Shown: piece after piece, positions 1 through 64,000 of the stretch | Position numbering within the stretch: position 1 is the stretch's first letter | Layout: each line of letters begins with the position of its first letter | Assembly (NCBI GenBank): GCA_050950765.1 | Contig: JBMNIF010000003.1 | Span: 512,001 to 576,000, forward strand | DNA from: Bdellovibrionota bacterium | GTDB taxonomy: Bacteria; Bdellovibrionota_C; UBA2361; JAAYZI01 | DNA: 64,000 bases | Direction: 5' to 3' | The notes under the pieces: model-generated | What the model was told of the DNA's origin: nothing | Database searches by the model: none | The model's input: only the letters and a program-made list of their open reading frames with translations | Position numbers and translations under genes: made by a program

Positions 1-1131
1 ATTCGTGCGCAACGACTTAATTCTATCGGCAACATCGTCCGCGGAATGACTCACGATTTTAACAACACCCTTGCTTCCATTATCGGACAGGCGAGCTGCG
101 GCACATGGAGCACCAACAAAGAGGAGATGCTCCGTTACTTTGAGTCAATTATTACAGACTGCGAAGCAGCTGGAGAAGATGTCCGTCGGTTATTAGATTT
201 TGTTGAAGAGAAAGAATCTACTATAAAAGCAGTTAATCTGGGACAACTTTTAAAAGATCATTTAGATCTCTTTAAGAGACTAGTCGGAGAAAAGATAGAG
301 TTGGTTTATAACAATAACACAAGCGCCACCACTGTTTCATGCGATCCACAACTAACCGTTCAAGCTATTATCAATATACTTATAAATTCAAAAGAAGCAT
401 TTGCAGGAAACAAAGGAAAGATCTCCATCAATGTTAGTAATGAAAAAATAGATGGTGAGATCGCCGATCTGATCCCTGGTGGAAAAGCAGGTACATTCTG
501 TCAACTCTTAATAGTCGATAACGCACAAGGGATGAACTCCGAAGTTCTATCTAAATGTTGCGATGCCTTATTCACCACTAAAACATCAGATGGACATTCA
601 GGACTGGGGTTAACTATGGTTTACGGAATTATGCGCTCCTTCGAGGGGTTTCTTGCCATAGAAAGTAACGTCAATAAAGGTACCAGCATTTCACTTTATT
701 TTCCTCAATCAAAAGTTTGCGAAATGCAGGTGGAAGAGCCTCTCACCACTCAAAAATCTCAATCTCTAAAGGTCAGTCCCAATAAAGAGAAGATTCTCGT
801 TGTAGATGATGACAGTAGTATTAGGAATGTCGTTTCAACAATGCTTTCAAAACTGGGATATAGTGTCAGCATCTGTGAAAACGGTGCTGAAGCTTTAGCT
901 AAATTATCTAAAGAAAAAATAGATCTGCTCTTAACTGATTTAGCAATGCCTGGTATGACAGGAGTGGAGTTGGTTAATGAGCTTAAAGCGAAAAATATCC
1001 CAACTAAAACGATAATAATGACTGCATACAACATTGATGAAAATCAATTTGACGATACGGCAACTTTACTCTCGAAACCATTTGACATAGAGACATTATC
1101 TCAAGTTGTACACAACTCCATAACAACTTGA
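1..1131 (+). CDS. Hybrid sensor histidine kinase/response regulator (5'-truncated by window edge)
   Basis: Frame open from base 1 (IRAQRLNSIGNIVRGMTHDFNN, H-box); HATPase motifs FTTK...GLGL; C-terminal receiver (VVDDD, DLAMP, KPF). Confidence 0.9.
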   Translation: MRAQRLNSIGNIVRGMTHDFNNTLASIIGQASCGTWSTNKEEMLRYFESIITDCEAAGEDVRRLLDFVEEKESTIKAVNLGQLLKDHLDLFKRLVGEKIELVYNNNTSATTVSCDPQLTVQAIINILINSKEAFAGNKGKISINVSNEKIDGEIADLIPGGKAGTFCQLLIVDNAQGMNSEVLSKCCDALFTTKTSDGHSGLGLTMVYGIMRSFEGFLAIESNVNKGTSISLYFPQSKVCEMQVEEPLTTQKSQSLKVSPNKEKILVVDDDSSIRNVVSTMLSKLGYSVSICENGAEALAKLSKEKIDLLLTDLAMPGMTGVELVNELKAKNIPTKTIIMTAYNIDENQFDDTATLLSKPFDIETLSQVVHNSITT

Positions 1132-1148
1132 AAAAGATAAGGTGGCGC

Positions 1149-1511
1149 ATGCAAAAACTACTGATCGTCGATGATGATACCGTTATTCAAGCATTATTAA
1201 AGGACTACTTTGAAGCTCTCACTTATGAAGTAACAGTTGCAGCTTCTGCTACGGAGTGTTTAGAAAAGTTAAGAGACTCACTTTACGATGCTATATTGAT
1301 GGATTTTCAGATATCAGATATGGATGCCACCGAACTACTCACAACTATCAAAAGTGACAATCTGAAACGATCAACTAAGATAATTATTATTTCCGGAAAC
1401 GAGCAGGCACAAGAATTAATCGAAGATAAAGGACTCTTTGCGGAAGCTTACATTACAAAACCTTTTACACCTAAAGAGATCCTGACAAAGATAAACGAAT
1501 TGCTAATTTAA
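1149..1511 (+). CDS. Single-domain response regulator (CheY-like)
   Basis: LIVDDD, ILMD, ITKPF motifs; ATG at 1149 preferred over TTG at 1128. Confidence 0.9.
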   Translation: MQKLLIVDDDTVIQALLKDYFEALTYEVTVAASATECLEKLRDSLYDAILMDFQISDMDATELLTTIKSDNLKRSTKIIIISGNEQAQELIEDKGLFAEAYITKPFTPKEILTKINELLI

Positions 1512-2144
1512 AAGCTTATTCTCTAACTGCTTAAAACTTAACGCCTCAGCTAACTCAAATATATCTTTGCGGTTATCGCACTTAGCAGATATCTGCACAC
1601 GTATACTCTTCGGCATCTTTACAAAAAGAGAACAGGTGTGGTCTTTTAACTCATAAAACTTTCCTTCAAATTCCCCTTGCACCTGTAGATCTTCTTGCAC
1701 TTCAACCGGAAGTCGCGGTGGCTCAATATTTTTATAATCTTCAAGCAGCCCTACCTCTGCTTCCGCTAGATACAACGGTCGCGGGATATATACCACCGTT
1801 AAAACTTTTCTATCATCCTTATTCTGAAAGGTTCTCTTAATCTTCAAGACTTTAGTCGAAAAAGGTGTTTCCGTATTGATCAACTTAAAATCAAACCCTC
1901 TAACACCGAACCAAGAAAAAAGAAGAGTATATGACTTTCTATCTTTAAAAAGCTTACTATAATTACTTCCGTCATCATAGACGCCACCTAAGTGCGTTCT
2001 TTTCGAAGACAACTCATTTTCAATCTGTCTATAAGAACTTGAATCAGTTATGGTTCTTATATCAATTCCATCTGCTTTGGCGCACTCATTCCTTCCCAAA
2101 CCGAAAAGCATAATAAATAAGATTATGAAGATAGTTTTAAACAT
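1503..2144 (-). CDS. Hypothetical exported protein
   Basis: 213-aa ORF with N-terminal hydrophobic signal-like segment. Confidence 0.6.
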   Translation of the reverse strand: MFKTIFIILFIMLFGLGRNECAKADGIDIRTITDSSSYRQIENELSSKRTHLGGVYDDGSNYSKLFKDRKSYTLLFSWFGVRGFDFKLINTETPFSTKVLKIKRTFQNKDDRKVLTVVYIPRPLYLAEAEVGLLEDYKNIEPPRLPVEVQEDLQVQGEFEGKFYELKDHTCSLFVKMPKSIRVQISAKCDNRKDIFELAEALSFKQLENKLLN

Positions 2145-2220
2145 ATTTTCTCTTAGATCTTTTTTTAACTCTGTTATGCAAGATTTTAATAATAAGTTGA
2201 TTTAATTTGCATTACATAAA

Positions 2221-2946
2221 TCAGATTTCACCATCAGCACGCTTTGAACGGAGTCGTTTACGCAAACGCCCCAAACGTGTTGCTGGTCCCTGACTACGCT
2301 CTATACAAAATTTCTGTATAGATTCAAGTAGCCCCTCCTCTCCTCCTTTAGAAAATGTCTTTGCTAATTCTGAAGAACGTCGCAATCCGTTTAAAGCTCT
2401 CGGCAGTTCACGTTTAGCAGTCTCAAATTGCTGCGCCTGTCGAATAATAGTAGCCGTGATATCTAAAGACTGCATCAGAATTGCTACTAAAGCTTCATTC
2501 CTATCCTTTGCATTTAACACAACTTCCGCTATCGGCTCACCTTTTGTAGCGTTTACAATAGCATCGTCAACAGATTCAGCAGTAAACGGTTTTACCAAAT
2601 ATCCTTTAGCTCCTAAAATAAAGAGATCAAAAACATCATCAACATCAGGTTCAAATGATGTAGGAATCATTATAATTTCAGGCATACACTCCATGATCTT
2701 CTTCACAAAATCAACAACGGGCATATTAGTCGGTCGCGCATCAAAAATTAGATGCGTAAAGTGACGCTGCTCTAATTTCTCAAAAGCTCCTATATGGGTT
2801 GAGACATCGCTTAACCCGCCGAAGCCAAGATCTTTTAAGCAACTTCGCATATTGCTTCTATCGATAGCATCCGGCTCAACAATGAGGACACAGGCCCTAC
2901 TCCTTTCCAACGGTCCCATAGAGAGTGACTGATCAAAGCTTCCCAT
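2221..2946 (-). CDS. Response regulator receiver domain with helical C-terminal extension
   Basis: VLIVEPD, LIFD, GAKGYLVKPF receiver motifs. Confidence 0.75.
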   Translation of the reverse strand: MGSFDQSLSMGPLERSRACVLIVEPDAIDRSNMRSCLKDLGFGGLSDVSTHIGAFEKLEQRHFTHLIFDARPTNMPVVDFVKKIMECMPEIIMIPTSFEPDVDDVFDLFILGAKGYLVKPFTAESVDDAIVNATKGEPIAEVVLNAKDRNEALVAILMQSLDITATIIRQAQQFETAKRELPRALNGLRRSSELAKTFSKGGEEGLLESIQKFCIERSQGPATRLGRLRKRLRSKRADGEI

Positions 2947-3203
2947 ATAATCGAACCCCGTAGAAAAAAATCAAACCCTTTAACTTCGTAGGTATCTGAT
3001 AACCATACTAAAAGTTAAGACAGAACAAAACGCACCCCTTCGTCAAGATCAATAAATATTACTACATTTTGCCATCTCTTCTACTTGTATCGTCAATAAA
3101 TTAAGAGCACTTAACGATCGGATGAGTTATTTTTAATTTTTTATATAATCGTGCTAAAATTGGTAAATTGCTTTTTTAAAACGACAAACTTAAGCTAAAA
3201 AAC

Positions 3204-4019
3204 ATGAATAGCACTATGAATTGTTTAAATATCATCTGTTTTGGAGATGTCGTCGGCAGAGGTGCCAGAAGAGCCTTAAAAGCCCTCTGTCCTCAACTTA
3301 GAGAGGATTTTAAGGCTAATTTAATTATTGCCAACGGCGAAAACGCCGCAGGCGGGGTCGGACTCGATACCGGCACAGCTTTAGAATTAAGATCTGCAGG
3401 CATAGATATCATTACGTTGGGAGATCATGCTTGGCAAAAAAAGGATTTTTTTGAATATCTCGACAAGCACACCGATCACTGCATTCGTCCAGCCAATTAC
3501 CCTGCGGGCTGCCCTGGAAGAGGCTGGACCACCCTTGAAGTAGCAGGACACAAGATCGGCATTATCAATCTGTTAGGGCGTATTTTTACAACAAATGGAC
3601 TGGATTGCCCGTTTAAAACAGCAGAAAAGATACTTAACGAAGATCTGGCAGATTGTCGGGTCATTATATGTGATATTCACGCTGAAGCGACCTCCGAAAA
3701 AGTGGCTTTCGCAAAATTTTTTGACGGTAGGTTCTCCCTGATCTTTGGTACACACACCCATGTTCAAACTGCTGATGAAAGGATTCTCGCAGGTGGCACA
3801 GCTTACATCACAGATCTCGGTATGTGTGGCAGTGAAAATGGCGTTATCGGAATGGATACAAAAACAGCTATCTCTCGCTTCCTGACAGGGATCCAGTACG
3901 CTTACAAAATAGCGAAAGGCGATACACAACTTTCCGGTATCTTCTGCAAAATAGATCTTGATACGGGGAAGGCTATATCTATCGAACGTCTTGCTATCCC
4001 CTATACAGAGGAAAAGTAG
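3204..4019 (+). CDS. ymdB: YmdB-family metallophosphoesterase
   Basis: GDVVG, NGENAAGG, RPANYP, DIHAEATSEK, GTHTHVQTAD, TDLGMCG motifs. Confidence 0.93.
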   Translation: MNSTMNCLNIICFGDVVGRGARRALKALCPQLREDFKANLIIANGENAAGGVGLDTGTALELRSAGIDIITLGDHAWQKKDFFEYLDKHTDHCIRPANYPAGCPGRGWTTLEVAGHKIGIINLLGRIFTTNGLDCPFKTAEKILNEDLADCRVIICDIHAEATSEKVAFAKFFDGRFSLIFGTHTHVQTADERILAGGTAYITDLGMCGSENGVIGMDTKTAISRFLTGIQYAYKIAKGDTQLSGIFCKIDLDTGKAISIERLAIPYTEEK

Positions 4020-4056
4020 CCCTTACCACTGTAAAAACTTTACAGGCAAAGACTCG

Positions 4057-5544
4057 TTAGACAAAATCCAAGGCAATCAATTCTCCATGCTCATTTACAG
4101 GTGGATTTTTCGGAAAAGTTACTCGCATAGTTGTGCCTTGCCCTAATTTACTGGTTACTTCAACGTTGCCTCCATGCGCAGTAACAATACTTTTTACGAC
4201 AGAGAGACCTAATCCTGAGCCCGCCACGCTGTTGTGTCGTTCTAGACGGGTAAAACGTTGGAAGATCTGCGTAACCTCAGACGGCTCCATACCAGAACCT
4301 GTATCAGAGACATCCACCCTAATACCGCCATCATCACACTCACCATAGGATAACGTTACACTCCCCCCACGTGGCGTAAACTTAAAAGCATTATTTAACA
4401 AGTTTCCGAGCACACGCTCAAACCCAACTCGATCTAAAAACACTCGCTCATCACCGCAATCGCATAAATTAAATATAACGCCCTTAGCTGCCGCAATAGT
4501 CATATAATTAGCAGAGACGTTATCGATAGCCTCTTTTAAGGAGGTATCAGCAGGTTTCATAATAAAATTTCCCTCCTGCAAACGACGCGTACTTAGGAAT
4601 TCATTGATTAAATTAATCATCCCTTGTGCAGAAGAACCTATCCGTAAAGCGATCTCATTAACCTTACTCCCTTTCTCCGTTAAGTCTTCTAAGATCTCTG
4701 CTGAGAGTGAGATCGCCCCTAACGGCCCTTTTAAGTCGTGCGTTGTTGTTGAAAGCATTTCACGTTGAAACTTTTCACGTCTCTTGTTCTCCGTTATATC
4801 TCGAATCCAAACAACCCAACCACCTGTCGCTGTATCAGAAACTGCTGCCAAACTTAGATCATACGCTGCCGCATCATCACAAAACAGCACCTCCCTATGC
4901 CAAACGGCATTAGCTTCCAAAGTTGTTAAATGGCTCTTTATTGATTCTGTGAGCTCCTTATGTTTACTGACCTTCTCTGAAAAAAGATCAGAGATATTTT
5001 CTCCGACAGCTCCACATTTTAATGCAAAATTTTTAAACGATCTGTTAGAATAACGGATCTCTCCATCAACACCAACAACAGCCAAACCGTCGCTACTATT
5101 TTCAATCGTAATTCTGAGCGTCTCCATCTCACGCAACAACTTCTGTCTCTCTTCCATTAACTTCGTGGAAGCATAAACTCGAGAAAGTGCTAATCCGATC
5201 GATTCGCTGAACTCCGTACCGAAATCTTTGACGATAAAATCTTTTGCACCAGCTTTCATGGCAGCGACAGCATCACTCCATGAAGTTGATGAGGTTAAAA
5301 CAATTAACGGGACATCCCTTTCAATCAGAACTCCTAAATCTTTAACACCAACCGCATCAGGCAGATGTAAATCACTAATGATTAGATCTGGTTGCCAACC
5401 ATTTAATATAGTTAGCGCCTCTGCCAAAGTTGAAGCATGTTTTATCTCTGCGCCGTGCGCAGTTAAAGCCCGTTTAATTATCAGGGCATGCGAGGTGTCA
5501 TCCTCAAGCAGCAAGATTCCATCAAAAAGCGCCTGTTCTTCCAT
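4057..5544 (-). CDS. Hybrid receiver-PAS-histidine kinase
   Basis: N-terminal REC (LLEDD, DLHLPD); HDLKGPL H-box; NLLNNAFKF, DTGSG, GSGLGL. Confidence 0.92.
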   Translation of the reverse strand: MEEQALFDGILLLEDDTSHALIIKRALTAHGAEIKHASTLAEALTILNGWQPDLIISDLHLPDAVGVKDLGVLIERDVPLIVLTSSTSWSDAVAAMKAGAKDFIVKDFGTEFSESIGLALSRVYASTKLMEERQKLLREMETLRITIENSSDGLAVVGVDGEIRYSNRSFKNFALKCGAVGENISDLFSEKVSKHKELTESIKSHLTTLEANAVWHREVLFCDDAAAYDLSLAAVSDTATGGWVVWIRDITENKRREKFQREMLSTTTHDLKGPLGAISLSAEILEDLTEKGSKVNEIALRIGSSAQGMINLINEFLSTRRLQEGNFIMKPADTSLKEAIDNVSANYMTIAAAKGVIFNLCDCGDERVFLDRVGFERVLGNLLNNAFKFTPRGGSVTLSYGECDDGGIRVDVSDTGSGMEPSEVTQIFQRFTRLERHNSVAGSGLGLSVVKSIVTAHGGNVEVTSKLGQGTTMRVTFPKNPPVNEHGELIALDFV

Positions 5545-5750
5545 AATAACATCAACCTATTTTTATCTTTTTAACGAACCTAACTCTTCTTGAACAAAAC
5601 GAAGATAGATAAGACTACACACTGCCTTTAGATGCACAATTTTTTATTCGGAACCATCAATTTACCTTGAAAGTAAGCATACTTAAAAATGAAAAAAATT
5701 AGGCGCTGAAAATTGACGTATCTTCGTTAAACGTTTACTATCCCCCAATT

Positions 5751-6269
5751 ATGATAAAACCTGATCATTGGATACGTAAATTTGGAGAGTCTGGCGGGAT
5801 TACGCCGTTTGCAGCGGAACAGATAAATCCTGCTAGTTATGATGTAACTCTTGGAAATCATTGGATTTGCCCAACGCGTGATCCTCAAGAAACAATTTCT
5901 GATACTTTTACCTTATTCCCCGGTGAGGTGATTTTAGCTACAACCCGTGAATATCTAAAGATGCCACGTGATGTTGTTTGCGATTTGAAGTTAAAGAGCT
6001 CTTTAGGTCGACTCTGGCTTAATCACAGCTTAAGTGGTTGGATTGATTGCAATTTTCAGGGGCAAGTGACGCTTGAGCTTCAAAATTTAGGTCCCTATCC
6101 CCGTTTGTTGCAAGCAGGCATACGCGTGGCGCAACTTGTATTTATGGCGATGGAGGCTCCACCTGAAGTTGCTTATGGCGAAGGTGGTTGTGGACACTAT
6201 CAGGGACAAACGGGAGCAACGCCAGCTTTCAGCGAAGAGTTTTTTAAGATCGTTACAGACGGCAAGTAA
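5751..6269 (+). CDS. dcd: dCTP deaminase
   Basis: QINPASYDVTLG, KSSLGRL, IDCNFQGQVTLEL, YQGQ motifs. Confidence 0.9.
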   Translation: MIKPDHWIRKFGESGGITPFAAEQINPASYDVTLGNHWICPTRDPQETISDTFTLFPGEVILATTREYLKMPRDVVCDLKLKSSLGRLWLNHSLSGWIDCNFQGQVTLELQNLGPYPRLLQAGIRVAQLVFMAMEAPPEVAYGEGGCGHYQGQTGATPAFSEEFFKIVTDGK

Positions 6270-6618
6270 AAACAGTAAATAAATGTACCTTAATTTTCTA
6301 TTCTGAGGTTTTTCGAGAAACAGCTGTATTGTTTAATTTTTACCCCCCCATAAAAAACCTAACCAATTCGCTTTTCAATTTCAGCTAGCCCGATCGTCAC
6401 TGCCAGATCCGAGCACTTTTTTACTTTCTAGCTCCACCCCTTGAAATAAATAGTGCTTTTTGTTATTTTCGCGCCCTATTCAGGGCTTAGTTTATATTCA
6501 TTCTCTAAATATTATCGGAATGAGGTGTCTTTAAGTCTGTTTAGTACAAAACGTAGTCGGTTTTTTGGCGGCTACAAAAATTGAGTAATTATAAGAGATT
6601 AAATATAGAGTATTTTAT

Positions 6619-6894
6619 ATGGCTAACCATAAATCATCGAAAAAAAGAATTCGTCAAACCATTCGCCGCAATGAGCGCAACCGTTCTACCCGTTCAGCTT
6701 GCCGTACAGCCATAAAGGCAGTACGTGTAGCAGTTGAAGCAGGAGATGAAAATTCAACGGAACTTTTACGTAAAGCTGAAAAGATGTTGGCAACTGCTGG
6801 TTCAAAAGGTATTTATCATAAAAAAACAGTGGCTCGCCGTGTCAGTAGATTAGCTCATCTTGTAAATAAAATGAGCGCTCCCACCCAAGCGTAA
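6619..6894 (+). CDS. rpsT: 30S ribosomal protein S20
   Basis: MANHKSSKKRIRQ...KGIYHKKTVARRVSRL. Confidence 0.97.
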   Translation: MANHKSSKKRIRQTIRRNERNRSTRSACRTAIKAVRVAVEAGDENSTELLRKAEKMLATAGSKGIYHKKTVARRVSRLAHLVNKMSAPTQA

Positions 6895-6936
6895 TAACTC
6901 TATATAATTTACTCTTCACACCTGAAGATGGATCTT

Positions 6937-6973
6937 TAAGAGCGGTGTTATTTCTAAAATAGCACCGCTCTTA
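6937..6973. terminator. Hairpin between convergent genes (likely terminator)
   Basis: TAAGAGCGGTGTTATTT-CTA-AAATAGCACCGCTCTTA inverted repeat after rpsT. Confidence 0.75.
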
Positions 6974-7009
6974 GATTGAGTATTAAAGTTGTTCTTATAT
7001 TGTATCTTC

Positions 7010-7345
7010 TTAATGTAAGTCACCTTTTCTTAAGGCGTTTAGTTTTTCTGCATTAAGCCTAACTGCTTCAAAATTAGGCATCATCGGCTCGCCCGTTTCA
7101 AGACTATCTTTTCTAACCGCCCCTTGTAATTCCACAGAATTAATAACTCCGAGACGTTGTGTTTTAGGAACAAAGATCTCTCCACAAGTTTTACACTGCG
7201 CAACTATTATAATCCCTTCATAGGTGACACGTGTCAGTTCCGTAGAGAAATTTTCGTCATCTGTACCGTGGAAGCCGCAACTTGGGCAGGTAATTTCGTC
7301 AATAAATGTTTCGGCTAGCCCTCTTAACTTAAACTTTAATGACAT
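7010..7345 (-). CDS. Small hypothetical zinc-ribbon protein
   Basis: Two CxxC pairs (CPSC, CKTC); GGAG RBS upstream. Confidence 0.7.
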   Translation of the reverse strand: MSLKFKLRGLAETFIDEITCPSCGFHGTDDENFSTELTRVTYEGIIIVAQCKTCGEIFVPKTQRLGVINSVELQGAVRKDSLETGEPMMPNFEAVRLNAEKLNALRKGDLH

Positions 7346-7418
7346 AATTACTCCATTAAGATCCGATCAATCTAAAAACAGAGAAACCTTCTCACTTATT
7401 TTATACAATCGGATAACT

Positions 7419-8318
7419 TTAAAGTTTCTTTAACATCGTAATCTGCCTACCACCGTCTCTGTATAAAACTTTATCCATAACAGAATACAAGATAGCCATA
7501 CCACGCCCATAAGTAACAATATCGGCAGTATCTAGATTTTTCTTACCGATATTTTTAAAACAAAACCCCCTCCCCTCATCTCTAATGCTAATTGTTAGCC
7601 AATCTCTTCGATATTTTATGGCGATAAAGATCTTACGCTCACCGTATTTTGGATCTTTTAGCCTTTCAGCTTTGAGCTTTGAAAAATAGTCTTTACCATC
7701 ACTATCAAACTGCTCTTTCAAAACTGAATCGAGTTCGAGATTGCCGTGCTCCAAACTGTTCGCCACAGCCTCTTGAAATGCCAACTCAATACACAACTTT
7801 TGATCCAATGAAATACATCTGGCTTTATAGAGAGAATCTACCACCCCGAGTTTTATCTTGGCATCTGAGAATTCACGAGAAGTAAAGCAGTACGTCGTTA
7901 ACTGCGAACGCACAAAATTAAAGCGCTCACTATCCTCAGATTCCATCTTTTTAACTTTTAAAACTCGATCTAACGCATCTTGCAAAGCAGAGAGGTCTAA
8001 TGGTTTTAATATATAATCTGAAACTCCTTCCCTTAATGCACACATAGCCTCATCAACCGAATTATCATCTCCTATAACGATAATTGAAGTTGGAGGACAA
8101 TGCTTTTTTAAAGACCGTAAGAGCTTGGCACCACTAAGCTTTGAAAGTTTGTAATTTGTTACAACAGCATCATATTTATTTTCAGACACTGCCTGTAAAA
8201 GGGTATCCCCATCATTAACGATAGAAAAATGCCAACCATTTCTTTTACAGAAACCCTCAAATACCGCACAAGCCTCACGATCTTTGTTTGCTAATAGGAT
8301 ATGCGGAGTAACAGACAT
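7419..8318 (-). CDS. Atypical receiver fused to RsbW-like HATPase (anti-sigma kinase-like)
   Basis: REC fold N-terminus (DYILKP); EAVANSLEHGN, IRDEGRGF, GRGM motifs. Confidence 0.8.
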   Translation of the reverse strand: MSVTPHILLANKDREACAVFEGFCKRNGWHFSIVNDGDTLLQAVSENKYDAVVTNYKLSKLSGAKLLRSLKKHCPPTSIIVIGDDNSVDEAMCALREGVSDYILKPLDLSALQDALDRVLKVKKMESEDSERFNFVRSQLTTYCFTSREFSDAKIKLGVVDSLYKARCISLDQKLCIELAFQEAVANSLEHGNLELDSVLKEQFDSDGKDYFSKLKAERLKDPKYGERKIFIAIKYRRDWLTISIRDEGRGFCFKNIGKKNLDTADIVTYGRGMAILYSVMDKVLYRDGGRQITMLKKL

Positions 8319-8324
8319 AATTTG

Positions 8325-8639
8325 TTAAGCATCAACTGGAAGAAGTTTATCCAACATCAAAAGATCAAAAGTCTCTTTTACAAATCCGCTTAAAGGTTTA
8401 ACCATTAAGGTACCATTTTCAGATTTTAACTTTTTATAACAACTAAGAACTTTACCAATACCATAACTATTAATAATTTGAACATCAGACAGATCTAAAA
8501 CTATCGTTCTCAAACCTTGATCATAAAGCCTGTCAAATGCAGTCCTTAACCCCTCTCCGGCTTTTTCTGAATCAAGATCTTCGTTAATTTTCACATAACC
8601 TTTATCACCAACTATTGATGTTTCAAAAACGTCTGCCAT
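8325..8639 (-). CDS. STAS domain anti-sigma factor antagonist
   Basis: IVLDLSDVQIINSYGIG STAS motif; 104 aa. Confidence 0.88.
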   Translation of the reverse strand: MADVFETSIVGDKGYVKINEDLDSEKAGEGLRTAFDRLYDQGLRTIVLDLSDVQIINSYGIGKVLSCYKKLKSENGTLMVKPLSGFVKETFDLLMLDKLLPVDA

Positions 8640-9075
8640 GTTTTAATCCTCAATATAAAAAGCCAACCACTTATTATAATAACCACAACTCAAAGGGAGG
8701 TGAAAAAACCACGCTCCTCAGGAAACCATCACTAAAAAAACAGACTCCCCACTCTTTAAATTGCACGTCTGCTCTAAAACAAGCTCTTTTGAGAAAAATG
8801 TTCTAGTAGCAATGGTGAGAACATCGACTTACCAACAAAATAACTTAACTAACCGTAGTAAATTTTTTATTAAAGAAACAGCCCTTTATTTTTATTATCC
8901 CCTCGAATTTTAAAGCTAAAAATGTAGCTATAAAACTAAATTGCCATACTTTATACAACCAAACTAATTTATTTTACACGACTTTTTTTAAAGCTCATCT
9001 TTTTCTACTGATAGGTCGAAAACCTCTACAACAAGTCGAACTAAGCGCTCATCTGTTTTATTTAGATTTATTACT

Positions 9076-9978
9076 ATGGATCAACATACAGCACCACTTG
9101 AATTCGAAGGTCGCCTTTCAAAAGGCAAAGATTGGCGAGAAATTGTTGCATGGGTTGGAGACCTGCCTCCAATGCCACAAACTGCCTCTCGTGCCGTTCG
9201 TCTTGTTGAAGATCCAAATACCGATGCTTCTCAACTCTCAAAAGTGTTAGAGATGGATACGGCTCTAGCTGCACGTGTTTTAAAGATCGCTAATTCTGCC
9301 ATGTTTTGTAGGCAACGTGAAATTACAACACTTCAACAAGCGATTATGATTATCGGATTAAAATCTTTAAAAGGTATTATTGTTGCCGCAACAATACAGC
9401 AGATGAATAAATCAATGAGTAAAATTCAGAAAATCATCTGGGAAAACTCAATCTGCACTGCTATTGCCGCTACAATAATTACGAAAAAATTAAGATACCC
9501 ATATGTCGACGAACTCTTTCTGCTTGGTCTTTTACACAGTCTGGGTCAAATTGTTTTAGCTACTCAAACGGAACTTACAAAGGGATATTTACAAGTTTTG
9601 CAACTAATAAAGGAGCGTCATCTTGACTACGTTAACGCTGAACAGGAGGTCTTCGGCTTTGCGCATCCGCTTATCGGTGCTTTAGTTGCGAAAAAATGGA
9701 ATTTCCCCGGTGACTCCTGTCAAATTATACTTCATTACAAAGATCCGGTAGAAAGTTTTTCAAGCGAAATTGAGCAAGATAAAAAAGCGATGATTATCCA
9801 ACTGGCAGATATGTTATGTCATCACGCTGGGCTAGGATCGCCCGAAGGGTATTTTACTGATGAAAGAAAGATCGAGCTGCTTCAGGAAAAATTAAACCTC
9901 TCCCCAAAAGAAGCTCCGACCGAGATAATCCAAGAAACATCCCGTCACTTTCGAGACGAACGACACCTTTATGAATAA
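9076..9978 (+). CDS. HDOD domain protein
   Basis: LPPMP, DTALAARVLKIANSA, GLLHSLG, HPLIGALVAKKWNFP. Confidence 0.9.
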   Translation: MDQHTAPLEFEGRLSKGKDWREIVAWVGDLPPMPQTASRAVRLVEDPNTDASQLSKVLEMDTALAARVLKIANSAMFCRQREITTLQQAIMIIGLKSLKGIIVAATIQQMNKSMSKIQKIIWENSICTAIAATIITKKLRYPYVDELFLLGLLHSLGQIVLATQTELTKGYLQVLQLIKERHLDYVNAEQEVFGFAHPLIGALVAKKWNFPGDSCQIILHYKDPVESFSSEIEQDKKAMIIQLADMLCHHAGLGSPEGYFTDERKIELLQEKLNLSPKEAPTEIIQETSRHFRDERHLYE

Positions 9979-9999
9979 TTAAGAGAAGACTCCTGTATT

Positions 10000-10629
10000 T
10001 TATTGCTCAATAGACCTATCACAACTGTGAGTGCATTTTTTATCGCTCTCGCAATACTCCCGATAAAACTCCGTTAACTTTTCACGTAATAAAAAGCGTG
10101 AGCGGTGTAACCTCGATTTTACAGCTGGTATACTAACTTTTAAGGCTTCACTGACCTCTCGACTACTCAATCCATCCACATCACGCAAAACAAAGACGGG
10201 TCTATATTCATCAGGCAAAACCTTAATCGCATCTTCTAAAACAAACGATAACTCCCTACGGAATGCCTCATCATCCGTATCTAATGCATCCATTCTTTGT
10301 ATGTCTTCCAGATTCTTTGTCTTTGGAAAAGCGTCAGCAATAGCGATACTTTGTTCACTATTATTACTACGTATCTTCATCAAAGCCGCATTAACGGTTA
10401 CTCGATAAAGCCAACTGGAAAAAGAAGATTTCCCTTCAAAGCCTTGTATTTTTCTATAAATTGTAACAAAAACATCTTGCAGCACCTCTTCAGCATCTTG
10501 TTCAGTTTTAACCAATCGTAAAGCTAAGTTATAAACTCTTCCGGCATGCCGATTCGTTAATTCAGCAAAGCTATCTTCTTGTCCAGCTTTTATTTCAGAA
10601 ACTAATTCATTATCAGACTTTTCACCCAT
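10000..10629 (-). CDS. ECF RNA polymerase sigma factor (RpoE-like)
   Basis: DAEEVLQDVF, FSSWLYRVTVN, VKSRLHRSR; ATG at 10629 with GGAG RBS. Confidence 0.92.
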   Translation of the reverse strand: MGEKSDNELVSEIKAGQEDSFAELTNRHAGRVYNLALRLVKTEQDAEEVLQDVFVTIYRKIQGFEGKSSFSSWLYRVTVNAALMKIRSNNSEQSIAIADAFPKTKNLEDIQRMDALDTDDEAFRRELSFVLEDAIKVLPDEYRPVFVLRDVDGLSSREVSEALKVSIPAVKSRLHRSRFLLREKLTEFYREYCESDKKCTHSCDRSIEQ

Positions 10630-10810
10630 TTGATAAGCTCCTCCAATGCAGCGCATCTTTTCTCTCTTTTTTCCAACATTCAAAAAGTTAGAAAAAAGAA
10701 CAGAGGAAAGACCTTTTCCTCACGGATGATGATCTTTGCGAAAAGCTTGCCAAATGTAACAGTTTTGTAAATAAGTTATAAAAGTATGTTATTACAACTG
10801 GTTACCTCTC

Positions 10811-10837
10811 GGAGTGCTCTTCTAAAAAGAACACTCC
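10811..10837. terminator. Hairpin downstream of degP/Q
   Basis: GGAGTGCTCTT-CTAAA-AAGAACACTCC. Confidence 0.5.
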
Positions 10838-10856
10838 AACAGTCAAAAAAGTGACT

Positions 10857-12326
10857 TTATTCAAGATTGATTGTCAAGAATCTAGTTCCTTCTCTCTTTC
10901 TGATAAGCACCAAGAGCGGCTTATCTCCCGTTAACTCCTTATCTACACGATCAAAAACCTGTTGGTTTTTTATATTAGTATTAGCGATCTCTTCGATAAC
11001 ATCTCCACGCACGATGCCAGCTTTTTCAGCAGGGGAATCTTTTTCAACAGAGGTAACAATGACGTTACCAGATTTAGTTAATTCAAAAATTTTAGCTATA
11101 TCATCAGTTACTGTCTGAACAGAGAGTCCTAATTTACTTTTCTGCTTTTCCTTTTCAGTCTTAGTTTCCTCTTCTTCGGTATCAGTAGGATTAGTCATCT
11201 CCATTATTTTAGGACTTAAAGTTATAATCTTTCCGTCCCGCCACACTTCAATATCAACCTTTGTTCCGATAGCCGTATTAGCAACCAGAATAGGTAAGTC
11301 ATCGTGATCTTCAATAGGATGCCCTGCATAAGTTAATAAGATATCTTTTACTTTAAATCCGGCTTTTGCCGCTGGAGTGTTAGACATAACCTCCGCTACT
11401 AAAGCTCCTGCAGGCTTTACATCCAACGCTTCAGCTACATCCGTATTAACACTTTGTATAATCACCCCTAAAAGTCCGCGCGTAACTGCCCCCTTCTCTT
11501 TTAATTGAGTAATAACATTTTTCACCATATTGATCGGGATAGCAAAACCGATTCCGATATTAAACCCCGTTCCTCCAAATTGAGATCTACCTGGACTAAA
11601 AATAGCAGTGTTAATCCCGACTAATTGACCCTTACTATTAAAGAGCGGTCCCCCTGAACTACCTGGATTTATTGAAGCATCCGTTTGAATAAAATTATCA
11701 TACGGACCACTGATGCTAGTCGGAACCTTACGTGATTTAGCAGAAACGATACCTGCCGTAACGGTTTGTCCAAGTTGAAATTGATTCCCGATAGCCAGAA
11801 CCCATTCTCCGATATGTAGTAGATCTGAATCGCCTACATAAGCAGCTTGTAACTTTTTTTCGCTCTTAATTTTTATAACTGCTAAATCAGTTTTTTTATC
11901 AACTCCGATGATCTCAGCTTGATATTCAGTTTTATCATTGAGTAAACGAACGATAATTGTTTTAGACTTCTCAATTACATGAAAGTTAGTAACAATATAA
12001 CCATCTTCGCTAACAATAATCCCTGAGCCAAGTGAACGCATCGGTTCAGAAGGAAACTTCTTCATAAAAAACGGCAATCCGCTTTCTTCAGACTTCCCCT
12101 TCCCTTTTTCTTCAGTGGCTGTTTCAACAGCGATATTAACAACCATCGGACTTAAGGCTTCTGCTAAGACATCAAAACGTGGGATTACGACCGTGTCTTT
12201 ATTCTGTTTCTGCAACTGTGTAACGACAGGAGGAATGCCCTCTCGCAAAAAAGTATCCGCAAAACACTCCTGTGATATTAATGACATCAAAAGAGCAACT
12301 AAAACCGTCTTACTAAACCAAGCCAT
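10857..12326 (-). CDS. Do/DegP/DegQ family periplasmic serine protease
   Basis: Signal peptide; TNFHV, DLAV, INPGSSGGPL catalytic motifs; two PDZ-like domains. Confidence 0.95.
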   Translation of the reverse strand: MAWFSKTVLVALLMSLISQECFADTFLREGIPPVVTQLQKQNKDTVVIPRFDVLAEALSPMVVNIAVETATEEKGKGKSEESGLPFFMKKFPSEPMRSLGSGIIVSEDGYIVTNFHVIEKSKTIIVRLLNDKTEYQAEIIGVDKKTDLAVIKIKSEKKLQAAYVGDSDLLHIGEWVLAIGNQFQLGQTVTAGIVSAKSRKVPTSISGPYDNFIQTDASINPGSSGGPLFNSKGQLVGINTAIFSPGRSQFGGTGFNIGIGFAIPINMVKNVITQLKEKGAVTRGLLGVIIQSVNTDVAEALDVKPAGALVAEVMSNTPAAKAGFKVKDILLTYAGHPIEDHDDLPILVANTAIGTKVDIEVWRDGKIITLSPKIMEMTNPTDTEEEETKTEKEKQKSKLGLSVQTVTDDIAKIFELTKSGNVIVTSVEKDSPAEKAGIVRGDVIEEIANTNIKNQQVFDRVDKELTGDKPLLVLIRKREGTRFLTINLE

Positions 12327-12357
12327 AGTGAACCTATCTACTTAAATATTACCTCTA

Positions 12358-12774
12358 TTACTTCGCCTTAACGAAACAGAACTGCAATTTCTGTAAAACA
12401 TCTTTCAACATCATCTCTTCATCAGGATCAAGGTTGCCCTTAGTTTTTGATTCCAACAAGCGCAAGATATCAATCGTTTGTCTAGCTGCTGCCTTATCAC
12501 GAGGGACGTTAAACCCTTCGGGAGCTTCCATCTCTCCCAACTGGATAAAAGCTTGCATAGCAAACGACATCACAAAGGAGGCGAAAGTTATCTCTTCAGG
12601 AATTTTTTGCTCTTCAGTTTTAGGAGGATCTTTTATAACAAAATCCTGCTGAGGTTCCGTTTTTGCTTTTTCTTCAACACCATCTCTTTCATTGCCGTGT
12701 TCATCAAAAAGTCGCCTATCATTAACCTTAAACCCGTTGCTGTTTTTTTCATCTTGTTCACTCATATCTATCAC
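12358..12774 (-). CDS. DUF1844 family protein
   Basis: FKVNDRR, ARQTIDIL..LESKTKGNL..EE motifs. Confidence 0.85.
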   Translation of the reverse strand: MIDMSEQDEKNSNGFKVNDRRLFDEHGNERDGVEEKAKTEPQQDFVIKDPPKTEEQKIPEEITFASFVMSFAMQAFIQLGEMEAPEGFNVPRDKAAARQTIDILRLLESKTKGNLDPDEEMMLKDVLQKLQFCFVKAK

Positions 12775-13025
12775 CCCGTAGCAATGCGCAAATACTATCT
12801 AGCACTCTTCATCATTTTAAGAGTCAATACATACAGATTATAAACCTTCTCGGAGAGGAAGCACAGCCACCACTTTTCTATAATTAAAACAAAATGTTCC
12901 AAAATTCACAACATTACATTATTAACTTAAGCCGTTTGATTGGAGAGCTTTAACATCCCTAGATATTGCTTTTAATTTTCTCCATACCGATAATATAACT
13001 GTTTATATTTTTACGGTTAGATCTT

Positions 13026-13811
13026 ATGCAGTTACAAATTCTCGGATCAGGAGCATCTACAGGAGTCCCGATAGCAGCTTGCCCTTGTGCTGTCTGTCAC
13101 TCAAAGAATCCGTTTAATAAACGCTACCGCCCCTCTGCATTAATCACCACTCCTGATGGTCAAAACATCTTGATTGACACCTCACCTGATCTAAGACAAC
13201 AAGCTCTAAAATTTTCTATTACACACCTAGAAGCTGTTCTTTTTACCCATGCTCACGCCGATCATATTATAGGATTTGACGATTTGCGCGCTTTTAATTT
13301 TGTTAGACCCCACTACCGCATCCCCTGTTACGCCATTAAAGAGACGATCGACTCTATAAAACAGGTTTTTAGTTACATCTTCTACCCACCGCAACAATAC
13401 AAGGGGGGGTTATTAGCACAAGTTGAACTGCACCAAATTTCTCAAACGGAGCCATTCCAAGTCTGTGGTATTACAGTTCAACCTTTTAAGCTTATTCACA
13501 GCTCAATTCCAACTACGGGGTTTCGTATTGGGGATGTTGCTTATGCAACTGATTGCAGCCAGATCCCACAAGAATCAAAAGATATCCTAGCTGGCATCAA
13601 CACCATTGTCATTGACGGATTGAGAGACAGACCACATGCCACTCATTTTGCTATAAGTGAAGCTATCGCAGCTGCTAAAGAACTCGGAGCAAAAAATATC
13701 TTTTTAACACACCTTTCACACACCATTGAGTATGAAGCTATTAGTAAAAACCTCCCGCAAGGGGTACACCTCGCCTACGACGGGCTAATTATTCCTATTA
13801 ATTTATCCTAA
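13026..13811 (+). CDS. MBL-fold metallohydrolase (PhnP-like)
   Basis: LGSGASTGVP, CPCAVC, HAHADHIIGFDDLR, THLSH. Confidence 0.9.
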   Translation: MQLQILGSGASTGVPIAACPCAVCHSKNPFNKRYRPSALITTPDGQNILIDTSPDLRQQALKFSITHLEAVLFTHAHADHIIGFDDLRAFNFVRPHYRIPCYAIKETIDSIKQVFSYIFYPPQQYKGGLLAQVELHQISQTEPFQVCGITVQPFKLIHSSIPTTGFRIGDVAYATDCSQIPQESKDILAGINTIVIDGLRDRPHATHFAISEAIAAAKELGAKNIFLTHLSHTIEYEAISKNLPQGVHLAYDGLIIPINLS

Positions 13812-13948
13812 ATAAACAGAGATCGTGCGTGGTTTGCGTTATAAAAAAACTTTTAACCTCACCACATCACAATACAAACGGTTACCTTTTATCCTAAATA
13901 GAGATCGTGCGTGGTTTGCGTTATAAAAAAACTTTTAACCGCACCACA
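13802..13948. repeat. Tandem duplication of a ~60-bp hairpin-containing segment
   Basis: TTTATCCTAAATA(AACA)GAGATCGTGCGTGGTTTGCGTTATAAAAAAACTTTTAACCkCACCACA at 13802-13866 and 13888-13948. Confidence 0.9.
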
Positions 13949-13968
13949 ATACGGATGACTATCTTTAA

Positions 13969-14394
13969 CTATTCTTTTAATTTAAAAGTTTTTATTTTTT
14001 GACTCAACTCACTTGCAGCTACCTTCTCATCCTCTACAACGGTCAGCGATCTCCCGACCTCTAAAGTATTTAAAGCGGTTAAGCACCACTTATAATGATA
14101 TCTGTGTTTTGGAATTACTGCATTAAATAAGAGCCTTTTGTACTCAAATTTAGCACGCGTTTTTAAGCGTTGTAGCTCCAATTCTGAAATAAGCGCAGGA
14201 TCAACAAACCCTAAGAACGTTATAAAATCCTCAGAATTTATATAGAGAACCCCGTTTTGAATCTCAGGTCTAGTTGTTAGATAACGACCACTTTTTAAAA
14301 GGAGGGTTAAGGTGTCGGCGATAGACTCCTCCGGCAAGCCACTTAAATCAAGCTCCATATCAGAGAAGTCTATCGTTTTTGAATCAGTACCCAT
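13969..14394 (-). CDS. Hypothetical protein
   Basis: 141-aa ORF directly downstream of thrS, same strand. Confidence 0.6.
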   Translation of the reverse strand: MGTDSKTIDFSDMELDLSGLPEESIADTLTLLLKSGRYLTTRPEIQNGVLYINSEDFITFLGFVDPALISELELQRLKTRAKFEYKRLLFNAVIPKHRYHYKWCLTALNTLEVGRSLTVVEDEKVAASELSQKIKTFKLKE

Positions 14395-14417
14395 TAGGAC
14401 AGTGCATCACTATTAGT

Positions 14418-16199
14418 CTACAACCCCAATTTTAAAGCTTTTGTTCTATCTTCTTCAACAACACTTTTTACAAAATCTGAGATAGTTACAGTTTGTTGTT
14501 CTCCAGTGTCACGATTACGCACGGTTACAACTCCATCAGCTGCCTCTTTTTCTCCAAGTATCAGCAGGTACGGGATACGTTGCAATCTAGCTTCTCGTAA
14601 TTTCTTACCGATCTTCTCATTTCTAACATCAAGCTCGGTTCTAACACCTGCTTGACGTAGAGCCTCATCAACTTTCTTGCCGAACTCCAACTGAGCATCA
14701 GTAATCGTCAAAGTTTTTACCTGAACAGGTGACAACCAAAGTGGCAAAGAACCACCATAGAACTCTAATAAGAACGCTATGGTTCGTTCTAAGCACCCGA
14801 TAGATGATCTGTGAATAACTACTGGTCTAGCTTTTTCACCTTTCTCATCGATATAAGTCATATCGAAACGCTCAGGCAAACAGAAATCGATCTGAACCGT
14901 AAAGATCGTCTCTTCTTTTCCTAAAACATTTCTCATCTGAACGTCCAGTTTTGGACCATAAAAAGCGGCATCACCTGGACTCTTGGTATACGCCATCTCC
15001 ATTTTATCCATGATACCCGTTAAAACAGCCTCACCTTTCTCCCACATCTCATCATTGTCAACATATTTATCGCTAGCTTTATCACGTAAAGATGCTCTAA
15101 ATGAAATTGCCGAATCTAAACCTAATTTGGTCATGGCAAAACGGATCAGATCAACAGCACCTTCAAACTCCTCTTCTAACTGATCCTTACGACAAACGAT
15201 GTGTGCATCTGCCAAAGTAAACATCATCACGCGCGCTAAGCCCGTCAATTCACCAGAGAGCTCCCGTCTAAATTGAGAGGCGATCTCTGCAATACGCATC
15301 GGCAGATCACGATATGATCTCGGATGTGAATTATACAATTCAAAATGGTGCGGACACGTCATCGGTCTAAGAACTATCTCTTGATCGTCTCCTAGATCCA
15401 TTGGCGGATACATCCCATCTTTATAATGTTGCCAGTGCCCTGATACTTCATAAAGCTCACGCTTTGCCAAAGGTGGAGTGCAAACATGTTGATAACCACG
15501 TCTCAACTCTTCATCAACAATAAAGCGTTCCAACACACGTCTAATAGTTGCGCCTTTCGCTGTAAATAACGGTAACCCTTTCCCTATCAGATCTGAAAAA
15601 ATAAAGAGGTCTAATTCTGAACCGAGCTTACGGTGGTCACGCTGCATAGCCTCTTCACGACGTGCAATAAAATCTTTTAATTCATCTTTTGTTGGAAACG
15701 CCAGAACGTAAATCCTTTGCAACATCGGATTTTTTTCACTGCCTTTCCAATACGCACCACTAACTCTATCAACCTGCCACGCCAGAGAACGAAGCTCTTT
15801 TGTTGAAGCGACATGAGGTCCCGTACACAGATCGGTGAATTCGCCTGAAGTGTAAATACTGACATTTTCTTCCCCCGACTTTTGTAGATCAGAGATAAGC
15901 TCCAACTTAAACGGTTCAGCGGCGAAACGTTTTTTCGCCTCATCAAAAGAGATTAAAGTCTTAGTGAAGGTGCAATCGTTTTTAAGTAGCTCCTTCATCT
16001 TAGTTACGATCTGATCTACCACTTCAGGACTGAAGGTGAACCCTTCAGGTAGAAGAAAATCATAGTAAAAACCATTTTCAATACTTGGTCCAATTCCAAG
16101 CTTCACATCTGGACAAAGCTCTTTTACAGCAGCTGCCAAGATGTGAGACATTGAATGTCTGGCGATATCAACCTGTTCTAATGCACCTAAATCACTCAT
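14418..16199 (-). CDS. thrS: Threonine--tRNA ligase (no N-terminal TGS domain)
   Basis: RHSMSH, DLCTGPH, RDHRKLG, RPMTCPHH, AFYGPKLD, IHRS motifs; anticodon domain. Confidence 0.97.
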   Translation of the reverse strand: MSDLGALEQVDIARHSMSHILAAAVKELCPDVKLGIGPSIENGFYYDFLLPEGFTFSPEVVDQIVTKMKELLKNDCTFTKTLISFDEAKKRFAAEPFKLELISDLQKSGEENVSIYTSGEFTDLCTGPHVASTKELRSLAWQVDRVSGAYWKGSEKNPMLQRIYVLAFPTKDELKDFIARREEAMQRDHRKLGSELDLFIFSDLIGKGLPLFTAKGATIRRVLERFIVDEELRRGYQHVCTPPLAKRELYEVSGHWQHYKDGMYPPMDLGDDQEIVLRPMTCPHHFELYNSHPRSYRDLPMRIAEIASQFRRELSGELTGLARVMMFTLADAHIVCRKDQLEEEFEGAVDLIRFAMTKLGLDSAISFRASLRDKASDKYVDNDEMWEKGEAVLTGIMDKMEMAYTKSPGDAAFYGPKLDVQMRNVLGKEETIFTVQIDFCLPERFDMTYIDEKGEKARPVVIHRSSIGCLERTIAFLLEFYGGSLPLWLSPVQVKTLTITDAQLEFGKKVDEALRQAGVRTELDVRNEKIGKKLREARLQRIPYLLILGEKEAADGVVTVRNRDTGEQQTVTISDFVKSVVEEDRTKALKLGL

Positions 16200-16273
16200 A
16201 ACACATCCTTCAAAACGCCTCTCCATAAGTATAGGGAAGCGAACTTATAATAAATCATCACCCTATCAATATC

Positions 16274-17590
16274 TCATTTTTCGGGTTTTTTCCATTTAGG
16301 AATTCGCAAAGACATAATCCGGTGGGCGGAAACACTTTCAACTTTAATCGTAAAACCGTTACACTCGACGGACTCCCCTTCAGAGGGGATTTTTCCTAAT
16401 AAATCGATAACAAGCCCTGCTATCGTATCATACTCTCCTTTCGGAAAGTTGAAGTCGTACTCAGCATTAAGATCATCAATTAAAGCGCCCCCTTCAACTA
16501 TAAAATCTCCGTTGTCCACCAGATATACCTCTTCTTCCTCTTCAGGGATATCGAACTCATCAAAGATCTCTCCAACGATCTCTTCAAGGAGATCCTCCAC
16601 TGTCACCACACCAGCGACACCCCCATGTTCATCCATTACGATAGCAAAGTGAACGGCTTCAGATTTGAACTTTTTAAGGAGATCGTCCGTTTTCATCAGC
16701 TCTGAAACTGTATAAGGCGGACGTATAAATTCTTTAATATCAAAAGGGTGTTCTGTTTGTTTTAAAACAAATGGAAGGAGGTCTTTTAAAATCAGAATCC
16801 CTTTTACATCATCAAGAATATCTCCTATCACAAGAATTCGTGACAACTGTTCTTTAGAAAAAACCTGTACGATATCCTCAAGTGAAGAGTTTTCAGAAAC
16901 CGCCACAACGTCCTTTCTCGGAGTCATTACCTCTCTAACGATCCCCTCTGAGAAATCAATTACCCCCTGAATCATCTCTACCTGCTCTTCTTCTATTATT
17001 CCAGCTTCGCTACTCCTCTCAACTATGGCACTAATCTGTTCAGGAGATGCTGCACTAACCTCAGGGTGAGCCACAGGTAATTTTAAGATATTCAAAACAA
17101 CATTTCGGCACGACCGCACAACAAAAACTAACGGGTAGAAAAGTTTACCAAGCCAAAAAATAGGCCACGCCATAATACAAAGTAGCCTTCTGCGGTCCCT
17201 TTCGATGGCAGCATTGACAATTTGCAACCCCAACGTCAGTAAAAAATATACGACCACAATGTAGGCTATCTCTGACCAGACAACACTTTTTATCTGATGG
17301 GGATCAAAGGGCTCCTTTAGTAATAGAAGCACGGAGAGAGCAGCGGCAAGGCTTATCGTAATACTACCAAGAACCATTATTACACAGCAGAAAACACCGT
17401 AATAATCTGATTCTAATGTTATTTTTTTTATCTCTTTAACTCCGAAATAAAAGCCTTCGTCAGGCAATTCAAGATTCCGAATCTTACCTGTAATAAGATT
17501 TACCCAAAACGCCGCACAACAAACCAAGAACGCACCGACTATTATCAGGCACGACACACCTAAGATAAAGATTGTATTATCAGACTCCAC
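16274..17590 (-). CDS. Hemolysin/CNNM family CBS-domain membrane protein (TlyC/CorC-like)
   Basis: N-terminal TM segments; VREVMTPR, DEHGGVAGVVTVEDLLEEIVGEI.DEFD; CorC C-terminus. Confidence 0.9.
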   Translation of the reverse strand: MESDNTIFILGVSCLIIVGAFLVCCAAFWVNLITGKIRNLELPDEGFYFGVKEIKKITLESDYYGVFCCVIMVLGSITISLAAALSVLLLLKEPFDPHQIKSVVWSEIAYIVVVYFLLTLGLQIVNAAIERDRRRLLCIMAWPIFWLGKLFYPLVFVVRSCRNVVLNILKLPVAHPEVSAASPEQISAIVERSSEAGIIEEEQVEMIQGVIDFSEGIVREVMTPRKDVVAVSENSSLEDIVQVFSKEQLSRILVIGDILDDVKGILILKDLLPFVLKQTEHPFDIKEFIRPPYTVSELMKTDDLLKKFKSEAVHFAIVMDEHGGVAGVVTVEDLLEEIVGEIFDEFDIPEEEEEVYLVDNGDFIVEGGALIDDLNAEYDFNFPKGEYDTIAGLVIDLLGKIPSEGESVECNGFTIKVESVSAHRIMSLRIPKWKKPEK

Positions 17591-17746
17591 TCTTGTCTCC
17601 GAATTCGTTATAAGAACGATTTCAATCTACTGACAAAAACATACACTTTTTTAATATATTGAAGGCTCCCCTTGCTCCTGTCAATAAACAGAACTGGCAG
17701 AAAGACCTTACTTGTCTAAAAGTACTTATAAGTGTATTAATTTTCC

Positions 17747-18199
17747 ATGAAAAAGATTACCGCAATACATTTTTTCTTACTATACTTCATAACACAAGCT
17801 ATAAGCCCCAGCGCAGCGTTTAGTGAGTGTTCATGTTTGCCTCAATCTAATGTTTCTGACAGCCTCAACAATTCATCATATGTTATGCTGGCTGACATTT
17901 TAGAGAAATCTCGAGTTGCGATTCCTGCAGTTTCCCCTAATTATAAAGAGTTAAAGGTAAAAATTCGTGTCCAACGTTATTGGAAAGGTACTGCTAAAAG
18001 GTTGATGACTATTAGAGTCCCTGAAAATGCGGCTGATTGCGCAATTAACCTAGAGACAGGAAAAACATACCTGATCTATGCGCTAGGGGGCGAAATCCCA
18101 CTAGTAACCAGATGTTCACGAACTAAATTAGCCAACACACCGCAAGCGCAAAGTGACATTACCCGTCTAGGCAAAAACTACACCACCGCAGAAGATTAA
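17747..18199 (+). CDS. Secreted protein with TIMP/NTR-like signature
   Basis: Signal peptide followed by CSC; later WKG, C...GKTYLIYA, CSRT. Confidence 0.65.
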   Translation: MKKITAIHFFLLYFITQAISPSAAFSECSCLPQSNVSDSLNNSSYVMLADILEKSRVAIPAVSPNYKELKVKIRVQRYWKGTAKRLMTIRVPENAADCAINLETGKTYLIYALGGEIPLVTRCSRTKLANTPQAQSDITRLGKNYTTAED

Positions 18200-18329
18200 A
18201 AGCACCCCCCTCTTTGGCGTTGTTTTTAAATTGTCACTATAATTTTATGGTGTAATCTTACGCTGGTTTTAAAATATCTTTATAAAAATTACAGTAAGGA
18301 AGCATTTGCCCGTGTTTAGCACGATCAAA

Positions 18330-18356
18330 AAAGGCAGCATCTTTCAATGCTGCCTT
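18330..18356 (-). terminator. Intrinsic terminator of HU gene
   Basis: AAGGCAGCAT-CTTTCA-ATGCTGCCTT with A-run on left (U-tract on minus). Confidence 0.75.
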
Positions 18357-18399
18357 AAACCATACACTTATAAGACGCACTTATAAGTTATTGCATAAC

Positions 18400-18909
18400 C
18401 TATAATACGCTCTCTTTAAGCGCCTTAGCAGGAACGAAACGAACTCTCTTCTTAGAAGCGATTTGAATTGTTTCACCAGTTGCAGGATTACGTCCTGTGC
18501 GAGCTTTCGTACGACGGACATACATCTTGCCAAGTCCCATCAAAGGTAATTTATAGCCTTTCTTCAAAGCTTCTTTGATGAGCAATGAGATGTCTTCACA
18601 CAACTCTTTAGCTTGAGAACGTTTTGCAAGCCCACAGAAAGCACGAACATTCTCTATGAATTCAGTTTGGCTGTAGCTATTCGTTTTTTCATTTTTTGGT
18701 TTGGTAACCTTTCTTACTTTTTTAATCTCCTCTGCGGCTGGTTTAGCAGCTTTAGGAGCAGCAGCTTTGGCTGTTTTCTTAGGAGCAGCCTTAGTAGCTT
18801 CTTTCTTACAAGCTGTTTTTTTACAAGCCGTTTTCTTAGGAGCAGCTTTTTTTGGAGCAACCTTAACTGCCTTCTTTGTTGCTGCTTTCTTTGTTGATAC
18901 CTTTGCCAT
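18400..18909 (-). CDS. HU family DNA-binding protein with N-terminal Lys/Ala/Pro-rich tail
   Basis: ARTGRNPATGETIQI..KKRVRF.PAKALKE HU motif; PKKAA/ACKK repeats in first ~70 aa. Confidence 0.9.
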   Translation of the reverse strand: MAKVSTKKAATKKAVKVAPKKAAPKKTACKKTACKKEATKAAPKKTAKAAAPKAAKPAAEEIKKVRKVTKPKNEKTNSYSQTEFIENVRAFCGLAKRSQAKELCEDISLLIKEALKKGYKLPLMGLGKMYVRRTKARTGRNPATGETIQIASKKRVRFVPAKALKESVL

Positions 18910-19206
18910 TGTTTTTTCTCCTCACAAAAAATAAGTAACACCTTTGCAATTTATGTAATCGTCATAAAAGACGTTAAATTAGCAACTTTCTCGCGTTACG
19001 GTGCTATAATATGAACAAAATTTTGCAGACCGCAATAAAGAAAAAGTACCTTTCGTAAGATTTTTTGCATTTTTTTACCTTTTTAGATTCATTTGAATCA
19101 AAAAGAAGGCTTAAAACGTCCTTAAATACGGCGAAAATCAGAAAAAATAACTCTTGACCGAGTCGTAGCAACCTGTTTGAGTCAAGAACAGGAGGAGAGA
19201 TCACAT

Positions 19207-19908
19207 ATGTTAAAACCGTTTCTCTTATTTAAAAGTTGGCTCCTTGTAACACTTTTTTTACTTCTTGACGTTCAATTTTTATGCGCGCAGGAGGATCCCC
19301 TTATTCATTTTTTTGACTCTAAATTTAACTTGGCTTTTTCATATCCCGATTATTACATTCAAAGATCTGACCCCTCTTTAGAAGAGATCTCTTCTCAGGT
19401 TCCTCTCATTATTGCGGCAAAACATAAGACTCAAAAAACCTCCTTCAACATAATAGCGATCTCCGGCGAATATGACCTCTCTCTTCCAGAGAAGCGTCAA
19501 TCAAAAATGCTGCTTAGTAGCTATAAGATATCAGGTTTAACAGATGCCGTTATAAAAGAGAGTAGTATTTTAAATATTGCTGATAAAACTTTTTTTTGTG
19601 CCGAAATACATTATCTTTCACAAGGAACTTCAACGATATCTTATGTATCCATTATCCCTGCTAAGGGGGTGCATTTCATCTTAACATTTGTTACCTCCGA
19701 AGCTAACAACACCACGACATTAAAAAATGACACAAAACAGATCCTTAAATCGTTAGCTTTAACTTCAGATACTACAAAAGACCAAACAAGATCAGTAGAA
19801 AAAAACTCCTCTATTATAACCCCTACTATTCTTACCTTTTTGAAAGTATTAGTTTGTCTTTTGTTACTATTCACCTTTATAAAGATACGTCCAAAGTCTC
19901 CTCGCTAA
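19207..19908 (+). CDS. Hypothetical exported/membrane-anchored protein
   Basis: Signal-like N-terminus and C-terminal TM helix; GGAGGAG upstream of ATG 19207. Confidence 0.6.
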   Translation: MLKPFLLFKSWLLVTLFLLLDVQFLCAQEDPLIHFFDSKFNLAFSYPDYYIQRSDPSLEEISSQVPLIIAAKHKTQKTSFNIIAISGEYDLSLPEKRQSKMLLSSYKISGLTDAVIKESSILNIADKTFFCAEIHYLSQGTSTISYVSIIPAKGVHFILTFVTSEANNTTTLKNDTKQILKSLALTSDTTKDQTRSVEKNSSIITPTILTFLKVLVCLLLLFTFIKIRPKSPR

Positions 19909-20014
19909 GTCTCAACGAACATAGATTGAGCACCCATTATTTCTGTCGTTCTCCTAACTTTTTAAAGATAGCGATCCCCTCTCACCATCGAGGTTAAGAA
20001 TACGTAGGAGACCC

Positions 20015-20794
20015 TTAGGAAGTAGATGCTTCCTCATCGAAAAATCTCTTCCTCCCCTTTTGTCTAAGCACGAGAGGAGTATATCGAAGGTTTTTTAATT
20101 GACGCTCTCTTCTATCAGATTTTTCACGTTCACAATTTGAGAGTTGCCTTTGAAAATATTCGTATGTTGGAAAACGGCGTAACGCTTCACGGAAGAGCTT
20201 TTCAGCCTCATCAAGTTCACCACTAAATAGAAAAATTTGACCTGCGTTGTTGTAAACTGATTGGTTATCTGGCGAAAGCATAAGTGCGTTATGTGCAAGT
20301 TGGATAGCCTGATTATGATTGCCGCAACGTAGCTCTGCTAATCCCAAGCGGCTTATAGTCTCTGCATTATTAGGATCGAGTCGAACTGCTTCCTGCAAAC
20401 ACTCCCTTGCCTTTTCCGGCTCCCAATTGATGAGATAAACCTCCCCTAGCTCTCGGTGATATAACGCCGATTCTGGGCGCAATCGAAGCGCCTCACCGAT
20501 GGCACGACGAGCATCAAGGTAGGCTGCCCCTCCTATATGTAGGAAAAAGAGATAGAGGTAGAAATAGAAGTGAGGTTCTTGCGGATGTAACTTAATAGCG
20601 AGACGAACTGTCTCTTCTAATTCATCATATAACCCTAAATTATAAGAAGAACGGCAGAGATACATAAGAGCTGTCGAATGACCTGGTGAGATCGATAAAG
20701 CTTCCCGCGCTTTATCTCGAAGCAAATCATTTCGATGTGTCTCAGCAAGAATCTGACAATACTCCAGAGCCTTTGAAAGTAATTCAGCACTCAT
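20015..20794 (-). CDS. Tetratricopeptide repeat protein
   Basis: Repeated A..L.P...Y..LG..Y patterns; 4-nt overlap with upstream AAA gene. Confidence 0.85.
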   Translation of the reverse strand: MSAELLSKALEYCQILAETHRNDLLRDKAREALSISPGHSTALMYLCRSSYNLGLYDELEETVRLAIKLHPQEPHFYFYLYLFFLHIGGAAYLDARRAIGEALRLRPESALYHRELGEVYLINWEPEKARECLQEAVRLDPNNAETISRLGLAELRCGNHNQAIQLAHNALMLSPDNQSVYNNAGQIFLFSGELDEAEKLFREALRRFPTYEYFQRQLSNCEREKSDRRERQLKNLRYTPLVLRQKGRKRFFDEEASTS

Positions 20795-21939
20795 ATCTTA
20801 TGAGCATCCATATATTTCTTCACTTCATCGTAAAGACCCGTCTGATTGGAATAGGTGATGTAGCTTTTTACAGTCATAAACCATTCAAGAGTTGTCGGTT
20901 TTGATTGAGCAACCGTAGAAAGAATATCTTGGGTTGTAATCTTAACAATTTGATTCGTTCTTAGAGCTTGTCTGAATATCTTGTCGGAGGTTTCTTCAGT
21001 GACTTTTTTAATATCAGCAGCAGAGAACCCTTCCGTCGCTTTCGCAAGAGCTTCATAATCAATTGACTCTAACGGCTTTTCTTTGAGATTTAATTCAAAC
21101 ATCCGTTTTCTAGCCATCTGATCAGGCGGAGTAATAAAAAGAAGTTTATCAAAGCGTCCTGGTCTACGTAAGGCATCATCAACTTCCCAAGGAATGTTTG
21201 TAGCACCGATCACTAATACCTTATTATTATCAGATCCGATCCCATCTAGTTCGGTTAAAAATTGATTAACGAGAGTTTTCATTGAGCCGATCAATTTGCT
21301 GCGGTTCATACCCAAAGCATCAAATTCATCAAAAAACAGAACCGATGGTGCTTGTCGCCGTGCTGCTTCAAAAAAATTGTGCAATGCGCGCTCACCGTCT
21401 CCAGTGAATCCCCTTAAGATCTCATGAATCGGAACTGAGATAAATGTTGCATCCAACTCTCCAGCCGTTGCCTTAGCAATAAAGGTCTTTCCACACCCTG
21501 GAGGTCCATACATAAGAATACCACCGCCAATTTTTAACTTATACTGTTTGGCTAGTTCAGGATTTTGTAACGGATATAAAATATCCATGCGGATCGCTTC
21601 TTTTACCGTATCCATCCCCGCAACATCTGCAAAGGTAACCTTATCTCTTCGTTTTTCGAGCAACTCGTCCAAGATCTTTCCTGCATCAGCACGATGACTA
21701 CCGAACCCGATTGACGTCCCCTGTTTATCTATCTCTTGCTCAATCTCATGAATAGCGCGCTCGACAGAGATATCTTGGTCGTATTCAAAAACATCCAAGA
21801 GTAAAGGATAGGCATCCCGCAGGTGCCCTTTTTTAAAGAGTTCAAGGCTAAAAAGTTTCTTTGTTCTGATATCACTCGGATCAGCATCTAGAGCTTGTTT
21901 AAGAGCACTTAAGAGTGGATCGTCATTGTAGTCGTTCAT
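20791..21939 (-). CDS. AAA family ATPase (single classic-clade AAA domain)
   Basis: GPPGCGKT Walker A, FFDEFD Walker B, ATN sensor, ALRRPGRFD. Confidence 0.92.
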   Translation of the reverse strand: MNDYNDDPLLSALKQALDADPSDIRTKKLFSLELFKKGHLRDAYPLLLDVFEYDQDISVERAIHEIEQEIDKQGTSIGFGSHRADAGKILDELLEKRRDKVTFADVAGMDTVKEAIRMDILYPLQNPELAKQYKLKIGGGILMYGPPGCGKTFIAKATAGELDATFISVPIHEILRGFTGDGERALHNFFEAARRQAPSVLFFDEFDALGMNRSKLIGSMKTLVNQFLTELDGIGSDNNKVLVIGATNIPWEVDDALRRPGRFDKLLFITPPDQMARKRMFELNLKEKPLESIDYEALAKATEGFSAADIKKVTEETSDKIFRQALRTNQIVKITTQDILSTVAQSKPTTLEWFMTVKSYITYSNQTGLYDEVKKYMDAHKI

Positions 21940-22201
21940 TGTAGTTAACTTTTAAAAATTGCGAATGTCCTCTCACGTTATGGACTTATTAAAAGAAACG
22001 TTACTTAAAAATTAGAACACACAACAATTAAATGAGCAATGCCAACTATTTATCATTAAAAGAAGGAAGGTCGTACATACAGAAACAGAAAAATTTAACT
22101 CAACTAAGGTTAAAAGTGTGGGAATTTATAAGATCTGGGGAAACTTCTTAATAAAAATAACGATACTGCTGCTGGATACTTTTTTAGGGAGGGAACCTTT
22201 T

Positions 22202-23722
22202 ATGTTGTGTAGAGTTAGAAGCTCCGTATTAAGTGGGCTAACAGCATATAGTGTTGATGTAGAAGTTGAAGCAAGTGAAGGTAAACACTCTTACACCACC
22301 ATCGGGATGGGAGATATCGCAGTAAGAGAATCAAAGGATAGGGTGTTATCAGCTATTAAAAAATGTGGAGTTCCGACACTGCCGAAAATCTTGGTAAACT
22401 TAGCACCGGCAGAGTTAAAAAAAGAGGGCTCCGCCTTTGATCTGGCGATCGCTGTTGGGATACTAGGAGCCTCTTGGCGTAATGGTAGGTTGGATCTGCA
22501 AGGGCGTAGTTTCGTCGGAGAGCTTTCTCTTAATGGTGAAATAAAACCGGTTCGTGGCATCGTGGCGCACGCTATTGAAGCCGTTGAGATGGGCTTAGAT
22601 GAGATCATCGTAGCACGCGAAAATGAAGCGGAGGCGAGGTTAGTTTCTGGTATCACGGTTACTGCGATGGACTCCTTAGTAGACCTTATTGCATACCTCT
22701 GCGGAGAGCTTGTGCCGGAGCCTTCTGAAACATCAGAAAACTCTATCATCGAGTATCACCCTAAAACGCTTCTCGATGTTAGAGGTCAAAAGAAAGCCAA
22801 ACGTGCTATGGAGATCGCTGCAGCTGGAGGACATAACCTCTTAATGGTAGGACCTCCTGGGTGTGGAAAAAGTATGCTAGCTGAAAGATTTGCATCTCTT
22901 CTCCCTCCACTCTCTCGTAATGAGATGTTGGAGGTGGCAAAAATTCATAGTGTCGCTGGACTACCGTTGGAGGAGCTTCTCGCTGGAATACGCCCCTTTC
23001 GTAATCCTCATCACGTTATTAGCGAACCTGGACTTGTTGGGGGTGGAAGCATTCCGCGACCTGGTGAGGTAAGTCTAGCACATCACGGAGTTCTCTTTTT
23101 AGATGAGTTCCCAGAATTTAAACGTGGTGTACTTGAAGCTTTACGACAACCACTTGAATCGGGACGGGTACGTGTCAGTAGAGCCAAGAGTAGTATAGAA
23201 TACCCTGCAATGTTTCAACTTATAGCAGCTATGAACCCCTGCCCTTGTGGTCGTCTGGGGGTAAGCGGTAGCTCTTGTATGTGTTCAAGAGGTGCTATTT
23301 ATAGTTATCTCAAAAAGCTTTCTTTGCCGATCCTAGATCGTATTGATCTCCACGTTGAGGTTGAAGCAGTTCCTTTTACGGAATTAAGTTGCACACAGGA
23401 GAACAATGAAGATCTCACTATTGCGGAAAGAGTACTTGAAGCAAGAGAACGCGCTTACCATCGGGCGAAAGTTTTAAACGCCAGAATCTCTTCGGCTGAT
23501 ATCAATGAACACGTTCGTCCTAAAGCAAGCGCTTTGGAACTACTTAAACGGATGACACAAAAAACCAGTTTGAGTGCACGCGGATATTTTAGAATCCTAA
23601 AAGTAGCACGCACCATCGCTGATTTAAGAGGTGGTGAGCACGTCAATGATGAAGATATCGCAGAAGCTTCAAGTTACAGAACGTTACACCGCATCGAACA
23701 GTACTGCATGGGCGGATCATAA
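22202..23722 (+). CDS. comM: YifB/ComM Mg-chelatase-like AAA+ ATPase
   Basis: NLAPA..KKEGS.FDL, GPPGCGKSMLA, PGEVSLAHHGVLFLDEFPEF, MNPCPCG, ARTIADL. Confidence 0.93.
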   Translation: MLCRVRSSVLSGLTAYSVDVEVEASEGKHSYTTIGMGDIAVRESKDRVLSAIKKCGVPTLPKILVNLAPAELKKEGSAFDLAIAVGILGASWRNGRLDLQGRSFVGELSLNGEIKPVRGIVAHAIEAVEMGLDEIIVARENEAEARLVSGITVTAMDSLVDLIAYLCGELVPEPSETSENSIIEYHPKTLLDVRGQKKAKRAMEIAAAGGHNLLMVGPPGCGKSMLAERFASLLPPLSRNEMLEVAKIHSVAGLPLEELLAGIRPFRNPHHVISEPGLVGGGSIPRPGEVSLAHHGVLFLDEFPEFKRGVLEALRQPLESGRVRVSRAKSSIEYPAMFQLIAAMNPCPCGRLGVSGSSCMCSRGAIYSYLKKLSLPILDRIDLHVEVEAVPFTELSCTQENNEDLTIAERVLEARERAYHRAKVLNARISSADINEHVRPKASALELLKRMTQKTSLSARGYFRILKVARTIADLRGGEHVNDEDIAEASSYRTLHRIEQYCMGGS

Positions 23723-23767
23723 AAAGAACTTTTTTAATGAGCAGAAATATTATAAAAAAATTAAAGG

Positions 23768-24553
23768 TTATTTCTGCTCATCTGATGAGTCTTTACATTC
23801 ATCAGCAAGTTTCACTTTAGCTTGATAGTCATCTCTAAATTTCTGATGCTCCTTAGAGATAATATAAAAAGCCTCTTCCGGAGTATCTACTATTGAGATG
23901 AAATCAAAATCTTTTGGGCTGACCAACTGTCTTCCAAGAACCGTAGTCTTAACCCAATCAATCAGCTCCGTCCAAAAATCACTATCTAAAAGGACGATGG
24001 GGCGCATCGGAATATGACCTACTTGCACAAGTTGCCAAGTAAAAAACAGCTCTAACAAAGTTCCAATTCCCCCTGGTGTGCAAACCACAGCGTGAGAAAG
24101 TCTCATGAATTCATCTAATCTGGAAGAGAATCTATAATGGTGTTTTTTTATATCAATATGATGATTCAGATCCATCTCCCATTCCAACTGAATCCCGATG
24201 CCAAAAGAGAGGGAGCGTGTTCTATTCTCTTTTTTGCCAAGTTGAGCTCCTTTATTAGCAGCCTCCATTAAACCTGGACCGCCACCAGTTAAAACATCAA
24301 TCCCTTCCCAAGCTAAAAAACGCGCCAACTGAAAAACTTCGTGATAAGCTTCCGTCTCTGGTTTTAATCTAGCACTTCCAAAGATGCACACTCTGAAAAA
24401 TCTCGGGTCATCAAGAGATTTAAGCTCTTCCTCAATCATCAAGGTACGGCTATTCAAGAGGTGTAACCTCTCGTCAAGGTGTTTACGTCGTTGCTTCTTA
24501 ATCTGATGTTCTGATAACTCTTCATCCTTATTATTTTTTTTCTTACCAGCCAT
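23768..24553 (-). CDS. LOG family protein (YgdH/PpnN-like)
   Basis: FGSAR, TGGGPGLMEAAN.GA, PGGIGTLLEL. Confidence 0.9.
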   Translation of the reverse strand: MAGKKKNNKDEELSEHQIKKQRRKHLDERLHLLNSRTLMIEEELKSLDDPRFFRVCIFGSARLKPETEAYHEVFQLARFLAWEGIDVLTGGGPGLMEAANKGAQLGKKENRTRSLSFGIGIQLEWEMDLNHHIDIKKHHYRFSSRLDEFMRLSHAVVCTPGGIGTLLELFFTWQLVQVGHIPMRPIVLLDSDFWTELIDWVKTTVLGRQLVSPKDFDFISIVDTPEEAFYIISKEHQKFRDDYQAKVKLADECKDSSDEQK

Positions 24554-24742
24554 AATTACTCCAAACTAATATTCGGGATATTTATTTTTAAAGGTTTCTC
24601 CCTTCAATCACCTCTTCTACTTCATAACAGTAGAAGAGGTGTCACTATAAAATCTATAATCTTAAAATCCATTCTATCCCTTAACTACCTTCTCGGTCTA
24701 TAATACTTTAGATGTCTTTTTTGGGCGAGGAGGAGCACGGAT

Positions 24743-25117
24743 ATGCTAATGTATGAGAAAATAATCCATATCATCTGGTTTTTATTTCCGACTTTCTTTT
24801 TTCTCTTAGCTCTCTGGTCAAAACTTGAGCAACTTAGCGGCTCTCCAAGTATTCAAGACACGCGCATTCTTTTTAAACAAGGTGTATTTCTTCTGCTCTG
24901 CTGTTTAATAGCAGTAGGTGTTGATCGCTACTTATTCGTTCCTCACTTGCAAAAAAACCTTCCTGAATGGCTTCCGTTGGCGTTATTACAGATCCTCCTT
25001 TTCCCCACAATTTTACTATTAGCTGCACTATGTAGCGGCGGCTCAAAAGATATAACTTTAAAAGTTAAAAAGGGAGATAAAAAAGAACGCTCAAACTTGA
25101 AAAAATACCGCCATTAA
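24743..25117 (+). CDS. Hypothetical membrane protein (3 TM)
   Basis: Hydrophobic segments; strong GGAGG RBS. Confidence 0.65.
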   Translation: MLMYEKIIHIIWFLFPTFFFLLALWSKLEQLSGSPSIQDTRILFKQGVFLLLCCLIAVGVDRYLFVPHLQKNLPEWLPLALLQILLFPTILLLAALCSGGSKDITLKVKKGDKKERSNLKKYRH

Positions 25118-25169
25118 AGTGATACTAAGAAAAAAATAATCATTCAAATTATAAGTGTAGGATATATTT

Positions 25170-25742
25170 ATGTTAATCGCAGGCATTGATGAAGTCGGAA
25201 GAGGCCCCTTAGCTGGCCCAGTTGTGGCGGCGGCTGTTGTTTTTGAAAAAGAGTATACCAATCCTGAGATTAAAGATTCTAAGAAACTTTCTCCGTTAAA
25301 ACGCGAACTATTACTGGAATGTATTTATCGAGATGCACTGCAATGGGCGATCTCTACTGTTAGCCCTCAAGATATCAGTGAATTGAACATCAGAGAAGCT
25401 ACACGTTTAGCCATGTCGCAAGCTGCTGCTCAGATAAATGCCGATCTATTATTAATTGACGGGAACATGGAGATAGATAGCGATACGCCACAACGAACCG
25501 TCATAAACGGAGATACTACACATGTCGCAATATCAGCAGCCTCCATTATCGCAAAGGTTTACAGAGACCACCTCATGCAAAAGTTTGACCTCAAATATCC
25601 CGGATACGGATTTGCACATAACGCCGGTTACGGCACAGCAAGCCACCTCCAAGCCATCAAAGATCTGGGGCCTTCTCCGATCCATCGCAGTACATTTAGA
25701 GGAGTTCGTGAATATTGGGCTACTGAGATTTGCGGAGAATGA
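25170..25742 (+). CDS. rnhB: Ribonuclease HII
   Basis: GIDEVGRGPLAGPV, DSKKL, IDGN, AASIIAKV.RD, HRSTF. Confidence 0.96.
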   Translation: MLIAGIDEVGRGPLAGPVVAAAVVFEKEYTNPEIKDSKKLSPLKRELLLECIYRDALQWAISTVSPQDISELNIREATRLAMSQAAAQINADLLLIDGNMEIDSDTPQRTVINGDTTHVAISAASIIAKVYRDHLMQKFDLKYPGYGFAHNAGYGTASHLQAIKDLGPSPIHRSTFRGVREYWATEICGE

Positions 25743-26190
25743 GACATCACCCCTTCTAAAAAAATCAATCCACAAAAAGAAAAAGGGGTGGAAGAACAGG
25801 ATCGGACAACGTGGAGAATGTTTAGCAGTACAACACTTATTTAATAAAGGTTATTACATCTGGCATAGAAACTGGCAGATTAAAAGTGGAGAGATCGATA
25901 TTATTGCAATTCAAAAGAGGACTCTCGCATTTATTGAAGTAAAAACACGCTTAACAAAATACGCTTCTGATTATGATCCGTTTGATGCTGTTGATGACAT
26001 CAAGATGAAGCACCTTCAAAAGGTAGCAAAAAACTTTTTGGAGATAGAAGCACCTCAGATTAAACGACGTCGCATTAAATCTTTTCGCTTTGATATTATC
26101 GGCGTAACTTTAACACCAACTTTTCATAAGATCTGGCTACGTAAAAACTCCGTGATCCATTATATCGATGCCTTTCAATGGGAGGAATAA
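25708..26190 (+). CDS. YraN family protein (UPF0102)
   Basis: G.RGE..A, GEIDII, FIEVKTR, RFDII; start uncertain (GTG 25708 proposed). Confidence 0.85.
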   Translation: MNIGLLRFAENETSPLLKKSIHKKKKGWKNRIGQRGECLAVQHLFNKGYYIWHRNWQIKSGEIDIIAIQKRTLAFIEVKTRLTKYASDYDPFDAVDDIKMKHLQKVAKNFLEIEAPQIKRRRIKSFRFDIIGVTLTPTFHKIWLRKNSVIHYIDAFQWEE

Positions 26191-26359
26191 TTTAACCCCT
26201 AACTCTTCATAGTTCAGGAATATATCTCAATAAAAACCTTCAGCATTCAAAAAAAATCAGTATTTTTTAGGGGGAGGGATGGTTCGAAATTTAAAAAAGG
26301 CACTCACTTAAAGATCTACTTACCTAAGAAACAGAAGTGAGTACCTTTTTATATCAATA

Positions 26360-26917
26360 TTAAACAGCTCTACTAACGTAAGTTCCTTCATCAGTATTTA
26401 CAACGATCTTTTCGCCTTCCTTAATAAATGGAGGAACCCCTAAACTAAGCCCTGTATCTGTTTTTGCTGGTTTATACGAGCCGCTCTGGGTGGCACCTTT
26501 AAGCTCCGGCTCTGTCTCCACAACAGTTAAAACAACTGTTGTCGGGAGCTCAACACCTATCGGCTCTTCTCCATAGAGGGTAATTATTACGGGCATCTGA
26601 TCGTGGAGATAATACTTACCATCTCCCAGAACGTCTTCCGTCAGAATCGCTTCTTCATAAGTTTCAGAATTCATAAAATGATAGCCATCAAGCGCACTGT
26701 AAAGGTATGTCGCAGGGACAGTAGTCACATCAGCTCTTTCCACCTCTTCCGTAGAATTAAACCTTACTTCTGTCTGATTCCCCGTAAGTAAGTTTCTCAA
26801 CTTCGTTTGCACTAACGCTCCACCTTTACCTGGTGTGTTGTGGTTAAACGCCATAACCCTATAAGGCGTATCGTTATATAGTATAACCATCCCTTTTCTG
26901 ATGTCATTCGCTTTCAT
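26360..26917 (-). CDS. efp: Elongation factor P
   Basis: TPGKGGA loop; KPA, VPPFI.EGEKI, YVSRA. Confidence 0.96.
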   Translation of the reverse strand: MKANDIRKGMVILYNDTPYRVMAFNHNTPGKGGALVQTKLRNLLTGNQTEVRFNSTEEVERADVTTVPATYLYSALDGYHFMNSETYEEAILTEDVLGDGKYYLHDQMPVIITLYGEEPIGVELPTTVVLTVVETEPELKGATQSGSYKPAKTDTGLSLGVPPFIKEGEKIVVNTDEGTYVSRAV

Positions 26918-27183
26918 AAAATCCACCTTCCTAAGCAAGAACCGTATAGCAATTTTAATTTTATAACTATTCCAAGCCATAGGTTATTTAAAACGGTGTT
27001 CAGTATGGCATATTGAAGAGAAATCCTCAATTTACTACGACACCTGTTATTTACAACAACGACACATTCACTTTGTAAAAATCAGTGTAACAAGATTAAT
27101 AATTTTTATCCCCCATTTTTATTGGAGTTTATCAAAGAGAGGTCCGAGCTTCGCAATTACACCACCTTAACGAATTCAAGATA

Positions 27184-27217
27184 TTACTTAAGTTTTTAAG
27201 TTTAAAAACTTAAGTAA
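27184..27217. repeat. Perfect 16-bp inverted repeat
   Basis: TTACTTAAGTTTTTAA-GT-TTAAAAACTTAAGTAA just downstream of the CDF gene. Confidence 0.85.
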
Positions 27218-27242
27218 AAGATAGTTATCTTTTATTTTAGAA

Positions 27243-28139
27243 CTATTCTCTATCAAGCCCCATATCTTGATAAGCTGCTTCATCCTCAATCGGCTCAATA
27301 TGCGTTGAAAGGTGTGCTTTTGGAGAGATCTTCCGAATATCACGTTCGATATCTTCTACAAATTGATGTGCTTTTGAAAGTGACCAGTCACCTGGAAGAA
27401 GGATATGAAAAGATACAAACCTTCTAGATCCAGATTGACGTGTTCTAAAAGCATGAAATGCAGCTCCCCTTCCCCTATAACGATCTAAAACGGCTTCTAT
27501 AGCAACGATCTCATCTTCCGGAATAGAGCGATCCATCAATCCATGAAAGGAGTTCACCAACAACTCAACTCCTGTTACAACAATATTACCGACCACACAC
27601 AGAGCGATAATAGGATCGAGCACCTGCCAACCAGTTAACGCAACACCCCCTATCCCTAAGACAACAGCGACTGAAGTCCAAACGTCAGTCATTAAATGAC
27701 GTGCATCAGCCTCTAATGTAATTGATTCATAACTTTTACCAGCTTTAGTAAGGATGCGTGCCACAACCAGATTTATCAGGGAAGCCACTATCGATAGGAA
27801 TAAACCGAGATCTATCTCCTGAAGCTCCACAGGCTCTAGGATCCTTCCCACTGCTGCCCAAGCGATACCCCCCGCAGCGACTAAGATCAGCACCCCCTCT
27901 ATACCACTGGAAAAATACTCTATCTTATTATGACCGTAAGCGTGCTCCTTATCTTCCGGACGTGCCGCTAAAATCAAGCTAAAAAGTGCGATAAGTGCAG
28001 CACATAAGTTAACCACAGACTCACAAGCATCAGATAACAACCCGACGGAGTCAGTTACAAAATATGCTGCTGTCTTTAAAGCGATCGTCGAGACAGCAGC
28101 GGCAATAGAGATATAGGCATAACGTTTTAGATCTACCAT
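27243..28139 (-). CDS. Cation diffusion facilitator family transporter (FieF-like)
   Basis: LLSDACES, HAYGH.KIEY, ADARHLMTDVWTS, THIEP. Confidence 0.93.
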   Translation of the reverse strand: MVDLKRYAYISIAAAVSTIALKTAAYFVTDSVGLLSDACESVVNLCAALIALFSLILAARPEDKEHAYGHNKIEYFSSGIEGVLILVAAGGIAWAAVGRILEPVELQEIDLGLFLSIVASLINLVVARILTKAGKSYESITLEADARHLMTDVWTSVAVVLGIGGVALTGWQVLDPIIALCVVGNIVVTGVELLVNSFHGLMDRSIPEDEIVAIEAVLDRYRGRGAAFHAFRTRQSGSRRFVSFHILLPGDWSLSKAHQFVEDIERDIRKISPKAHLSTHIEPIEDEAAYQDMGLDRE

Positions 28140-28294
28140 AAGACAGAACGCTCTCTTATCAAGATAAACTTTAGCAAAGATTCTTTTTCAAGTTCTACAA
28201 AATCAGGTATTATCAGAGCCCGATTATTGATAAAAAGCAACTCCACTTAAAAAGTGAAGTGTAGCAATTATAAACAGAGAGAAACAGTCAAAAA

Positions 28295-29131
28295 ATGAAC
28301 GCTAATATACGTTGTCTCCTTAAAGCTTGTGAAGATCTCACCATCCCTTATCAGATTATGCACCCAACAAAAAATTTAGTGCTAGTTAACCAGCAGCATC
28401 TTTTTACCAACTGGGCAACTCCTTTAATCTCACACGCAATTGCACGCCTGCTCACTGATAAAGACTACACTCAAGCTATCTTCGGCGATGTCATAACCAT
28501 GCCGAAAACAAAACCTTATCTAACTCCGCAAGTTGAAGATATCTATGCAGAACATCTGATATTTAAATCAATCTCCGCCATCGTAGAAGATATTGAAGAT
28601 AACTTTACATATCCATTAATAATCAAAAGAAATAGCGGCACACACGGTCAACACGTTTTTATAGCTTCAAACTCAAAAGAAGCTCAGCATGCCTTACAAA
28701 CAATTTTTAATGAAAAAGATAAGCATTGGGACTTTATTGCACTGGTTCAAGAATACATCAAACCTACGGCAGAGTTCCGCTTAATTGCCCTTGCAGGGCA
28801 ACTTGAATTAACTTACCTAAAAGATATCTCAAAAGCTGAATACCGTGACAACTTAAGTCCGTTACACTGGCAAAATAGTAGGAGCGTTTTAATTAAAGAT
28901 CCGAAACAACTTAACCGTTTCTCTGAATTCATATCTCCCATATTTTCAAAACTTCCTTTAGCGTATTGTGGATTGGACGTAATAGAAGATTGTACGGGAG
29001 GGCTTTATCTTATTGAGATTAACGGCTCTCCTGGCTTTGATCTCTTTACCCGTGATAATGGGGATGAGGCTGTTGTAGATCTCTATAAAAAGATCTTGAA
29101 GATCTTAACTAATATTAGCAGTCACCCCTAA
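28295..29131 (+). CDS. ATP-grasp (RimK-like) ligase
   Basis: DKDYT, YPLIIKRNSGTHG, VQEYI, GLDVI, IEINGSPG. Confidence 0.8.
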   Translation: MNANIRCLLKACEDLTIPYQIMHPTKNLVLVNQQHLFTNWATPLISHAIARLLTDKDYTQAIFGDVITMPKTKPYLTPQVEDIYAEHLIFKSISAIVEDIEDNFTYPLIIKRNSGTHGQHVFIASNSKEAQHALQTIFNEKDKHWDFIALVQEYIKPTAEFRLIALAGQLELTYLKDISKAEYRDNLSPLHWQNSRSVLIKDPKQLNRFSEFISPIFSKLPLAYCGLDVIEDCTGGLYLIEINGSPGFDLFTRDNGDEAVVDLYKKILKILTNISSHP

Positions 29132-29417
29132 ACGACACTCCCTTAAGCACCGTAGCTATCTTAATTCACACTAAATACACCCCTTTTAATGAAACGTCGT
29201 TATTAAAATTCGGTGATAGCAGTTCGGATAAAAATCTCGCACTATATCTTAGGGGATACTCTCAAGGTTCTTAAAATGATAGTATCGGCGCTAATTATTT
29301 AGATACTGACGGGAAGCTTTAAAAAAGTTTTTATTTTTCTTTTAAAACATCCCGCTCCTTATATTCTGTAATACTAATTACATTAAACAGGGTGCTATAA
29401 AAACTAAAGGCATTATC

Positions 29418-30647
29418 ATGGCATACACAAAAACCACTACAAAAAGTTACTCTTCAAGGTTGGGAGATTCACTAAAAGGAATTTTATTTGGAATAATCCT
29501 CTTTATCGGTGGAACAGTATTACTTTTTTACAATGAGGGTCGTGCTGTTAAGACAGAAGCCGCTATCAGCGAAGCACAGGAAAATGTTGTTGAGGCTACT
29601 GATATTTCGAATATCGATCCAGCACTTAATGGAAAACTAATTCATGCTTCAGGTCGTGCAGAGACAAAAGATATCTTAACTGACCCCACATTTAACATTC
29701 AAACCACAGCTATTAAGTTACGACGCACACTCTATTACTATCAATGGGAAGAGGAGAGTCGTTCAGAGACTCGCGAAAACGCTGGTGGTAGTATGGAAAC
29801 AACAACAACGTATACTTATAAAAAAGTTTGGAGTGGAACCCCGATAGATTCAACCCAATTTGAAAATCCTAAATATCGCGATAGAAACTTTCAGTTGCTG
29901 AACTTAAAAAGTGAGGAGTGGCTTGCTCCACACGTTACCTTTGGAGCCTATACCCTTCCTACCTTTCTAAAGAATGCAATTTTAGGGGAAGATCCCGTAG
30001 CGGTAAGCATGACAGATCAGCAACGTCACGATTGGCAAACAAGATTAGCTAAAAGCTTCACAGCGCGACAAAGACCAGATGCTTCTTCTGAAAAAGAGGA
30101 CGCTCCTCAAAATGAAGTTCCTACACTGTTACACATCACTGACAACACGATCTACTTCGGTAAATCTGATGTCGATCCGCAAATTGGAGATATGAAAGTT
30201 ATCTTCACAAAAGTCGTTCCAGCACAGGTCTCAATTCTTGCTAATGTTTCAGGCACAACCTTTGAAAAATATCGTGCTCAAAACGGCGAAACTTTTTCGC
30301 GCCTTGAGATGGATACCGTTAGCGCAGAAGTTATGTTTAAAAATGCACATAGAGAGAATATGATACTTACATGGGTACTGCGCGCTGTTGGAACATTATT
30401 GATCGTTATAGGATTACGGGTAGCCTTTAGTATAGTCTCGATGATCTTCAAATGGTTCCCGTTACTTGGAAATATTATAGAAGCAGGTGTCGGTATCGTC
30501 TGCTTCGTCGGCGGCATCATCTGGTCGTTACTTGTTATCGCTTCAGCTTGGATCATTTACAGACCCGTCCTAGCTATTACTTTAATAGGTATCGCCATAG
30601 CAGCCCTGATCTGGCTTGCTTTACGCGGAAAAAAAGCATCCGCATAG
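29418..30647 (+). CDS. TMEM43 family (DUF1625) membrane protein
   Basis: LFYNEGRAV, YQWEE, Y.KVWS, PQIGD, TWVLR motifs; N- and C-terminal TM helices. Confidence 0.88.
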   Translation: MAYTKTTTKSYSSRLGDSLKGILFGIILFIGGTVLLFYNEGRAVKTEAAISEAQENVVEATDISNIDPALNGKLIHASGRAETKDILTDPTFNIQTTAIKLRRTLYYYQWEEESRSETRENAGGSMETTTTYTYKKVWSGTPIDSTQFENPKYRDRNFQLLNLKSEEWLAPHVTFGAYTLPTFLKNAILGEDPVAVSMTDQQRHDWQTRLAKSFTARQRPDASSEKEDAPQNEVPTLLHITDNTIYFGKSDVDPQIGDMKVIFTKVVPAQVSILANVSGTTFEKYRAQNGETFSRLEMDTVSAEVMFKNAHRENMILTWVLRAVGTLLIVIGLRVAFSIVSMIFKWFPLLGNIIEAGVGIVCFVGGIIWSLLVIASAWIIYRPVLAITLIGIAIAALIWLALRGKKASA

Positions 30648-30682
30648 CAAAAGCCCCGATCTAGATAATTTTACGGTCTTTG

Positions 30683-30852
30683 CCTCCGTAAAGATCTAGC
30701 TAATTTGCTTTTTAATAGCAGCCCGTCCTAGTATCCTTGAAGGGTGGCATTTTTTACCTCCGTACAGATCTAGCTGATTTATTTTTTAATATCAGCCCGT
30801 CCTAGTATCCTTGAAGGGTGGCATTTTTTACCTTCGTAAAGATCTAGCTGAT
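30683..30852. repeat. 74-bp tandem repeat (2 full copies plus a partial third)
   Basis: Units start CCTyCGTAmAGATCTAGCT at 30683, 30757, 30831; shared core CAGCCCGTCCTAGTATCCTTGAAGGGTGGCATTTTTTACCT. Confidence 0.92.
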
Positions 30853-31644
30853 CCTGTCTTCAGTTACAGCCCGTTCAACTGTCCCATAATAAGGGACTCC
30901 TTTATTTATGATATGACTGATATTTTTCGGTCTCATTAATCGCCACTTCGGATCATAACTATTATTGTCATGATCTCTTGAAAGATAGCGATCTGCTTTA
31001 GGGATATTTTTTTTGCATGTTTCAAAAAACAGATCGGAAAGTCCAAAAGAATCATTGAATTGTTCTAAGATAAATCCAGTTTTTTGATACAAAAATCCGA
31101 TATTGTAATTTTCTAAAGCAAGCAATAATTTATCTTCATCTAAAGAGGGAACTAATACAAGGCAACGTAAAAATTCTTCCAACCCTCCGATTTGATCAAT
31201 TGTATCGATGCTGTCGATGACGGTTTGCTCTAAATTTGTAACAGTAACACCTCTCAATTTTTCTGTTTGTACATCGCCTTTAGGAGCTTTACGTCGATAA
31301 GTGATTCCGTCATATTCAAAATCTTTAAAGCGGCTTTGTGTCGTTATATAAACTTCATAAAATACTTGATTGGCATAACCGTATATCTCAAACGCACTGT
31401 GGTGAGAGACACAGGCATCGGGGAACAAACGACTTCCTATTTCATAACGTGATAAAAGCGGCTGTTTATTTTCGATACTGATGACGACATAAAAATTATG
31501 GCGTACACGCTCGATGTAACCTTTTTTTTGATATTGTTGTAAAATGGTAGCTGTTGAATTATCTTTGAGATTTAACGCACTTGAAAGCTCACCACGAGAA
31601 AAGCTTCCCAGATCGACCATTCTTTCATAGTATTTCATGAACAA
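30844..31644 (-). CDS. AbiEi-family (type IV TA) antitoxin/transcriptional regulator
   Basis: N-terminal wHTH (KGYIERVRHNFY), VSHHSAFEIYG, VTNLEQTVIDSID, YQKTGFIL. Confidence 0.8.
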   Translation of the reverse strand: MFMKYYERMVDLGSFSRGELSSALNLKDNSTATILQQYQKKGYIERVRHNFYVVISIENKQPLLSRYEIGSRLFPDACVSHHSAFEIYGYANQVFYEVYITTQSRFKDFEYDGITYRRKAPKGDVQTEKLRGVTVTNLEQTVIDSIDTIDQIGGLEEFLRCLVLVPSLDEDKLLLALENYNIGFLYQKTGFILEQFNDSFGLSDLFFETCKKNIPKADRYLSRDHDNNSYDPKWRLMRPKNISHIINKGVPYYGTVERAVTEDRIS

Positions 31645-31832
31645 GCCCCCCTTGTATTTTTTAATTCTTTTTTAATTTTAGCGCAATATGACTTAAAAAG
31701 AAATATTTTTATGCAAAAAATAAAAAAGGGTTGGCTGTTCCTGAAGGGTTACTCTAAATTCGCCAAGCTTTAAGCTTTTACTAATATCTTGATATTATTA
31801 GCTATTATGATTTTAGAGCTTGGGTCTCCTCC

Positions 31833-32459
31833 CTACTCATTAATAAATTCGTTTAGAAGTTGGTCTCTAATCTCTTTATACCTTTTGTCAGGGGTGGGGG
31901 TCGGTTGTAACGTTGTAGAGTCAAAAAGGTGCGGCTCCTCCTGCTCTATCCCTTGCCCCATCTCTTGCTCTACTTCCAACTCTGTTGCTGTATCACTATC
32001 CGTAGTTACAGCAACATCCTCTCCCTCTACGGAGAGATCCATCTTTAACGGCTCTACCGTCTCTACTTTTAAATCTTCTTCATATTTATCACGAAGATCT
32101 TCAAGAGGTGTTGCTTCTTCTGGCGGTGTAACGCTCACTGTTAAAAGCGATCTCTGTTTAGGATCTACTAAAAGCCCTTCAGAAATCGTTATCTTATCCC
32201 CTTTTTTTAGCCTATAACTACTAAGATTCTGATTTAATTTAGCAAGAAGGTGCCAGTTTGCAGCGGAACCTGTCAGTCGACGCGCTACGGAGGCTAAAGT
32301 TTCCCCATCCTTTTCAACAGTATAGGTATAATATAAGTCCTGTTTTTGCACACTGCCAACAACATGATCCGAGGCATGACGCTGCCCTCCCCCACTACAC
32401 GCAGAAATAAAAATCATCGGCAATATATTCGGCAATATATATAGCAGCTTCTTCTTCAC
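31833..32459 (-). CDS. LysM-domain lipoprotein
   Basis: Lipobox ISAC; YTV..GETLASVA...W..LAKLN...L..GDKITI. Confidence 0.75.
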   Translation of the reverse strand: MKKKLLYILPNILPMIFISACSGGGQRHASDHVVGSVQKQDLYYTYTVEKDGETLASVARRLTGSAANWHLLAKLNQNLSSYRLKKGDKITISEGLLVDPKQRSLLTVSVTPPEEATPLEDLRDKYEEDLKVETVEPLKMDLSVEGEDVAVTTDSDTATELEVEQEMGQGIEQEEPHLFDSTTLQPTPTPDKRYKEIRDQLLNEFINE

Positions 32460-32695
32460 ACTTTCCCTCGTCTTAAATATATAAAACTTTGTCGGATTTA
32501 TGATATCACGACACCGCTAAAAGAGGGATCCCTCTATTGTTCTTTTTAATACGTGTTGCCTTAAAAATAGATGACTCTGAAAATTTATAACGAAATAATA
32601 AAGTCTCCTTGCTTTTACAATACTTTTTGCAATACCCTCAAGATCGTTGTTTTTACAACTTCCATAAAAACTAATAGCTACGGAGATTAAATATT

Positions 32696-33178
32696 ATGAG
32701 CCCTCAAGTTTTAATAGTTATCGGATCAAAATCAGACCACGAGGTAATGAAAGAAACCGCCGCCACCTTAACCACCTTCGGTGTAGAATCTGAATACCGT
32801 GTAGCCTCCGCACACAGAGCTCCCAAACTCGTTTCCGAGCTAGCTACCACCGCTAAAAAGCGTGGTATAAAAGTTATTATTGCGGGGGCAGGCGCTGCCG
32901 CCCACTTAGCTGGTGTTATTGCAGCACAAACCACCCTCCCCGTTATCGGCGTTCCTATGCAAACATCTTCCCTAAACGGGATGGACTCCCTACTTTCAAT
33001 CGTTCAGATGCCAAGCGGAGTTCCCGTTGCGACCGTAGCTATCGGAAAGGCTGGAGCGAAAAATGCTGCCATCTTAGCAGTTCAGATCCTAGCTTTAGCA
33101 GATGAAGCATTAGCTGAACGTTTTGAAGCATTTAAAGCAAAACAGAGTGAAGATGCTCAAAATGTGAGTTTAGAATAA
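32696..33178 (+). CDS. purE: N5-carboxyaminoimidazole ribonucleotide mutase
   Basis: GSKSD, SAHRAP, AGAGAAAHLAG, QMPSGVPVA. Confidence 0.97.
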   Translation: MSPQVLIVIGSKSDHEVMKETAATLTTFGVESEYRVASAHRAPKLVSELATTAKKRGIKVIIAGAGAAAHLAGVIAAQTTLPVIGVPMQTSSLNGMDSLLSIVQMPSGVPVATVAIGKAGAKNAAILAVQILALADEALAERFEAFKAKQSEDAQNVSLE

Positions 33179-33337
33179 GCCTCCTACACAAAAAAATATT
33201 GAAGCTTTTCCTCCCATTTATTCATCTAAGTAATCAGAACTATTTTCTTTTTATGTCGGTCAAGCGATCAAGTCAGAAGAGAAGATATTAAAGTATCGTT
33301 TCTGTTCAGATCTAGATGTTAGAGCGGAGTTTCTGTT

Positions 33338-34033
33338 ATGGCTTCAAATGTTATAATCATTGATGATGACGAGTGTTTCAGAAAGATAGTAGAGCTAAAG
33401 CTACGCTCCTTTATCCCTAATCTGAACTGTCGCATCTTCGAAAATATCGTAACAGCAAGAGCATTTTTACAAGATAACGCACAAGATAATGCACCACAGA
33501 TCGATCTGGTCATCCTTGATGAACATTTACCGGATGGACGTGGTACTGATCTTCTATCAGAAGGGTGGTTTTCAAATCTGGCGGTATTGATGATCAGCTC
33601 CGACACTGCGGCTGAGATGCCAGGAGCTTCGATTGAAGCAGGTGCTATGTTTTTTATAAACAAGGTTCAGGTTCGAGAAGACCTTTTTAAACCTCTTGTC
33701 CTCGGCATTATTGAACGGAGTAAACTTCTAAAAGAGCTCAACGTTGCCAGATCAAAAGCCATCAAAATGGAAACGATAAAAACCTTAATCGCAACTTTAA
33801 AACATGAGATTAACAACCCACTCGGTGCTGTTTTAGGCGCTGCTTACGTTATGCGCAACAATCCTAACGCCGATAAAGAGCAGCTTGAGGCAGCAGAGTT
33901 AGTAGAAGAGAGTGGGCAACGTATAAAACACGTTTTGGATCAATTGTGCCAAGCTGCAGATATTGAGTCCGTCAATAAGGCCAATCATCAAGTCTTTCAG
34001 ATCCCTGGAGATAAACCTTGGGGTGCAAAATAA
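33338..34033 (+). CDS. Receiver plus HisKA (DHp) protein lacking an ATPase domain
   Basis: IIDDD, LDEHLPDG receiver; LKHEINNPL H-box; ends about 70 aa later. Confidence 0.8.
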   Translation: MASNVIIIDDDECFRKIVELKLRSFIPNLNCRIFENIVTARAFLQDNAQDNAPQIDLVILDEHLPDGRGTDLLSEGWFSNLAVLMISSDTAAEMPGASIEAGAMFFINKVQVREDLFKPLVLGIIERSKLLKELNVARSKAIKMETIKTLIATLKHEINNPLGAVLGAAYVMRNNPNADKEQLEAAELVEESGQRIKHVLDQLCQAADIESVNKANHQVFQIPGDKPWGAK

Positions 34034-34239
34034 GCAACTGAAGACGACTTCACCTTAGAAACTACAAAAAGTAGTTGTGCGATCATTTTTTATGATCAAA
34101 ACAGATAAAAAAGAGGTCTTGCTATCTTTTGTCCTTTTCAAATATATCAGTATAATGACAAAATCTCTGGTCTCTGTTGTCTCCTAATTTTTTAAGTTGT
34201 CTTTTGTGTGGATCAGATCCGACTTTTTGAGGTTTATTT

Positions 34240-34983
34240 ATGAGAAGCAAAAATATTTTTTCAGCAGCTATCCTCTTAGCGTTAGTTATCACCTCTCCTC
34301 TTCAAGCAGAAAGTATCATCGCGCAAGGTGTCGCCGGAGATATGGATTCTCACAGCCGTAGCCCCGTTTTAACTGTTAGCACGGAAACAGCCACAGACAA
34401 TGTAAAGATCTTAGCAGATGCTTACGTTCAAAGCCCTGAGTTCGCCAAATATCCGTTACGTTTTGATTTTTTTATCAATCGCAAACTTTTTGCCAGTCAG
34501 ATCAGATCTCCTGAACTCCCTGGTGCAGTCGGTGTTGATATCGGCCCCGATGTCGCCGTTCCTCCTTTTAATTACGCCGTTGTAGTTGAAATGATCCATC
34601 CAAACAGAACGTTTACAAGTGTTGTGCAAGGTGCCGTTTATGAAAACAACTTAACAAAAGCCTACGCTTGCACGGCTTCTTTAATAACGGAAGATAATCA
34701 AGTGTTAACATTTAGTGACACCTCCGTTGAAGCTCTCCAAACGGCAGGCAACGTTTTTTCAATGACCTTTAATGGTGTTTCAAGTACAAACGATACTTTA
34801 GATCTTACAAGCACCATTACGCTAGCTACGGATAATAAAGCTCTCTATTCTGAATTAAATCTAACTTATAACGGAGAGACTACCAACTTAACAGGTGCAG
34901 GCAGCGCTGAAACAGATGCTAATAGAATTTCCGCATTTGAATTAACATCAAGCGACGGAACATTAACACTTAGGTGCTCTTAA
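34240..34983 (+). CDS. Hypothetical exported protein
   Basis: Signal peptide (…PLQA); GAGG RBS. Confidence 0.65.
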   Translation: MRSKNIFSAAILLALVITSPLQAESIIAQGVAGDMDSHSRSPVLTVSTETATDNVKILADAYVQSPEFAKYPLRFDFFINRKLFASQIRSPELPGAVGVDIGPDVAVPPFNYAVVVEMIHPNRTFTSVVQGAVYENNLTKAYACTASLITEDNQVLTFSDTSVEALQTAGNVFSMTFNGVSSTNDTLDLTSTITLATDNKALYSELNLTYNGETTNLTGAGSAETDANRISAFELTSSDGTLTLRCS

Positions 34984-35016
34984 TAAATTAAATACTAAAA
35001 GCTCATTAAAGAGTGA

Positions 35017-35091
35017 TAGCCGATGACACCCCTTAATGTTATCGGCTAATAAAAACAAAATTAGGCGGTACCATTATTTGAGACCGCCTAA
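35017..35091. terminator. Two adjacent hairpins between convergent genes
   Basis: TAGCCGATGACA…TGTTATCGGCTA (35017-35048) and TTAGGCGGT…ACCGCCTAA (35061-35091). Confidence 0.7.
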
Positions 35092-35121
35092 GAAACTTGA
35101 AAATCACAAGTAGACTAAAAA

Positions 35122-35346
35122 CTATTTTTTAGCAACTTTAGCTTGATAATCTTTAAATTTAGCTTTGAACTTATCAATACGTCCTTCAGTATCGACGATC
35201 TTCTGCTTGCCGGTATAAAACGGATGACACTCGGCACAAACGTTGATATGAACTTCCGGAACTGCGGCACCTATCGTAAAAGTATTGCCACAACCACCAC
35301 AAGTAACTTGGCACTGATAATATTTAGGATGAATATTCTCTTTCAT
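35122..35346 (-). CDS. rpmE: 50S ribosomal protein L31 (Zn-binding type)
   Basis: MKENIHPKY, CGGCG, CAECHPFYTGKQK, GRIDKF. Confidence 0.97.
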   Translation of the reverse strand: MKENIHPKYYQCQVTCGGCGNTFTIGAAVPEVHINVCAECHPFYTGKQKIVDTEGRIDKFKAKFKDYQAKVAKK

Positions 35347-35409
35347 GACGACAACCTCGAAAAAATGCTACATAGCGCTGCGTATTTGTATAAAAGTACG
35401 CAAAAAGAG

Positions 35410-35820
35410 TCAAGACTCCGCAACGCCCTTCAAAAACGCCTCTTCAAAATCAGTAGATATAGCTATCGCTCGCTTTAACTGACTGGAAAGACACATAAAC
35501 TCAACTTTAGCCACCACAGCATCCTTACCCTTTGGATTGATAATACGTTGTGAAACAACAACTCTTCTTTTATCAAGCATTTGCGGATTTTCAACGGTAA
35601 CTAAATGGAGCCCCTCTTTAACCTCTCGTTTATACTTTACTTCTATGGCAGAGACCACCAGCAACAAGCCCTGATCTATAAAATAGCTTAATGGGAATCC
35701 GACCGCACTTAAATATTCACACCTACTCCGTTCTAAATAACGCAACATCTCTCCGTGATGGACGTGATAATACGGCGGCTCAAAAACATCTTCTGTAACT
35801 TCAACTTCAATCTTAAACAT
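35410..35820 (-). CDS. Acyl-CoA thioesterase (YbgC/4HBT hot-dog fold)
   Basis: HVHHGEMLRYLERSR, EVKYKR pattern. Confidence 0.75.
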   Translation of the reverse strand: MFKIEVEVTEDVFEPPYYHVHHGEMLRYLERSRCEYLSAVGFPLSYFIDQGLLLVVSAIEVKYKREVKEGLHLVTVENPQMLDKRRVVVSQRIINPKGKDAVVAKVEFMCLSSQLKRAIAISTDFEEAFLKGVAES

Positions 35821-35878
35821 CTTACACCCAACAATCACTAATCTCAATTTCTGTTTTTAAAAAATAGGAACGTCAAAG

Positions 35879-38254
35879 TTATATTAACGCATGCTCTAAG
35901 ACTTCATCAATAGAACTGACGGTAATAAAGTGTACTTTATCTCGTTGTGCCTTAGGAATTTCTTCCAAATCCTTAATATTTTCTGCAGGAATAATAATCT
36001 TTTTTATTCCGAAACGGATAGCAGCTAAAGCCTTCTCCTTAATTCCACCTACACCCAAGACCTGTCCACGTAACGTGATCTCTCCCGTCATTGCGATACC
36101 TTTTGAAACTTTCCTATCACAGAGCGCTGAAACAAGCGCAGTAACTATCGTTACTCCGGCTGAAGGCCCATCCTTCGGTGTAGCACCGTGCGGTACATGA
36201 ATATGAATATCCGTATGTTGATAAAAATCAGGATCTATCCCCAATGTCATAGCGTTAGCGCGTGCATAAAACATAGCCGCTTTTGCTGATTCCTGCATAA
36301 CGTTTCCAAGATGTCCCGTTAAAGTCAGTTCGCCTTTACCACTCGCTATCTGCGCCTCTATCGGCATAACTTCACCCCCCATCACGGTCCAAGCAAGTCC
36401 GTTAGCAACACCGACGCTATCTTCTTTTAGCCCCTGCTCCGCTTCATATTTCGTCACACCTAAAAGTTTTACTACCTTTTCTCTATCAATATTTTTTTCA
36501 ATCTTTGAAGTTTCTACCAACTCTCGCGCCAACTTTCGGCATAATGATGCGATCTCCCGATCAAGATTTCTTACACCCGCTTCTCTTGTATAGTGTTCAA
36601 TCAAATAGATGATAGCATCCTTTTCAAAGGTTATTTTCTGCTTTGAAAGCCCCTGCGCTTCGATCTGTCTCGGGATTAAAAATTTCTTAGCGATATTAAA
36701 TTTACTCTCAGTGGTGTAGCCGCTGATGTAAATCACCTCTAAGCGATCTAAGAGAGCATCAGGGATAGTATCTACCGTATTAGCTGTGGCAACAAACAAC
36801 ACATCCGAGAGATCAAACGGTAAGTTTAAATAGTGATCTCTAAACTGTTTATTCTGTTCTGGATCTAAGATCTCCAAGAGTGCTGCTGCTGGATCTCCCC
36901 GATAATCAGCACCGACCTTATCCAATTCATCCAAGACAAAAACGGGATTACAACTCTTAACCTCCTTCAACCCCTGAATGATCCTTCCTGGTAGGGCTCC
37001 AACATACGTCCTGCGGTGTCCTCGAATCTCCGCTTCATCACGCACACCACCCAGAGACATTCTAAAAAACTTTCTATTCAGTGCTCGTGCTATGGAACGT
37101 CCTAAGGAAGTTTTACCAACTCCTGGGGGACCTACAAAACACAAGATCGGCCCTTTGGAATCATCTTTTAACTTTCTAACACTTAGATACTCAAGGATAC
37201 GGTCTTTAGGTTGTTCCAATCCGAAGTGATCAGCATTCAAGATCTTTTTAGCAGCTGCTAAATCAATCGTATCAACTGTTTTTTCATTCCACGGTAAATC
37301 TACGATCCACTCCAGATAAGTTCGCAACATAGCATATTCGCTACTTTCCGGATGCATTCTTTCTAAACGCGCCAACTGTTTATCCGCTTCCAGCCTAACC
37401 TCATCTGAAAAATCCTTATTGGCTAAGGCATTTTTCAAGACTGCGATATCTTCGGAAGAACCGTTAGCACCACCGAGCACCTGCTGAATCTGTCGCAGCT
37501 GTTCGCGCAGATAATATTGATTTTGCTCATCTATTAAAGCTTCTTCAGTGCGTGCCTTTATCTCTCGCATTGCAAGAGCACCTTTTAAATGTTCAGAAAT
37601 AAGTTTACCCGCAGCCTCTAAAAGCTCCAGCGGAGTAGCTTTTTCCAAGAGCTCCTGTGCTGCCTTAGAATCTAATCTAAAATGAGCGAGTATCACGTAA
37701 GCTATTGAGATAGGATCGTTAACATCTTCTAAAACTAACGACATCTCTTCTGGTGCCTGCCCGCAACTAACCAAAAACTCCACATTTTGCAAAATCGCCG
37801 TTGTTAACTCTTTAACACGTCGATTCCTCATCGAAAGCGAAGCGCTTTTTGAAATTTTAATCTGTGCTGAAATCAAATTTTTAACTGTTTTGTATTGAAC
37901 AACTTTCGCTTTTGTAATTCCTTGCAAAATTAGTTTAATCTGACCTTTTTCCAGATTAAACATCCTTATAATGGAAGCAACGACACCGACCTTGTACAAG
38001 TTGGCACAGATGTCTTCTGAATTGGCTACTTCTTTTTCAGCAACAAGTAGAACTAGACCCTCATGTTTTGCCGCATACTCTAAGGCTTTTATCCCCTCTT
38101 CTCTCTCAAGACAAACTGCCATCACTACTTCCGGAAAGGGAACCATATCACCCGTTGGCATTACCGCTAATTTTTCAGGGATATCTATCGTTTTCACTTC
38201 ACAACTAACGGGCTCTGATGTTTTCTTCTTTGTCTTCTTTACTTTTACCGCCAT
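35879..38254 (-). CDS. lon: ATP-dependent Lon protease
   Basis: GPPGVGKTS, GHRRTYVGALPG, LDELDK, PKDGPSAG, GGIKEK. Confidence 0.96.
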   Translation of the reverse strand: MAVKVKKTKKKTSEPVSCEVKTIDIPEKLAVMPTGDMVPFPEVVMAVCLEREEGIKALEYAAKHEGLVLLVAEKEVANSEDICANLYKVGVVASIIRMFNLEKGQIKLILQGITKAKVVQYKTVKNLISAQIKISKSASLSMRNRRVKELTTAILQNVEFLVSCGQAPEEMSLVLEDVNDPISIAYVILAHFRLDSKAAQELLEKATPLELLEAAGKLISEHLKGALAMREIKARTEEALIDEQNQYYLREQLRQIQQVLGGANGSSEDIAVLKNALANKDFSDEVRLEADKQLARLERMHPESSEYAMLRTYLEWIVDLPWNEKTVDTIDLAAAKKILNADHFGLEQPKDRILEYLSVRKLKDDSKGPILCFVGPPGVGKTSLGRSIARALNRKFFRMSLGGVRDEAEIRGHRRTYVGALPGRIIQGLKEVKSCNPVFVLDELDKVGADYRGDPAAALLEILDPEQNKQFRDHYLNLPFDLSDVLFVATANTVDTIPDALLDRLEVIYISGYTTESKFNIAKKFLIPRQIEAQGLSKQKITFEKDAIIYLIEHYTREAGVRNLDREIASLCRKLARELVETSKIEKNIDREKVVKLLGVTKYEAEQGLKEDSVGVANGLAWTVMGGEVMPIEAQIASGKGELTLTGHLGNVMQESAKAAMFYARANAMTLGIDPDFYQHTDIHIHVPHGATPKDGPSAGVTIVTALVSALCDRKVSKGIAMTGEITLRGQVLGVGGIKEKALAAIRFGIKKIIIPAENIKDLEEIPKAQRDKVHFITVSSIDEVLEHALI

Positions 38255-38315
38255 AAAAAACCTCGCTCTACCTCTATAAAATCATCCTATCTTTTTGCCC
38301 GCTATCCTCTCACGC

Positions 38316-40166
38316 TTATCTTCCGACATACATCGGTGAAGCTTGCGCCTTATTAAGATGCACAAAGGTACCGTTTTGATATTGAATAACCGCCAATTTT
38401 CTAAACAATTCTCCGTTCCCGCTATAAGCGATCACTCCTGTCACTCCGTTATAATGATCGATCTCTTGTAATGCCTGTACAAACGACATCCCCGTTGATC
38501 TCTGTTTTTGCAAAGCAGCCACAACCAACGTTGCAACATCAAAACCTTGTGCTGCCATAAAATCAGGAGCACTTCCAAAACGACGTTGGTACGTCGTAAC
38601 GAAATTTTGCACCAACTGATCTGTGTCCTGCATAAAGAACGGCGTCACAAAAATCGCATTGTTCATCAATTGTTTGGAGCGTGCTAATTTATCGGCATCA
38701 TCCCAAGCGGGAGTACCTAATAGTTTTATCCGTGCCCGCAACTGTTCAGGAAGCGCTTGCATAAATGTAACTGCACTATCGATATCTGCCGGAAAGAAAA
38801 CTCCTTCTACATCCAACTGTTGCAGTGCTTGTCCAACCGACATAAACGAAGCACTATCAGCGACGTGATAAGATGCTTCATAAACAACTTCTAAACGCAT
38901 CCTTCCTGCTATAATTTTAAAGATATTGGCATACTCAAATCCGTTTTCATTAGCAGGGTAGATCAAGGCATACTTTGTCATCCCTAAGGTAGCATAAGTT
39001 TTTTCCAGCAACGACATTACCTGCGACGGCGTTGTTGTTCCTAAACGAAAGACACTACCACCTGCTGCAAAATCACTTTTTTTAGATAGCGCCACCATCG
39101 GAATATTATTTTGTGCAGCGACAGTAGCGGCAGCGGCTGCTGGAGTTGCTAGTAATGGTCCAATCACAACTGAGGCTTCACGTCGAACCACCATTTCATT
39201 GATGTGTCTTGTAGCCTGCGCAGCATCTCCCTTAGTATCAAGATAATTAACGGTGATACCATCATTCCTACCATCAAGCACCAAAGAGATACCGTTACGA
39301 GAGCTTGTTCCCAGCCTGCCATAAGGACCTGTCAAAGGTAGTAACGCCACGATATTTGCAGGTTGCTGAATAGTAGTTGTAGCCGCTGTTGCTGAATCGG
39401 GAGCACCTCCAACGCTACCCAGCATATTTGTAGCACCATCGTGTGGCGTTAAAGTTTCAGCACGCCTCCTATTTTCTCGTCCGATAGCACCACTGATAAA
39501 AGTATCTGAAAGCCACTGCGACGGTAGATCATACAACTTTTCATCTGAGAGGCTACGCAAAATAAGATCAACTCCCGTCCGTGCAGAAGTAGAAATTTTA
39601 GCGTTGCCTGCTGCCGTTCTAAAAGCGCGTGATAACCAAGCTAAAGCTTGATTGATATCGCCCGATCTGCCGTAAGCATAACCAAAGACTATTGAGAATG
39701 GTGGTTTTACGGTATCAACTCCCCTCCCTTCCTGTGCAAAGTATTTACTTAAAATAGCGAGAGACTCTCGCGCTCTATCTTGAGAGAGTTCCGCTGCAGA
39801 GATTCGTAGTATAGCCACCTCTTCTTCTGCCGGAGAAAGGATATCCCCTGCCGTCTCCGCCTTTAAGTATTCTCCTATCGCTTGATTCTTTAAACCTTGA
39901 CTGAAATATTCATCACCCAAAGCAAGAAAACGGTTCTGCAATGGACGACCGTACAGATCATAACCTAAGGAGAAGACCTCCCACGGTTTTTCATCTCTTC
40001 TAGCAGCAAGAGTTTCATTTTCAGGTAATTTTATATCAGTTGTTTTATCTGGAAGAGTTACAGAATTAACGTGAGGCTCTCCATAATAGTGATCCGGTGT
40101 TTGATAACAGGCGGAAAGGAGAGCCAGCATCATTATCATAATAATAAAGTATAAACGATTTCTCAT
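38316..40166 (-). CDS. LpoA/LppC-like lipoprotein (penicillin-binding protein activator family)
   Basis: Lipobox LSAC; TPR-like N-half; ALLPLTG, VIGPL, GFD, GVTG periplasmic-binding fold. Confidence 0.75.
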   Translation of the reverse strand: MRNRLYFIIMIMMLALLSACYQTPDHYYGEPHVNSVTLPDKTTDIKLPENETLAARRDEKPWEVFSLGYDLYGRPLQNRFLALGDEYFSQGLKNQAIGEYLKAETAGDILSPAEEEVAILRISAAELSQDRARESLAILSKYFAQEGRGVDTVKPPFSIVFGYAYGRSGDINQALAWLSRAFRTAAGNAKISTSARTGVDLILRSLSDEKLYDLPSQWLSDTFISGAIGRENRRRAETLTPHDGATNMLGSVGGAPDSATAATTTIQQPANIVALLPLTGPYGRLGTSSRNGISLVLDGRNDGITVNYLDTKGDAAQATRHINEMVVRREASVVIGPLLATPAAAAATVAAQNNIPMVALSKKSDFAAGGSVFRLGTTTPSQVMSLLEKTYATLGMTKYALIYPANENGFEYANIFKIIAGRMRLEVVYEASYHVADSASFMSVGQALQQLDVEGVFFPADIDSAVTFMQALPEQLRARIKLLGTPAWDDADKLARSKQLMNNAIFVTPFFMQDTDQLVQNFVTTYQRRFGSAPDFMAAQGFDVATLVVAALQKQRSTGMSFVQALQEIDHYNGVTGVIAYSGNGELFRKLAVIQYQNGTFVHLNKAQASPMYVGR

Positions 40167-40538
40167 TGTAACAATCCTCTTAGCAAGTTCTAACAACGAC
40201 ATTTGCAGCCATACCGGTATGATCTTAACGCTGCCGCAACAGGTATATGCAAAAAATACGATAATTCTCTTAATTATCAATCGAGTGCCCTTTGTATGGC
40301 AACAGTAGTTTTGCACAATAGTGATAGATCAGATAGAGAAAATAGTGCGCAGAGAATGTCGACAAAAAACTTACAGGAAGAATAAAAATCGTCCGTCAGA
40401 TGCAACAATAAAAGTAAACAAAAATAAGAAGTTAGCACATTTTAGCAAGTGGCATTAATTTTATCTTTAGAATCCGTTTACAAGCTCCGATGATTATATA
40501 GTAGGGAAGGTACATATAAGGTGTACGCGCTTTATTAG

Positions 40539-41669
40539 ATGGAGACGTGTGTGGTGTCAGATGGTCGAGCTTCCATATTAGTTGTTGATGACAACCCTTT
40601 AATAGTCAACGTTCTTACGAGTTTACTTTCGTCACAAGATTATGATGTTTACTCATCAGCCAATGGCAAAGAAGCTTCTGATCTTTTAGAACATCACTCT
40701 GTCGACGTTATTGTCTGTGATGTAATGATGCCCGAGATGGATGGTTACGCTTTTCACGACTATGTTAGAAGCAAAGCTGAACTATCTCACATCCCGTTCG
40801 TTTTTCTAACAGCACTAGGAAGCTCTGGCGAATTGAATCACGGTCGAGAGTCAGGTGCTGATGACTACCTTGTTAAACCGTTTAACCCGCAAGACCTACT
40901 ATCTATTGTTAAGGGCAAGGTCATTCGCTCAAAGAGATTAAAAGCGCTTTCAGAGGAACGGTATGAATCTTTTCGAAAACGGGTCATTCACACCCTTTCT
41001 CATGAATTCAGAACACCTCTGGTTGCCATCAATACAGGGACGGAGTTACTTTTAGAGAATAAAGAGAAGTTCGAAGAGGTTTCGGAGCATGCCACAAAGC
41101 TTATTACTGCCATTCAGCACGGCGGTCAACGCTTGGAGAAACTTGTTACAGATTTCATGTTGCTGCAACAGTTGGAAGCAGGTGTCGCTCAGAGACTTTA
41201 TGAAAGTCGTGCTCAAAACTACACAGCAAAAGAGTTGATGGATGATCTACACTCATCAAATGAGTTGGAGCTACTAAAAGCCGGAGTGCAATTTTCCACC
41301 GTTGTTCAAGCACCTGATGCACAGATAAAGATCTTTGAGCCGCAAATTTTAGATGCACTTGGACGTTTGATTAATAATTCCATAAAATTTTCACAAGATA
41401 TAAAAGAGATTGAAGGTGTCTCATATACGAAAAATGATAAGGTATATTTTGAGATTAGAGATAGAGGCATCGGCATAGACCCCTCTCAGATTCAGGAAGC
41501 TCTCGCTGTATTCGGGCAGATTGATAGAGACACTATGGAACAACAGGGTGGCGGTATGGGGTTGGCGATAGCTGCTCGCTACGTCAAAATAAATAACGGC
41601 TCTCTTGAGTTTCATAAAAGAGATGGTGGAGGATCAATCGTCGCCGTAGTCCTTCCACTTATAGTTTAA
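40539..41669 (+). CDS. Receiver-histidine kinase hybrid
   Basis: VVDDN, DVMMPEMDG, KPF; SHEFRTPL; NSIKF, DRGIG, GMGL. Confidence 0.93.
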   Translation: METCVVSDGRASILVVDDNPLIVNVLTSLLSSQDYDVYSSANGKEASDLLEHHSVDVIVCDVMMPEMDGYAFHDYVRSKAELSHIPFVFLTALGSSGELNHGRESGADDYLVKPFNPQDLLSIVKGKVIRSKRLKALSEERYESFRKRVIHTLSHEFRTPLVAINTGTELLLENKEKFEEVSEHATKLITAIQHGGQRLEKLVTDFMLLQQLEAGVAQRLYESRAQNYTAKELMDDLHSSNELELLKAGVQFSTVVQAPDAQIKIFEPQILDALGRLINNSIKFSQDIKEIEGVSYTKNDKVYFEIRDRGIGIDPSQIQEALAVFGQIDRDTMEQQGGGMGLAIAARYVKINNGSLEFHKRDGGGSIVAVVLPLIV

Positions 41670-41843
41670 CTCTGCAACTTCTATTTTATTTTTAAAAGTT
41701 AGTGGTAAAAGATCTCTCTATTTAAACTTTTAATAGTTATTTTTTGCGATTAAAAATTCAATAGCCTTTATTAGAATTAAGAAACAGTCACTTTATAGTA
41801 TAGATAATGGAAAGAAGTAGTCGCGTTTTTTAAGAACCTCCTC

Positions 41844-41888
41844 GCGAGGGCTTATTCTGAAAAAAGTTTTCCAGAACAAGCCACTCGC
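41844..41888 (-). terminator. Long 3' hairpin of cassette
   Basis: Minus strand GCGAGTGGCTTGTTCTGGAAAA…TTTTCAGAATAAGCCCTCGC; two G-U pairs form only on minus strand. Confidence 0.65.
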
Positions 41889-41916
41889 AAAAAGAATTGT
41901 TAACTCCTCTCAGTGC

Positions 41917-42345
41917 TTAGTTGGGCACTAAAGAAAAAAGGAAGTAGTAACCAGCCGCAGCCAGAGAAATAACTAGGGTACCCACAAAAACTACAACCAC
42001 GACCCTAAATGCCTCTTTGACAAGATCTTCTTTTTTTTCGCTGGGTTCGAATCGTAGGCGAATAAGGCAAGTCAGTATGAGAAACGGTGCAACTGATACG
42101 GTAAGTACGGCTAATATGGCTAATATGGCTAATCCAAGACTGGGATCATAATAAATATGGACACAACCCAGCACAACCAGAATAACAACCAAAATAACCA
42201 TAAAACCGAAACCCTCGTTCCCGAATACCTCTTCGACAAGATATCTAAGACCTTCTTTTTTGCCGAGTTTGAATACCAAGGGAGAGAAGCGAGTCAGTAA
42301 CGCTGCAACAAACACCGCAACTAATCCGACTAATAGGGCTTCCAT
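41917..42345 (-). CDS. Orphan multi-pass membrane protein (142 aa)
   Basis: ATG at 42345 with AAAGGAGG RBS; about four hydrophobic helices. Confidence 0.7.
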   Translation of the reverse strand: MEALLVGLVAVFVAALLTRFSPLVFKLGKKEGLRYLVEEVFGNEGFGFMVILVVILVVLGCVHIYYDPSLGLAILAILAVLTVSVAPFLILTCLIRLRFEPSEKKEDLVKEAFRVVVVVFVGTLVISLAAAGYYFLFSLVPN

Positions 42346-42513
42346 ATTGAAACCTCCTTTACTTTGTGCAGTTTGACCTACATTAGAAACGTAGGTTTGT
42401 TCGTCTTCCGTCTTCAATAAGAAAACGGAATTCCTATCCATAACCAACAAGGTGATAAAGAAGAGATAAGCCTCCTCTTCCTCTTGAGGGTTCTTAAAGT
42501 AAGTGCTCAATTT

Positions 42514-42831
42514 CTAAGCACCGAACTCAAAAAACGCTGTCACGACAGAGACAACTCCTAAAAATATGCAGAGCATAGCAAAGCAATCACGTCGTCGTTC
42601 TGAAGCCTCATCCATTTCAATCCTACTCCCAGCGAAAATCGTGCGGATACACCACCCAACGAAAATAATGTGAGTAAGCCTAAAGAACGGGCTAAAAAAC
42701 TGAGACGAAAAAAAGAGGTCGTAACCCAGCACAAGGAAGAAAATGGTCAGAAACTGTTTTCCTCTGATTGTGCTACGAGAGCAGACGTTTATTATTAACG
42801 TCGCCAAAAACGACACTATAAGAGATGACAT
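42514..42831 (-). CDS. Orphan membrane protein, possibly truncated by premature TAG
   Basis: AAAGGAG RBS; hydrophobic; frame stays open after TAG at 42514-42516. Confidence 0.5.
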   Translation of the reverse strand: MSSLIVSFLATLIINVCSRSTIRGKQFLTIFFLVLGYDLFFSSQFFSPFFRLTHIIFVGWCIRTIFAGSRIEMDEASERRRDCFAMLCIFLGVVSVVTAFFEFGA

Positions 42832-42979
42832 CTAAAAGTCTCCTTTGTCTGTCAGTGCAGTTTGACCTGCATTAGAACTGGGAATACACCTTAAATAAGG
42901 TGTACCTAGAGAAGCAGTTTAAGTTTACCTAGATAAAACCTTAACAAACGCGACTGCTTCTAAAAAATTAAATAACTGT

Positions 42980-44824
42980 CCTAAATTCCCGTTTTTTTAT
43001 AGTCTACACCTTAGTATTTAATATTTTATCGACAAAAATCTTCTGGTCAATTTCTAATGCTTCTAAAATATCTTTTTGTTTTTTTGTTAATGGCTGTAGT
43101 AGCATGCTCAGATTTTCATTATCTATGCGTCTTATCATTTTAAGCGCTTCTAAAACTCTCTGAATGGTTTTTTCTACTTTTTTGTTATTATTATTTATAG
43201 TTCTTTGTAAGTCTGACCACATAATTAAGCTAAGAAAGGAGACGAAGCTTTTGCCGTCAGTAGTTTTTTCATTATGTGTTAGCATACGGTCATTATCCAA
43301 TTCATTTTTTAAATTATCGAAAGCTTTCTCAATAAAGTCTCGTCGTGAATAGATATGAAGTGCTTCTTGTGGTGTCATTGTTGAGTGGTTACTCAAAAAA
43401 GCAAAAACTCCTAGCATAGATAAGATATCGGTAATTTTTTCATGATCCCTTTCAAAACTTTCTAACTGCACTTCTTTCTTAGTTTTTATTTTGTAGTATT
43501 TAGAGTAGCGACTCATACTCATAGGCTTTTTCATTTCTTTTAGTTCATCTTCTAATCTGTCAATATGAGAGTAAAGAGTGCTCTCTTCCTCAGATGCACT
43601 TTTTGTATTTAAGTAAACGTAGAGAGAAAATTTTTCTCCATTTATCACAATATCTTTTCTTACCCCATAACAATTTGTCCCAGATATGTGATTCCTAGAA
43701 GAGCGAAGAGTAACAGATGCTTCCCTCATAGTATCGTTGTAATTTTTCTGAGATTTAGGAACAGCTACGAGAAATTCTATTTGCTCTTTTTTTATATATT
43801 CTAAATTTTCTTTTGTAATAAAACCTCTATCCAGAACATAAAATATATCATCAATACCTAAGCTTTTAGAGTATTCCATCATTGTTGTAAGAAAAACTTT
43901 ATCAACAACACTTCCACTGTAAAGAAAAAAACTTATTGGTAAATTGCTGTCGGTAGCGTATAAAAGTCCGACATTTAGTTGTGGTAAATATTCTTTGTCT
44001 CTATTGTATCCATTCTCGGCAAGTGGCAAGTCTGCATAAGTAGAAAGGCTCGTAACATCATAAGCTACAGTCTCATTGTTTTTCATAGCATGGTTTTTCC
44101 ACACAGAAAAAAACTTCATTTGATCTTGTTTGGTAATCGATGAAAAAAGCTCACTTGTCTTTTGCGAGGATAGAGATATGTTTTTAGGGGTAAGAGTATT
44201 TTGCAAAAAATTATCTATATTCATCATTACATTGCCTTCGCAAGCCATGTATAACGCAGTATAAAAGATATCTTCGTATTTATCGGGAAAGATTGTTTTT
44301 AAGCATTTTAATAACCCTATAGCCTCAGCTCTCATTTTTAATGCGACTACGTGACCTGCGTCCCAAACAAAGCGAGAAGAAGCTAGATCAATAACGTCAG
44401 ATGGCATTGGATAATATTTTCTAAAGTTCTCATTAGGAATCATTCTTCCTTGTCTATCAGGGTCTATCTTTCCCACAATCACTTCATCACAAGTAGGTGT
44501 GCCGTTCTTATTACGACGATGACCAAGTACGTGATACACATACTTTACGTTCCCTTTGTTATCTTTTTTATACGAAATCTTTTTTTCTGGAATTGGAATT
44601 GAAATATTTATTAAAGCCATTTTGCCTCCTATTTTTTACTGTCTCGTAGACTACGGAAGTATAGTCTACAAAGCAAAAGATGTCAATAGTTTTTTTAAAA
44701 AAATTAAAAAAACTTTTATAAAAAAACTTAATTAAATAAGTATGTTGGAGGAAATATAATATTAGAAAATCTAAATATGAAATTAAATTATTGATATGGA
44801 CTACATAAAAAACGGGAATTTAGG
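42980..44824 (-). mobile_element. Complete IS1634-family insertion sequence (1845 bp)
   Basis: 18-bp perfect terminal IR CCTAAATTCCCGTTTTTT; TSD TAACTGT at 42973-42979 and 44825-44831; single transposase. Confidence 0.92.
43004..44620 (-). CDS. IS1634-family DDE transposase
   Basis: YDVTSLSTY, GYNRDK…PQLN, G…D, LDRGF, YSRRDFIEKAFDNLK, GKSFVSFLSLI. Confidence 0.9.
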   Translation of the reverse strand: MALINISIPIPEKKISYKKDNKGNVKYVYHVLGHRRNKNGTPTCDEVIVGKIDPDRQGRMIPNENFRKYYPMPSDVIDLASSRFVWDAGHVVALKMRAEAIGLLKCLKTIFPDKYEDIFYTALYMACEGNVMMNIDNFLQNTLTPKNISLSSQKTSELFSSITKQDQMKFFSVWKNHAMKNNETVAYDVTSLSTYADLPLAENGYNRDKEYLPQLNVGLLYATDSNLPISFFLYSGSVVDKVFLTTMMEYSKSLGIDDIFYVLDRGFITKENLEYIKKEQIEFLVAVPKSQKNYNDTMREASVTLRSSRNHISGTNCYGVRKDIVINGEKFSLYVYLNTKSASEEESTLYSHIDRLEDELKEMKKPMSMSRYSKYYKIKTKKEVQLESFERDHEKITDILSMLGVFAFLSNHSTMTPQEALHIYSRRDFIEKAFDNLKNELDNDRMLTHNEKTTDGKSFVSFLSLIMWSDLQRTINNNNKKVEKTIQRVLEALKMIRRIDNENLSMLLQPLTKKQKDILEALEIDQKIFVDKILNTKV

Positions 44825-45124
44825 TAACTGTAAGACGTATTACTTATTAAATTTCTTAGAAGCAGTTTCTTTTTCATCTACACATATTCAATTTAAAATC
44901 TATATATAAAAGAGCTCTAAGCGGCTATTAAAAAAAGCCCCTATTTAGTATCAGTTAGAGTAAAAAGCTAATCAAATTTTTATGCACTTTTTAAAATAAG
45001 CATTTAGGTAATTTTTTGATGGTTATAAGTCTAAGACGGATTTTAAGGTATTAAAAACAGAAGCATTTTTGGGGAAATAGGTTTGACTAAGGAGGGAGGG
45101 AAAAAGCACTCCGCTAAAGTAGAA

Positions 45125-46759
45125 CTACAATAAGTTAAGTAAAGATTCCGTTACATCAGAGCGCAGCGTGGTGTCTATCCTCAATTCATTTGCTCCGCAG
45201 GAAAGAGCTAACGGTGCAAGGGGATCGCGTGCATCTGCAACGTTTGCATGGAGAGATGCGATATTGTCTAAGAACAGCCTCGCCATAGCAGTTCCTCTAA
45301 GGTAGGTTTCAAACAACTCGCTCCCCTGCCATTCTAAATCAGGAACCAAAGAGAAATGAGAAAAGCCCGTGTTAAGATCTTGTAGCGATCTTAATTTATG
45401 CAGATGCAGCAAGCGAACCTCCCAAGAATCCCACTTTGCAATACGCATACAACAGGAAGCTTTAGCTCCAAACCTGTGCATCCACTTTACAACACGCAAC
45501 CAGTCCGGTGTGTTTTTAGCACTCCGTTTGCCTCTTTTTTTAATTAACATCTCACCGCCCCAAGCCGGAACGGCATCTAAACCAGCCTCAACTAAACGTG
45601 AGGCAACCTCTTCAAAAGTTAACGCCGCTGCTTGCGCCAAGTTGAAGATAACAGGAATTCCGATCCCTTCTAGTGAAGTTTTACAAACAGACTTTAATCT
45701 TCGTAACGCCTCCTCATATATTTCAAGATCAGTTGTTTGTTCAGAAAAAGGGTAGAAAATTAAGGTCGAAACATCATTAACCGTTTTTTTTGATAACACC
45801 TCAGACTCTGCTAGAAGGTTTTCCAAGTTCGTAAATCTTACGGAGAAATCGTATCCGATACTTCGCTTACTAAATAATCTGCTACGCAAGAGATCAGCCG
45901 CTAGAGCGAGATCCGCTAACGGCGCCTCTTGCACGACCTTACAGGCATCCTCAATACTTAAGCGTTTACCATCAAGCGTATCTTGCAAAATATCGCTTAC
46001 GCACCGATGTCTTTCATCATTAGGAGCTACACCTCGTATAACTTTTGAAATACTAACGTATGTTGCTTGCGGTAAAAGATCTTTTGTAACACACAATTCA
46101 TAAAACTTATTTAGATCTTCTTTAACTCGAGGAGTTAAACAACAAGCACCCTCACAAGAAGGCTCCTTACCTTCTTTAGTACACTTTTTAAGAGCAGCAT
46201 CTAAAACTTTATGAGTCTCCGAAGTTATAGCAGCCTGCCGTGTCGCCCAGATTAACGCCAGCAGGGGTAAGCCCGACCACTCTTTCCAACGTGTAGTTAA
46301 GTCTTCTGCATTGTATTCGCCACTAACTGCCTCCTGATCTCCGAGACAAACCAACCCTTCATCATCTTTAAGGTCTGCCAACATGATCGGACGTATAATG
46401 CGTACAATCCGCGGCACTATCTGCCAATGATCTTCCATTAAGAGTTTTAAGAAGAGCCCCACAGCACCAACTGAATCAATCAGATAGATCGTCTGCAATT
46501 TTTGTAATGATGCTTTGTGATAGAGCGTTATTTGTGCAGCGCTCTTGACAAGGTCTACTCCAAAATCCAAACCTAAACACCCACCATGCAAGGCGAAATC
46601 AGCCACAGAGATTAGTGCCACATCAACCTCACCCGCCATTAAACGCGTTATATTATCAGCAGGTGAATTCTCTTGGTAAAGAAATGAAGTATCTTTCGCT
46701 AACCTTTGATAGCCCTTTCCAAGTGTACCACAGCAATTAGCAATCTTTATCTTCTTCAT
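45125..46759 (-). CDS. MqnA-like domain fused to MqnC/CofH-like barrel lacking the radical-SAM motif
   Basis: GEVDVALIS, LGD, DL...WKEWSGLP (MqnA-like); L.EAGLD.VP..GGE.L, HL..LRSLQD..GF, ARLFLDN, ALSCGAN (MqnC-like); no CxxxCxxC. Confidence 0.7.
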   Translation of the reverse strand: MKKIKIANCCGTLGKGYQRLAKDTSFLYQENSPADNITRLMAGEVDVALISVADFALHGGCLGLDFGVDLVKSAAQITLYHKASLQKLQTIYLIDSVGAVGLFLKLLMEDHWQIVPRIVRIIRPIMLADLKDDEGLVCLGDQEAVSGEYNAEDLTTRWKEWSGLPLLALIWATRQAAITSETHKVLDAALKKCTKEGKEPSCEGACCLTPRVKEDLNKFYELCVTKDLLPQATYVSISKVIRGVAPNDERHRCVSDILQDTLDGKRLSIEDACKVVQEAPLADLALAADLLRSRLFSKRSIGYDFSVRFTNLENLLAESEVLSKKTVNDVSTLIFYPFSEQTTDLEIYEEALRRLKSVCKTSLEGIGIPVIFNLAQAAALTFEEVASRLVEAGLDAVPAWGGEMLIKKRGKRSAKNTPDWLRVVKWMHRFGAKASCCMRIAKWDSWEVRLLHLHKLRSLQDLNTGFSHFSLVPDLEWQGSELFETYLRGTAMARLFLDNIASLHANVADARDPLAPLALSCGANELRIDTTLRSDVTESLLNLL

Positions 46760-47802
46760 GCCAAGATACCTCTATCATCTCCACCAAACACCGTTAAGAG
46801 ATCAATATAACTCGGAAGATGTAACGCCTCTACGGATTCGATATCAACAGCGCCATAGATTTTGCTATTAAATCCAAAAAATTTAAACATTCCTAAAGAG
46901 CTGAGAGAGGGGTATGACCCACTTATGCCACGCTCATTCAAGCCCTGCAAAACAATACTACCGACTGCTAGCCCCCTCATAATAAAGAGATCATAATCAA
47001 CACTTTCAGCTACTTTTTGTGAAGCATTAAAAGACTCTCCAACACACCAACTATCAATTACACCATCTGCAACACCTTTATTAAGTTGATGCAGCTCCCG
47101 CGCAAAAAGAGGGATCGTTCGGAAACGATCAAGTCTAGTATAAAGATCCACAGAGAACCCACACTCTTTCAGAATAGGAATTGCGCTTCGATACGTTGTT
47201 TCTCGCAAGCGGTCGAATTGCAACTGCTTTAATTGCAACAATACATTTTTTAGTCTATCCGAACGCAGGTCTCTATCACTTGAGCTTTCATGCAACATCA
47301 ACCAAGAATTAATCTGATCGACAGAGGGACCAACCAAAACGAGATCTTCTCGCTCCTCTTTTATCTTTGCGATAACGTCTCTCCACATCCCCATCAGATC
47401 ACTAAAATCAGAGATGTCTGAAAAAACATTAAGCCCGTTGTATAACTTTCCACTAAAAATAGTTGCGATCTTTTTTTCTACATACGAAAAACCACCCAGC
47501 CCCATCCACGATTCTAACGGTAGATGTAGCGCTGGAACGATCTGAAAGATCGGAGCTTCATCAACTGATGCCAAAGCTGATAATTTCATTAAGACAGATA
47601 ACGGCGCTTTTGTTAAAAGGAGCTCTATCTCTTCAACTTCAAAAGGTGTTTTTGTTGAAATTTTTTCTAAGATCTGAGAAAAGCCGAAAGCTGCTAAAGT
47701 GCTCTTCGTGAAGCGTTCCGAACACAACTTAGAATCGTTAAGTAGCCCCTCTACGGGAACAGACCTCCCTCTTATGATTCCACGTTTTGCCAGAGTTCCC
47801 AT
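46756..47802 (-). CDS. Hypothetical protein, remotely MqnE/CofH-like
   Basis: N-terminal ILEKI…EIELLL..APL..L.KL helix pattern; 4-nt overlap with mqnA-C fusion; no Fe-S motif. Confidence 0.5.
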   Translation of the reverse strand: MGTLAKRGIIRGRSVPVEGLLNDSKLCSERFTKSTLAAFGFSQILEKISTKTPFEVEEIELLLTKAPLSVLMKLSALASVDEAPIFQIVPALHLPLESWMGLGGFSYVEKKIATIFSGKLYNGLNVFSDISDFSDLMGMWRDVIAKIKEEREDLVLVGPSVDQINSWLMLHESSSDRDLRSDRLKNVLLQLKQLQFDRLRETTYRSAIPILKECGFSVDLYTRLDRFRTIPLFARELHQLNKGVADGVIDSWCVGESFNASQKVAESVDYDLFIMRGLAVGSIVLQGLNERGISGSYPSLSSLGMFKFFGFNSKIYGAVDIESVEALHLPSYIDLLTVFGGDDRGILA

Positions 47803-47960
47803 GCTGCCGCCTCCACGCTGCCACAGACTAACAAAACTACCCTTTAAGGGCAAATGAACGAAACCTCAGGAACGGATATATTATCTCTTTCTTCTTACTG
47901 CATAAGTCTATAAAAATTACTGAAAAAGCCTCTGCAAAAAGCTTGCTCTAAGACGTTTAA

Positions 47961-49082
47961 GTGCCTTATGCTAGTGATATGGAGAATAACACCACCACCT
48001 TTTTACGACAACCTAAAGATGCCTCTCTTCAAAGCGCTACCTTAACCACCGCACGCAAGATCTCTGAAGCGCTTGGTCCGATCCCCACCTTATTTTCAGT
48101 CCCCATCCGCGCCCTCTTACTTGATCAAGAGACCTCTCAAGTGATGCGTCCTAGTACTCAACTTTTAGTTTCAAACCTCTTAACCTCTCCAACTTTGAAG
48201 GCATCTTTTTACTACGCCGCTCTGACATTTCACGGAGAGAAATTAAACAATAGCGCTTATCTCTCATCTACTGATCTCGTCCGCATTTTTTCACCAGCAG
48301 AAACGGCTTCTATTATCGGAATAATCTTTTTAACGATGCGCATTCAGAAGATCGGGAAGTTACGTGAAGATCCCGATTGGCAAGAGATCCTTGATAGAGC
48401 CGTTATTTGTAGTGAGATAGGTGGTCAGATCGGTTATGCCATACCGACACTAGGCGCAGCACACGCACTTTTAGTCGGCACTTTACCGTACATCGTTGAA
48501 GGTTTGTTTTTTATAACCGATATCAATGGAGCTAAGGTTTATCATCAGGAGCTCCGCTCCTCCGAAGAAAGATACAATATTGAATCAGAGATGCAGCTCT
48601 GGAGGTGCTCCCGTTTTGATATTATTGTTAATCTACTGCAGATGTTAGGTTTCGGGGTGCCCTTTGCACATACCTTCCTCACACCATTTGAAAAAACGGA
48701 GGAAGATGCAGAAGATTCTGAAAATTATAAAACACTACTTATCGACGAGTGGATTCAGGCTCTTTTTCAAACAGGAGAGAAGCCGCAAAAAGTGCATAAA
48801 GGCACTTATTATCCGTTGGAACGTGATTTCCATAAGTTGATGTATGAAGTAGATCTAATCAGACGTAACGGCAGTAAATATAATTGGCTCAAACGTTCGC
48901 GTCATGACATTAATCCTACTGACACTCCACAACTTTTTCAGGAGGTTTTGCAAGAACTACGAGAACCGAGCGCCATTCAACGTTTTTATGAGGAAAATAT
49001 GCCGAAAGAGTTACTTGAAACTTTATCAGAAAAAGATTTACAAGAGCTAAGTGCTATTGATCACCAATTCTCAGAAGAATAA
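47961..49082 (+). CDS. Hypothetical protein, possibly degenerate HDOD-like
   Basis: 373-aa ORF; IPTL…, ALLVGTL..I, E...W.C pattern weakly HDOD-like. Confidence 0.55.
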   Translation: MPYASDMENNTTTFLRQPKDASLQSATLTTARKISEALGPIPTLFSVPIRALLLDQETSQVMRPSTQLLVSNLLTSPTLKASFYYAALTFHGEKLNNSAYLSSTDLVRIFSPAETASIIGIIFLTMRIQKIGKLREDPDWQEILDRAVICSEIGGQIGYAIPTLGAAHALLVGTLPYIVEGLFFITDINGAKVYHQELRSSEERYNIESEMQLWRCSRFDIIVNLLQMLGFGVPFAHTFLTPFEKTEEDAEDSENYKTLLIDEWIQALFQTGEKPQKVHKGTYYPLERDFHKLMYEVDLIRRNGSKYNWLKRSRHDINPTDTPQLFQEVLQELREPSAIQRFYEENMPKELLETLSEKDLQELSAIDHQFSEE

Positions 49083-49096
49083 CAGGACTAAATACC

Positions 49097-50230
49097 TTGA
49101 ACACACAAGCAACAACAACATTTGAAGTACAGAAGGGGGGGAAGATCCTTATCAACCTTGCTGGTGTCTGGAGCATCTCTAAACGAGGCACAAAATTCCC
49201 CGACTTAGAACCTCAACTTCAAAAGGTTAAACCGATCTCTGAAATAAGCTTCAACTTAGCTAACGTTCAAAGTTGGGATACCAGCCTTGTCGCTTTTATT
49301 AACTCTGTTCTCCGTTATGCAGCTAAGCACTCTATAAAAGTTCAAACCACAGACCTGCCACCTGACTTACAGAGCATTTTAGATTTAGCTAGAGCTGTTC
49401 CTGCTAAAGAGCAATCAGAAGACGGCGATTCCGCCTCAAACCCACTTGCAAAATTGGGTGCCTCTGCCCTGCGAAGCTACGCCTCTTTAAAAGAGGTCTT
49501 CACCTTTACGGGAGAGGTCACACTGACCGCTTTTAGAGTTATGCTCGGCAAGAATAAATTTCGATTTTCTGAAACTCTCGCCATCATTCAGCAGTGTGGA
49601 CCAGAAGCACTTCCGATTGTAACCCTTATCTCCGTCTTAATCGGTCTGATTTTAGCTTATATCGGTGCCGTGCAACTACAACAGTTCGGCGCCACTATCT
49701 ACGTTGCAAACCTAGTCGGCATCGCAATGTTACGTGAAATGGGTGCTATTATGGCAGCTATCGTTATGGCGGGTCGAACGGGTGCGGCTTTTGCCGCACA
49801 GTTAGGAACTATGCAGGTCAATGAAGAGATTGATGCCTTCAAAACTCTCGGCATCTCACCTATTGAGATCTTAGTTTTGCCACGTATGTTGGCGTTAGTC
49901 TTGATGATGCCGTTCCTCTGCCTCTATGCAGATATCTTAGGAATTTTGGGAGGTGCCATAGTTGGTATTTTCTCGTTAGACCTTGACCCAACGTTATTTT
50001 TCCGACAAGTTCAAAAATCCATCGACTTAGGTGATCTCTTTGTCGGTATGGTGAAAAGTGTGGTCTTTGGAGTGTTGATTGCGTCAGCAGGGTGCTTACG
50101 TGGTATTAAGTGCTCACGCAACGCCTCCGCCGTTGGTGCTGCCGTCACTGCAGCCGTTGTTTCAAGTATCGTAGCCATCGTTGTTACTGATGCTATTTTC
50201 GCTGTCATAACAAATATTTTAGGAGTTTAA
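49097..50230 (+). CDS. mlaE: MlaE family ABC permease with N-terminal STAS domain
   Basis: WDTS; LREMG, AGRTGAAFAAQLGTMQVNEEIDA, VLPR. Confidence 0.92.
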   Translation: MNTQATTTFEVQKGGKILINLAGVWSISKRGTKFPDLEPQLQKVKPISEISFNLANVQSWDTSLVAFINSVLRYAAKHSIKVQTTDLPPDLQSILDLARAVPAKEQSEDGDSASNPLAKLGASALRSYASLKEVFTFTGEVTLTAFRVMLGKNKFRFSETLAIIQQCGPEALPIVTLISVLIGLILAYIGAVQLQQFGATIYVANLVGIAMLREMGAIMAAIVMAGRTGAAFAAQLGTMQVNEEIDAFKTLGISPIEILVLPRMLALVLMMPFLCLYADILGILGGAIVGIFSLDLDPTLFFRQVQKSIDLGDLFVGMVKSVVFGVLIASAGCLRGIKCSRNASAVGAAVTAAVVSSIVAIVVTDAIFAVITNILGV

Positions 50231-50236
50231 AAGATT

Positions 50237-50989
50237 ATGACAGACGCTATTTTATCCGTAAAAGGGCTGCAACTTGGGTATGGCGATTACGTCTTACAAC
50301 GCGATTTAACATTTGATGTTAAGCGTGGTGATATCTTTTTTATTATGGGCGGTAGCGGCTGCGGAAAAAGCACCTTGCTAAAATCGCTAATCGGACTAAC
50401 TCCTCCACAAGCTGGAGCTGTTTTTCACAACGGTAAAGATTTTTGGAACGCTCCCGAAGATGAACAATCAGTTATAATGCGTAACTTCGGCATGCTTTAT
50501 CAAGCAGGTGCCTTGTGGAGCTCCATGACTTTAAAAGAGAACGTCTGCTTACCACTAAAAGAGTACTCAAAACTCGGCAAAGATGAGATTGATGAGATGG
50601 CGCGTTTAAAGTTAGCGCTAGTCGGATTGGCAGGATTTGAAGAGTTCTACCCTTCTGAAATAAGTGGTGGAATGCGTAAACGTGCCGCTTTAGCACGTGC
50701 CATAGCGCTCGACCCGCACCTTCTTTTTCTGGACGAACCGTCAGCTGGTTTAGATCCGATCACATCAAAGCTACTGGATGATCTGATTGTGGCGCTTCAA
50801 CAAACTTTCGGCATGACGGTCATAATAGTTAGCCATGAATTGGCGAGTATTTTATCAATCGGTACTAATTCCGTATTTTTAGATAATAGATTAAAAACGA
50901 TGACTGCATACGGTAATCCTAGTCTTTTATTAAAACAAGGTGACAACAAGAGTGTTGTTTCTTTTTTATCGCGAGGCGAAAATCAGTGA
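50237..50989 (+). CDS. mlaF: MlaF family ABC ATPase
   Basis: GGSGCGKST, ISGGMRKRAALARA, LDEPSAGLDP, SHEL. Confidence 0.92.
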   Translation: MTDAILSVKGLQLGYGDYVLQRDLTFDVKRGDIFFIMGGSGCGKSTLLKSLIGLTPPQAGAVFHNGKDFWNAPEDEQSVIMRNFGMLYQAGALWSSMTLKENVCLPLKEYSKLGKDEIDEMARLKLALVGLAGFEEFYPSEISGGMRKRAALARAIALDPHLLFLDEPSAGLDPITSKLLDDLIVALQQTFGMTVIIVSHELASILSIGTNSVFLDNRLKTMTAYGNPSLLLKQGDNKSVVSFLSRGENQ

Positions 50990-50990
50990 T

Positions 50991-51920
50991 ATGAGCAAAC
51001 CTACTAACACCACACTAATCGGAGTTTTTGTTTTAGGCGGCATCGCCTTACTGATTGCTGCCATAGTTATTTTAGGCAGCGGACGGTTTTTTAGTAATAC
51101 CGTCACCTGTATCGCCTATTTTAACGGTTCCGTTAAAGGGTTGACGATCGGATCTACTGTGCGTTTTCGTGGCGCAGTTATAGGTAAAGTTACCGACATC
51201 CATTTGGAGATCCGTAAGAGTGAAACTGGAGAACCGTTATTACCGGTTACTTTCGATCTCATAACAGAGAAGGTCAATCGCATTGAAGGGAGGACAAACT
51301 CAAAGTCGTACTCACAAGCTGTCAAGGTTATCAAAAACCTTATACAACAAGGTGTCAAAGCCAGCTTAGCGATGGACAGTATCGTAACGGGGCAATTATA
51401 CGTTGATCTGGATTATCATCCGACTACCCCTATCGTATATTTAGGAGAGACACGAGGGTTGCCGGAGATCCCGACCTCCAGATCTCCTTTTGAAAAGATT
51501 AAAGATTCATTACAAGCGTTACCGATTAATGACGTAATCTCCTCTGCCAATGATACGTTAAAAAGTATTGATGAGTTTTTTTCCTCTAAAGATCTATCAG
51601 TAGCTATTAAATCTGTAAATGAACTAACTACGAAAGCAACAGAAAGTTTAAACCTAATAAATAATTTAACTACGGAGACCGAATCAGCAGTAACACAAGC
51701 TACAAAAACCTTAAAGTCGATAGAACGTGCTGCTACAACTCTGCATGATTCAACCAATCCGACCTCGCCCTTAAGATACAAACTAATCTCAACCATGAAT
51801 GAAATTGAGAAAGCTTCACGCAGTTTTCAGATCCTTTCTGATTTCTTACAACGCAACCCCGAAGCGTTGCTGTATGGTAAACACGGAGACAATAAGTTTC
51901 CGCAAGAAAAAAATCGTTAA
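50991..51920 (+). CDS. MlaD/MCE family protein
   Basis: IGVFVL TM; SVKGLTIGSTVRFRG..IG.V; RNPEALLYG. Confidence 0.9.
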   Translation: MSKPTNTTLIGVFVLGGIALLIAAIVILGSGRFFSNTVTCIAYFNGSVKGLTIGSTVRFRGAVIGKVTDIHLEIRKSETGEPLLPVTFDLITEKVNRIEGRTNSKSYSQAVKVIKNLIQQGVKASLAMDSIVTGQLYVDLDYHPTTPIVYLGETRGLPEIPTSRSPFEKIKDSLQALPINDVISSANDTLKSIDEFFSSKDLSVAIKSVNELTTKATESLNLINNLTTETESAVTQATKTLKSIERAATTLHDSTNPTSPLRYKLISTMNEIEKASRSFQILSDFLQRNPEALLYGKHGDNKFPQEKNR

Positions 51921-51947
51921 ATAATATTACATATAAGGACAGAAACA

Positions 51948-52529
51948 ATGACAACTTTTAAGATATTCCTGACTATTTGTTGCGGTTTATTATTGAGTGC
52001 TTGTAGCAGTAAATCTACTCAATCTCAATTTTATATGTTGAACATTGATGTGTCAGACCTTCCGACGGTACAAAGCAAATATACTTCAATCGGAATCGGT
52101 CCTATTGAGGTAGCAACTTATTTGCAGCAATCACAACTTGTCACACAGGAGAGCGACAACAGGTATAAATTAAATGAATTTAATCGTTGGATAGAGCCTT
52201 TAGACGACACCATAACTTCAGCCATGAGCACCGTTTTTGCGCATCAACTCGGCATCAAGCAGGTCTACACCTATCCGTGGCTGGAAGTTAATCCTGACTT
52301 GCACCTAACTATTAAACTACACCGCTTCCACTGTCAGATAAATACTAAACAGTGTGATCTAGTTGCGGCGTGGACACTAAGAAACGGTAAAACGGGTAAA
52401 CAGATTAAGAGTGATTTTGTAACGGAGTCTTTACCGCTATCTAAAAACGATTTTGTTACCGTTGTTGAAACATTGAGTGATCTTCTTAAAAACTTAAGTA
52501 AGAGGATAGTGACCGAGATTCAAGGATAG
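51948..52529 (+). CDS. PqiC-like ABC transport auxiliary lipoprotein
   Basis: Lipobox LSAC; FY.L, GPI...YL, RW.EPL, YPW. Confidence 0.85.
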   Translation: MTTFKIFLTICCGLLLSACSSKSTQSQFYMLNIDVSDLPTVQSKYTSIGIGPIEVATYLQQSQLVTQESDNRYKLNEFNRWIEPLDDTITSAMSTVFAHQLGIKQVYTYPWLEVNPDLHLTIKLHRFHCQINTKQCDLVAAWTLRNGKTGKQIKSDFVTESLPLSKNDFVTVVETLSDLLKNLSKRIVTEIQG

Positions 52530-52536
52530 GTGTAAA

Positions 52537-53151
52537 TTATAGCAACTTCTTTAAAGTTCTGTTGCTTTCAAGTTGAGGTCTAATATCTTTCAGGAGCTCT
52601 TCTGCATTCGGAGCTGCCACAAGAGCGGCTAGGCATCCTTGCACCTTTTTTGTACATCTAATCTCCTTTTTTAAAGCGCGGCACACTACATCTTTATAAA
52701 CTGCTAAGGCTGCATCGCAGTCTACTCCGAGGCACGTCAACGTATAGCCGATGGCAACACGAAAATCAGTTGCAAGCGGTTCTACATAATACTGTCTTCT
52801 TAAACACGGTATTCTTCCAGTTGTATCCAGCAGTTCAATCTGATCTAACAGCGCTCTCCTGACATTATCGGGGCAACTTCCCCCTTGTGATCGCATCTTT
52901 TCTCCTATCGTTTGCATTACCTGCAAAGCGGTTTTAACAACATCCATCGAATAAGCAAAAAGAGGGGGGATAGCAGCACTCAAAGCTTTTGGGTAATCAC
53001 TTTCATTTAAAAGATACTCCAACGCCTCAATTCTAAGATGAGGAGAGGTACGAGGTTTTAGGTCGTCAGCAACTGCTCCGAGTGCAAGACCTGGAAAGAG
53101 TGGAGTTGATGGAGGGTTTCCTTGTGATTGTTCTGTTCTGGGATTATTCAA
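52537..53151 (-). CDS. Hypothetical protein
   Basis: 204-aa ORF; GGGAG upstream of TTG start. Confidence 0.55.
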   Translation of the reverse strand: MNNPRTEQSQGNPPSTPLFPGLALGAVADDLKPRTSPHLRIEALEYLLNESDYPKALSAAIPPLFAYSMDVVKTALQVMQTIGEKMRSQGGSCPDNVRRALLDQIELLDTTGRIPCLRRQYYVEPLATDFRVAIGYTLTCLGVDCDAALAVYKDVVCRALKKEIRCTKKVQGCLAALVAAPNAEELLKDIRPQLESNRTLKKLL

Positions 53152-53339
53152 CGTAGCAACTCCCTCTTACTGCAAAAGATAAGCTTTAAGGTATGCTAAC
53201 CGATTTCAATACATAAAAGTAATATTTTTAGCATATTATAATAAATGATTAAAAATGTTGAAATATTTTTCATTTTTTAGTTAGATTACAACAACCTCAA
53301 CGGGTTCAGCGGTGTTTTTAGCGTTAATTTATTGGAATA

Positions 53340-54704
53340 GTGAAAATGGAAATGAACATTCTTAAAGAGCAAGATCCTGAGATTTATGCAATTATAAAAG
53401 GTGAGGAAGAGAGACAACAAAACAAGTTGTCGATGATCGCATCAGAGAACTTTACATCACCCGCTATTCGTCAAGCGTTGGGCTCCGTCCTCACTCATAA
53501 ATATTCAGAAGGATACTCAGGGGCTCGTTATTACGAAGGTAACGCTTTTATCGATCAACTTGAAGACCTCACCATTGAACGTGCTAAAAAAGCTTTTAAG
53601 TTACCAGAAGATTGGGGTGCTAACGTTCAGACGCTTTCCGGTAGTCCAGCTAACTTAGCCGTTATGTTAGGGCTTTTAGAGCCTGGTGACACTATCTTCG
53701 GTATGTACCTGTCGGACGGAGGTCACCTCTCTCACGGCTGGTCGTATGAGCCGAAGAGTACAAAAAATGACCCGAATGATATGTTATATACAGGGGGAAG
53801 TAGAAAGGTAAATGTTACTTCAAAGTTCTTCCGTGCCTTTCAATACAAAACAGACCCGAAGACGAAGCTTTTTGATTGGGATGCCGTAGAAAAGATGGCT
53901 TTGGAGATTAAGCCTAAATTAATCATCACTGGCGGCACCGCTTATCCGCGTGAGATAGATTATAAACGTGTAAAAGTTATCGCTGATAAGGTCGGAGCGT
54001 ATTACTTAGCAGACATTGCGCATGAAGCAGGATTGGTTGCTGCGGGAGTGAACGCTTCTCCCGTTGGAATTGCAGATGTTGTTACCTTTACAACGCACAA
54101 AACGTTACGTTGTAACCGTGGAGCTATTATCTTAGCCCGCCAAGATCTCCTAAAGAAGATCAATCGCGCTGTCTTTCCTGGATTACAAGGTGGACCTCAT
54201 AACCACAGCATGGCTGGTATCGCTGTCGGATTAAAAGAGACTATGACCCCACAATTCAAAGAGTATGCGGCTCAAGTTGTTAAGAATGCTCAAACGCTTG
54301 CTGCTGAATTGGAAAAACTGGGATTCTCTATCGTTTCTGGCGGTACTGACAAACACCTTGTTTTAATAGATTTAACAAACAAAGGTGTTTTCGGAAGAAA
54401 GTTTGCTCGTGCCTTAGATCATGCTGGTATAGTGGCAAATATGAATACAATGCCGCAAGAGACTCGTCCACCATCTGACCCTTCCGGACTTCGCATCGGC
54501 ACCGCTTGGGTAACCACACGTGGGATGAAGGAAGCTGAGATGAAAACTATCGCCGCTTTTTACAATAAAGTTATGGAGATCATTAAGCAGTGGAACGATC
54601 TTGAGTTTGAGGAGTTTGAAAAAGCAGTTAAAGGTAGTGCCGAGATCGCTGCTATTGCAGCAGATGTTAAAGCACTCTGTGCGAAGTTCCCGTTAAATAT
54701 ATAA
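53340..54704 (+). CDS. glyA: Serine hydroxymethyltransferase
   Basis: IASEN, KYSEGY...RYY, GGHLSHG, TTHKTLR, FPGLQGGP, SGLRIGT. Confidence 0.97.
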   Translation: MKMEMNILKEQDPEIYAIIKGEEERQQNKLSMIASENFTSPAIRQALGSVLTHKYSEGYSGARYYEGNAFIDQLEDLTIERAKKAFKLPEDWGANVQTLSGSPANLAVMLGLLEPGDTIFGMYLSDGGHLSHGWSYEPKSTKNDPNDMLYTGGSRKVNVTSKFFRAFQYKTDPKTKLFDWDAVEKMALEIKPKLIITGGTAYPREIDYKRVKVIADKVGAYYLADIAHEAGLVAAGVNASPVGIADVVTFTTHKTLRCNRGAIILARQDLLKKINRAVFPGLQGGPHNHSMAGIAVGLKETMTPQFKEYAAQVVKNAQTLAAELEKLGFSIVSGGTDKHLVLIDLTNKGVFGRKFARALDHAGIVANMNTMPQETRPPSDPSGLRIGTAWVTTRGMKEAEMKTIAAFYNKVMEIIKQWNDLEFEEFEKAVKGSAEIAAIAADVKALCAKFPLNI

Positions 54705-54833
54705 GTTAGTTATATAATTACAGGATAGTTTTTTAAAAAAGAGGTGGGGGAAAGATATTTTAAATAAAGTTTCTCCTGCCTTTTTAGTTTGAGATATTCT
54801 TAAAAAGTTGTGCTATAAATCAAAATAAAATAT

Positions 54834-55021
54834 TGTCCTAAGTGACGTTCTTTTTAAATCAGGTACGGTAGATTTTTATTAGGCTTCGGTTTAAACAGTG
54901 CTTAAGTTTTTAGTGTTGTTTAAACCGGAAGCTTTAGAGAAAAATGTTTTTCTATTGAATAAGGTTCTATCGTTCGTTAACAAAGTTACAAATCCTCATT
55001 TGCCGTTTGACGGCTAGAAAA
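54834..55021 (+). repeat. Conserved structured leader, copy 1 (candidate cis-regulatory/ncRNA)
   Basis: 54834-54934 is 99/101 identical to 55943-56043; 54992-55021 identical to 56099-56128; several hairpins. Confidence 0.9.
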
Positions 55022-55039
55022 AAAATTGAGGTAAAAAAG

Positions 55040-55648
55040 ATGGACAACCACAAATCCCTTACTCCTCAAGACCTTTTAAGGGAACTTAAAAGTCTTGCAA
55101 TAGAGAAGGAATCGAACAATCGTACAATAATTAACGGTCATGACGATTGTTCGATACTTGACGCAGCAGAATTGGAGGGTGTTACTGCGATACCTGACGC
55201 AGCAGAATGCGAGGGTGTTACAACAGTCTACTCTTTTCAGGGAAAGGTACAACCTAGGCTTGTTGCTCTTTTAGGAAATCCTTGTAGAAAGTCTTATGAT
55301 GCCTTTCGAGATAAGCTTGCATGTCGCGACGGATTCCCTAAAGGTCTTTCGCCTGTGGACGTGTTGGCTTCGTCGCTCAGTTTCAACGAGGGCTTTCCAG
55401 CGCTCCGTAGAGCGATAGATGAAGCGATGGCGGAAGACTATTGTCTAAGGGAATCCTTCCCAATTCCAGCTCACCTTAAGATGCATGTCAACACAATCAC
55501 GGGGAAGATTAACGCTTCAAAAGATCTGGTGTCGAAAAATCTTCTGAAGATCATCCCTGCCAGTCAACTAGACGACTTCCTCTATGGCTGCTTCGTCAAT
55601 GTACGAAAAATATACGCCTACTTAAAACTCGGTCTCATATTCCCCTAG
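55040..55648 (+). CDS. Orphan protein A1 (202 aa), distant paralog of A2
   Basis: GAGG RBS plus ATG 55040; KVQPRLVALLGNP…FPAL…LLKIIP…DFL. Confidence 0.7.
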   Translation: MDNHKSLTPQDLLRELKSLAIEKESNNRTIINGHDDCSILDAAELEGVTAIPDAAECEGVTTVYSFQGKVQPRLVALLGNPCRKSYDAFRDKLACRDGFPKGLSPVDVLASSLSFNEGFPALRRAIDEAMAEDYCLRESFPIPAHLKMHVNTITGKINASKDLVSKNLLKIIPASQLDDFLYGCFVNVRKIYAYLKLGLIFP

Positions 55649-55729
55649 CGTGGTTCTTTATGTTGGCTTCTCATGTAATGAATAGCAACTAGGAACCCCC
55701 TTGCGGAGCCGAACACTGCGAGTATAAAT

Positions 55730-55779
55730 CCGAGAGGTTTTTTAGATTAAGGTTTTACCTTCTTCGAAAAGCTTCTCGG
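55730..55779 (+). terminator. 3' hairpin of cassette A1
   Basis: CCGAGAGGTTTT…AAAAGCTTCTCGG. Confidence 0.65.
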
Positions 55780-55813
55780 TTTCGCCTATTATCTAAAAAC
55801 ACTAATAAAAATC

Positions 55814-55852
55814 ATACCAATTCAGCAAATGTTGCTGATGCTTCTTTGGCTA
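55814..55852. repeat. 39-bp exact duplicate of ybaK 3' end (57194-57232)
   Basis: ATACCAATTCAGCAAATGTTGCTGATGCTTCTTTGGCTA at both sites. Confidence 0.93.
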
Positions 55853-55942
55853 AAGCTTTTAAAAAATCTTTCAATTAATTGGAACACTCTTTTGAGTTGC
55901 AATAAAAATCAACATAGAATAGCATCTAAAGCGTTTCTGATA

Positions 55943-56128
55943 TGTCCTAAGTGACGTTCTTTTTAAATCAGGTACGGTAGATTTTTATTGGGCTTCGGTT
56001 CAAACAGTGCTTAAGTTTTTAGTGTTGTTTAAACCGGAAGCTTAAAAGAAAGAAATTTCTTACTACGGTTTTATCGTTACTGTTAACGAAAACTATTGAT
56101 CCTCATTTGCCGTTTGACGGCTAGAAAA
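55943..56128 (+). repeat. Conserved structured leader, copy 2
   Basis: See copy 1; preceded by TTGAGT-N17-TAGAAT (55892-55920), a sigma70-like promoter. Confidence 0.9.
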
Positions 56129-56137
56129 GGAACCAGA

Positions 56138-56776
56138 GTGACAAGTGAACTTAACGCTCTCTCGGATCGTGAAGCTCGTTTGAAACTTTTGGAGGAGCGT
56201 CGGCACCAAGAAAAAAGGTTCCTTAGGAACCTTGACAATTGGTTCAAACGCATCGAACAGGGCAGGAAAAAGAACGCTAAACGCGCTCGGAGTAAGGGAA
56301 AGAACACTAAACATAAACCACTTGCTCTTTCGCAAAAGATGCAGGATAGGCTTGTTGAACTTCTCGAAGAACCTTCTAAAGGATGGTATACTGAAATTCG
56401 AAAGATCCTTGCCAATCCATCTCGTTTAGAGATTTTCGCCGCCGCACTCGATCCGAAAAAATTCCCAACGCTCTACGAAAAGATAAAAAAATCTTCTTTG
56501 TGGAACGCGAATTCGGGTGAATCAACTGAGGAGAATGGATTAAATTATCATAAAATCCATTCCTGCGTAATAAGTAACGCGGAGAGGTGGTCGAGACACC
56601 TTTTGGGGAGTATCCCTTCAGGTAAGCGATGCGATTTTATGTGCCTCCTTGTCGTAGAATGGAAACATTACTACCTAGACGTTCTATCTTCTCTCTTGCG
56701 GAAGTATGAAAACCCAAACACTAAAGCGTTAATCGAGCGTGCGCTTGCTAGAACTAGGAGCTCTTTACTGAGCTAA
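56138..56776 (+). CDS. Orphan protein A2 (212 aa), basic N-terminus
   Basis: AAGGA RBS plus GTG 56138; KMQDRLVELLEEP…FPTL…LLGSIP…DFM. Confidence 0.7.
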   Translation: MTSELNALSDREARLKLLEERRHQEKRFLRNLDNWFKRIEQGRKKNAKRARSKGKNTKHKPLALSQKMQDRLVELLEEPSKGWYTEIRKILANPSRLEIFAAALDPKKFPTLYEKIKKSSLWNANSGESTEENGLNYHKIHSCVISNAERWSRHLLGSIPSGKRCDFMCLLVVEWKHYYLDVLSSLLRKYENPNTKALIERALARTRSSLLS

Positions 56777-56785
56777 GCAAATTGA

Positions 56786-56833
56786 GGATCGAGAAGGTTT
56801 TGTTGAGAAATGCTTTCGAAAGCTTCTCGGTCC
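56786..56833 (+). terminator. 3' hairpin of cassette A2
   Basis: GGATCGAGAAG…CTTCTCGGTCC; related to 55730-55779. Confidence 0.65.
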
Positions 56834-57191
56834 CAGTTTAAAAAAAGCCTAATAAAGATCATATTTGCCTGTCTCTGATCAAACCAAAACTTTTCCCCTT
56901 TACGTATGTTAAGAGGTGATATCCTCCATTATTAAGACGTAACTCCTTTCTTTTATCTCGATATTTTTTTGCCCAATTAGGGAGATTTTTACTTTCTTTT
57001 TCATACCTAAATACGTATGCCAAAACAGCAGAACAGTTAACCCCTTTTATCACTAATTTTTAAAAGATCTCTATCAGTTATAACAATATTGCTATTTTAT
57101 AGTTACGTAAATTACAGAAAAGTTTTGTGCTAAAAGGAAGGCAAAAGCGAAGCTCTTCCTTAACTTCCTAACGGAGAAATCAAAACAAAGC

Positions 57192-57653
57192 CTATACCAA
57201 TTCAGCAAATGTTGCTGATGCTTCTTTGGCTAGATCTTTTGCTGCTATTCGGATCTGTAAGCCACGTTGTCCTGCACTAACAACGATCCACTCAAAATTA
57301 TTGGCGGTGTTATCAATAAAAACTGGTAGCCGTTTCTTACTACCCAGCGGAGAACAACCCCCTTTTAAATACCCCGTTAAACGTTGCATCTCACTAATAG
57401 CCGCTAAATCACACCTCTTACACCCCCAAACAGTAGCAACCTTTTTTAAGTTCAACTCATGCTCAGAAGAGAGGAGCGCCATCGCAAATTCTTTTTTATC
57501 ACTCTCCAAAACTAAAGTTTTAAAAACTTGCGCAGCAGGTATCTCCAACTTTTCAACAACTTCCTGCGCTGTAAAGTCAACCGCCTTAAAAGATAATACT
57601 TCAAAAGCACACTTGGCTTTAGTCAAAATCTCAATAGCTTGCGTCTGTTTCAT
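57192..57653 (-). CDS. ybaK: Cys-tRNA(Pro) deacylase YbaK/EbsC
   Basis: VFKTLV, TGYLKGGCSPLG, VSAGQRG. Confidence 0.92.
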   Translation of the reverse strand: MKQTQAIEILTKAKCAFEVLSFKAVDFTAQEVVEKLEIPAAQVFKTLVLESDKKEFAMALLSSEHELNLKKVATVWGCKRCDLAAISEMQRLTGYLKGGCSPLGSKKRLPVFIDNTANNFEWIVVSAGQRGLQIRIAAKDLAKEASATFAELV

Positions 57654-57684
57654 AACACTTACTAAAACAGGAAGAGTTTTTTCC

Positions 57685-57767
57685 CACCACTTCTAAACTC
57701 CTTCCTTATTAAAGAAATAACCTTTTCCTCACCACTTCCAAGCTCCCCCCTTATTAAAAAAATAACT
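57685..57767. repeat. 45-bp-period tandem duplication
   Basis: CACCACTTCyAArCTCCyyCCTTATTAAArAAATAAC at 57685 and 57730. Confidence 0.8.
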
Positions 57768-57773
57768 TCTTCA

Positions 57774-57801
57774 AAAAAGCCCCCACTAAATGGAGGCTTT
57801 T
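57774..57801 (-). terminator. Terminator after slipin gene
   Basis: AAAAAGCCCCCA-CTAAA-TGGAGGCTTTT. Confidence 0.6.
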
Positions 57802-57809
57802 ACTATTTT

Positions 57810-58568
57810 TTAGTTATTATTATTACCGTTACCACCAAAAGCTTTTAGGAACTCAAGTGGTATCGGGAAGAGGATGACAGAGTTCTGTTCAGTTGAAATC
57901 TGACGCAACGTCTCAAGATAACGTAGCTGTAATGTCAACGGCTCCTCTCCCATAATAGCGGCAGCATCTCGTAACTTTTCAGAAGCTTGGTACTCACCTT
58001 CTGATTGAATGATTTTGGAGCGTCTTTCACGTTCTGCTTCTGCCTGTTTTGCCATAGCACGTTGCATCTCTTGCGGCAGATCAATATGTTTCAACTCCAC
58101 TAAGGAGACCTTGATACCCCACGGATCTGTCTGATCATCAACGATCTTTTGAATGCGTAAATTAAGCTCTTCCCTCTTTGTAAGTAACTCATCCAATTCA
58201 GCTTCACCACAAACACTACGTAACGTTGTTTGCGCCAACTGACTTGTTGCATAGTGATAATCCATAACTTGTACAATAGCTTTATTAGCATCTACCACAC
58301 GATAATACAGAACAGCATTAACCTTAACAGAGACATTATCTCTCGTAATAACATCTTGAGGCGGCACATCCAGAGTTATGGTACGTTGATCAACTCTAAC
58401 CAATTTTTGAATCCCTGGAATAATAATACGGATACCCGCCTTTCTCGGTGTAGGTTCAAGCTTACCTAAAGTAAAAACTACCCCTCTCTCATACTCCTTC
58501 AATATGAAACAGGCACTTTTTAAAATAAAAGCGACACCGATAATTACTGCTGCCCATAACTCTATCAT
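57810..58568 (-). CDS. Slipin/SPFH (band 7) family protein
   Basis: [45 protein letters not shown]. Confidence 0.93.
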
Positions 58569-58655
58569 CTTTCCCCTCCATATATTTAAAACTTAACTAC
58601 AACTGACGTTCTCTAGTAAAAGAAGAGCACTAACAGAACAAAAAAACTCTCCCTC

Positions 58656-60002
58656 TTAGATCTTCTCTACTTTTAATACGAGCCCATCTTGCACACCTAC
58701 AACTTTAATAAGATCATCTTTTGATATCTCGGCAGAAGACTCACTCTTCACACTATTCCAATACTCCCCGTTAACAAAGACTCTGCCATTAGTAGAAAAA
58801 TCAGTGACCGCTCTGCCCTTCAGCCCTAACATCTCCTCTTTCCCTGTTTGCCCTTTAGTGCCACTCACCTTTAAGAGCTCATAAACAACCCAAACTAACA
58901 AAAGGGTAGTTAAAAGAGCTAACACTATAACAAACCACGGTGTTACACCTATCCCTGGTGCCATAGATTCATCCACTAAATAGATAGCTCCAAATACCAT
59001 AGCGATCACTCCACCGATTCCCAATATTCCAGATGTCACATACGCTTCTGCACCAAGCAAGAGCCCGCCCACTATAATCAACAACACACCAGCACTACTA
59101 ACGGGGATAATTTGACTCACGCCTAATGCTAAAAAGAGACAAACGATTCCAACCACTCCTGGAAAAATCGCACCTGGATGATACAACTCAAGCGCTAAGC
59201 CTGTTGTTGCCGCAAACCATAATAACGCTAAAATGTTCGGATTCCCTAACGAGTTTAAGACCCGCTCTTTAAAAGATTCTGAATAGGTTACCCTCTTTAA
59301 TTTTGAGAAGTCACCCAAGATTACTTTTTTACCACCGACAACAACCTCTCGACCTTTTATCTTTAATAGAAGGTCATCAAGATCCGTTGCTATCAGGTCT
59401 ATCACTTTTAATTTTAAAGCCTCCGCTGGCGTAATAGAACTACTGTCTTTTATAGATTTCTCTGCCCACTCCGCATTTCGTCCGCGCTGATCTGCAATAG
59501 ACTTTACCATAGCAACTGTAATATTTTCCGTTTTTACACGGAGATCTCCGCCGATATCCTTACCATCTCCCTGCACGGGGTGTGCAGCGCCCATACTTGT
59601 CCCTGGTGCCATTGCTGCAACATGTGCAGCCAGTGTAATAAACGTTCCGGCTGATGCCGCCATAGCACCACTCGGTGCGACATAGACTACAACAGGCACA
59701 GGAGATTTAAAGATCGTTTGCACCATCTCCTGCGTTGTATTTAAAACACCACCTGGGGTATCAAGAACCACAACAACTACGGCGGCGTTATCCTTTGCAG
59801 CTTTTAAGATCCCCCTTTCTAAATACGCCTGAGTACCTGGAAGGATCATCATCTTCATCGGGAGAATAACTACACTCTGTTCTTCCGAAGCCGTCTCCTG
59901 TTGTATATCAGATTCAACAACACCTTGCGCTAACGCTAACGGTGTTACAAAGAAAGAGAAAAGGGCGACCCCCAAAAGGTATACCTGAATTATTTTTTTC
60001 AT
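58656..60002 (-). CDS. nfeD: NfeD family membrane-bound serine protease
   Basis: LDTPGG, AASAG, APGTSMGAAHPV, RGRN, G.V.V.GEYW; adjacent to slipin. Confidence 0.92.
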   Translation of the reverse strand: MKKIIQVYLLGVALFSFFVTPLALAQGVVESDIQQETASEEQSVVILPMKMMILPGTQAYLERGILKAAKDNAAVVVVVLDTPGGVLNTTQEMVQTIFKSPVPVVVYVAPSGAMAASAGTFITLAAHVAAMAPGTSMGAAHPVQGDGKDIGGDLRVKTENITVAMVKSIADQRGRNAEWAEKSIKDSSSITPAEALKLKVIDLIATDLDDLLLKIKGREVVVGGKKVILGDFSKLKRVTYSESFKERVLNSLGNPNILALLWFAATTGLALELYHPGAIFPGVVGIVCLFLALGVSQIIPVSSAGVLLIIVGGLLLGAEAYVTSGILGIGGVIAMVFGAIYLVDESMAPGIGVTPWFVIVLALLTTLLLVWVVYELLKVSGTKGQTGKEEMLGLKGRAVTDFSTNGRVFVNGEYWNSVKSESSAEISKDDLIKVVGVQDGLVLKVEKI

Positions 60003-60006
60003 CCGA

Positions 60007-60561
60007 TTAATTCCAGTTAAGTTTAGCCATAACGGTTTTTAAATCATTCCAGAAAGCTCTCTTCATGTTTTTATCTGTAAGAGAGCTTTGCAAAGAAACA
60101 GTCGGCATAACGACCAAGTTCTGAATAGTGCTAAGCTCTCCACGCACTTTTTTTGAATTATCTAAAACGTTCCAGACCTCTTCTCCTAAAAGAATAATAA
60201 GGTGTACCTCATGCCTAGTAGCTATCTCCAGTACCGCTTCCCCGTTACTCTTCTGCTTTAGTGACACCTCCTTAAATAACGGAAGGATACCAACTTCATT
60301 TAAAGTTTTCTTCAAGCCTTTTTCAATCGCTGCAAATAGTAAAGCACCCTCTGGCGTTGCCGAAAAATCAGCATCACCTACTGACAAAGTAACAAACAAC
60401 ACCTCTACTTTATCACCCCCTATATAAGACGAGTTCTGACGGGAGCCTCTTATTTTCTTTTCAGCTACAAGTGGTGCCTGCTGTAACAACACCCCTGTCG
60501 GATAACAATCCTCAACGGCTTCAAGGTAACGTACTGCATCATCTAAAACATCTCTTTGCAT
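60007..60561 (-). CDS. Uracil-DNA glycosylase (family 4)-like protein, degenerate
   Basis: G.LL..AIE.GL, IILLG, RG, VMPT, KR..W.DLK pattern; follows coaBC; GEGPG/HP motifs absent. Confidence 0.55.
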   Translation of the reverse strand: MQRDVLDDAVRYLEAVEDCYPTGVLLQQAPLVAEKKIRGSRQNSSYIGGDKVEVLFVTLSVGDADFSATPEGALLFAAIEKGLKKTLNEVGILPLFKEVSLKQKSNGEAVLEIATRHEVHLIILLGEEVWNVLDNSKKVRGELSTIQNLVVMPTVSLQSSLTDKNMKRAFWNDLKTVMAKLNWN

Positions 60562-60585
60562 CCTTATTACCTTTGCAATTTTCTA

Positions 60586-61776
60586 TTATATTAAGCGCAA
60601 GGCTCTATCTAAGATCTGACTTGCAACCCTACTTCTATACGTTGTTGAGATCTGAGCATCTCGACCAGCGCGATCGATTAACCACAACTCATTACTTTCA
60701 AGATCAACAGGCTCTGCCGCAAACTTACCAACCAAAACATCCATAGAGGTATCATCTATTAAGTGACGTCCCTTAGAGAAAAGTTCTTCCGTCTCTCCAA
60801 CAGCCACAACGAAAGTTATCACTAGCGGCAACTTCTCCGAACCCCGTTTCTCTCCCAACTCTTTCAAAACATTAACAGGAGCTTCAAAAGAGAGCGTCTC
60901 TCCACTACCTGAAGCCCTAAACTGATTAGCCAACCCAGCTAAGATAATCATATCAGGGTTGGCAACGTTATCTTCCGAGATAGAGCCAACGATTGCATCT
61001 TTTAAAGCAGTATTAACAGAAGCTTCAATACACGAGATAGGTGTCGGCACTTTCGGACGTACACCACCGTGAATTAACGTTACAGCAGCACCCCTTCTAT
61101 ACGCTTCACGCGCGATCTCCACCCCCAACTTCGTTGATGAGATCTGAGTAGCATCACGCATGATATCCATAGAATCACGCGTCATGCCCGCTGTAATAAC
61201 GATCTTTCGTCCTTCAAGATCTTGTACAGAAAGCGCCTTGCGCACTGCATAAAAGATATCCCACGGTTCTGCCAAGCGTCCTTTACCCGTTGAGCCACAC
61301 GCTAATGCCCCCGCATTCGGTCCAATAAATGAAACCCCTTCGGTTTTCAAGGTTTCAATATTTGCTTGTGTGCGCCGATTTTCATACATATTAACGTTCA
61401 TCGCTGGAGCAATCACCAGTGGAGCTTTACTAGCGAGCACAGTAGCAGTTAACGGATTATCAGCCGCTCCCCTTGCTATCTTTGAAATAGTTTCAGCAGT
61501 GGCAGGTGCGATCACAATAGCATCAGCCCACTGTGCGTGTTTAATATGTTCAATATCGGAAGAGCCGTTCTCTTCCCAGAAACTCCTTAAAACAGGATGC
61601 CCTGACAACGCTTCTAACGTTGCTTTTCCGATAAATTTCTCCGCTGCTTCAGTCATCATAACCTTTACAGAGTACCCTCTTGAAACAAGAATTCTGACCA
61701 ACTCTGCACTCTTATAGGCAGCAATAGAGCCCGCTACTCCCAAAAGGACATTTCGTTTTTCAGTATTAATGGCCAT
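60586..61776 (-). CDS. coaBC: CoaBC (PPC decarboxylase intact; ligase domain divergent)
   Basis: GSIAAYK, HI, PATA, PAMN.NM, LACG..G.GRL; ITAG.T…SS.KLG. Confidence 0.85.
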   Translation of the reverse strand: MAINTEKRNVLLGVAGSIAAYKSAELVRILVSRGYSVKVMMTEAAEKFIGKATLEALSGHPVLRSFWEENGSSDIEHIKHAQWADAIVIAPATAETISKIARGAADNPLTATVLASKAPLVIAPAMNVNMYENRRTQANIETLKTEGVSFIGPNAGALACGSTGKGRLAEPWDIFYAVRKALSVQDLEGRKIVITAGMTRDSMDIMRDATQISSTKLGVEIAREAYRRGAAVTLIHGGVRPKVPTPISCIEASVNTALKDAIVGSISEDNVANPDMIILAGLANQFRASGSGETLSFEAPVNVLKELGEKRGSEKLPLVITFVVAVGETEELFSKGRHLIDDTSMDVLVGKFAAEPVDLESNELWLIDRAGRDAQISTTYRSRVASQILDRALRLI

Positions 61777-61872
61777 GATGCAAGATCCATAAAAAAACAA
61801 TGTTACATATATGCAATAAACCGTCTGCGCTTTCTTTCAAAAAAAAGCACCCAAATATCTTAACGATACTTC

Positions 61873-62523
61873 CTAAATATACTTACGAATAAACGGATTT
61901 GATGCAATTTCATCTTTTATCACGGTATCGGTGCCGTGCCCAGAATAAACTTTGGTAGTAGGCGGCAATTTCAAAATGATCTCCTGCAAACTTTGCATCA
62001 GAAGTTTATAATCACCCCCTGGAAGATCACTTCGTCCTATACTTCCAGCAAAAATAGTATCTCCTGTAAAAACACCCCCTTCCTCTGCACAATAAAAACA
62101 GAGGTGATCTGGGGAGTGACCTGGTGTATACAAAACTTTAAACTCCAAATTCCCGAGTTGCACAGTATCTCCACCTGCCAATACGACATCAGGCTCGGGG
62201 CAGTCCTCCATTCCTGAAGACTCTAAATTAAACATCGTTATAAATTGCGAAACGCCCGATCGAAGGGATCTCCCTTCTGCGTGTGCAAAAAACGGCACAT
62301 CTATCAACCGTTTTAAAGATGCTACACCTCCGCAGTGATCTGGATGTGCATGCGTAAGCCAGATCCCTTTTACGGTAACACCTAAATCTTGTGCTAGCTT
62401 AAGGAGTGTCTCCGCTTGGCAAGGCGGATCTAAAAAAACTCCCTCTTTAGTTTCCGTGCAATAAAGAAGCCGCGCATTTTGAGAAAAGTGCGTCAGCACT
62501 TTTGTAACGATCTGTAACGCCAT
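61873..62523 (-). CDS. MBL-fold hydrolase (glyoxalase II/YcbL-like)
   Basis: THAHPDHCGG, TPGHSP, TGDTIF.GSIGRSDLPGG, GHG, NPF. Confidence 0.9.
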   Translation of the reverse strand: MALQIVTKVLTHFSQNARLLYCTETKEGVFLDPPCQAETLLKLAQDLGVTVKGIWLTHAHPDHCGGVASLKRLIDVPFFAHAEGRSLRSGVSQFITMFNLESSGMEDCPEPDVVLAGGDTVQLGNLEFKVLYTPGHSPDHLCFYCAEEGGVFTGDTIFAGSIGRSDLPGGDYKLLMQSLQEIILKLPPTTKVYSGHGTDTVIKDEIASNPFIRKYI

Positions 62524-62574
62524 AATACACCATCAAAAGAAAAAATCTCTTCAAGATATCGTTAATACCCTCAC

Positions 62575-63006
62575 TTACCCCAAAACCTTTTTAACGATTT
62601 CACTCGCCATTTTACTGTCGTACCTACCGCTATACTGTTCACGTAACACCTTCATAATATCACCCATTTTAGCAGTAGCATTCTCTTCTTTTATCCCCTT
62701 AACAACACCTTCCAACTCTTCAGCAGTCATCTGCTCTGGGAGGAACTCTTTCAAAACGACCTCTTCTCTTTTCAGATCTTCAATTAACTCACTACGTCCA
62801 TCTTTCTCTGCATATTCAAGAGCTTCTGTTCTCTTTTTGAGTTCAGCCCTTATCACCGCCATGATCTCATCATCACTTAAAGCATCTTTTTTCTGCCGCA
62901 TCTCCTCATACTGCATAGCTGATAGAACGCCGCGAATGACAGCGAGTCGTAATTTATCTTTTTCGCGCATGGCATTCTTCATTTCATCTTGAAGTTTCTT
63001 TTTCAT
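62575..63006 (-). CDS. GatB/YqeY domain protein
   Basis: MKNAMREKD..RL..IR, K.R.E, FLP.Q, MG.IM. Confidence 0.9.
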   Translation of the reverse strand: MKKKLQDEMKNAMREKDKLRLAVIRGVLSAMQYEEMRQKKDALSDDEIMAVIRAELKKRTEALEYAEKDGRSELIEDLKREEVVLKEFLPEQMTAEELEGVVKGIKEENATAKMGDIMKVLREQYSGRYDSKMASEIVKKVLG

Positions 63007-63246
63007 GGTTCTCTCCTAAAATCACCGCCATTAGTTTACTTTTACGGTATTTTAAACGTCTCTCTTGCGGCGTTTAATTTAACTGATATTGAAGATATTC
63101 ACAATAATATCGCTGTATTTACAAATAATAAGAGTTACTCCTAGAATATGGCAACGCTTCCGCATAAGATACTCCTCCCCTACACAACTCAATTGAAATG
63201 CACGAAAAACTACACTTTAAATATTTAATCTGTTTTAATGATATTT

Positions 63247-64000
63247 ATGCTTAAAGAAGACACGCAAAAAGAGATCTTACTTAGAGGAGTTGTTAGGCGA
63301 ATTACCTTTCAAGCCCCTGATTCCGGATACGTTGTCTGTCGCGTGCTAAGAGAAGGTGCTTTAGAAGAAACAACACTTACAGGTACAAATCTACACCTTT
63401 CAAGTGGTCTATCAATTATAGCAAGGGGACGTTTTGTGCACCATCCCAAGTTCGGAGAGCAATTTCTCGCCTCAGCTGTTGAACATATTATCCCCTCAAC
63501 GGAGGAGGGATTAAAGAGATATTTAGGCAGCGGACTCTTTAGTGGTATCGGAGAAAAAACTGCGGAACGTATTATTAAACACTTTGGTACCGATGCTTTA
63601 ACTATTTTACGCAATGCACCTGAAAGGTTGAGAGAAGTCTCTGGGATCGGACGTAAAAAAGCAGCCCTTTTTGCGCAAGAGCTACTTTCACATGAAGAGC
63701 GTAGGGAAATTGATCGCTTCTTTTTAGAATACGGAATTCAACCTACTCTAATTGATAAGATCTACCGCAAGTTCGGTGTCAGATCGATTGAGATCATCAA
63801 ACAGAACCCTTACATCTTGGCTTACAAGATTCACGGCATCGGATTTATCACAGCAGATGCGATCGCTTTAAAGCTCGGCTTAAGCCGTTCTGCTCCACAA
63901 CGTTTAGAATCAGGGTTGGTTTATGCTCTTGAAAAAGCCAAGAATGACGGACACTGTTTTTTAAGGTATGCGGAGCTAGCAGAAAAAGCGACACGTCTTC
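63247..64000 (+). CDS. recD2: RecD2-like ATP-dependent helicase (3'-truncated by window edge; absent from ORF track)
   Basis: Manual translation MLKEDTQKEILLRGVVRRITF…HHPKFGEQF…YLGSG…GIGEKTA…NPY.L…GIGF.TAD.IA…GHCF. Confidence 0.9.
   Translation, partial: MLKEDTQKEILLRGVVRRITFQAPDSGYVVCRVLREGALEETTLTGTNLHLSSGLSIIARGRFVHHPKFGEQFLASAVEHIIPSTEEGLKRYLGSGLFSGIGEKTAERIIKHFGTDALTILRNAPERLREVSGIGRKKAALFAQELLSHEERREIDRFFLEYGIQPTLIDKIYRKFGVRSIEIIKQNPYILAYKIHGIGFITADAIALKLGLSRSAPQRLESGLVYALEKAKNDGHCFLRYAELAEKATRL

Follow-up and report, generated by a model that had tools for sequence, protein, structure and literature searches.

Two tandem paralogous genes of an uncultured Bdellovibrionota bacterium with complementary leaders and trailers: a possible closing helix in RNA

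To our knowledge, the described helices that close an mRNA by pairing its 5' UTR with its 3' UTR come only from Firmicutes and from enterobacterial toxin loci. Full-length mRNAs of the hok type are locked by a fold-back of the 5' end onto the 3' end, with the translation start masked. The hok/Sok and aapA1/IsoA1 mRNAs (PMC9841398, PMC5416894) code for toxic peptides with a length of about 30-50 aa and are accompanied by a cis-antisense RNA. In the icaR mRNA of Staphylococcus aureus, pairing between the 3' and 5' UTRs is described as leading to translational inhibition and to an RNase III substrate, the partner of the 3'-UTR motif UCCCCUG being the Shine-Dalgarno region itself (Ruiz de los Mozos et al. 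2013, PMC3868564). For the hbs mRNA of Bacillus subtilis, a 14-bp pairing between 5' and 3' UTR is described that modulates ribonuclease cleavage in the leader (Braun, Durand and Condon 2017, PMC5737220).

The locus analyzed here belongs to an uncultured member of the Bdellovibrionota and lies in a 64-kb window, i.e. the whole stretch of DNA that was analyzed. It consists of two tandem paralogous units on the plus strand, each composed of a leader, an ORF and a trailer. The features are:

54834..54949, plus strand: leader block A of unit 1, its conserved 5' portion; direct repeat of 116 nt with 94% identity to 55943-56058
54867..54882, plus strand: leader tract of unit 1, GGTAGATTTTTATTAG, 5' arm of the predicted long-range helix; minimum-energy folding joins it to 55802-55818 with a mean probability of 0.99
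54883..54932, plus strand: leader hairpin of unit 1, 20 pairs and one bulged G; -20.2 kcal/mol on the plus and -15.6 on the minus strand; immediately adjoins the predicted long-range helix, with no gap
54992..55021, plus strand: leader block B of unit 1, 30 nt, 100% identity between units
55040..55648, plus strand: ORF1, 202 aa, helical, without a known family
55718..55785, plus strand: trailer hairpin of unit 1, a plus-strand RNA structure; -26.4 kcal/mol on the plus versus -15.7 on the minus strand
55802..55818, plus strand: trailer tract of unit 1, CTAATAAAAATCATACC, 3' arm of the predicted long-range helix
55814..55860, plus strand: copy of the final 47 nt of the ybaK-like gene, 96% identity to 57194-57240
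55822-55838, plus strand: terminator-like hairpin inside this 47-nt copy, from the terminator scan
55899..55911, plus strand: additional trailer-motif copy, GCAATAAAAATCA, located upstream of unit 2
55943..56058, plus strand: leader block A of unit 2, direct repeat of 54834-54949
55969..55995, plus strand: leader tract of unit 2, 5' arm of the predicted long-range helix; duplex of -29.4 kcal/mol
56099..56128, plus strand: leader block B of unit 2, 30 nt, identical to that of unit 1
56138..56776, plus strand: ORF2, 212 aa, distant paralogue of ORF1 (24% identity over 153 aa, E 2e-5)
56779..56839, plus strand: trailer hairpin of unit 2; -28.5 kcal/mol on the plus versus -12.6 on the minus strand
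56845..56871, plus strand: trailer tract of unit 2, 3' arm of the predicted long-range helix
56882..57128, no strand assigned: inserted miniature transposable element that separates the unit 2 trailer from the ybaK-like gene, outside the cassette
57192..57653, minus strand: ybaK-like aminoacyl-tRNA editing gene, convergent with the units (Pfam tRNA_edit, E 2.2e-28)
54870 (minus), 55802 (plus), 55899 (plus), 55979 (minus), 56849 (plus): copies of the motif CTAATAAAAATCA with at most two mismatches

By size and geometry, hbs as described in the cited report is the closest match: a short helix joins the structured 5' UTR and the 3' UTR of one mRNA, with 14 bp there and a predicted core of 12-16 bp here. 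The two systems share no sequence or gene relationship, and the ribosome-binding site of our units is predicted to be additionally masked by a local anti-SD block. The difference from the icaR pairing reported above is one of position: the trailer here would pair about 150 nt upstream of the ribosome-binding sites (55027 and 56128), at 54867-54882 and 55969-55995, and the sites themselves (55027-55031 and 56128-56131) are predicted to pair with the local block B and not with the trailer. With hok and aapA1 the units would have in common the 5'-3' locking of a full-length mRNA and the masked translation start, both as predicted features, whereas the peptides reported for those loci have about 30-50 aa and our ORFs 202 and 212 aa. 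The analogy to type I toxins (hok, aapA) drawn in a preliminary description of this DNA hence fails on the product, since the units encode predicted helical proteins and not small membrane peptides.

The complementarity itself is directly observed, and the sequences, coordinates and pair counts of the preliminary description are exact; our recount for unit 2 again gives 23 of 27 positions, 19 Watson-Crick and 4 G-U. In unit 1, GATTTTTATTAG (54871-54882) is fully complementary to CTAATAAAAATC (55802-55813), with 12/12 Watson-Crick pairs, and GGTA/TACC adds four further pairs beyond a one-base bulge. The core of unit 2 is formed by GATTTTTATTGGGCTT (55980-55995) and AAGCCTAATAAAGATC (56845-56860) with 16 contiguous pairs, 14 Watson-Crick and 2 G-U; past an internal loop of five positions, inside which one G-U is possible, CAGGTA/TGCCTG gives six outer pairs. 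The tracts are interchangeable between the units (leader 1 against trailer 2, 16 nt at 94%). Between units, the trailer tract is identical at 14/15 positions, which we estimate not to be extreme because moderate conservation extends over the entire trailer, from the hairpin through the tract; its best-conserved pieces are the tract and the 3' arm of the trailer hairpin, while the hairpin loops and the spacer differ. With at most two mismatches, the window contains the 13-nt word CTAATAAAAATCA at 11 positions, where 5.8 would be expected; five of these matches fall in the 2-kb locus and six in the other 62 kb. An exact 12-mer of the motif is found three times genome-wide, and no good copy of the motif lies upstream of unit 1.

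Two A/G differences between the units had been taken as a sign of pairing at the RNA level. They are real (54881 A versus 55990 G; 55810 A versus 56857 G), and both give G-U pairs in unit 2; as an argument for RNA they are weak, because only two substitutions are concerned (estimated chance that both keep pairing about 0.06-0.11), because a third leader difference (54891 T versus 56000 C) disrupts a pair of the leader hairpin (one of the three leader differences), and because the long-range duplex of unit 1 is equally stable on the minus strand (-21.2 versus -17.9 kcal/mol on the plus strand). The long-range duplex shows no consistent strand bias, unit 1 being stronger on the minus strand, which counts against a closing helix.

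The excess of complementarity over chance is modest and depends on the statistic chosen. It was evaluated with dinucleotide shuffles of leader and trailer (n=300 for runs, n=100 for duplexes of 32-nt windows). For unit 1, a Watson-Crick run of 12 is reached in 2/300 shuffles; with G-U allowed, a run of 12 is ordinary (142/300), the tracts being AT-rich, and the best window duplex (-22.1 kcal/mol) is located away from the tract and matched in 19/100 shuffles. For unit 2, a run of 16 with G-U appears in 3/300 shuffles and a Watson-Crick run of 8 in 123/300, and the window duplex of -29.4 kcal/mol, which lies at the tract, is matched in 0/100. On the better statistic of each unit, about 1% of the shuffles do equally well. 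Of 611 genes in this genome that are flanked by intergenic sequence, a Watson-Crick run of at least 12 between 5' and 3' flank is present in 24 (3.9%) and a run of at least 16 with G-U allowed in 16 (2.6%), both counts taking in the two units and insertion-sequence copies. In control folds, a 5'-3' helix of at least 12 pairs is part of the minimum-energy structure for 5/80 genes and one of at least 16 pairs for 1/80. Hence, about one gene in 16-25 of this genome equals the run of unit 1. Moreover, the two units are homologous and therefore not independent, i.e. they amount to one instance. RNAduplex on whole flanks was dropped as a statistic because it chains many helices (unit 1, z -1.19, 63/500; unit 2, z -3.67, 3/500), and because the trailer taken for unit 2 in that comparison extended into the miniature element. 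Scoring complementarity by Smith-Waterman with mild penalties gave values that were not local (43/300 and 0/300); this score is used only as a hint that the similarity between the leader and the reverse-complemented trailer reaches slightly past the core.

The folding of full transcripts that the preliminary description had proposed places the helix in the minimum-energy structure of both units, on the assumption of transcript ends that put both tracts on one RNA. In unit 1, the mean pair probability of the predicted helix is 0.99 for 6/6 choices of transcript ends; in unit 2, the probability is at least 0.95 for 14/16 core pairs, again for 6/6 choices, and the predicted helix is also retained with three other 5' ends. 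When a transcript of both genes is folded, the tracts exchange partners: leader 1 pairs with trailer 2, and leader 2 with trailer 1. The in silico results support the 5'-3' helix as the thermodynamically preferred pairing if one RNA contains both tracts. Two local competitors for the leader tract are predicted, which counts against a closing helix: when the leader is folded by itself, ACGGUAGA finds a partner about 100 nt farther downstream, and the third copy of the complementary motif, GCAATAAAAATCA, lies 63 nt upstream of the unit 2 tract, to which it is 13/14 complementary.

The leaders (116 nt at 94% and 30 nt at 100%) are far more conserved than the proteins (24% identity). Both leaders fold better than their shuffles (z -3.54, 0/200; z -2.78, 2/200). 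The identical 30-nt block B carries CCUC, the predicted partner of the ribosome-binding site in both units; in unit 1, CCUCA is predicted to pair with the ribosome-binding site UGAGG (55027-55031) around a small hairpin GCCGU/ACGGC, and in unit 2, UCCU with AGGA (56128-56131). The strand bias is small for the leader hairpins (-20.2 versus -15.6 and -16.1 versus -15.7 kcal/mol, plus versus minus). The trailer hairpins, however, are far stabler on the plus strand (-26.4 and -28.5 versus -15.7 and -12.6 kcal/mol), which points to selection on them at the level of RNA and not of DNA.

With respect to transcript ends, the terminator scan flagged none at either trailer hairpin, and no clear U-run follows that of unit 1; behind unit 1, a terminator-like site (55822-55838) first appears past the trailer tract, which counts for a closing helix. 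As the 3' hairpins precede the trailer tract, with UUUCGCCUAUUAUCU after the one of unit 1, termination ahead of the tract is possible. No convincing sigma-70-like promoter was found before the leader tract, the scan giving four sites against 5.1 expected; sigma-28 and sigma-54 words were checked by eye against their consensus. The promoter-like TTGAGT-17-TAGAAT (55892-55920), upstream of unit 2, is the only scanned site upstream of a unit. On the minus strand, the -10-like word TATGAT lies within both trailer tracts, where the promoter scan listed none. At E up to 1, an Rfam cmscan of 52000-60000 yielded three weak matches, all at 57764-57941 and thus outside the units.

Our preferred explanation, held tentatively and at somewhat less than an even chance, is a post-transcriptional RNA module of the plus strand that is closed by a helix of the hbs kind; that the complementarity is chance or a relic is almost as probable. 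Each paralogous gene would be wrapped in one shared module of four parts: a structured 5' leader of about 200 nt that contains a long hairpin, an invariant block whose CCUC would sequester the ribosome-binding site, a stable 3' hairpin, and a helix of 12-22 bp between the first part of the leader and the tract 15-20 nt behind the 3' hairpin. The full-length mRNA would be closed end to end, with the helix stacked on the leader hairpin, and this closure may shield the 5' end and the leader from ribonucleases. Together with the masked ribosome-binding site, closure could leave the finished mRNA stable and poorly translated until it is remodelled or trimmed, in the manner described for the 14-bp UTR pairing of B. 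subtilis hbs and for the hok fold-back. The sequence shows the complementarity, the pattern of conservation, the predicted folds and the strand bias of the hairpins; a common transcript for both tracts, formation of the helix in the cell and its role there are inferred. If it does form, an uncultured lineage would have a helix that closes an mRNA between 5' and 3' UTR, attached to a fast-diverging gene family with nearly fixed untranslated regions, and hence a natural test of the extent to which the untranslated regions, rather than the proteins, are the conserved unit of a locus.

An extended reading, to which we give a rather low probability, regards leader and trailer as interchangeable 'handles' around a hypervariable gene: at the RNA level they would close the coding sequence between them and silence or stabilise it, and at the DNA level they would supply the homology, or the inverted repeats, for swapping, tandem stacking or flipping of alleles. 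On this reading, at least three very different alleles (ORF1, ORF2 and a P0003-like form, see below) are present in bioreactor populations. Such handles would represent a cassette system without an integron.

According to the alternative of a chance or relic complementarity, nearly as probable as the module, an AT-rich T-run in an otherwise conserved leader happens to match an A-rich tract, and both paralogues inherited the match without any function; the leader might then be kept for a promoter-proximal structure or for control of the ribosome-binding site, and the transcripts might end at the 3' hairpins. AT-rich flanks would, if so, easily yield a complementarity of 12-16 bp, in about one gene in 16 to 40 here. 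The genomic background (24/611 and 16/611 genes), the control folds with a helix of at least 12 pairs (5/80), the ordinary run of unit 1 with G-U (142/300 shuffles) and its best window duplex elsewhere all argue for it, as do the non-independence of the units, the frequent near-matches of CTAATAAAAATCA in the window (11 versus 5.8 expected) and the moderate conservation of the trailer as a whole, beside which we estimate 14/15 in the tract to be unexceptional. Against it stand the unit 2 duplex of -29.4 kcal/mol (0/100 shuffles) and its run of 16 (3/300 shuffles, 1/80 control folds), the clustering of 5/11 motif matches in the 2-kb locus, the dominance of the predicted helix in all full-length folds, and the preserved pairing at both substitutions within the helix. 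That same clustering, five copies within 2 kb and six in the remaining 62 kb, could also mean that CTAATAAAAATCA is a protein-binding or recombination site arranged as inverted pairs around each gene, an explanation we consider unlikely. Variants of it would be the operator of a regulator, or a site-specific inversion switch that flips the gene relative to a promoter outside the left repeat. The promoter-like sequence at 55892-55920 does lie outside and upstream of the left repeat of unit 2, the tracts are interchangeable between units, and the repeat of unit 1 is perfect as DNA (12/12). The repeat of unit 2, however, is only 14/16 as DNA, and its differences are exactly those that RNA tolerates as G-U; furthermore, no good copy lies upstream of unit 1, the three exact 12-mers in the genome do not suit a general operator, no recombinase or regulator domain was found by Pfam among 19 neighbouring ORFs (40.5-63.6 kb), and no strand-changing joint is listed in four runs (two of them DNA runs with a depth of about 3-5).

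Mobile gene cassettes, each unit being bounded by terminal inverted repeats or forming an integron-type cassette, are very improbable. The inverted repeats do flank variable ORFs in a tandem arrangement, a 47-nt copy of the 3' end of the neighbouring gene lies at the junction, and one DNA contig of low depth has the joints 57193-55814 and 55942-54834. These odd joints, however, pass through exact 39- and 47-nt repeats in a run that leaves the true flanks uncovered, where a k-mer assembly would be expected to take such a path. The homology of the units extends 33 nt (54834-54866) past the left arm and is weaker further upstream, so that the inverted repeats do not form its ends. The genome has two copies only, side by side, and none was found in 40 relatives or in pattern scans of metagenome and genome contigs. 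In the units and the 19 neighbouring ORFs no transposase or integrase was seen, nor was a target-site duplication. The core words of attC sites are RYYYAAC and GTTRRRY; in a by-eye comparison, the arms of the leader hairpin (GTTTAAAC) do not match this consensus. It is hardly credible that the locus is a hok- or aapA-like type I toxin-antitoxin system, i.e. a toxin mRNA silenced by fold-back. The predicted 5'-3' fold-back, the predicted masking of the ribosome-binding site and the -10-like TATGAT on the minus strand of both trailer tracts would suit it, but the products are helical, soluble predicted proteins of 202 and 212 aa instead of peptides below 60 aa, no matching -35 word was seen near TATGAT, and the units have no match in Rfam.

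The products of both ORFs are predicted to be all-helical and soluble, without the character of membrane peptides. Neither has a match in Pfam; in a set of 5.8 billion proteins, each ORF matched itself alone, and searches of their own genome with each ORF (E up to 1) found no paralogue. A profile search gave six matches. Two are the ORFs themselves, and one is P0003 (E 2.3e-12), the only member of its cluster and derived from a single 1237-nt contig; the remaining three, long repeat proteins with 7-8 stretches apiece (E 5e-7 to 6e-6), were set aside as presumed repeat artefacts. Searches with the profile in 90 further genomes of the order and in 123 of the phylum had no match. The best score in the ESM Atlas, 0.84 for 'Immunity protein 30', is within the range of chance. 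For the AlphaFold2 model (pLDDT 63, pTM 0.61), the best structural match, an RHS toxin domain (Z 6.2, 73 residues), is below the level that is meaningful for helical models and was rejected.

Searches for further copies of the untranslated regions led only to this locus. The 2.64-Mb genome itself contains two leader matches and one trailer match, all of them here; the 197-nt leader had no match in 40 relatives, and exact-pattern scans gave none in metagenome contigs (21-nt and 20-nt words) and genome contigs (22-nt word). Hence only two homologous copies, and no third one for covariation, were found in the own genome, the 40 relatives and the contig scans. In the one genome of the same family, glyA (47-53% identical) is followed by other genes, and ybaK had no match with the query used, so that this genome provides no empty site for comparison.

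The interiors of both ORFs are present in RNA-library contigs from two studies, assembled contigs that cannot show RNA ends; the contigs of X14 and X16 do not cover leader block A, the trailers and the ends of glyA and of the ybaK-like gene, a gap that carries no weight either way. In an RNA-library contig of a variant allele, adapter letters stand immediately before 54964, about 80 nt downstream of the leader tract, which is a weak hint of an RNA 5' end at this position and against a closing helix. The P0003-like form is seen in RNA-library contigs behind the same leader. Deep DNA runs contain the locus with shares of 0.83-0.96 of its words. A candidate third copy of the upstream region beside the ybaK-like gene (57119-57135) was rejected, as it is the right end of the miniature element. 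This element (56882-57128) has inverted ends and 35 matches in its own genome, and it shows high depth and many variants in the DNA runs.

Between a serine hydroxymethyltransferase gene and a ybaK-like gene lie two units, arranged head to tail, each made up of a roughly 200-nt leader, an ORF and a trailer.

Features of the locus (positions within the window)
53340-54704, + strand: serine hydroxymethyltransferase gene (glyA; Pfam SHMT, E 2.7e-148)
54834-54949 and 55943-56058: leader block A, 116 nt, 94% identity between units
54992-55021 and 56099-56128: leader block B, 30 nt, 100% identity between units
55040-55648, + strand: ORF1 of unit 1, 202 aa
56138-56776, + strand: ORF2 of unit 2, 212 aa
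56882-57128: miniature transposable element inserted behind unit 2, with inverted ends AACCnAAACTTTTC...TTACGTA
57192-57653, - strand: ybaK-like editing gene, convergent with the units (Pfam tRNA_edit, E 2.2e-28)

Each ORF is followed by a long 3' hairpin and, 15-20 nt beyond it, by the short trailer tract CTAATAAA(A/G)ATCATA. The two trailers have the hairpin arms and the tract in common, and differ in loops and spacer. The ORF1 and ORF2 proteins share only 24% identity over 153 residues (E 2e-5). On the strand opposite to glyA and upstream of it, an ORF of 204 aa (52537-53151, - strand) matches no Pfam family (best E 0.071); a DDE transposase ORF of 538 aa (43004-44620, - strand; DDE_Tnp_1, E 5.5e-13) is located roughly 10 kb before the locus.

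A clearly conserved plus-strand RNA module encloses two fast-diverging orphan genes, and the remainder of this module is better supported than the long-range helix between leader and trailer. Folded alone, the leaders of both units surpass their shuffles (z -3.54, 0/200; z -2.78, 2/200). In the predicted fold, block B sets CCUC against the ribosome-binding site, i.e. UGAGG in unit 1 and AGGA in unit 2, and this pairing encloses a small GCCGU/ACGGC hairpin in both units. The trailer hairpins are far stabler on the plus strand (-26.4 and -28.5 kcal/mol) than on the minus strand (-15.7 and -12.6 kcal/mol), and their reliance on G-U pairs points to RNA.

The preliminary description reported that leader and trailer of each unit are complementary across the ORF; on recheck its letters, coordinates and pair counts were correct for both units. 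In unit 1, all 12 positions of 54871-54882 are Watson-Crick complements of 55802-55813, and GGTA/TACC extends the pairing across a bulge. The core of unit 2 consists of 16 contiguous pairs (14 Watson-Crick and 2 G-U; 55980-55995 with 56845-56860), with 6 outer pairs beyond a 5-position internal loop. Both A/G differences between the units are likewise real, and each gives a G-U pair in unit 2. The energies of the long-range duplex reveal no consistent strand bias across the two units: -17.9 kcal/mol on the plus strand versus -21.2 on the minus strand in unit 1, and -29.4 versus -18.8 in unit 2.

The complementarity exceeds chance somewhat, depending on the statistic. Dinucleotide shuffles of leader and trailer, a control of the kind envisaged along with the original claim, rarely match the better statistic of each unit and more often match the others. 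For unit 1, 2/300 shuffles gave a Watson-Crick run of 12, but 142/300 a run of that length once G-U pairs count; the best 32-nt window duplex lies elsewhere than the tract and is matched by 19/100. For unit 2, a run of 16 with G-U arose in 3/300 shuffles and a duplex of -29.4 kcal/mol in 0/100; the Watson-Crick run of 8 in this unit is unexceptional (123/300). We also examined 611 genes of the same genome with intergenic flanks, counts that take in both units and insertion sequences: 24 genes (3.9%) have a Watson-Crick run of at least 12 between their flanks; runs of at least 16 with G-U are seen in 16 genes (2.6%). Among 80 control genes of similar size, folded with flank lengths equal to those of the units, a 5'-3' helix of at least 12 pairs is found in the minimum-energy structure of five, and of at least 16 pairs in one. 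The complementarity is genuine, and its departure from randomness is modest. Chance or relic pairing is nevertheless nearly as likely as function: equal run lengths occur in 2.6-3.9% of the 611 genes, and the units count as one instance, not two, because they are homologous; against it stands a position in the upper few percent of controls.

A motif at the DNA level, i.e. an operator or an inversion switch, would also fit. The window holds 11 copies of the 13-nt word CTAATAAAAATCA, counting those with up to 2 mismatches, versus 5.8 expected, and five of these copies fall within the 2-kb locus; the genome, however, contains just 3 copies of the exact 12-mer. One of the five, an additional copy of the trailer motif (GCAATAAAAATCAAC), is situated between the units at about 55899-55913. 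It precedes the unit 2 leader tract by 63 nt and is complementary to it at 13/14 positions; it overlaps the spacer of a promoter-like site (55892-55920). The arrangement of inverted pairs around a gene, with this site outside, would suit an operator or a switch, but no recombinase or regulator domain was detected among 19 neighbouring ORFs, and no strand-changing joint is listed in the runs examined, whose depth is low. The reading as a mobile cassette with inverted repeats at its borders fails, because the homology of the units runs 33 nt past the left arm and there are no dispersed copies.

The best single reading is a closing 5'-3' helix, a tentative one that we hold at somewhat less than an even chance on the basis of thermodynamic prediction. 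Folding of full transcripts, proposed together with the claim, favours the helix in the predicted fold, and it would form if one RNA holds both tracts. For all six combinations of transcript ends per unit, the predicted minimum-energy fold contains the helix, with a mean pair probability of 0.99 in unit 1 and a probability of at least 0.95 for 14 of the 16 core pairs in unit 2. The unit 2 helix is kept with three more 5' ends, one of which adds the competing upstream motif copy; in the predicted fold of a two-gene transcript, the tracts swap partners between units. Because the helix adjoins the leader hairpin, the two could stack.

In hok and aapA1, the mRNA is locked by folding back, and the products are small toxins. 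The units resemble them in the idea of such a lock, but the earlier comparison with type I toxin mRNAs (hok, aapA) does not extend to the products, and a hok-type toxin locus fails on ORF size (202 and 212 aa). Nearest in geometry among the known systems is the hbs mRNA of B. subtilis, in which, according to PMC5737220, a 14-bp helix between the 5' and 3' UTR modulates how ribonucleases cleave within a structured leader. In icaR of S. aureus, the 3' UTR is described as pairing with the Shine-Dalgarno region, yielding an RNase III substrate (PMC3868564); here, in contrast, the partner of the trailer lies some 150 nt ahead of the ribosome-binding site, and the defining feature of icaR is therefore lacking.

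A terminator scan placed no site at either trailer hairpin, and the first terminator-like site past unit 1 (55822-55838) is downstream of the trailer tract. Given a moderately U-rich stretch behind the unit 1 hairpin, transcripts may end ahead of the tract. The ORF interiors (55114-55643 and 56313-56719) are present in RNA-library contigs from two studies, which fits expression of both ORFs. Furthermore, among the contigs of the RNA libraries X14 and X16, one of 582 nt (depth 22.5) carries a third, very different allele behind block B. It matches 54964-55024 with one difference and later 55324-55355; between these matches it has 194 unlike letters versus 299 in the window. Its N-terminal region is 35 codons shorter, which agrees with P0003, the only outside homologue (173 aa, E 2.3e-12; encoded on one contig of 1237 nt), whose stretch ahead of the DGFPK motif is shorter by 35 residues. 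In the third-allele contig, adapter letters immediately precede 54964 and weakly hint that an RNA may have its 5' end there, past the leader tract.

The unit 1 trailer is directly followed by 47 nt (55814-55860) that repeat, at 96% identity, the 3' end of the ybaK-like gene (57194-57240). This copy marks a junction within the locus, left by an old tandem duplication or by unequal exchange between two alleles. Its near-identity to the source, set against the 24% identity of the ORF proteins, suggests that the flanks recombined recently. Across the 2.64-Mb genome, the miniature element is matched 35 times; several of these matches are the two ends of elements of about 1.5 kb carrying a DDE transposase (471 aa; Pfam DDE_Tnp_1, E 1.6e-21). 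The stretch of the miniature element reaches, in DNA runs, 5-10 times the depth of the flanks, with many variants. One 396-nt contig of the DNA run X8 (depth 5.4) follows the order 57079-57193, 55814-55942, 54834-54985, with two backward joints (57193 to 55814, 1380 nt; 55942 to 54834, 1109 nt). These joints run through exact repeats (39 and 47 nt long), and the run has no cover on the true flanks. The contig probably stems from the path of the assembly through poorly covered sequence, not from a rearrangement; tandem amplification, reordering or excised circles are less probable sources.

The leader has only 2 matches in its own genome; it was not found in 40 relatives, and exact leader words gave 0 matches in metagenome and genome collections. 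The protein profile had no match in 90 other genomes of the order and 123 of the phylum. The ORF proteins belong to no Pfam family, and no score in the ESM Atlas exceeded 0.84. The predicted protein model is helical, of middling confidence (pLDDT 63), and its structural comparison gave no match above Z 6.2. ORF1 also contains a tandem repeat of 34-36 nt (55152-55221; 91%), encoding two copies of DAAE(L/C)EGVT, in a region predicted to be disordered (pLDDT <50, residues 25-65).

Follow-up and report, generated by a model that had tools for sequence, protein, structure and literature searches.

Conserved, self-complementary flanks around hypervariable orphan genes suggest self-silencing mRNA units in a Bdellovibrionota genome

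The window analyzed here, a stretch of 64,000 nucleotides from a Bdellovibrionota genome (G000; 2.64 Mb, 94% complete, present in bioreactor and anaerobic-digester runs), carries two units of about 0.95 kb arranged in tandem in the interval between glyA and ybaK (Table 1). Each unit consists of a leader, an open reading frame (p1 or p2) and a trailer. In unit 1 the conserved leader block holds, in this order, a small hairpin, an rRNA-leader-like motif, the 5' strand of a predicted closing helix and hairpin H1 (~54882-54932). The pre-RBS block contains an anti-SD TCCTCA and a GCCGT hairpin, with the SD TGAGG at 55027-55031, and the trailer comprises hairpin H2 (~55730-55780), block B (55768-55780) and block A (55802-55816). 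The trailer of unit 2 has the same parts (block B 56819-56831, block A 56849-56863), its closing helix extending as far as 56871. The fragment of ybaK between the units contains a terminator-like hairpin on the + strand (55822-55838). The possible promoter of unit 1 is absent from the list of the consensus scan that returned the unit 2 promoter, and the latter is suggested by its position, since four such sites were found against 5.0 expected by chance. The decayed MITE that follows has full-length counterparts in the genome, presumably of the IS1634 family, with a 472-aa transposase and 6-bp duplications. An 11-bp repeat core that is abundant elsewhere in the genome was not found in the locus.

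Table 1. Features of the glyA-ybaK interval (positions within the window)
Feature	Position	Strand	Evidence or remark
glyA (serine hydroxymethyltransferase), left neighbor	53340..54704	+	NCBIfam NF000586, E 3e-149
Possible sigma-70 promoter, unit 1 (TTGAGA, 19 nt, extended TG-n-TATAAA)	54789..54819	+	Found by eye
Conserved leader block, unit 1	54834..54934	+	99/101 identical to unit 2; folds
Degenerate copy of order-wide 16S-leader motif	54855..54874	+	Matched by 5.0% of 1143 control upstream regions
Variable leader segment, unit 1	54935..54991	+	36/60 identical between units
30-nt pre-RBS block (54992-55021) and SD region, unit 1	54992..55031	+	30/30 identical; SD predicted paired
ORF p1, 202 aa, soluble	55040..55648	+	No family match
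Trailer, unit 1	55649..55818	+	16-bp helix with 54867-54882; pair probabilities 0.95-1.0 in full unit
Duplicated ybaK 3' end, fused to unit 1 trailer	55814..55860	-	45/47 identical
Sigma-70-like promoter, unit 2 (TTGAGT-17-TAGAAT)	55892..55920	+	Consensus scan
Leader, unit 2	55943..56137	+	Conserved block 55943-56043, motif-like 55964-55983, pre-RBS block 56099-56128
ORF p2, 212 aa, soluble	56138..56776	+	Strain allele with 11 changes
Trailer, unit 2	56777..56871	+	26-bp helix with 55969-55995
Decayed MITE, presumably IS1634-type, independent of the units	~56883..57131		Many genomic matches
ybaK (Cys-tRNA(Pro) deacylase), right neighbor	57192..57653	-	TIGR00011 above cut-off

The initial annotation had described two units sharing one layout of leader, ORF, 3' hairpin and terminal block, with noncoding DNA better conserved than coding DNA, and this description was borne out. 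The conserved leader blocks and the pre-RBS blocks proved as similar as claimed (99/101 and 30/30), the 3' hairpin is found in both trailers (z -3.3 and -3.4) and the terminal CTAATAAARATCATA block (block A) is common to both, whereas the ORFs agree at 341/706 nucleotides, or 48%, with shuffled sequences giving 47%. The encoded proteins are homologous (24% over 153 aa; BLASTP, E 2e-5). Conservation comes in blocks that coincide with predicted helices: the mid-leader segment has diverged, its first hairpin being retained with different letters, and the trailers are 69/168 identical with the two complementary blocks retained. Two copies of the frame and one 61-nt piece were available for these comparisons. 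The leader had not been recognized as a known RNA family, and Rfam likewise returned chance matches only (E 3 or worse). Searches of the genome and its relatives recovered the two copies at the locus and none in 90 other genomes of the order, either with DNA or with a protein profile; DNA matches in 5/40 relatives were short and at chance level. A covariance model of the leader found no copy in 57 other genomes, one weak match being rejected on inspection. Phage, plasmid and viral-contig collections held no match to the frame, and a 16-nt pattern scan of metagenome contigs yielded no related sequence among the matches listed (0/120).

Self-complementarity of the frame, another of the earlier claims, was confirmed, with no shuffled sequence in 1000 equaling blocks A and B jointly in either unit. 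Block A complements the leader strand before H1 (0 and 1 of 1000 shuffles as good in units 1 and 2) and block B (AAAGCTTCTCGGT) complements the 3' arm of H1 (2 and 10 of 1000); none of the other trailer segments tested was comparably complementary to the leader. The predicted closing helix is 16 bp long in unit 1, against 26 bp in unit 2, where the pair probabilities are mostly 0.7-1.0. Inside the shared helix the units differ at two pairs, A-U to G-U and U-A to U-G, and no two-sided (compensatory) change was seen between them. The leader difference at 54892/56001 breaks one pair of H1 and was counted against pairing; H1 itself has z of -2.3 and -1.9. The SD is predicted to be paired in both units, its core bases being unpaired with a probability of at most 0.1, and the alternative pairing has predicted energies of -19.6 and -16.8 kcal/mol. 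For the complete units the predicted folding energy is -296 and -278 kcal/mol, while sets of 12 shuffles averaged -252 and -233; the structure is branched, with 63-64% of bases paired, and circular folding does not improve it. The ORFs alone give z of -3.0 and -2.7 compared with -0.3 to -1.4 for four neighbor genes. Pairing of the mRNA ends has probably been selected.

The cargo differs between the units in its N-terminus, which is acidic with a 36-bp internal repeat in p1 and basic and helical in p2. A HMMER search of 1.84 billion representatives added one protein to the family, P0003 (173 aa, E 7e-12; 32-36% identity with p1 and p2), and also returned four repetitive proteins that were judged spurious. 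Across the family N-termini vary in length and charge, and none of the proteins (173-212 aa) has a hydrophobic or membrane segment, the maximum 19-residue hydropathy being 0.9-1.15. In the AlphaFold2 model, P0003 is compact and all-helical (pLDDT 76, pTM 0.75); the AlphaFold model of p2 (pLDDT 46) is too poor for use. The best structural match to the P0003 model reached Z 5.2 (rmsd 4.8, 111 aligned), and Foldseek gave no E below 0.59. ESM Atlas matches stayed below 0.9, with TM below 0.5 by query. No match to p1 or p2 was found in Pfam, NCBIfam, PADLOC, PHROGs or PDB sequences, nor to P0003 where it was included, and word-index protein searches returned the query's own cluster only. Searches with TLC and VirB4 profiles, which bear on a possible host-effector role, were negative, the TLC positive control also being silent. 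The cargo is a real protein family whose modeled fold is predicted with confidence and had no clear structural match.

Sequencing runs contained further alleles. In RNA contig 11 of run X14, the P0003 gene follows the end of the unit 1 leader (54964-55024, 1 difference), and loose ends of P0003, like other loose contig ends translated by eye, are also present in run X19 from a second study. A near-identical patch of 32 nt common to p1 and P0003 is flanked in both runs by P0003 sequence. Contigs from RNA libraries cover p1 (X14, X19) and p2 (X14); such contigs carry no strand, end or level information and may stem from DNA carry-over, and among the matches listed none covers 54834-54963. The presence of the leader end and the ORFs in RNA-library contigs was counted in favor of the initial annotation. 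A p2 allele from DNA run X12 carries 11 changes, of which 9 are non-synonymous and 2 synonymous; an SPFH gene has 1 and 5 (Fisher p 0.035), and the contigs compared may derive from more than one strain. All 11 changes fall within 56414-56642, a clustering into 229 nt with p 0.0006; there is one base change over 55914-56247, and the sequence upstream of 55914 differs. The p2 pN/pS of about 1.2 shows that purifying selection is lacking and fits positive and relaxed selection alike. Plain promoter conversion does not explain the units, because the trailer blocks complement the leader, the closing-helix differences are of G-U type, a third allele lies behind the leader end and the strain allele of p2 differs mainly by non-synonymous changes.

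Comparison of the genome with itself revealed at least six more arrays, whose frames are unrelated to one another and whose orphan cargo is likewise unrelated. The locus is therefore one of at least seven unrelated frame families in this genome and not a unique system. Among the 25 other framed ORFs, none matched Pfam above its cut-off or PHROGs in a meaningful way, in searches where some start codons, for example in family C2c, were set too early. Pairing of a leader with its own trailer was best in four families including the present locus, with medians of 29.5-32.5 against a non-cognate background of mean 20.8 (sd 2.9, n 374); three other families scored no better than background, and unit 1 alone, at 25 in the strict score, is unremarkable. 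In a looser test, which counted leader-trailer helices reaching 16 bp in the minimum-energy fold, enrichment was modest: 9/23 units, which are not independent of one another, had such a helix, compared with 78/486 control regions drawn from 649 control genes. One whole C2c unit is present in G008, a genome of another bacterial family (1/90), where the frame is 81-84% identical and the cargo 25% (E 3.5e-4), and where it adjoins other shared DNA that is 90-95% identical. One C2c member shows by eye a C-G to T-A change in the leader-trailer helix. Of two further frames, C1 was not found in 5 genomes and C3a not in 72, the sole match lying inside a housekeeping gene.

Leaders of 5/7 frame families contain the motif RGTAGA(A/T)(G/T), a short motif whose count over the whole genome (52 sense, 39 antisense) is close to background. 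Within the 6.5 kb of rRNA operon examined there are exactly two occurrences, one ahead of the 16S processing helix and one in the spacer. The motif is also present in 29/29 16S leaders examined from relatives, which scored best among 61 other genomes matching 16S, and its consensus there is RACAATYNGGTTATGGGTAGAAG. In the relatives' 16S-23S spacers, which were partly covered, it was seen in 3/12, and a full canonical boxA was seen in 1/29 leaders. The exact 15-nt motif pattern is present in 51/91 genomes; outside G000, 50/55 exact matches, compared by eye, lie at a 16S gene, and in G000 3/4 precede C2c cassettes. The share of 1143 control regions scoring as well was 0 for C2c, 0.001-0.006 for C1, 0.006 for C2a, 0.035 for two of three C2b units, 0.05 for the present locus, 0.05-0.08 for C3a (where the 0.05 belongs to another stretch and the motif-like site gets 0.08) and 0.2-0.97 for C2d. 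Thus 6/7 families have a member at p 0.05 or better, and the two best-scoring "controls" turned out to be further frame members; that the motif had first been spotted in the cassettes was counted against it. At the present locus the core departs in its final two letters from every one of the 25 distinct rRNA sites, none of which has T at these positions. From its position we infer that the motif may be a boxA equivalent, and genes for NusB, Rho and RNase III are present in the genome. By sequence, a signal borrowed from the rRNA leader appears convincing for the sister frames and doubtful here, where we would put the motif being functional at somewhat short of even odds. The rRNA link for the present locus alone is weak; the case depends on the sister families. 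A search of the openly accessible literature returned no paper on the motif or the cassette class among the matches listed. What is new, then, is a set of at least seven frame families, most of them with a non-canonical rRNA-leader motif and one found whole in another bacterial family.

Our preferred reading, to which we assign a probability of roughly 0.55, is that the units are self-silencing mRNAs for hypervariable proteins whose alleles are swapped by homologous recombination. Each unit would be transcribed on its own and encode one representative of a very small, hypervariable family of all-helical proteins, and the conserved DNA would correspond to the two ends, 5' and 3', of the mRNA that carries this cargo. 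During transcription, H1 and the anti-SD hairpin are predicted to hold the message untranslated; once the trailer emerges, the helix of 16-26 bp would loop the ORF closed, and block B could exchange partners with the 3' arm of H1. A message that is not being translated would need shielding from Rho; the degenerate motif, which lies at the base of the helix, may recruit a Nus complex as at an rRNA operon. Later trimming of the 3' end, or refolding, would switch translation on. The frozen flanks would permit homologous recombination to swap, patch and stack cargo alleles, and the tandem with its ybaK fragment would most simply be a captured second allele. The initial annotation had proposed a functional RNA or scaffold with fast-evolving cargo; a structured noncoding frame, apparently under selection, agrees with it, but the frame reads as the ends of an mRNA and not as a separate RNA. 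That the cargo is toxic, either to the cell itself or to an invader, seems to us less likely than not. A wider proposal, which we consider unlikely, is that this bacterium stores a whole class of dangerous or weapon-like orphan proteins as ready-made silent mRNAs in an "rRNA mode". A lineage-specific, non-canonical boxA would load a Nus complex that takes RNA polymerase through the untranslated message and brings the leader to the trailer, with translation released by later refolding or trimming. The frames would cross bacterial families as units with exchanged cargo, an enzyme-free cassette system whose defining trait is RNA architecture and not a recombinase.

The strongest competitor, still a minority prospect, holds that the flanks are alike through homogenization by recombination, as a scaffold like that of PeSL cassettes, with pairing that is incidental or stabilizing and with cargo that is an ordinarily expressed arms-race protein. 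The existence of two copies only, the ybaK fragment, the patchy allele differences and the 32-nt patch between p1 and P0003 all fit such a history, and long helices are frequent by chance, as the controls of the looser test indicate. Yet conservation in blocks that follow the helices, beside a diverged mid-leader and trailer, speaks against it, as does a sister frame that stays alike across two bacterial families around cargo of 25% identity.

Type I toxins are typically short hydrophobic membrane peptides, and a type I toxin-antitoxin system with a large toxin would here combine 5'-3' silencing, activation by 3' processing and neutralization by an antisense RNA to the leader's variable segment. 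The paired SD, the alternative pairing and the tandem copies with a unit-specific leader segment would suit it, and the predicted mRNA logic is that described for hok and aapA (PMC6733600). We hold it to be rather improbable, however, for proteins of 173-212 aa without a hydrophobic segment and for a leader over which the consensus scan lists no minus-strand promoter or terminator.

Improbable to a greater degree is a non-autonomous DNA cassette of the MITE or mobile-insertion-cassette type, with block A as terminal inverted repeat, or a circle-forming element, or an RNA-derived element. An inverted match of 12-16 nt does lie at the unit ends, a sister frame family does occur in a second bacterial family, and one DNA contig of run X9 connects 57193 with 55814, as would the junction of a 1380-bp circle or of a head-to-tail repeat; 39 letters at this junction fit either side, however, at a depth of 4, and it may be an assembly mis-join. 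Against these readings, the conserved sequence runs about 33 nt beyond the inverted match, the differences are of G-U type, and neither a target-site duplication around the units nor any other copy was found. Each of the genome's three tyrosine recombinases is the neighbor of a tRNA, and even the closest is about 250 kb from the units; PF00078 (RVT_1) had no match in the 94% complete genome, where 3/14 controls gave a signal. Of the earlier suggestions, neither a mobile cassette, in the sense of one with its own machinery, nor an RNA-derived element gained support: the genome has two copies, none was found in the 90 other genomes, target-site duplication and an RVT_1 match were not found, and the fold is branched and not a rod. 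Among named classes, a MITE or mobile insertion cassette was judged a poor fit for want of target-site duplication and dispersed copies; an integron cassette array, as each unit has a promoter-like site and a 200-nt leader and the recombinase is distant; DGRs, retrons and group II introns, as no reverse transcriptase match was found in the genome; and an Obelisk or viroid-like RNA, on account of the branched fold and the presence of the unit in DNA runs.

Least credible is a leader acting as an independent trans-acting small RNA with the ORF as bystander, since despite 101 near-invariant nucleotides and the strong hairpin H1, no U-tract terminator follows H1, the leader's best partners are its own unit's trailer blocks and none of the RNA contigs listed covers the leader block.

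Should the self-silencing reading be right, the units would offer a mechanism for a recurrent pattern in uncultured bacteria, in which noncoding flanks are better conserved than the genes they enclose. The analysis also supplies a testable sequence, an order-wide non-canonical rRNA-leader element apparently borrowed by several orphan-gene frames. If this element recruits Nus factors, both the definition of boxA and the use of the rRNA transcription machine would become broader.

Several known systems bear comparison. The hbs mRNA of B. subtilis has a 14-bp UTR helix that governs nuclease access (PMC5737220), but hbs, in that account, is conserved and strongly translated, while here the cargo is hypervariable and the SD predicted to be masked. 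PeSL cassettes of T4-type phages likewise have conserved promoter/stem-loop flanks, shuffled orphan genes and possibly mini-circles; their flank is described as one short promoter-terminator repeat (PMC2839356), in contrast to the chromosomal units, where each family has long flanks of its own that complement each other across the ORF. With hok/Sok and aapA/IsoA the units share predicted SD-masking hairpins, 5'-3' pairing, alternative partners and tandem copies, going by the description of those systems in PMC6733600, but the cargo here is soluble and of 173-212 aa, and no antisense RNA signal was found. In sum, the units resemble type I toxin mRNAs in their logic yet probably do not belong among them, and they differ from PeSL cassettes. 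The remaining parallel is with the pre-16S rRNA leader (rrnTAC), in which a short conserved element likewise follows closely on the promoter and sits at the base of a closing helix (PMC10250234; PMC13753749). The units differ from it in enclosing a protein gene and in that RACAATYNGGTTATGGGTAGAAG is not the boxA sequence of E. coli or Bacillus; at the present locus, moreover, the element is degenerate and itself within the helix. Non-rRNA uses of boxA that are named include suhB and CRISPR arrays (PMC13753749). The boxA of E. coli is found at leader and spacer, and one proposal is that it keeps the leader in readiness until the trailer arrives (PMC10250234). The order's element, like boxA, occurs in both leader and spacer, and a leader-trailer helix enclosing the RNA, a trait of the rrn type, is predicted for the units as well.

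The acidic N-terminal extension of p1, the 202-aa product of the first unit, is made by a 36-bp tandem repeat and is absent from P0003, the third member of the protein family. Pfam gave no match for the 204-aa ORF divergent from glyA.

Elsewhere in the genome, strong leader-trailer complementarity was found at five single genes, the first two of which (see table) have one common frame and products that look like membrane proteins. Three lone, non-array members of the sister frame families C1 and C2c each retain the motif core and carry a different orphan ORF. A whole framed cassette of C2c type (L189, L191) is also present in G008, a genome of another family; its frame is 81-84% identical to that of G000 and its cargo 25%, and it adjoins further DNA common to G000 at 90-95% identity.

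Full-length IS1634-type elements are flanked by 6-bp duplications, and a decayed MITE of this type lies in the window. Only three tyrosine-recombinase matches were found in G000, each near a tRNA gene, and among them a XerC/XerD pair was not obvious.

Feature coordinates (C1-C3, contigs of G000)
Feature	Location	Remarks
p1 tandem repeat	window 55152-55221	36 bp
204-aa ORF	window 52537-53151	(-)
Complementarity genes	C2:50665-51489; C2:169711-170667; C1:35113-35592; C2:322947-323408; C3:665466-665789	
Lone C1/C2c-frame members	C1:50910-51650; C2:1226813-1227980; C3:375392-376020	
G008 cassette	G008:C2:39900-41020	
Decayed MITE	window 56883-57131	many relatives across genome
Tandem repeat	window 30679-30900	74 nt, three copies, each with 11-bp repeat core abundant in genome
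Direct repeat pair	window 13813-13948	54 nt
Tyrosine-recombinase matches	C2:471421; C2:1062602; C3:312627	
16S-23S spacer	C1:434682-435394	718 nt
Motif sites	16S leaders of loci L150-L179; C1:432972; C1:434913	

No tRNA was called in the 16S-23S spacer of G000, and a short 5S pattern searched 3' of its 23S matched no 5S gene. Across the order, the rRNA leader and spacer carry the non-canonical motif RACAATYNGGTTATGGGTAGAAG at the expected boxA position. A full canonical boxA was present in 1 of the 29 relatives whose 16S leaders were examined, and the motif is possibly a hitherto undescribed equivalent of boxA.
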